Source: Bugula neritina
Taxonomy: Eukaryota > Animalia > Bryozoa
Assembly: GCA_964035545.1 (NCBI GenBank)
Contig: OZ037772.1
Coordinates: forward strand, 11,344,818 to 11,408,817
Length of the DNA: 64,000 nucleotides
Direction: 5' to 3'
Below, piece after piece: positions 1-64,000 of the stretch. Within the stretch, counting starts at the first letter, position 1; every line of letters starts with the position of its first letter. Both the position numbers and the translations under genes were made by a program. The notes beneath the pieces are model-generated. The model was not told the origin of the DNA and ran no database searches. It saw only the letters and a program-made list of their open reading frames with translations.

Positions 1-508
1 CTTAATACTGGACAACTGAATTCTGAAGTCAGTAGCTAACATTATCTGCCTTCATATGAAATATCCTACAGTGTAGATTTGTTTGATTTCAACAAAACAG
101 CTAAAGACAGTTGATTCAGAAATAAATTTCCCTCAAAACTAGTCGAGAAATTATAGAGGTATTTCTTTCCTACACTCTCATGTTGTGAAAAAACATTCAA
201 ACACAATTTAAGATATTATTGTCTAATTTTAAATATTCAGAACTTATAATAGTTGTAAAAATATTGTGGAGAAGCTTTTCAAATTTCATCTTCTTCTATT
301 TAAAAACAGTTCAGGACCAAAGTTCGGAAAAGCTAAAGCAATAACTTGAATAAGCACATCCTAGCCCATAATAACACAAAAGAGTTGGGACTAATACAGC
401 TACTCCACACCAAACCAATCACTGACACATAGAACTTGGGCAATCACTGAACTTGTGTCCAGTGGATGTCCTTGAAACTAGCTGGAAGTACAGGACAGAC
501 GGACTTAC

Positions 509-1776
509 TTGTCAATAGATGCAATGGATTGTGGGTAAATACTCTTGAGCTTGCCGACCACAAACTTGTGCAGGGTGTCATAACTCTGAGTGGAGTTGTA
601 GGATATCACGTGTTTCTTTGGCTTAGAATCAGCAGTATGCGACGGAATGAACTAGAACACAGAGAGTTAGAGCTTCACTAGTTGAATGAATAAATGGTGG
701 CGGGGGGTTGGGGGGGGGGTTGGCCCGCCTTGAAAGGTAAATTTAGAATAACTGAACAAAGCTAACTGACAGAAAATGAATTTGGCAACTAAGAAATAGT
801 TACAGAAACTAAAGAATCTGGTGCACACTCAACACTACTTAACGGCACGGAAAGGCAATAGAACAGAACATGACTGACTACTTAAACTTGTAACTAATTT
901 CGGTAAAAACAATATCTTGAGGAGGAACTGAAAGCCGGAATACTCACAGTGAGGGTGGGATAAGCCACGATCCCGTGATCTCTGCAGACAGCAGCATTGC
1001 TCTCTTTGGCACAGTTGATGGCAGAGACCTGGACATACTTGGAGAGTCCTGAAGAAGAGATCAGAGTATGAGATAGTGTACAGAGACAGATAGACATAGA
1101 GAGACAGCAGAAGAAGACGGGACACTATAGCACTCACCCTTTAGGTTGGTGGCAGTGGATGTGTATAGTGGAACATAGTCTATGCAGTGTCCACACCATG
1201 ACAGATAGAACAATACCAACCAACAGCTCTCAGAGTTCTGCACCTTTCCATAGAAACTGTCGACCTCCAAGTTAACCACTGGCCCGCCATCTGCAATATC
1301 ACAACGAGGCTGTAAACAAGACAGTCTCTTCATGTTGCATAAAATTTGTAAATACAATAACCATACTGCAACAGTATTAGACTGAGGACCTATTGCTATG
1401 CAGCAAGCCTCAGGCTTACTGTTCCAAGACCATTTATAGCAATTTTTTCTTACTAGAGCACTTAAGAAACATTATAATTATTCAAAATTGTAAGTTTTTT
1501 GTAGCACATTACATAAACTTCTTGTAAATTTATTCAGCGAGATAACAACTTCTAAATATATTAAATATTTCAAAAAACACCAAATACCCATCTACCTACT
1601 AGCTCTTCGTATAAACTGCTTTAATAAATACCTGGATACAGATTGTTGGTGTTTTTAGCACCTGGCGCAGCCGCCAGGCCGCTGATAGACACAAACAGTA
1701 GAAACAGGAGGAGCGTCAGGTGAGAGTTGTAGCGCTGACAACTCCAGCTAGTAGCATAGGATGTAGTATCCACCAT
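509..1776 (-). CDS. QSOX: Quiescin sulfhydryl oxidase, 5' part (signal peptide + Trx1 domain); gene presumably continues beyond the left edge
   Basis: Phase-consistent GT-AG exons 1776-1632, 1290-1138, 1048-948, 651-509. They encode a hydrophobic leader (LTLLLFLLFVSISGLAA), then NLYPDGGPVVNL..F...V.NS...WLVLFYLSWCGHCI.Y.P and AINCAKESNAAVCRDHGIVAYPTLTFIP, which match the QSOX Trx1 region (WCGHC; xCAxExNxxVCR). The next exon was not identified within 1-508. Confidence 0.88.
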
Positions 1777-4700
1777 CTCAGACAGTAACTTATATACTGC
1801 TTCAGCTTTCCACAGCCATTGGATGCTAGAACATAGAACAATGACTTCTAGAGATAGAGCCAATAGCAGAGTAGATAGGTGCAGGTGTGGAGATCTGTTA
1901 GACAACCTGAGTATTACACTATAGTGTGTCATAAGTCATAAATTAGTAGAGATTTCACCTCTGAAGATTGCAGGCAATCTAGTTAACAAAACATCATGTA
2001 TGGTTAGAATTTAGATTATGGCGTGTCTTATATTTCTCCGTAGACTAGCGACCCACATCAACATACTCTTCAAATATTTTGGACACAATAACCTACAGTC
2101 TGACTCTTCATAAGAGCCGTGAGTTAAGAGTTGATTTAGTAAGCTGTAATTCCCGAGTTTCTAGTAGTATAACACAACTTCCAACAGCTAATAACTCAAA
2201 ATTTTATTTTAATTCTTGTAAAATTGAGAGCATTTGCTCCTCTGACTCATGCTAAAACTTCTGCTAAACAATAAACTTTCCTCTTTATGTTTAATTCTTG
2301 TTATATTGAGAAAACATAAAATCAATGATTTTCATTGTTTGTTTGCTAAAGACAAATTATAAAAATAATTGTTGTTAAATAAGTATAATAATGTTTTTTA
2401 TATTGTTTTATGCTAAAAATTAAACTTTATTCCGAGGCTAAATGCGAAAAGAAAACACATCATTTAGCCAATTAAAATGACGTAGTCGAAGAAAGTTTTC
2501 AATATACTGAAAACACTACACAGCTTGAAGGGGAAGAGAAACTGGCATATAAAATACAATCACTAAACATAAGAAATATTAGAAAATATATTTCTGAATA
2601 GCAGTCAATAATTTTACACACCAGAAAATCTCTGAATGCATGCAAAACACAGGCCTACAGAGCGTTCAGTGTGATTTCAAATTTGACTTCACTCAAATTT
2701 TAAAGAGCTACACCCTACATGAAAGCTGCAGTACCATGTAGAACACTTGTCACTCGCATGAAGTTTCAGTAAGTAATGTACGATTTGTGTTTACTCAACC
2801 GTGAATATAATTAATTAAAACGCAATTGTGGCACCCGTAAGCCTACACACTTACACAGCAGTGCACAAGATCAGTTTTATTGACCAGAAGAAAACTCGAG
2901 TAGCAACTACCAGCATTTTTAATTATCATTTTTATCAAAGTCTAAGCATGATATCACATTTTACAGCACAGTACAAGAAGCCAAACATTTTCTTTAGAAT
3001 ACCTCATATACAATTTAGGTGCTTTCATATGACTATCAAATTGTTATATTATGAATGTTTATGTGAGACACTAGCATATTTTGCTTTTCCACAAGTAACT
3101 AAAAATTTCCAATGCAGGTTTATGACATCATATGTAAACCTTGTTATTTTACATATAAAAATATTAATTTTATCTGACATGTAGCTTTAATTATCCTGGA
3201 AGTAAACTTGATTTAAACATACATTCATATAAGTTAATTGTCAATAACATATACTGAGCCTAACAATCTCTATTTAAGCATATAACTACTAGACTTGCAG
3301 CTGTAGCCCACAACACTAAGTATAAGTAGCAGCAGTCCCAATTGACATTAGTATATCATTATTAGTTAATCTACTAAAATATTAATTTCATCATTATAAT
3401 TATAATAGGTTACAAACTCAGTATCATTATGGCCAATAACTGCAGTACCTGGAGGTTTAGTCAAACTCAAAGGTAATTAGTGTTAGTATTAGTGATTATA
3501 ATGAGTGAATACTGAGTAGATAATATGATAAGTTACAATCTCAATTTGACTTGATTTTCTTTCAAGTTTAATGAGTTACTAATTTGGCATTCATGTTGAT
3601 ATTCATATAACTGAAAGATCATGACAAGGTTTGCGATCTTTATTAAATTGTTCAATCATCATAAAATTAAGTAACATGATAGCTTTCTTTTAGTAAATTT
3701 GTATTATTTAATAATATTACTATAAATAATTATCCTTAGCTTGGAGAACATCAAATATCAAATGCAAATAACTTCAAGTAATCTGTAATAAGCGAACTCT
3801 TACTCTTGGTTTTACCTAACCTATAATCATTGTTATGCTATTACTATTGGTATTAGTCATACTTTTACCATTATACTTTAGTACTAGGCCTACTATTAGT
3901 ATTTGCAGCTGCAAATAACATGAATAGCATCAGCACTAGTAGTATTAATACTAATAACTCAAATAGTAATAGTAGCAAGGACTAGTACTAGTAGTCCAAT
4001 ACATAAGCATGTAATTTCTACATTTTTTCAACTTTGAAAAACGTTTGTGACTCACTGTGTCATTTATTAAGCAATGTCAATTGTCATTGTGTCACATTCA
4101 ATTTCATGATTCATTCAATCAATGATTAATAAAAAATAAATCTGAAAATCATGAATTTGAAAACCAAAATGTAAAAATATTACTAAAAGTAAAAAAAAAG
4201 TGAATGGCACTTTCACTTCTACTTCCAAGACTTAAAGGTAAACTAAAACTTACCTTTTACTTTTAGTTTTTTTGAATTTGAGTTTCACAAACTCAAACCC
4301 CCTATTTCAGTTTTTCTTTGGTAGAGTCTTTAGAATTCAACCTGGCTTTTCAAAGAGTAGGACAAGTGACTAAATCTAGTGACACTGACAGTCACACTCA
4401 CTGTGAGTGAAGTGACACTCAGTCTGAGTCTCACACTAATTCTGACTTCTGAGTTTGACTCCAAGTCTAACAGTAACTTAAACTTGAAATGTTAGCCTTT
4501 TACTTCTAGTTCCAACAGTATTATTATATTGAGTGATTCACCTTGACGTTAATTGTGACACTACTGTAACAAGTATTGCTCTACCAAACAATGGCAGTAT
4601 ATAAGTAGCGTGTTAATACTTGTGACTCCTTCAACATAATTTCACGATTAACACTGGGAAAGGAAACTGTTGGACTCCGTCAGCAAAATGTGGAAATGTT

Positions 4701-5628
4701 GTAATTGCAGTTGTTGCGAAATAGTCAAGGTTTTAGCAAAGAGCGTGGAGTTATCTTTTCTTAAGTGTCTGACGTATTGAAAACACAACTACGAGAAGTT
4801 ACTTTCTTTATTGTAAAATGAACAAGAATTAGCTCAAAAATTTCTGCTGCAAAATATCCCACAACTGTACTGCTCATGTATTTTTAGGCTAATAAATGAT
4901 AAAATTCAAGTTTTTTGACAATAATGATAACTTCTTAGCAGCTGGTGATTCCAAAACAGCCTCTACTCATCAGAATTATATAAGTTTCATTAGATAGTTG
5001 TAACATAGATAAATTGACGAATTTGTTCTATAAACCATTAATACATCAAACTTGGTAATATTAAAGCAAATAGTAAATCTTAAAATATTAAACCCAAAAA
5101 AATCTTCCTTATATATATTATATATATGACAAGGTGGCATAAACTATAAAATACTGAGAGCAAATGTACAAGCTGTAATGTGAGAGTGGTGCTTGGACAG
5201 TTCAACTACAAGTACAACCACTACTAAATATTTTATTTGTTTCTCATTGATATAAAAAGTATGTCCTTATTCACAAATGCTAAAGGAATTAAACACAAAT
5301 TAATATAAATAATAATCATAAATGATGTAGAAAGTATTACTCTATATAGAAATATATTATGTTAACGCTAACTATATTTAAAATAAAACATCAAAGACCA
5401 AATATTGCAATTTTCAAAATAAATTTATATAAATAACAAAACAAGAGTGACATAGCATGAAGAGTCTATATGGTTTATATACAACATTCATTTATCTGAA
5501 GTAGAAAAATCCCCTTTCGTGCAATGTGCAGTGTGGTAAGCTTTCTCTTGCCTCTTTCCTTAGTTTATGGAGGTGGAAATTCTTTCACACATATTTACTG
5601 CCAATCTGGACAAACATGAATGGTTATG

Positions 5629-5770
5629 TAAGCAGCTTTTAGTTGAGGGTAAATGAGTGCAGTAGTTTGGGTTTCTTGAGATCAGTGTTGGGGGTTTTAA
5701 TAAGCCCCCAACTCTAAACTCAAGAACCATAAACTATTGCACTTATTCTCCCCCAACTTAGAGCTGCTTA
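5629..5770. mobile_element. MITE-like imperfect foldback (~140 bp) with TA at both ends
   Basis: Left arm TAAGCAGCT..AGTTG.GGG..A.TGAGTGCA.TAGTTT.GGTTTCTTGAG...GTTGGGGG pairs with right arm CCCCCAAC...CTCAAGAACC.TAAACTATTGCACT...CCCCAACT..AGCTGCTTA. Confidence 0.6.
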
Positions 5771-6021
5771 TAGCACTATTCGAAGAAACATATCAAACAC
5801 AATTGAAGTAGAAACTGAGGCTATAGCTACAGTTGAGTTAGGGTAGTTTAACAAACGTCCCCTTAACTCCACAAAGTAGTATGAGTACACTCAGCTACAG
5901 TATATAAAAAGCTTAAGGTGCATGACAAAACAATGCAAGAGATTTTCCTTTTATTGCTGCATAACTTACCATAAAGCTCATCATAATGTGTTTTATTCAA
6001 CAAGTATTTAATGACCCTATG

Positions 6022-12853
<6,832 letters not shown>

Positions 12854-12867
12854 CTACAATATAATAT

Positions 12868-13205
12868 TGTGTCACCTTGTGTACAGTGTCACCTTGTGTA
12901 CTGTGTCACCTTGTACACAGTGTCACCTTGTACACAGTGTCGCGTTGTATACAGTGTCACCTTGTACACAGTGTCACCTTGTACACAGTGTCACCTTGTA
13001 TACTGTGTCACCTTATATGCAGTGTCACCTTGTATACTGTGTCACCTTGTGTACAGTGTCACCTTGTGTACTGTGTCACTTTGTACTGTGTCACCTTGTA
13101 TACAGTGTTACCTTGCATGCGGTGTCACCTTGTATAAGGTGTCACTATATATAAATTGCCACCTTGCGTACAGTGTCACCTTGTATTCGGTGTCATCTTG
13201 TACAC
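12868..13205. repeat. 17-19 bp minisatellite (CAGTGTCACCTTGTATA) abutting a SKOR acceptor
   Basis: Tandem tgtcaccttgt units; source of the spurious ORFs at 12735-13240. Confidence 0.93.
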
Positions 13206-13372
13206 AACATTTCAAAGTATATTATTGTATACAAAATTAGATGTACTTTTTCTCAAAATATGCCTATAAAAAGCATCTGCTATACTGACATTATATAGTT
13301 TGTATAAAAACATCATCATTTGACTTTGGACCACCATAATCTTTTATATTTACCATTAGCTCTTTGTAACTA

Positions 13373-13580
13373 GGGAGCAGCTGTGGTCTATAGAGGTTAA
13401 TTCGTTTGCCTATAGTAAGCATGAAGTCATGGGTTTGAACCCCAATAAAGGTGATGTTAGGAAGAGCATCCAGTCATAATTGCTCCTGTGCCCCATCTGA
13501 ATAAGTCCTTAGCCCGACTTAACAAAACCCTTTCCATCAGGGGTTTTCTCACAGGGATGGCGACTATAAACTTGCGTGAC
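13373..13580 (+). mobile_element. tRNA-derived SINE copy 2
   Basis: GGGAGCAGCTGTGGTCT...GTCATGGGTTTGAACCC...GGTGATGTTAGGAAGAGCATCCAGTCATAATTGCTCC...CTCACAGGGATGGCGACT...TTGCGTGA, collinear with copy 1. Confidence 0.85.
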
Positions 13581-14160
13581 TTTAAGTTTTGTAAATATTA
13601 TGTAATATGAGAGATTTGCTGTTATAACTAAATCATAAAATAAAAAAACTTTTGCAAAAAGAATGTTATATAAAGAGTTCGATATTTCATCTCACTTGCT
13701 ATAGTTCTAGAGAAATCCATTACTTATAGAATCTTGTAAAGCAATATTTAAATAATAGCCGTACAGAAATGAAGAGCACTTTTGTTAGCTAAATCATTAT
13801 GTACTACTGATTAAATGCTGAAGAATTATACCAATGCAATCTAAATTGTGATTGATTTTTAAAAATTACAGAACTCGAGTGGTAAAGCTAAAAGGGTAAT
13901 GCCATGATTGCTGCAACTATATGTAAGCCATAATAATTATATCTGCATCTCCTCTAACTACACTTTAGCTAAATTATTATGTTTTCTTATAAATATATAT
14001 GCAATTGGCTATGGATTACTATTGGCTAAGATATTGCCTATTCATGACAATGTAAATATATATCATCAATTGCTATAGGGCAAATGATTGTTCGTATATT
14101 GTAAAACTTGCAGTTGAAATGTTTTTAGCTTTTTGCATTATTTTTTGATGTTGATAATAA

Positions 14161-14511
14161 AAAAGTGCTAATATGATATAATTATTAACATAATATTATA
14201 TTAAAAAAATTTATAGATTTGTTTTAAAAAATAAACACTGAAGTTTTTCAAAGGTTAATGGTTAATCGTTTCTTTTAATAGTTAACTTTGCATACTGTGA
14301 AAATATATTCTACACTAAATGACAAAATTGCCCAAAAGTGCTAATATAATATAATTATTAACATAATATTATATTAAAAAAAATTATAGATTTGTTTTAA
14401 AAAATAAACACTGAAGTTTTTCAAAGGTTAATGGTTAATCGTTTCTTTTAATAGTTAACTTTGCATACTGTGAAAATATCTTCTACACTAAATGACAAAA
14501 TTGCCCAAAAG
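14161..14511. repeat. 173-bp direct tandem duplication
   Basis: Copy 1 at 14161-14333 and copy 2 at 14334-14506 are nearly identical; AAAAG occurs at both boundaries and at the junction. Confidence 0.95.
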
Positions 14512-17500
14512 CAGCAATTAGCCACATTTGATTTATTTTTTTAATAATGCATTTCTTATGTGTAGCAGTATCATAAAATAAGATTTCTCATCCACTATTC
14601 TTTATGCTAGAAGATTTAACAACTTTCAAAGTAGCTTTCGAGTAGTAAAAGACGTTAATTATGCTGTTTGAGAAGACATGTTTAATTTTGCGTGTAGAAT
14701 AATCACTAATCCAAGACTCAGTTTAAACTTTCAAGACATGGAAGTGGCAAGTACTTAAGAAATTAATTAGATAGTGTTGATCATCGTTATATAATAGAAC
14801 CATTTATGCCATTATGTACAGCTACTTAACTAGCATGGCATATAATGAAACCATCACTAATTGTATATTTAATATACCCTATGCTCACTTGTCTTCATTT
14901 AATCAACTTTGGCTTGGAATGTAATACAATATAATATATACATTTTATATTTTAATTGGTAAAAATACTATAATTATAATAGTTTACAGAATCTTAGTCT
15001 TGAGTCAATGACATTGCGCAAGCAGCAAATGGCAGATGTTGAAGCAGTAATTTTGTGCTGGAAGCCCTTGGAAAGTCTATAATTAATACTTTTACTAAAA
15101 TGTTTTCAGTAAACAAAACTTAGAATATTAAAAGTGTTGGTTTGCTGTAAGCTAAAATTTAACTTCATAATCATTTCATTGTAGGTAGTTATTAAAAAGA
15201 AAGCCACAGACTAGATAGTATGTTTCCCATTAAGTTGATAGAAGACACTGCTATATTTTATTTTTTGATTTGTGAATTACTTTTTTACTAAAAACACAAC
15301 ACTATTGAGCTATGAATCAAATTATAAATCTTGAATGAAAGGTTTGAAATACAACTTATTTATACTAATATTAAATCTGATATCATTGCGATATTATAAT
15401 AATTACTACATATACACATATGGGCGTATAGAAGCATGACCAATTTTTTCTATCTGTTTTAAAAAGTAAAAACTTGAAAAGTTATTTCAGACATCTAAAT
15501 TAGTTTTTGCATGTTTTTATTCACTGTAAAAGACTTAGGGGTGTGTGTTCTGTAGAAACCTGTTCTATTTGAAAAAAAACTAAAGCAATACTGCTTAAAA
15601 CAGCATTTTTAGAACACCATTAGTGAAATTGATATATATTAATATTTGATATAACTTACACGATCAATTAATTCAATATATAGCATTAAAGCTTTTATCT
15701 AGCCATTTTCATACCACAACAAAATTATTTATTTTCAAAAACAAAATTATTTTAAAAAATTTCCTTTATTTTGTTCTGGGTAGATTTGGTATAAGTTCCA
15801 ATTTCTTTTACAATATGAAATTATAAAAAAATAGTACATGCCAACTAAAGGGAGTATTGTCAATTTATATGTTAGGTCCATCAAACTATTCTATATTATC
15901 TATTAACATACTAAATACTAGAGCACATTAAAAAAATGCTCTCAATGTTGAAATAACATCCTAGTAAAATTATAAAAATTACTAAAAATATATAAGCAAA
16001 AATTTATTAAAAAAACGTTTGCAAACAATTGGGAGGTATTAAATGCTGTGTTGGTATAGCAAGTGATGGGAGTAGACTTAATACACTATAACTCACCAAA
16101 CAGCATAACACCGTTTTCAGGTTTCATTAATTGGATTTTAGAGATAAAACAGAAAATTTAAGGACATAGTTTTATCTTAGTTTCACAATAAATTTTTCAA
16201 GATAATATTTAATATTATTGTCGCATAAGCATAAGTTACAATTTTACAAACTTGAGCAATTTAGGCAAGAAATTTTTATCTAAATAATAACAATAAAAAT
16301 TAATTGCATATATAAAAAGTAAAGAAAGTAGTTTGTTGGTTATTCTAAGGATTTTTAAACTTAATATTTTTGCTCCTGAAAATAAATCAGGGGCTACTGG
16401 GCCATCATATTATTATAATGTTTTACTAGTTTTCAAATTTTCAGCATTACCTATTTTACATTTTTAGTTTAGGCAAATAACTTTGCGGTATGTAAAAGTA
16501 GCTCAACTTTGATATAAAAATACACTGCTTTATAAAAGCTGAATAGTGACTGAAACACCAACCTGCATGTCCATGTTTCCCTCTGAATAAAAGACAGTCC
16601 TCTAGCTGTGCACAGAGTAATCTCTCACATATATTTATTGATCTCAGACCACTGACTTGCTCTGTATATAGAAACATATTTACTTTTTCAAAACTGTCCT
16701 CAAAATACATGTCGCTCTTGTCATGAGATTTGAAGAAATATTGACCAATCATGTTAAAGCTTGATTAAAATAGCTAAATGAACAGCTAAGCTGTGTTTGT
16801 ATTATAATTACTACATTGGAACACTTAATATTGGAAACCTGCAGGTGTATTAACTAATGTGAATAATTAATAATACATTTAGATTTTACTTGGAAAAAAT
16901 ACAGTCACTGAAATACTGAATGAATTACATGTATCATGGGACTCATGCAATATCACTGACACGCGTTTCACCTTTTTTAAATCAAATGAAAGCTACGGAT
17001 TTTTAAATATGGAAAGCACAATGTAATCTATTTTGTAAAAAAAACCTTGTTTTGATTGTTAAAATCTGATGTTGCTCCTTCACAAAATCTTACCTTTAAT
17101 AATAAGCTTTGCTAAATCTATAATTTCCCATGTTAAAATAATATAGCAAATAAGCAATTAGATATTGAAGACACAAATGGAACATGTGAACACTGTGTTC
17201 GCACTTAAGTCTAAAAGCTTCTCTTTTTCCAACACTTATCGTAGACGATAAACTTTGAAACAATTATTTTAAAAGATATTATATAAGAAATTTGTCGAAG
17301 TACTTTATTATATTTTTATTTATACCAAAACGTGAATGAACAAAATAGAAGCTATAAAAATAATTAAAAGATTGTTGAAACTATATGTAATGAATTTCTA
17401 TAATTTTGTGATAATTAAAAAAATATATTTAAAAAAAGAGCATTTAATCAATCAAACTGTGAATAACAGGGTTGATGTAACATATTATGTTGAGCTTAAC

Positions 17501-20089
17501 AGGGTTGATAAAAGTTTTAAATGGTAGCTTATTGTGAACAGTTAATGTGAGCTTCTTCTTGGTTTGAGTTTGCAGTGTATGCTGCACCAGTTTCATGTAA
17601 ACAAGAATAAATTTATGTTTACCACCATTAAGCAGCTTCAAAAGTTCTCAGGATTGAGTAACTGAAGTGCAGTCCAAGAGGTTATTACTTTCAAATAATT
17701 ATAGTTTATCCACTAATAGACTAACAACATCAAAGCCAACATAGTGTTATAATTAGAATTAGAAACTCAGCATTGAATATTTCACATCAATGAGTTCTCA
17801 GAATACATAGTTTCAAGTATGTTGGCCTGCACAATGGAAACGGTGTAAATGTTTATATTGCAGCAAATCTATAATTATATATTTTTCTTGTAATGGCTGT
17901 TAGCTAATGTTTTTATGTCGACAAGTTTAATTTACCTTTCTATTTGATAAGCTCAATCAAATCAAGTGGTCTTTCACGATGTCAATACATCGTCATGGGA
18001 ACCCGTATCCATCATATTAATGTGAATATAGTGCCTACTTGATGTACTCGTCTATTGTTTAGTTGAGATTCAAGTATTTTGATGAAGGTAATAAATAATT
18101 ACTTTGTCATTTGACCACACTGCCTGCGTAAACCTTCAAGAAATCAAATTCAGCTCACACCAAGTTTTATTAAATTCTCATCGATATCTCAAGTAAATTA
18201 AAAATTTATTTCTATTAAAAGTTTATTCATTAAACAAAATGACAAGAAAATGTCTTCTATTGCTTTTATCTGGTGACACGAATAAATTATAACTAATCAT
18301 ATCACAGGGAAATTAAGTTGATAATTATTTGAATTACTGTCAACCCGGCTGTCGTTGATACAAGAAATTAAAATGCTCTACCGATGCTTCTCACAGCAAT
18401 TGAAAGCAAGCACATGTCTTTGTATATTCTCTCCTAGCATTATAGCCTCACTTCATGGTCATTGTCAAAGGGGCATGTAGCAGTACAACAAAATGTTTAA
18501 AACTAGAGCAATGTTTTACAAAAAATATTCCTTTCAAGTCACACTCCTATGTGACATACTTCATACATCTCTTGCTTTATTGTAAATTTCTTGTACTATA
18601 CTCACTTATTCCATTTTAGATAAAGGGAACACCAAAGTTGCAGTTTGCTATGCATTTTACTTTAGCAGTTGCCTTTCCTTTGTTGCCTATTGGTGTAAAG
18701 CTAATTGAGTCAGTTTACTTCATTTAGTACACACCAGCAACTTATGACCTAACAGTAAAGTTTGCTCAAAATATATTGTAATTTACTATACATGCTATTT
18801 TTATGTGCTGATCTTAACTACGCATAGCAGCAGAGGCTAGGAGGGGATTCCCCAACATTAAAGCACAGGTCATTGTCATATGCACTTAATATTCTATCTG
18901 TGCGGGACCGAAAAAACATGGGAAATAAAGCAGAATTAAAAAGAACTTTGATTATTTAGGTGTATTTATTGGTGTTTTACTAGTTTTGGCCAAAAAACCA
19001 TGTTCATTACCAGCTAAGTTGTGAAAAATAGCCAAAAACTGAAGATATCCAGTGTGTACTAAATTAAGTAAAATGACCCAATTATATGACCTTGTTCTAA
19101 TTTATGTTGCATTAACAATTTGTGAGAAACTTAGAAAATTTTTCTAACTAAAAAAAGCTTGAACGTTCCTGTTATCAAAATAATCAAACATAACCCAAAT
19201 GTTATAATGCCAAAAGAAAACATTTATTTTATTTATACTCTATGTAATCGTTTCCATAAGCCAGTTAAAAGTTGAATCAATACACATTTATCTATATTTC
19301 AATAGCTACAGTTTAAAGTTACATCAGTCTCTCTGATAGGCTAATAGCACCTCCTATCAGAAAAGGTAACTCATTTCAAGACACACTGAGTATATATCAA
19401 ATGTCAGGATAAAAGATAAAACTAGCATGCATAATCACTCAACACAACAAACCAAGCCAAAAACAAACTGGCAAAATATTACACGTATAAATAATAGAAC
19501 GTCAACTTGTTGTAGCAAAATAATATAATAAATGACTCGTTGAGAGAGAACGACTCCACTGTCTGGTGGGTAATTACTAGAGAAAATTATGCAGTCTTTT
19601 CAGAAATCACTGATTGTCGTCGAGTGCTTGTGTAGAAGATGGAAAAAACTCATATAATTTATACAGTTTGTAAAAGTATGCAGAGATTGTTACAGTAAAA
19701 ATTGTTCAAATTCAATACCAGTGACAGCGCGTAAATTGGTGGCAGCCCATGAAAAATCAAGCCAGCATGGTAACTCTTCTCCGTAAAAATTAAACAATTT
19801 CTTTAAATAGAGTTCATATTTTATAAAGATGAAAATAGTTTATATAATCTTATATACTTGTAAGGCAACACTTAGTTGATTGAGACTATCTCATAAATGA
19901 TGTAATATTCTTTTGATATTCAATAAAGATTAAAATTTTCCAATAGTTGCTATTTGGCACACTTTCCAAAAGTTGCTTGTAGTTAATTAAAACTAAGGAA
20001 AGGATTTCTGTTTATATAAACTGAGATTACTGTATGAGAGAGTCATGGACTAGTGTAGGATCCACAATGGAGCTTCTGGTTGGCTGTGT

Positions 20090-23000
20090 CTACGACGGCG
20101 AGAATGATGACACCGTTGATGTATTGGATGATGCTGAATGGGTGGCGAGTGTTGCTATAGAAACTGTATCCATAGCAACTGTCACCATGGCGTTGCTAGG
20201 CACTAACAGACTCTCACTAGAGTTGAAGCTTGTTGACAGATGTTGTTCTATGGGAACTCTGTGTAAAAAATTATAACACAATATTATTTAAAAGAACACA
20301 AAAATTGTGTAGCTGTGAAGCTCTATTTTACTAGACAATTTATACACTTATAATTATTCCACTATTAAACACCTACTTCATTTTTTTAGTATAATAATTA
20401 TTTCCTTTACCTATCAAACTTTTGAAAAAGATAATTGCATGATTTGGAAGTGGGAGCAAATCAATAAGCATAGGTGTATAAAACATAAAGACTAGCCATA
20501 TTTTGTTGTTTGCGTGAAATTTTTGCTAGCTGATTGTTCGAATATCTAATCAACGTGGACAGGCCTTTACTTATTAAATCATTGAATAAATATTATTATA
20601 TTATTATTTATAAATATTTTTTAATCAGTATATAAATACTACTCTACTAATTTCATCAGAGTAGGGTAATTTCGCTTTAGCATATCATACTTTGTCACAA
20701 CATTATCAATAAAATGTCATTGAGTACAACCCGTTACGATCATTGCCAGCATAAGAAACAGATATCAGTGGCAGCATGAGTCATACCTCTTCTGGTCATC
20801 TTGTGACTCGGTGTCGCTGGTGAGGTCATCGTTAGAGTTGGCGTCCTCATCGTTGAGTATCGACTGGTCCATTCCTCCGTCACCATTCACACTACCGTCA
20901 CCACGGCTCTCTCCGCAGATATCACTTTGACCTCTTCTGAACTTGGCTCTTGCATTTTGAAACCACACCTTAACAAGTCATTGAGAAAATGTTGTTGAGT
21001 CATGCTCATATATTTCATTATAGTGTGATGTCTAACCATAATCAGGCATATCATAGATTGTAAATGTATAAAACATTCTGAGGAAATTAAATATCAAATC
21101 CTCTGCATCATAGGTAAAAAAGTCTTCTTTATATATAATAATGTTTAGCTTACAATATCAATTGCATACATACAAGACTCTATTCATTAGGAGTTGTGCT
21201 CCTTTAATAAAATACTTGCTACTTAAAAACTATCAAATGAAAATCTTACCTGCAGAACTCGTTTGCTTAGCCCCGTCTTCTGTGAGAGTTGTTTAAGATC
21301 TTTGGCATCGGGATTGTGGTTGGCGGTGAAGTACGCCTTCATTACGTTGAGTTGGTGATGTTTAAATGACGTCCTCATTCTCTTTTGCTTGACTTGCTGT
21401 AGATGTGTGTGATTTGCTGTAGAACTCAATGACTGATGATAGCCTGGGGTACTCAAGGAATCTGTATCCAACATTGTCATTCCTGCATTATAATAATAGC
21501 CTTAGTTCTAATCTATCATATTTCTTTTATGTAGACTATACAACAATTTTTAAGAAAATAATGTTATAAAGTTCTGTAAAATTTAACAGTAAATCTATCC
21601 CACACACTAACGTACTGAAAGAAATGATATAATATGGTAAACGCCTAAAACGCGGGCAAGAGTTTCTAGGAATTACATAACAAGTATATGAAACATCAAT
21701 ATAACTGTCAGAAACCAGAACTGTTAATTACGCAAGAAAAACAACGTAGGTCACATAAACATAGCCTCTAGTGCATCTGACTGTTATGTAGAGAATCATA
21801 CCTATGTGTGGCCAAGTGCTTTCTTCATTTCCTGTCGTCGAATTGAAAGAGTTATTGAGTTGTCTTCTCTTTTTTGACTTCTGAGGTTTGGTAACAGAAG
21901 ACTGAGTTTCCGCTGAGCTACCTAAAGGGTAAGTGATGTGAGGAAGGCGGGTGGTGTAGTCTACGAACCCCGAATCATCGTATTGAGTATTGTTAGAACT
22001 AAGGTTAGAGTCTAATGGTATGGCTGGTGTCAACTCGCCGATGCACTGACTAACGGCGAGGTTGCTAGAGATCGAGTTTAGAGAATCTGGGATGGCGGAG
22101 AGAGCAATGTTAGGATTTCTGTTGACAGTCTCGAGTGTGACTGGGGAGTGGAGAGCCTCGTATTGCAGTTGTTCAAAGTCTAATCTGCAAAATATTTTGT
22201 CATCACAGACTCCGAAATGGTCCCCGGTATGCAGACGGCAGTTGCAGACGTGACAAGTGAAGCATTGAACGTGAAAGACATTAGACTGAGCTCTCATCAC
22301 CATTTCCCCGGACTGGATGGGCTCATGGCATCGACAACACTTCTGCATCCCAAACTTTCTGCAATAACGTCATATAATCTTAGGCTATATAGTGGTCTAG
22401 AAAACACATTGGAAAAGTCTATAGCAGTGTAACAATACAGAAACAGTCGTGTTTAACAGCTGTGTAACATCAGGGGCTCTATTAATTCTGTCTGCAGTTG
22501 AAAGTTCACTACATAGACGGAACCCATGTTGCTTATTTGCTAAAAAATTTTAAATTCAACAATTTATTACCAACAAAAAGTTTCTGTCAAAACGGTCAAA
22601 AGCCTGTTTGAAACTTTCTAAAAACGACTTTTTTACAAAATAACAAAATATGCTATTGACATTGTATTAATAATTGGTTACTGTGTTAATACAACAGATA
22701 GCCCCACAAAAAGGTTGATTTGTCTTTCTATTGTATTACAATAAAATTAAACCATATGTGTAGACAACTCTAAACCATTAGCATCATATTTAATAACATG
22801 TTTGCATTCTAATTACTCCCACATTACTTGGCCTTTTTAGATACTAACAGGCTTTAAAGAGGTTTTATTAAAATGGAAACTAATAACAAAAGAAAAACTG
22901 AAATACTAACAGGAAGTAGTCTTTCTTGCAGTAGATCCGAGAGTCCTTGACATAGCAAGAGCCTTCAGTCTCCAGCAGCTTTGAGCAGATGTAGCACTTG

Positions 23001-26000
23001 AGGCAGGAGTCATGCCACTTCCTGTCCAGGGCAAACAGGAAGTACTTTTCACTGATGTCTTCGCCACACCCTGCACATCCTCTCTCATCAATCATGGACA
23101 GGAGTGGACTGCTGAAGAAGTTCTGTAACAGGAAACAACTCTGATTAAAAGCCTGTTGTATGCTGATGTCAAAGTTCAAGGTTGACTGAAGGTCAGCAGG
23201 TGCTCTGGAATCTTAAAAAAGTTAGAAAGAATAAATGAAGTTTGAATATTTTCAAAAAAATCCATTTGAGCTTATTTATATGCCTAAATACTTGGAAACT
23301 GAGGAAAACAAAGTAGTATATGCAGTTTTAACTGCACAGTTATTTATAAAGTACTTGAATACTTTAATAGTACTTGAGTAGTACTTGGTTACCCCATATT
23401 TTATTGGAAGATGACAAGGTTTAAATTCGAGGTATATGGTATGAAAACCATGCAATAACTAACTGGTAATCAACATTGTAAACGGAGTTGTCCCACTCCA
23501 ACTAATAATCTACATGTTTTCCACATCCATTTATGCAATTCTCTGCAATATTTATGCTACTCCATCTTCTAGATTCTAGAACATACTCTCTAGATACTAA
23601 CAATGTACTTAATGTTGTGGCCAGATTCAAGAGCTATTTGAGATCACATAGATTTTTCATCTAAGAATTCAACATTATAATAGTCATCCATTATATCCAG
23701 CATAAAAACCAAACAAAATAAGGCAATTATACTATCAGTATAACATGACAAAGCAAGATATTACAAGCACCTGATGTGCTATGTCAGCTCAGGGGACTAT
23801 CAAGTGCTTATAGTAAATCTACATGTTAGCCGCCCCTCATCTTGAGAGTGACAGGTCTGACAGGCATGTGACTCAAGAGAGTGACACACAGGGCAAGTTA
23901 TCGACAGGTTGTCGTGTAGTCAGTCTCTAATCTAATATAGATATCAATCACAGTAGCGGGTTTGGCAGCTAAATGAGAACTGATTTAGGAATTCTGTTCA
24001 ACCTCTAGCTGTATACTTATTTCAAAGTTGTGCAAAAGTTGAAACTAACTTCACGCTTGAGTGGATTTACCCATACACAATAAACCGCATGTGGTGATCC
24101 ACACGGCCAGAATTTCATAATTTTAACCAAGTACTGTATTCCCTACTCATTCCTATGAATGCTAACCTACTCAATAAAAATAGCAAAGAAGATATAGAAT
24201 AGTAGAGTAATACTAAACTGTAAAGCAATAAACATTTGATGGGCATTGCAGGATGTTGTGTAGCCATTTCAGCTATCAATGAATGCTCTAGTATTACGGG
24301 ACTCCAGCATTGCCCCTGAAAAGGATGCTGTATTATTCAAAGAACTTGGACTACCAACTGGCATATATGATTCATGCTATAACAGAACAAAGCAAAGGAG
24401 CGGCAGCAACAGCAACAGCAATAACCTTGCATTATCTAAGATATTACATTATTCTCTGTGAGGAAACAGCATAGGGATGGGTGCTGCCGAATACAATATC
24501 AGATATTTGTCTAGTTTAGAGTTCACTACAACACACAACTGATGATATAAATAGATGTACATACTCCCTTACATTTAGAGAACAAATTGGTTCAACACTC
24601 TTATAGCTCCAAAGTGCAAAAATTTTGTATATTAAGCTTGTGATTGAAGATTTAAAATTTAAAAATAAATCTAATTGATTTTGTGTTCAAAAGGAAATTC
24701 TAATACTTTTGACATAACTTCTTATCTCTTACATACACGATGTGTCATACTGGAGTCCAGGCATAGGGGGAGTGGGGGGGGGGAGCGCCCCTTCCCATTC
24801 CTTTAGTAGATTAGATAGTTTATTTGCTCAGTCACTAGTCAATGTACAGTTTAACTATTGTCAGGTAACAATAGCACATTAAACAATACTCTACATCCTA
24901 TTGCAGTGCCAGTACACAATCACAAAGCTACGGGTACTTAAACATTGATCTCCACACCTGCCCATTGTCTTATAGATATATTAACCATTGATATCCAATA
25001 TTGTATCATTAGCCATTGATTTCTCTTTGTAGATACTCATTCGATCAGAGCTCATTGCTTTCATTACTCATTGATTAACTGCTCTGATAATTTGTATACA
25101 CCCAATGTTATATAATATTAATTTTATTAGTATTCAATACACTAATTCTTGCCTAGCAAGAAAATAATCAGGCTTCAAATCTCTTTTACACTTCAGCCTT
25201 ATCAGAGAATTAAAGGCTAAATAATATAATCTACACCAGTTGCATAATATGGCTATGGGTATTAAATAACTTATAAATTTCATAATTTTAAGCATTTTAA
25301 ATTATAGTCAAACTACTCATAATTAATAAAAGATAGTTATAGCTAATAAATATTCTATTTTGTTTTTTTTTAAACTTTACTTCTTTGTTTTATATTAATT
25401 TTTAAAAACTTTGGGCATGATAGTAAAATGCATTTTCAACAATAAATTAGACACAATGTATTGCAAACAGCCACATGTAGCAAACATACTCTAATCTTTA
25501 TAACTTTTATCAACATCATTCAAACTTTAGAATACTTATAAAACCCCTCACCAAGTGTGAAACACTGTGTGCACCCTGAGGGCAGCTTGGATGGTTTTTT
25601 ATGCATGGAAGCTGTTGAAAAAATGACAGGACTTTATATTAGGTTTTCTTTTTATTTCATTTTCAATTAAAAACTAAAGAATTATATTTTAAACCTGCAG
25701 TTTTTGTCATTCAGAAAACTCAAACTAAAAAATTCCCCCTCAGCTTTTGAATTTTTAAAACTGGGAGTTGTTTATTTATATATTGGAAATCAATTATCTA
25801 TTTACTCGGTAAACTTATGATAAAATTCAGACAAGTTCTACAATTGTTATAGGTTTACAAATCATTTGTTTCAGAAACTGCAATATCTAGCAATAAGCTA
25901 TAGCATATGTTGAAATTTTAGATATGCCAATTTAAAAAGCTATTTCCAAGTTTGCCATTTGTTTCTATGCGTATCACAATGTATTTCAGAAATATTTGAA

Positions 26001-29000
26001 ATACAAGCTTTGGGAGAGGTTACACAAGCGTCTATTATATCAATTCAATTCATAAGAAGTATTTCACCAGCTTATTTTTTATGCTCTATGAAGTATTTAA
26101 AATCGTTTGAGTTATGCGTGTAATCCTAGCTTCTAACGTCTGCATACAGCTCATGTTTGAAATTCAGTTGAGAGAATTTGAACAGAAGTTTGTGAATAGT
26201 GAAACTAACGGCTGGTGGAATGATAAGAATACAAACTAATGTTAGTAGTGGGCTGTTTCAGGTAAGTATAGTAGGTATATTTTAGGTGTTCTTAGGATAT
26301 GTAATACTGAGTGGTATTAGATGTTTACTAGGTGGACACTAGGTGAATACTATAGGTTGATACTAGGTGAATACTAGGTGAATATACCATAAGGTAGGTA
26401 GTAGGTACCAGGTGGATGCTAAGTGTTACTAGGCAGATATAACTTCTACTAGTAGGTATTAGGTATTACGTATTTGGTTTTAGCTTTGTCTATACAGTAA
26501 AGTAAGAATCCAATGTAACTTAGAAAATTAGTCTGAGAGTATAATGTACTTCATTGGCCAAGTAAGGGGCCCATGTATGTCGCACCTTATAAAAATGCTA
26601 TAAAATCATGAGTAGTGGCTGCATGTATGATTGACTGAAAACTACAATCTCTTTACTGTAAAGTCAACAGAATACACTAGTGAACTGTTTTTATACAAAC
26701 CAGAATAGGCCTACTAGGTCTAAAAAGCCTTCAATTTTAAAACTTATTTTTCACTTTTCAAACAGAAAGAAAGTTGCTAGCTGGAATTTTAAAAGTTGAA
26801 TACAACCATGCTTGGGGTAAAAGAGACAGTTAGTGAATTGGCAACTGACAAACTGGCAGCATTATGGCAGCGAGGGCCGGCAGCTGATCAGTTACTAATA
26901 CTGCTAATACAAGCCACTTAATCCTTGGTTAACTTTGTAATCAAGTGGCCATTGATCCTCAATAACATTTCCTAATCTGATGAGTAAACACCTAGCGTGT
27001 GTGTTTAGTGTAATACTGTGGTGTGAAATACGTCTGAATCCACTCAGCCTACCATCTTAGAATCTTGAAAGGAACTGTTATTTCATTTACCATTTCGTGT
27101 GCTCAAGCACTGAACCAACCCGAGAAATGTTATGAACTTTTCAACTACAAAAAGATATGCATAAAAGCACTGGAACCAATAATTGCTTAAAAACCACTGA
27201 ATTATCTTCTTGCTGACAACAATACTGTAAGAATCAAGTAGGCTGCCAAACCCTATATCTAAAAATAGAATCAGTTTTGATGTTCATTTTAAAAAGTAAC
27301 CACATCAGAGGCTGGTTATAGGAACAACAGACAACGATGCCGTGAGTGGGTGAGTCTAGTGAAGAGTCATCAGGTAAAGTCAGCATCTGCTAGAGTGCCC
27401 TGAGTCAGCTGTCCCGGCAGCAAGTAACAAAGTGTGCCATCAATCAACTATAGATCAACATTTACTAACATTAGACTATCAATATACCATCAACTCTTCC
27501 ATTACAATCTCTTAAAGCCACACAAACACTAACTGCCACTCTTTTACTCTTTACTAACTGCTTTAAGATCACTGGATGTTAGTAAATGTTATACTCTGAT
27601 GGAAAGCAGATAGTCTGCTTCTTTATGATATTTTAAGAGGCAGCTCATGCGGCCTAGGTTTATTAAGTGCAACAGGCTGCCTTCCACATTCTCTACTAGC
27701 ACTGTGTGTCTATTGCTACTGCTTCCAGCCGAATGAAAAATCTAATGCATAATATTCGAAGCTTGGAAATGTAGTGTGTAAGAGTAGCACCCAGTACTAC
27801 TCTACTGCAGTACTTGAACTAACACAATAGTCACAGTAGTACTAAAGGCTCACTAGTGTCTTCATTCCTATCATTATCTTCTTACTACTGCATCACTATC
27901 ACTATTTGCAGTATAGATATACACTACAAACACTAGAACTATTGTTACAGTTGAAAATTCATACTAATATAACTTCTACTAAGAGTGTAATACAACTACA
28001 ACTAATAGTACTAGCATTACTGGTACTAATGACTCTGACTAATAGTACAAGACAACTATAACTAGTAGCACTGGTACTAATCGTATTTATATGACTATAA
28101 CTAGTAGTACTGGTACTAATCGTACTTATATGACTATAACGGCTATTACTTATATAGTGTGACTAATAGTATACTGACACTTGACTAATTTTAAGGATAC
28201 AAATGCTATAATAAATAGTACTGATTCAAACGTGACTAATAACATTGGCATAACTTTGACTAGTAGTACTGATATAACTGCTACTAATAGTACAAGATAA
28301 CTATAACTAATAGTGTTGACACTACTGCTACTAATATAGTACTGCTATATACCTTACACCCCCTCACACCGGCACTTGAGGCAAGTGGCTTCGTTCAGAG
28401 AGATCACCTCTCGAGATCACCTCACGCCGGTGCTTTTAGCTAGCAGCGATTGGTCTCTTTATACTTCATACCAGAAAAGTCACTTTCAATACTAATCTTG
28501 GCTTGTCAACAGTAAAATCCACATTGCTATTCTTGCCGGTTGAGAAAATTCAAAAATATATTAGCCAGCGTGGCACCGGCCAGCCCAACTGAATCTGCGG
28601 AGCTAAAGGTAGGGACCACGGGCTAACCTCTGCAGACATGTGTAGGTGTGAATCTATGAACTTGAAAACAAAGAGATGGCACTTGGCCATTTCCTGTTTG
28701 GTGTGATGATGGAGCAGGAAGAAGGAGATAGAGGTGACTTCCTGTCATGTGACTCAATGGTTACAACTTTTCAATGACAAACTAAACAATGTATATAAAT
28801 AGTTTTAGCAGAAAATCTTTTTCTTTGTTAAAGCTCGAATGTCCCATGATAAGTTTATTATAATATAATATAAAGTTTATAATGGTTATTCCTGTGAAAA
28901 ACCACTATACAGAAAAGGTTAATTTTAAAGTGAGCTCAGGACTTATTCACAGGCGGCACAGGAGCAATTATGACTGGATGCTCTTCCTAACGTCACCAAT

Positions 29001-30134
29001 GGCCTTTACTGGGAGTTGAACCCATGACTACGCCACTACTCAAACCCCTAACCCTTAGACCACGGCTGCTCCCTAATATTCCATAATGCTAAGTGAAAAT
29101 GACCAATGTAAAAATATCCTATCATATCCGAATGAGTTATGCAAAATCCCTATGCTTATGTAATGTTACCTTTACATGTGTGTAAAGTATAGCAGTGAGA
29201 AAACAAAGGAAGTTATGTGTTACAGGTGCTGACCAATGCTGCCTGCTGCCGCTGCTGATTTTAGCATTTGATGTCTGAAACCAGAGAGGAACGAACTGGA
29301 TCCAGCTGTCAAATGTTATAATACAGACTTGCTCAACCTTAGCCTGTGCTCCTACATCTCTGTTAGCATCAACTACACATACTGATGATGTCTAAAGTGA
29401 ACTCAGAGGCTACTACATGTACTGCCTGCTGTAGCACTCCTCGTGCTGTGATTAACATAGAATAATAATTAATTAAAACCATAACTTCTTGTCGAACATC
29501 ATTTTTCAACTTTTTGTTAGAAATTTCTCTTTCTTAGAAAAATTAACTTTACCACATTTATTATTTTGTGCTTTTAATTTATTTAACTCTCCTAGATAAC
29601 CTTAAATGTTTCGTGATAGACTTAATTCTCTAACATTAATGCTCCTAAGTTAGGAGGGCCTCAGCGCTGTTTCACAAGTCAACAGTTTTTCAAAGAATAA
29701 GAAGACTTATGTTTTATGTTTTACTGTGTATCAGTTTTAGTATAATTCAGACCTACAAAATCCTTTTCTATTATCTAAGAAAGCTATAGTGGTTATACTT
29801 ATAGTATTCACCAAGTTTAATATTTAGTAAATACAACATAACTATGAAACTGCATGTAGAATGTTTATAATTTCATAGTAGCGTACTAACATTATAGATA
29901 GTAATTTTGTCAGACCTTAAATTATCTCTTAGGATAAAAACTATGAGTTACTGTAAAACATACCTGAGTATCTGGAGAAACAAGATTTTGTGAAGAGATG
30001 TGGTTAGTGCCCGTATTTGAAGATATAGGAGTGACAGAGCTTAGTCTATAGTCAGTGTTAGCACTGAGTATACTATCCCTGAGAGGATTGGGTGCATCAC
30101 TAGACACAATGGTAGGCTCGCTATACTCCACCAT
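20090..30134 (-). CDS. Lhx2/9: LIM-homeobox protein Lhx2/9 (apterous group), ~507 aa
   Basis: Exons 30134-29964 (less certain), 23122-22911, 22358-21802, 21482-21250, 20968-20787, 20258-20090, all in phase. LIM1 CAGC...WHDSCLKCYIC...YCKKDY; LIM2 CCRC...VFHVQCFTCHVC...FCRLDF; homeodomain KRMRTSFKHHQLNVMKAYFTANHNPDAKDLKQLSQKTGLSKRVLQVWFQNARAKFRR, diagnostic of Lhx2/9. If the last intron is retained the ORF stops at 20765. Confidence 0.95.
20151..20257. promoter_or_regulatory. Cluster of RFX X-box-like motifs
   Basis: GTTGCTATAGAAAC (20151), GTATCCATAGCAAC (20166), GTCACCATGGCGTT (20181) at 15-bp spacing, plus GTTCTATGGGAAC (20245). Confidence 0.45.
28885..29073 (-). mobile_element. tRNA-derived SINE copy 3 (Lhx2/9 intron 1)
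   Basis: Reverse complement reads GGGAGCAGCCGTGGTCTAAGGGTT...GTCATGGGTTCAACTCCC...CCATTGGTGACGTTAGGAAGAGCATCCAGTCATAATTGCTCCTGTGCC. Confidence 0.85.
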
Positions 30135-30283
30135 AACTATCTCACTGCCTAGTCTTTGATAAAAGTTCACCTCTGCTGCTGCTGCCGCTGCTGCCAATTC
30201 TGTCTACTATTAGATATGTTGAGTGTAAAGGCATGTGTTTGCAAGGTGCACGATCCCATCATAATCTGCTTTATAAACAATGA

Positions 30284-30381
30284 GCCTATTGCTCGTCTGC
30301 CATTGGCTAATTGTAAAAGTCAAATAAACAGCAAAGTGTGCCTTTTGTCTTTGTTTGACAATGGGCAGATGAGCAACAGGC
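30284..30381. other. ~100-nt stem-loop upstream of the putative Lhx2/9 start
   Basis: GCCTATTGCTCGTCTGCCATTG pairs with CAATGGGCAGATGAGCAACAGGC; inner GTCAAATAAACAGCAAAG pairs with CTTTTGTCTTTGTTTGAC. Confidence 0.6.
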
Positions 30382-30916
30382 AGTCGAATTAGCCCGAACT
30401 ATATCATCACATTAGGGAGTATGAAGGAATGCCCTCATTGTCCTTGGAAATCGTCAGATCTAGGGCTAAACTCAAAGTTGTAAAATGGTCTACAGCAGCA
30501 ATAACTCAAGAGAGGTAAAGGTTACGAGTGCTGCCAGGTTACATGTGCTGCCTTACAATGTAATCCAGAGTGATGTGGGGGTAAACTGTTCTGCCTCTCT
30601 GAGAACAAAGAGTTGAGAACTGATTCAATTTTATATCCTGCAGTGTGCCAGCAATATTGCTTTAGCATATTATTATACGCGAGAAATGCTGCAAATTACA
30701 TAGCTATTATACACAGGCGTACTTCTCATAGCAGTACAGTTGTATGTTAGTGCTAATGTGTGTAATTGATAGCTTCAACTTGCAACAAGTGAACTTTTTA
30801 AGTCACTGTTTCCATTTCATGATGAAGAAAATAGCTAGCCCATTGGTCCATATGAGTAATTTAGGAAATATAAATGGGTCAAGTCATAATAGTAATAGCA
30901 ATGTATATTATTAGGT

Positions 30917-31295
30917 TTAGTAAGCTATAATGTAGTAAATATAGCAAGTATAGTATGTATTATAGCAAGTATATATACTAATAGTAAGTATATTAAACAG
31001 TATAGTAAGTATAGTAAGTGTATAGTAAGTATTATAGTAAGTGTAGTAAGTATAGTCTGTATTAGTAGGTATACAAATACAGTAGAGACAGCAATAGTAA
31101 GTACAGCAAGTACAGTAAGTATAGTAAGTATAGTATAGTAAGTATAGTAAATATAGCAAGTTTAGTAAGTAAGTATAGTAAGTATATTAATAGTAAGTGC
31201 AGTAAGTATACAATTGCAGTAGGTATATAATAATAGTAATTACAGCAGGTATAGTATGTATTATAGCAAGTATAGTAAGTATATAATATACTAAT
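30917..31295. repeat. Degenerate (AGTAAGTAT)n satellite
   Basis: Repeated tagtaagta/agtatagta 9-mers. Confidence 0.85.
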
Positions 31296-32271
31296 AGTGT
31301 GTGCTTGCTATTAATTTCGGATGTTTTAATGTGTATAATGTACAACTCAATATAGTAGTGACTAATAGCTGCTAATCCTTGCTTTAGTAACACTAAACTG
31401 ACTATGTTTACTTAACTTACAATTTTTTCTCTTAAAATCTAAAAGATGAGTCATATAGAAAGCTGTTTATTTTAGAATACAGATATGACTGTCATACATG
31501 GCAAAATGCCAGCTTTGTTTTTAAAAATAAAGCTGAGCAGGAGATACAAGCTTAGTTGCAGGTCATATGTCAAGGTCAAGGGTCATATTTCAAAATTTAA
31601 GGTCATATTCTGTGAGGTTAATTATTCTAAAAACTGATAATTCATATTAAACTACAGTTTGAATAGTCCAGCATGCCTTGAAGTCCAGGTGCATGGATTG
31701 GCATTGTGTATTTTTGCAAATTGGAGTTGTATCCTCATTTACAGTGGATACAATGACATGTGCATAAAGTTCCAGCCATGTTGCATATTATGTTATGTGG
31801 TTATAATATAAAAGTGGTGAAAGTTGTTGCTTCGCACAACATTAATTTTTAAAAACATGTACTTTAGAATATTTATGAAATATGTTATTTAACTAAACTC
31901 TGCACTTGCTCTAATATCAGAGTAGACTAAAAAGGCATGGTTTTGAAAAATATTTATTAAATTTCCTATCAATTAAATGGCTGTGCTCGCTATTGACAAG
32001 TAAAATGCAAGACTAGTATATTATGACGTAATTAATCAATAGTGAAACTCTAAGCTCCTTGGGGAAGGTATATTTTGGCAGTTGTCTTCTCCATGTTGCT
32101 CCACACTTGTTCATATTCCAAGTATGACAAGAGCTACTTCTTCATTGGCTAGTTTTTGCTCTGTTGAAGTTTATGAGTCATAAAATTAGTCAGCAAAATT
32201 TCAGCATAGCCTTAGGTATAGCTGTCATGTTTAGGCATAATTGCGGGTGGTTTGCTAGGCTCCCGAGTCGG

Positions 32272-36437
<4,166 letters not shown>

Positions 36438-36629
36438 GAGGAATATGATGTGAGCTAATTCAGAAGTTCATAATGGCTATTGTAGCACATACGGAGCACC
36501 TGCTATCCACCTGCACATGTGTTCATCCTTCAGTAGCAGACGTCCATGTGTCAGTCTATAACTTTATATGTCAACCGAAACATAGCAGGGTATTATGGTT
36601 CTACACTGCAAAGCACTATATGTTAATTG

Positions 36630-37240
36630 TTAACTACACTACACCACACTAAACTACACTACACTACACTACACTACACTACCCTACACCACACTACACT
36701 ACACTACACTACACTACACTACACTACACTACACTACACCACACCACACTACACTACACTACACTACACTACACTACACTACACTACACTACACTACTAC
36801 ACACTACATTATACTACACTACACTACACCACACCACACTACACTACACTACACTACACTACACTACACTACACTACACCACACCACACCACACCACACT
36901 ACACTACACTACACTACACTACACTACACTACACTACTACACACTACATTATACTACACTACACTACACTACACTACACTACACTACACTACACTACACT
37001 ACACTACACTACACTACACTACACTACACTACACTACACTACACTACACTACACTACACTACACTACACTACCCTACACCACACTACACTACACTACACT
37101 ACACTAAAATACAATACAATACACTACACTACACTACACTAAAATACAATACAATACACTACACTACAACACACTATACAATATACACCACACTACACTA
37201 TACATTGCACTACACTGCACTGCACGTTGCACTACACTAA
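36630..37240. repeat. (ACACT)n pentanucleotide satellite
   Basis: About 600 bp of actac/acact units; source of the HYTTL ORF. Confidence 0.95.
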
Positions 37241-37825
37241 GCAAATGATCAATGCATACATCAACTTACTGTTGATTCCTACATATGAGTCTTGATGGAG
37301 TTCAAACTTGCCAATATATTATATAAACAATAATAATTATAATATATGTTGTAATTAAAAAATATTTTTAAGTAACTTTTCCAGCTTTCAATATAATAAT
37401 AATTATTATTTTTTATGTAGTTTCATTGTTGAATATTTGAATGTATGGCATGCGTTACTGGGAGCTGTATTGTGACAAATCAATGCAGCCTAATAATACA
37501 TGGCTGATTGCAATAGTACTTCACAATACAATAAAAACAATGCAGAAGCTATTAGAGTTTTTTTTTGTATATACATATACTCATGCTATTATTTAATTAT
37601 AAAAAACAGTGCAACACTAAATTATACACAGCTAGTGCAAATGCATCATAATATTATAGGTAAATTATAAGGGATATATTATATTATACTTTTTGCATGC
37701 ATGCAGCATTTATTGATATATAAGATTTAATATGTTATACAAACAATATCCTGTTATTAGGGACACAATATTAATAAATTTAAGAATATTATTATATGAT
37801 ATTGGAGATATGTATCGTATATAGT

Positions 37826-37997
37826 ACAAAAGGTCCAAATCAGCTGCTAGAGTATACAAAGTTTTATTCTGCACAAGACCAATAATTGAAATGGGACAGA
37901 ATACTACTTGGTATAATGTCCCATTTCAATTATTGGTCTTGTGCAGAATAAAACTTTGTATATTCTAGCAGCTGATTTGGACCTTTTGTCACAACTG
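37826..37997. mobile_element. Near-perfect foldback MITE (73-bp arms, 18-nt loop) with a Tc1-like end
   Basis: Arms 37826-37898 and 37917-37989 differ by one mismatch. The right side extends to CACAACTG|TA (a CAGTTGTG terminus plus TA); the left terminus is partly deleted (TA|TAGT-ACAAAAGG). Confidence 0.75.
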
Positions 37998-38699
37998 TAT
38001 AAAAATTGCTACATTTTAAAATAATATTATATATTTAGTACAATTTATAAATATAACATAAACTTGACACACCCTGTATCTGGCATTTATAAGTGGAACA
38101 AACTATTTTTATTCTACTGGACTGGGAAACTTGTAACATTTTAGACCCTTTATCACCTGAGCTAGATTATAACTATTTTTTAGCAATGTATATTCATTTT
38201 ATTGAAGGAACAAGTTATAAATACCGGCTAATAATAATTTCCAGGGTTTTAAAACAAGCTTTTTTACTTTCAAAGTAAAGGAGGATAGGCTCTCGAGTCT
38301 TATTGAGTATCAAACTTAGAGTTGTCTTCCACAAAAATAAGTTGTGCTAGGAGTCTTCTCCTTTTTATAGTCGAATTGTTTTATAAAAATGTTATATAAA
38401 CAAATAGCATTTTCAGTTTATTTTAATTATTTTTTCAATAACATGAATAAAATGGTTAGTGTTCAATTTAAAAACTAAAGCATAACCGGAAACCTAATTG
38501 TATTTCTACTTAAACTGCCGATTTAGATGTCTACAAACATGGCCGTGAATGCACAGATTCTAGGAAGTTGAAAAATATTTATATAAATTTACGTTTCTTT
38601 TTTATATTTTAATGGTACCGATAGGTTTTTCACATTTGCTACATAAATCTGTCAATCGAAATGTGATGGTGAATTTAGGGCTATTGAATCTGTCATATA

Positions 38700-54937
<16,238 letters not shown>

Positions 54938-56054
54938 TAGCAGCTCTCTCATTGGTCTACGCGTTGCTAGTATGGCTGTGATTGGCTGGCTTCATCCACC
55001 AGTTGTTTTGCAGTTTACAAGATGCCATCGAGTCGCGGAACCTGCACGTGGTCTAGTCTACCCATGGCTCTACACACCTACATACTATTGTGCTCTGTAT
55101 TCTTGCTGCGTGTCCGGAGGACACACAGACAGACACCCTCTGCTCAATCTAGTTTATATCAGAAGAAACTCTTGGCTTAGTTTTAGAGTCGTTGACGAGT
55201 CAAGTTTTTAGCTTTCTCTAACCACCCACCCCATCTTAACTCGCGTTAGCGTTACCTCATCAGCACTGTTCATTTTTAGCAAAACTACTTTTTCTTTTTT
55301 TTGTATAGACAATATAACTTTATATAATTATTTTTAGATAGGTTAATTTTATTGTTGAAGTATAATTATAGTAATTGACTTATATTTGAGTACGTGACAT
55401 AATTTATATACAATATTTTTCATTTCTATTACTCTAGCGGTCATACAAAAGGTTTTATACTTTGAGTTTGCAGTATTGTTGACAAACGGAATTATTCATT
55501 TCTTCTTATCTAGTGTCGCAGGCACTTGCAGGCACTTGGTGGCATGGAGCATTTGATACAAGTACTTGCAGGCACCTGCAGCCACATATCAGGGTACCTG
55601 CAAGCATTTACTATTTTTGACTACTACTAATCTCACTTCATATCTTCAACATATTTATATAGCCTACTTTTGTATATTTTTTGTTGTTTTCTGTCAGATG
55701 TACAAAATAAATTAATTTACTACTGATGAATATATGCTGTGTTGGTATGAAACTTTTTTCAGCTTTCAATTGTATTTGTATATAATTTACGGTATCTGTA
55801 AGAAAATCCATTCACAGTAAGGAATTTAATTGTAAATGAAAACCTACACGTTTGCTAAAGGCGGTGAAAGGTGACCATGTTTTATAGCAATAAACGTGTA
55901 CAATGAAAGTTTGCATGTATTATATTTCTGGTCATATGCAACTGTTTAGTATAATATGCTTTTGAGAAGTCTTTGAAAATCAATGTTGAATTCCCGATTA
56001 TATTTTATTCTAAGGCAATACAAAATGAAACTCAAAAGTTAGACAACTCCGTCA

Positions 56055-58728
56055 TTACTTGCTTCCAGCTGCTGCCGGTGCCTTGTTGGGGAAGATTACA
56101 TCCAGGTCATTGCAGGCTCTGCAAGAACACACAGGGTAGATATCTAGTCTGAGGGGTTACTATACATGATAGATAATAAATATATATACATGTAACATTA
56201 ATATAATATATTATATTAGCCTATATGCAATATAATTATATTTATATTTCATGTATTATATCATACAGTGACTAAATATTATATTAGATATTCATATAAA
56301 TATCATATATTACTAGATGCATTCCCTTTACCATATGGTCTCTGGTGGAAACACAATTTGAACAATTGCCTTGGTTCTAGAGTGTATAACCATAGAGTAA
56401 GTAGGGGGGACTTACGCGCAGGACCTGTAGCAGTTCTCATGCATCCAGTGGAAGTAGGGGCTACCAATGTGACAATGTCCAAGTTTTATGTGGTTCTGGC
56501 ACTTAGTCATACTTACAGTGTCTTTACACAAAGCTGAAAGCAAAAACGGCATCATTGGTTAGAGTTTTACTACGTTATTTATCATTTTCTTTACTATATG
56601 CTATGAAAAACTATTAAATTTAATATAATTATTATTATTTATTATAGCATATCAATGAATATAAAATAATACTCTGCTCTTTTATTTACGTCCTTTGTGA
56701 CATATCTTGTTGAAAACTATTGTATATTCGATAATTATTTTTTATGGCATATATCTCTTACAGTGTAGGATAGTCTACATATACCTAATGCTCTTATCTA
56801 TTTGTCATTGAAGTGCACTACAGTCTTTAATATATCATGATAAAAACAATATATTTATCCTCTATTGTTTTATATTACATATAGTTTACATATATCTTAT
56901 AGTTTAGGATATTATACTTTCCTTTGTATTACAGTGTATTATACAGCTGCATAACAAATATAGACTGTGACCAGGAAACTTATTGGGTGGTCTGGTAACT
57001 TACTGGGTGGTCTGGTGACAGGTGGTGGTCTATGGTGAAGGTCATCATATGACAGCTGACCCAGTTGGATGAGCAGAGTTACCAGCTCCTCTGTGGCTAG
57101 AGCGGCAGCTTGCTGCCGGGTGTAAAGTTCATCAAGTATAATGTAATGCCAGAAGTATTTTATTAAAATGTGGTGTAACTCAGTGAGTGCTACGAACAAT
57201 ATCCAGCTTATTGTGTGTTAAATTTGGCAAAAGTTTCAGTTAATCAACATAATAATATGTCTGCCAAACATGCTATATGTATATTGGACATTGGATACTA
57301 TGAAAAGTATTATATATACTATAAGTCTATATGAATATGTTATACTGTATATTCTATATACAGTATAAACTGTTATATAAACTGTATATTATATAGCCTA
57401 TATTGTATGCTGTATAATTTATATGGTATATAATATATTATACCGTACTGTATTATACTATAATATATACCATATATTGTACACTGTATGTACTGTGCAA
57501 ACTGTATATATCATAAACGTACTGTGCTGTATTACAGAAAGTGTACGTATATATATGTATATTATATTCCATATAATATTGTACACTGTATATCTTATTA
57601 TAACAGCGCTGTATTGTATTACAGAAAGTGTGTACAATATACTGTATATCTCATTATAAACGTACTGTGCTGTCTTACAGAAAGTGTATAAAATATACTG
57701 CATATCTTATTATAAACGTACTGTACTGTATTACAGAAAGTGTATACAATATACTGTATATCTTATTATAACCGTACTGTACTGTATTACAGAAAGTGTA
57801 CATCCATATATACTTACTGCACTGTCATTTGCACACTTAGTTGACTTGTACCCAGTATCTCTGTCCGTCACACTGGCACAGTTTCCTTCCACCACAATCC
57901 TCATAGCTCTGTTAGAAATCACCGTCTGAAAATAGTATTTGTATCTATATGTTATATATTACGGAGCATAGGTTATACAGCGTAGAGCAAAGAGTATAGA
58001 GCATAGAGTAGGCTATAGAGTATACAGTATGAAGTATAGAGTATATAATGTAGAATATAGAGTACAGTGTATAGAACATTGAGCAAAGAGTATAGAATAT
58101 ATATTCATACGTACATCCTTGACATTGTTGGGTCCATTAATGCCGCTGAAGAACCCGGCAAGGCCATTAAGTACGGTGCTTGCAATAGCTACTCCGGCTA
58201 TAACTGATCTCTTCTCCTCGTATGTCAGTTTAACCTCTTTTTTATCCTCAGAATTCACCAGGAACAGCAGGCAGCATAGGCCTATGACAATCAGCAAATT
58301 ATTGTCAACATGATATCACATATCATATAATATCATATAAATGAGTGACCACCTATAGCAAGTGATTGTGTGACATCACATAGCAGGTGAATTAATGTTT
58401 GACATCACATAATGTGTGAGTGCGTATGACACTATATAGCAGGTGAGTATGTATGTGTGGGCGTGGTATGCGTGGGCGTGGTATGGAGCATGCTAATTTG
58501 AACAATGGTTAAGATTTTGAAGTTCTCCAGAGAAACAAAATGGCTACACGACTGATTTGATTGTGTGGGAACAGCAGAGATTAGTTGCATGCGCATCAAA
58601 TATACTATAGCCAACTTACCTTGTAATTTATTTATTAAACTTATTTACTTACCTGTGAAATACATTAAAGAACTATAAGATGAATCTTACTTACCACAAG
58701 CTATTCTTGTCACAGATAAATTAACCAT
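56055..58728 (-). CDS. Unannotated secreted preproprotein (199 aa): signal peptide, KR-ending propeptide, ALF-like region, Pro linker, ShKT domain
   Basis: GT-AG exons 58728-58695, 58281-58115, 57925-57818, 57112-57004, 56533-56416, 56118-56055 total 600 nt, all phases consistent. Protein: MVNLSVTRIACGLCCLLFLVNSEDKKEVKLTYEEKRSVIAGVAIASTVLNGLAGFFSGINGPNNVKDTVISNRAMRIVVEGNCASVTDRDTGYKSTKCANDSAQAAALATEELVTLLIQLGQLSYDDLHHRPPPVTRPPTLCKDTVSMTKCQNHIKLGHCHIGSPYFHWMHENCYRSCAACNDLDVIFPNKAPAAAGSK*. ShKT pattern C-x8-C-x8-C-x13-C-x3-C-x2-C with CxD and WMxxNC. AATAAA on the minus strand at 56004-56009. Confidence 0.85.
57480..57800. repeat. ~56-60 bp tandem repeat in intron 3 of the ShKT gene
   Basis: Several copies of ACTGTATATCTTATTATAAACGTACTGTGCTGTATTACAGAAAGTGT. 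Confidence 0.85.
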
Positions 58729-59635
58729 GTTGTAGAACAAGACCGTGGTTGAGTGAAGAGCACTCAGAAATTACCACCACATCATGAGAGCCAACATGTG
58801 TGTATCAGGTAGGCTTGCAGCTGTTGCGTAACACTTGATATCTCAAAATTTAATGTAACTTATTTTGTGTCGCAGTGGAAACAGATTCTTAAAATGGCAA
58901 TACAGTGCTATGTGATTTCATAGATTAGGCTTATTTCTAACAGGATGCAGCAGCAATATTGTGCGAGAACAAAGGCTATAAAATAAATACTACTGCAGAC
59001 AGTTTGTCTACATTCCCTTAGTAGCAAAATAAGTGACAAGATTTCAATCTAAGAGTAGTGCGTGACTGAGCAGGTTAAGGTTCAAATACTGTGAGGCTGA
59101 TTGTATGTAGAAGAGAGTTGAATTCTCAGCCTTAATTTTGAGAAGTCTCTTGGATTGTGCCTTGGCTTTTGTAAGTATTGGAATTATTAGGGCTATGTTG
59201 AAAATTTACCCCCAATTATTAGTTGTGGAATAGTCTATAGGCTATACTTCTAGAAGGCTGTGGATTTAATAAACAAAGTAAAGATAACTCTAAACACTGA
59301 TTCAATTGAGAAATAATAATTTTATTTTATTGTTCAGATAAATCAGATGAGTAAGCTAAGTATCGAGTAAAACTACACAACAGAAAATGATGAAATCATA
59401 GCAGTTTCTCTAAACTAATAGAAATAGCATTCACTGTTCAATTGGCTTTAAGAATTTCCGTCCCCAACTCAATTCACATTGATGAGTACAACTGTGATAT
59501 GGAGACCGTTAGATGGGCACTGGAGAAAGCTTAGAAGATACTAGTTGATAGCTATAGCAGTGGACAGAGAGTAGATTAGTGGTTTGCTGTACAAAGTGTT
59601 TGTAGCTATGAGTGATGACCCTGAAATGAGGTTCT

Positions 59636-60824
59636 TTAGCTGGAGAGGTATCCCCTAGAATGAAAAAGATCAAAACTTATTGAAAATGTATTCTTATGCC
59701 TAAAAGATATGCTAAAATATTAACTTAGAGAAGCGACCTAAGGCTAAGCTCATAGTTCTCTAGTATACATAGAAACAGAAACCGAAGTCTACAGCTTGTG
59801 CCTTTTGAGTTCATTTTAGAATTTGTAGACCTGATGGAATTTTTGTTTTTATAAATTTTGCAGTTAAAAGCACCTTCATTTATGTACAAAAGTAAACATA
59901 AGGACACAATTTTGACACAATACCGAAAGAAAAACGGCTGACCATCTGTCGGAGAAAAGCTGGAAGATGCCAAGCAGTCAAATGATATGAACATGACAAG
60001 ACAACAGTATCCTTATGCTATACTTACACCATACACACTGTATAATCTATGTATGCTCACAAAATCCACACGCTATACTTACGGTAATTTCATTCTCATG
60101 AACACTCGAAGCATAAAGAACGAGAGGAGAATACTCCCAATGCCCGTCATCAACAACAGTATTCTGTTTAGTTTAGGAGTGAGAGGGTTGTTAGTCTGGT
60201 CTAGGATGATGAAGCCCATTCCACCGAGAGCAAAGAGAAAACTAGAGGCTAGGCCTTCCATTATATACTGAGCATTGATTCTGTAAGGCATGAAGGCTAC
60301 GGGACGAGAATGGCCCCTCTCATCTGTGGTAGAGCCGATGCTTGGAGGCTCAACTATCACATCATAAATTACACCTACAAGTAAAAAGCAGACGGCCGGT
60401 TCATAATTCATACAAAAGCAATTCATAAATGTTGCTCTGTTAGTCAATCAACAAAACAGCTATATTATATATTACTATATCAATATGAGAAACCTTTAAA
60501 ATTTAGTCACGTCTTACTCCTAACTCTTATTTCAGTAGCAAGAATGGTTTTTCTATCTCATCATTTATTAATTAGACCTATTAAGAAGTTACGTAAATAT
60601 TTACCAGTTGTGATTCACACTCATATCGAATGTTTAAAGCTACAGATATAAAATGTAATCATTTAGGAGTAAGTCTCACCTCCTGTAACAAGAAAATATG
60701 AAACCATAGCTACACCAAACACAGTCATCGCAGAGGGCATTTTTAAAAAGCCTGGCTTTTTAATTTTTAAATTTGGTTGCTCTAGAACCTTGAACGGTGC
60801 GGTATACAAAAATCCTAAGACCAT
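59636..60824 (-). CDS. OSTC: Oligosaccharyltransferase complex subunit OSTC/DC2, 151 aa
   Basis: Exons 60824-60680, 60374-60083, 59654-59636. [19 protein letters not shown]...[66 protein letters not shown]...[12 protein letters not shown] matches OSTC. Confidence 0.96.
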
Positions 60825-62139
60825 TTTGAAGCAGGTATTAGAGGAATTAAAATTCTAATGAATAATTGATTGTATCTATCAGTTAAAATGAGACAGATTT
60901 CAACTTAAGCTCGACGGAAATGATTTTACGTGGCTATAATTGCATTTACTGGTGTCGCTACAATAATATTACATCTGGTAGTTTGCCTCTTCAAGTAAAA
61001 TTATTAGGCTTGTGAGAGGTCAATGGCTTAACGCTCGTATTGCTCCAGCCCCAATACAAATACTGTCCAATTAAATTAGCGGCTTGGGCGTGCTTTTCAA
61101 ACAAGTTGTTTTTATTACCTCAGGAAGTTTTGCAAGTCCTACATTTGGTAGTGAATAATTATACTTATAGTGTAAGTAAATTTAGTCAAATAAACTTATG
61201 AAATAGTAAGTCTTATCAACTTCTATAACAAAGCCACTATATTTTTGGATGTTATTGGCTGGATACAAAGTCAATAGGCATAGCCGTATAGCTAATCAAA
61301 GTAAAACTTAAAACTCAACTGAAACTGAAAGTCAAACTGAAAGTAATCACTGATTACTGATTCGTGATTTAGATTAGTGTCCATCGCTATCACTATGACA
61401 TTGACCATCACTGTGGCTATCGATATTACTATCAGTATGACTATGAGTATAAGACTAAGTATAACTATAACTCTAAAACTAAAAGTATCACGACGACGAA
61501 CTCTACGAGTATGACTATCAGTATCGCGATTAATTTTAGTGAGTTACATTGCGTTGGTAACTCAAACTGTAATGTTACTATTAATAATAGCACAGTGTGA
61601 TTGTATGATAACGATGAATCAGTATGAGTATAATTATAACTATAACTTATAAATAGAAGTATTTGTAAACTAGAGACAATTTGATATTTATTATTAACAA
61701 TATGAATATCATTATCATATCATATATCAATATAATTATATGCTAATACAAAAATACTGTATCAATATTAACAAAAATAAGTGTATGCTTTATTATTTAT
61801 GATTATATCTATACTAAGGTTTAAAGTAAGCTAAAATATAAAAATATTTATATTACGTATAACAACCGTAATACTAATAATACTAGTAGTGTACTGTAAT
61901 AGTGAGTGTGGTTGCTGATAGTGATTAGTGATCATGCTATATACAATTATTTAATGCTAGGCACAAAGATGGATTTAATACATAAATATAATTTTATATT
62001 AAAACTGCTTATTAGAAAAATGGAAAAATTTTAGTGTGATGTTAAATACTATAGTCATTATGTTTTTTTATAATTTAACAGCATTGCTCTGTGAAGCAGT
62101 GTATAAAGTGGTTACTAATTGGCTTTAACGGCTGCATAC

Positions 62140-64000
62140 ATGGCATCTCGCTCATCACCTGTGCATGTGCATGTTGATGAGGAAACACCTGTGCATGTTC
62201 ACGTGGAGAAATGTCCTGGTCTGATTGGGCCACCCAAGTCATCTCATAAGGTTGGCTCTGTGCGTGTGTTGCCATCTCTTACTGTCTGGTCATCAAATGA
62301 TCCTTTGTGTGATTTTCTATATCTGGTTTGTTCGTTGGCTTAGAAATCTTATACTTACATCGAGAGTGTTGATTCGCCTGTTTGTTTCATAACATCTGTC
62401 TGTTTATTGTGTGTTCTAGTTACTCAACTCTTTCTATCCAGTCTCTTTCCTGCCTATGATTGGCTTAAATTCTTCCCTTACCTCTATATTAGAATTCTAG
62501 GTATACTTCTCTGTCTACAGAGCCTTGTAAATCTTTCTTCAAGTTGGCAAATTAGTGCAAACACTGTTCTTATTTCTATTCTATCTTGGATCTTGTAATT
62601 CTATTTTATTACAATTGTTAAAAGAGAGCTTCAATTTGAGATGCATCTTCATGCCTCATTACAAAGGGAATAAAGCACCAAAACTCTTATTCTTGTCAAT
62701 ACATTTTTATAATATAGCTGAAAAAAACTGTAAGTCAAACATAGAGTGTGCAGTTTAGAGGTACAGAAAGCGCCACTTCATACCTATTAGGACATATGGT
62801 GTCCAGTTGATTCTGTTATTTGGATTGTAGAGCGTGTCTTATTAAAGGTATTATATGTAGTATGTACAAATATCACAAGTTGTCTACTCCTGTCTGTTCC
62901 TTTGTAGTCCAGGGACATGAGTCAGCACAGGTCTCGTAGCAGTAGCGCAGGTAAAAGGTCACCTACTCGGTCTAGTCTGAGATCGCCTCGAGCTCCCTGG
63001 GTGCCCGCACCAGCTAAGACCACCAGGGGGAGTAAGGTCACATTTGAGGTTAGTTCACTAGTCTATATTCTTCATGTATTTTGAGTATTAGAATGTGTTG
63101 AAATGGTTTGAGGAAAATAAGGGAATGCAACATCTTCCAGATATAAAATGCTTATAATTGTTATATGGCCTGATAGATATATACATTCAGATTGCTTGTA
63201 ATTTCTGCTAAAATACGGTGTGGTACAGCTGTGGTCTCTGTGTTAACTTAAATCCAGATGTATTTGAGCAAGTAGCTGATTAAATCTCAGCTAGTAGTGT
63301 TGACTGCCATATCAAGTCCCAATTTTTATTTAATTTAGTCATTTGTTTAGTAGTCATAATAATTAGTCTAATAGTCATACTCATTAGTTTAATAGTTATT
63401 AGTTATTAGTTTAGTAGTCATAGGCATTATAGTCTAGTAGTCATAGTCATTAGTAATAGTCATCAGTATAATAGTCACAGTTATTAGTATAGTATTCACA
63501 TGCTGCATGATGTCACTACACACAGGGTAGCCGAGGTACCCTGGAGATTGGTGGACCGTATTACGAGTCTATGAGAAGGTGTGAGTTGGACAGACGGGGT
63601 ACAGGAAGAGACGAAGATAAAGACGACGATGATACGGTAGCTGTGACAGCTCAGTCTAAGGACTACGAGAGGAAGATATCTGGTCTCATGAGAGAGGTTG
63701 GGGATTTGAGGGAACAGGTTAGTATTCTAATAGACATCCTGTCTGTTTCTGTAAACATACACTAGAGTCTTGTTGTGTGATGTATAGAGTGTTGTGATTG
63801 TTATCTGTGAGATAAGCTACCACAGAATTTGGGTAAAGTAAGTTATCACAGGAATAGTGTGAAGTAAATTCTCACACAACTAGAGCAAAGTAAGTTATTA
63901 CAGAATTAGAGCAAAGTAAGTTATCACAGAATTAGGGCAAAGTAAGTTATCACAGAACTCTGTGATTTAGGCGGAGGAAGGCAGGGAAACGGCTGAGATT
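62140..64000 (+). CDS. ODF2: Outer dense fiber protein 2 / cenexin homolog, 5' part (continues past the right edge)
   Basis: Exons 62140-62250, 62908-63048, 63526-63717, 63971->64000. N-terminal SPVHVHVDEETPVHVHV, then RAPWVPAPAK...FE...LEI and the coiled-coil start YERKISGLMREVGDLREQ, are ODF2-family hallmarks. Confidence 0.85.
63820..63957. repeat. ~26-bp degenerate tandem repeat (AAAGTAAGTTATCACAGAATTAGAGC) before an ODF2 acceptor
   Basis: Four to five units. Confidence 0.8.

Follow-up and report, generated by a model that had tools for sequence, protein, structure and literature searches.

Anti-lipopolysaccharide factors (ALFs) appear to be confined to marine chelicerates and crustaceans, according to the accessible part of a 2018 study (PMC6213531), and a 2025 review, as far as its accessible text goes, still treats them as arthropod peptides (PMC11767717). 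In the accessible portions of two further sources, the ALF fold consists of a four-stranded sheet with one helix N-terminal to it and two C-terminal to it (PMC10672452, PMC10608444); the first of these adds that the N-terminus is highly hydrophobic and that strands 2 and 3 form a hairpin closed by a disulfide. The family is defined by two conserved cysteines that close this central β2-β3 hairpin of 20 residues, and in shrimp ALF genes three successive exons carry, in turn, the leader with α1, the sheet of four strands and the pair of C-terminal helices (PMC6213531, accessible part). In ShKT domains, the Lys22-Tyr23 dyad is held to be essential for Kv binding; its loss does not exclude channel effects, and some dyad-less ShKTs still modulate Kv1 (PMC6409789, accessible part). 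Aurelin, for instance, is a dyad-less ShKT protein with antibacterial activity and affinity for anionic lipid (PMC10608444, accessible part).

The window, that is, the whole stretch of 64,000 nucleotides of Bugula neritina DNA that was analysed, holds a predicted gene in which features of both systems meet. We read the middle domain of its product, with a probability of about 0.65, as a divergent homologue of the ALF superfamily, placed behind a propeptide ending in KR and fused to a His-rich ShKT domain without the Lys-Tyr dyad.

The six-exon gene and its conservation

The window is AT-rich animal DNA. Nine peptide motifs given in an earlier note on this DNA each occur once in the window, on the minus strand and inside 56055-58728. 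The predicted gene has six minus-strand exons running from 58728 to 56055 and totaling 600 nt, which is 199 codons plus TAA, so the exons splice in phase in this prediction, as the earlier note had proposed. All five introns are of the GT...AG type, with lengths of 413, 189, 705, 470 and 297 nt and phases 1, 0, 0, 1 and 2. The GC content of exons 2-6 is 0.46-0.55 versus 0.26-0.35 for the introns; that of exon 1 is 0.32. The signal peptide was called by hydrophobicity.

Table 1. Parts of the predicted gene and neighboring features, in window coordinates.
Feature	Position	Strand	Remarks
Exon 1	58695..58728	-	ATG start and residues 1-11 of the predicted signal peptide; next intron in phase 1
Exon 2	58115..58281	-	End of signal peptide, spacer, KR site, helix α1, NG-x-x-NVKD at the start of β1
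KR site	58213-58208	-	In exon 2; Gly/Ala-rich hydrophobic helix α1 starts at 58207
Exon 3	57818..57925	-	Remainder of β1, then strands β2-β4 of the ALF-like sheet; two Cys, at β3 start and β4 end
Exon 4	57004..57112	-	Larger part of helix α2, the short α3 and the Pro-rich linker
Exon 5	56416..56533	-	Cys 1-5 of the ShKT domain; four His common to three species; Lys-Tyr dyad absent
Exon 6	56055..56118	-	Last (sixth) Cys of the ShKT domain, then a short variable tail and the TAA stop
Candidate polyadenylation signal AATAAA	56004..56009	-	45 nt 3' of the stop; surrounding DNA AT-rich
AT-rich short repeats, introns 2 and 3	57300-57810, 57970-58100		Also matched by many contigs of run X1
OST3/OST6-family exon	60079-60447	-	E 0.001
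Tyrosine kinase gene	~44014-54000	+	PK_Tyr_Ser-Thr, E 2e-11 (ORF at 47671); converges on the 3' end of the ALF-like gene; exon peptides presumably Abl-like
LIM-homeobox gene	21223-23212	-	Two LIM domains and a homeodomain (Pfam); presumably like Lhx2/9-apterous
Thioredoxin-domain exon	1061-1471	-	E 4e-8; presumably like a QSOX-type sulfhydryl oxidase
Long simple-repeat tracts	36627-37240, 40097-40739, 44631-45837, 51671-52410		Give spurious long ORFs

A protein of the bryozoan Watersipora subatra, XP_067941155.1, was found by searching with exon 3 (2 proteins among 151 candidates). It is likewise 199 aa long and is named only "uncharacterized protein". Exons 2-6 tile it in order, at residues 17-66, 67-104, 105-140, 142-179 and 181-199; at introns 4 and 5, where a codon is split, exactly one residue is left uncovered, and at the two phase-0 introns none is. 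The identities of exons 2-6 are 23/47, 26/36, 28/36, 27/38 and 8/19 (42-78%), and none of 500 shuffles reached the score of any of these exons. Exon 1 is weak: 4 of its 11 residues are identical to residues 8-18, a score reached by 20 of 500 shuffles. Since the exons tile this protein in order with exact junction residues, the gene model is not due to chance. Judged by sequence, XP_067941155.1 is an orthologue or close homologue of the window protein with the same architecture; no shorter relatives of it were found among 296 candidates.

A metagenome contig (L001), found among at least 596 pattern matches listed, carries exons 2-5 with 51-71% amino acid identity and a likely exon 6. Its splice positions and phases are identical to those of the window gene, while the intron sequences do not align. 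Over 144 codons, the two genes differ at 42, 26 and 70 first, second and third codon positions (pS 0.66, pN 0.22); the resulting dN/dS of about 0.17 is approximate, since synonymous sites are close to saturated. Moreover, ten genomic ORFs, one of them from the same gene as L001, match exon 2 and contain NG-x-x-NVKD (10 of the 101 HMMER matches in 1.84 billion representatives). Half of the query was intron read-through, and the four inspected among the other 91 matches were low-complexity or unrelated. In all ten ORFs the GT donor is read as a Val at the end of the motif, and the intron at the exon 2 donor is therefore conserved. Taken as a reading of these sequences, the predicted six-exon gene is real, conserved and uncharacterized.

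The gene is present in one copy within the window. Run X1 contains this stretch as a single, identical genomic contig and may be where the DNA came from. In X1, at 80% likeness, a level that diverged paralogues would escape, the bins within exons 1-4 and 6 carry the source contig only, and one exon 5 bin has a small extra depth. Read-through of the repeats in introns 2 and 3 yields low-complexity ORFs that pollute protein searches. On the upstream side, the OST3/OST6-family exon lies on the same strand about 1.4 kb from the ATG, and the promoter region is therefore short. Two matches were rejected: PT-VENN on exon 2 (Pfam, E 0.049) was not repeated in 8 homologues, and an Acidobacteriaceae locus (39% over 51 residues) overlaps a 260-aa bacterial ORF on the opposite strand and was taken as chance. 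A search of viral contigs gave no relatives.

The middle domain and the ALF family

Structures were modeled with AF2 on the W. subatra orthologue as a stand-in for the window protein, with the exon fragments added to the alignment as rows. The model of the whole protein (mean pLDDT 67.5, pTM 0.45) has a helix at 31-56, strands at 63-69, 72-79, 84-89 and 95-99, and helices at 103-120 and 126-129. Its pLDDT is 77-92 over residues 61-130, and beyond residue 130 a low-confidence linker leads to a helical ShKT domain. The model of the domain alone (mean pLDDT 72.9, pTM 0.60) repeats the same order of elements, so that both models predict α-ββββ-αα.

The structure searches that the earlier note had called for gave a divided answer. 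In the Atlas, the best of the ten matches listed is a cluster in which 41% of the members carry PF11630; the match covers 86 residues with a TM of 0.59 by target and 0.38 by query, which is below the bar for naming. VIA-align with the whole model places the ALF structure 2JOB at rank 5, with 90 residues aligned, and with the domain at rank 2, with 89 aligned (model 1-98, chain 2-97); in both cases this is the most among the 50 matches listed. On the other side, Foldseek against the PDB and viral models gave no match at E <= 0.001, and no ALF appeared among the matches listed. An Atlas feature search returned no usable match for exon 2 or for the orthologue.

In sequence, the profile match that the earlier note had proposed to look for did not appear: neither the exons, nor the full orthologue, nor its domain match the Pfam HMM PF11630 at E up to 10, a search in which HMMER filters hide weak matches. 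PDB sequences likewise gave no ALF likeness, one search returning three weak unrelated matches (E 0.25-0.93). By eye, however, against Table S1 in the accessible part of PMC6213531, the roughly 38 residues preceding the Gly before α3 can be aligned with ALFs gap-free, showing the pattern A-T-x-[DE]-[FL]-V-x6-G-x-[IL]-[ST]-x-[DE]-D, and the β1-β2 turn fits as well. Exons 2, 3 and 4 match the exon split of shrimp ALF genes coarsely; intron 2 lies within predicted β1, and the match is one of partition rather than of exact positions.

The features that define an ALF are changed. The domain has only two cysteines, Cys84 at the start of β3 and Cys99 at the end of β4 (orthologue numbering), 14 residues apart, and β2 has none, in line with the earlier note, in which the pair appeared relocated. 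In the by-eye comparison, both ALF cysteines are replaced and the canonical β2-β3 disulfide is absent. In the model, Cys84 and Cys99 lie opposite each other at the ends of β3 and β4 and probably pair. The β2-β3 hairpin, also by eye, is about 8-9 residues shorter than that of ALFs and is not cationic, which bears out the shortened LPS hairpin suggested before. With 6 K/R versus 9 D/E, the domain is neutral to acidic; the cationic cluster with which ALFs bind LPS, spread over hairpin and sheet, is missing, though β2-β4 keep a few conserved basic residues. Anionic ALFs are also without most of this cluster (PMC3701609, accessible part). Unlike in ALFs, the signal peptide is not joined directly to the mature peptide, since a spacer ending in KR or RR intervenes in 9 of 11 homologues. 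Because the hairpin disulfide, the cationic cluster and the HMM match are all lacking, the domain is not a canonical ALF and falls outside the ALF family by its definition. The interpretation given in the earlier note is partly supported.

Alternatively, the middle domain may be an independent α+β meander, YkuJ/DUF1797-, AP2- or dsRBD-like, with a convergent likeness to ALFs, in a conserved secreted bryozoan ShKT protein that is cut at KR and has a non-immune function, for example in signalling or in the matrix. We regard this as unlikely, though it is the most probable of the alternatives. YkuJ (PDB 2FFG, 79 aa) is a bacterial protein with 7-8% identity; it aligns over 72-74 residues only (model 10-89) and its alignment ends before the third helix; there is no evidence of kinship. 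ALFs, instead, are secreted animal proteins of equal length that align end to end, top the matches listed in an independent structure search, and share the coarse exon partition and, by eye, the spacing of the C-terminal motif.

Propeptide, ShKT domain and proposed action

The spacer described before as charged and ending in KR does end so in the window, and Arg directly precedes helix α1 in 11 of 11 homologues, as a dibasic KR or RR in 9 of them. Its charge, though, is mixed in the window, with 5 D/E and 5 K/R counting the KR. The helix that follows has 23-26 residues, is uncharged and Gly/Ala-rich, and reaches a mean hydropathy of 1.9-2.1 over 19 residues; its second half is amphipathic, with a moment of 0.36-0.40. 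A propeptide with a dibasic site before a membrane-active peptide is the usual way to keep the peptide silent until secretion.

The six-Cys ShKT domain claimed earlier is complete in spacing once exon 6 is added, although exon 5, without the sixth cysteine, scores under the Pfam cut-off by itself (PF01549, 18.4 bits against 20.9, E 0.0033). The spacing, ending in C-x3-C-x2-C, is made by Cys 143, 152, 161, 175, 179 and 182 of the orthologue; the six-Cys pattern is conserved in three species, and the domain is helical in the AF2 model. The ShKT exon of the metagenome contig (1785-1902) scores 15 bits (E 0.037) against the same profile, which the full W. subatra orthologue does not match. In the alignment, the Lys-Tyr dyad before Cys 4 is absent from all three species, which have His-Trp in a register that we take to be that of Lys22-Tyr23 in ShK. 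Four histidines of the ShKT domain are invariant in the three species, with one or two more in the linker, and may form a putative metal or pH sensor.

The most likely role of the protein, which we put at even odds, is that of a secreted, membrane-active host-defence effector, its fold being predicted and its secretion, cleavage and function being what we infer. The signal peptide would direct it into the secretory pathway. A convertase could then cut after the conserved KR to release the mature protein, about 163 aa long and starting with the Gly/Ala-rich, uncharged and partly amphipathic helix. This helix and the four-stranded sheet may engage microbial membranes or envelope lipids, mainly by hydrophobic contact. 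The cationic clamp on LPS and lipid A of classical ALFs would not be used, because the hairpin is shortened, its disulfide gone and the domain neutral to acidic. The His-rich ShKT domain on its Pro linker may add surface or membrane binding as in aurelin, rather than plug Kv channels, and we speculate that its histidines could make such binding dependent on pH or metal.

A rather improbable alternative is that the domain is a true ALF-superfamily relative which no longer kills microbes and acts in recognition or as a carrier, for instance in binding a lipid or managing symbionts, with the ShKT domain as a docking module. The conserved dibasic propeptide before an uncharged Gly/Ala-rich helix, being the usual silencing device of a membrane-active peptide, argues against it. 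Nevertheless, strong conservation without any sign of gene expansion leaves room for a non-immune or recognition role, and the lost cationic hairpin and neutral to acidic charge suit such a role; anionic Group D ALFs bind LPS 20-fold more weakly and are poorly antimicrobial (PMC3701609, accessible part).

Far less probable is a deterrent toxin against predators or competitors, in which the helix would perturb animal membranes and the ShKT domain modulate K+ channels. The prepro layout with KR, the hydrophobic N-terminal helix, whose best stretch of 19 residues has a hydropathy of 1.88, and the ShKT domain would fit, as would the dyad-less ShKTs that act on Kv1. However, His-Trp occupies the presumed dyad position in all three species, the gene shows no sign of expansion or of rapid evolution, and no sequence likeness to a solved toxin was found. 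That the post-KR helix is instead a transmembrane anchor of a membrane-bound protein is hardly credible: its length, lack of charge and hydropathy (1.9-2.1 over 19 residues) would suit an anchor, but a stop-transfer after a cleaved signal peptide would place the disulfide-rich ShKT domain in the cytosol, its second half is amphipathic, and ALF N-termini are also highly hydrophobic.

Comparison with described systems

In the literature accessible to us, we found no description of an ALF fold paired with ShKT behind a propeptide, in line with the earlier note, which knew of no such fusion. Nor did the literature searched yield an ALF from outside the arthropods or a gene-encoded effector of this type in bryozoans. 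Bryozoans are known for symbiont-made chemistry, and this gene is a concrete, expressible candidate for an effector encoded by the animal itself. The chances seem to us equally divided that it is the first ALF-superfamily gene outside arthropods. It would then belong to a bryozoan-wide family whose scaffold goes back to the protostome ancestor, or was acquired by transfer, with the disulfide-locked cationic hairpin as an arthropod addition. The product, a defence protein of a new chimeric kind activated by a convertase, would combine a membrane-active domain of ALF fold with the His-rich ShKT domain. If true, a conserved ALF-fold gene in a lophotrochozoan changes the origin of the family and shows the role of the scaffold without the LPS hairpin.

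Among ShKT proteins (PF01549: ShK and BgK toxins, aurelin, CAP-ShKT, astacin-ShKT), the likeness lies in the six-Cys pattern and in the use of the domain as a C-terminal module; aurelin shares the absence of the Lys-Tyr dyad as well. The window protein differs in that its partner domain is neither CAP nor astacin, in its four invariant histidines and in a score below the cut-off.

Scygonadins, the anionic ALFs of Groups D, E and G, and ALF-related shrimp proteins with three or four cysteines are neutral or acidic members of the ALF superfamily and resemble the window protein in this charge; some, such as scygonadins, have a shorter hairpin with 17 residues between the cysteines (PMC6213531 and PMC3701609, accessible parts). 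In a four-Cys sequence of L. vannamei, from the same accessible material, an extra Cys stands by eye in register with the first Cys of the window protein and another lies 3 residues from the second. All of these, however, keep the canonical Cys pair and are without the KR propeptide or ShKT domain.

With the ALFs of decapods and horseshoe crabs (PF11630; ALFPm3, PDB 2JOB), the window protein shares a domain of about 95 aa that is secreted or, here, predicted to be, a predicted α-ββββ-αα order, a hydrophobic N-terminal helix, coarsely the distribution of α1, sheet and two helices over three successive exons and, by eye, the C-terminal helix motif. ALFs carry the β2-β3 disulfide and the 20-residue hairpin, whereas the window protein has neither, bears its Cys pair elsewhere, gives no HMM match and adds a KR propeptide, a Pro linker and a ShKT domain, in a bryozoan.
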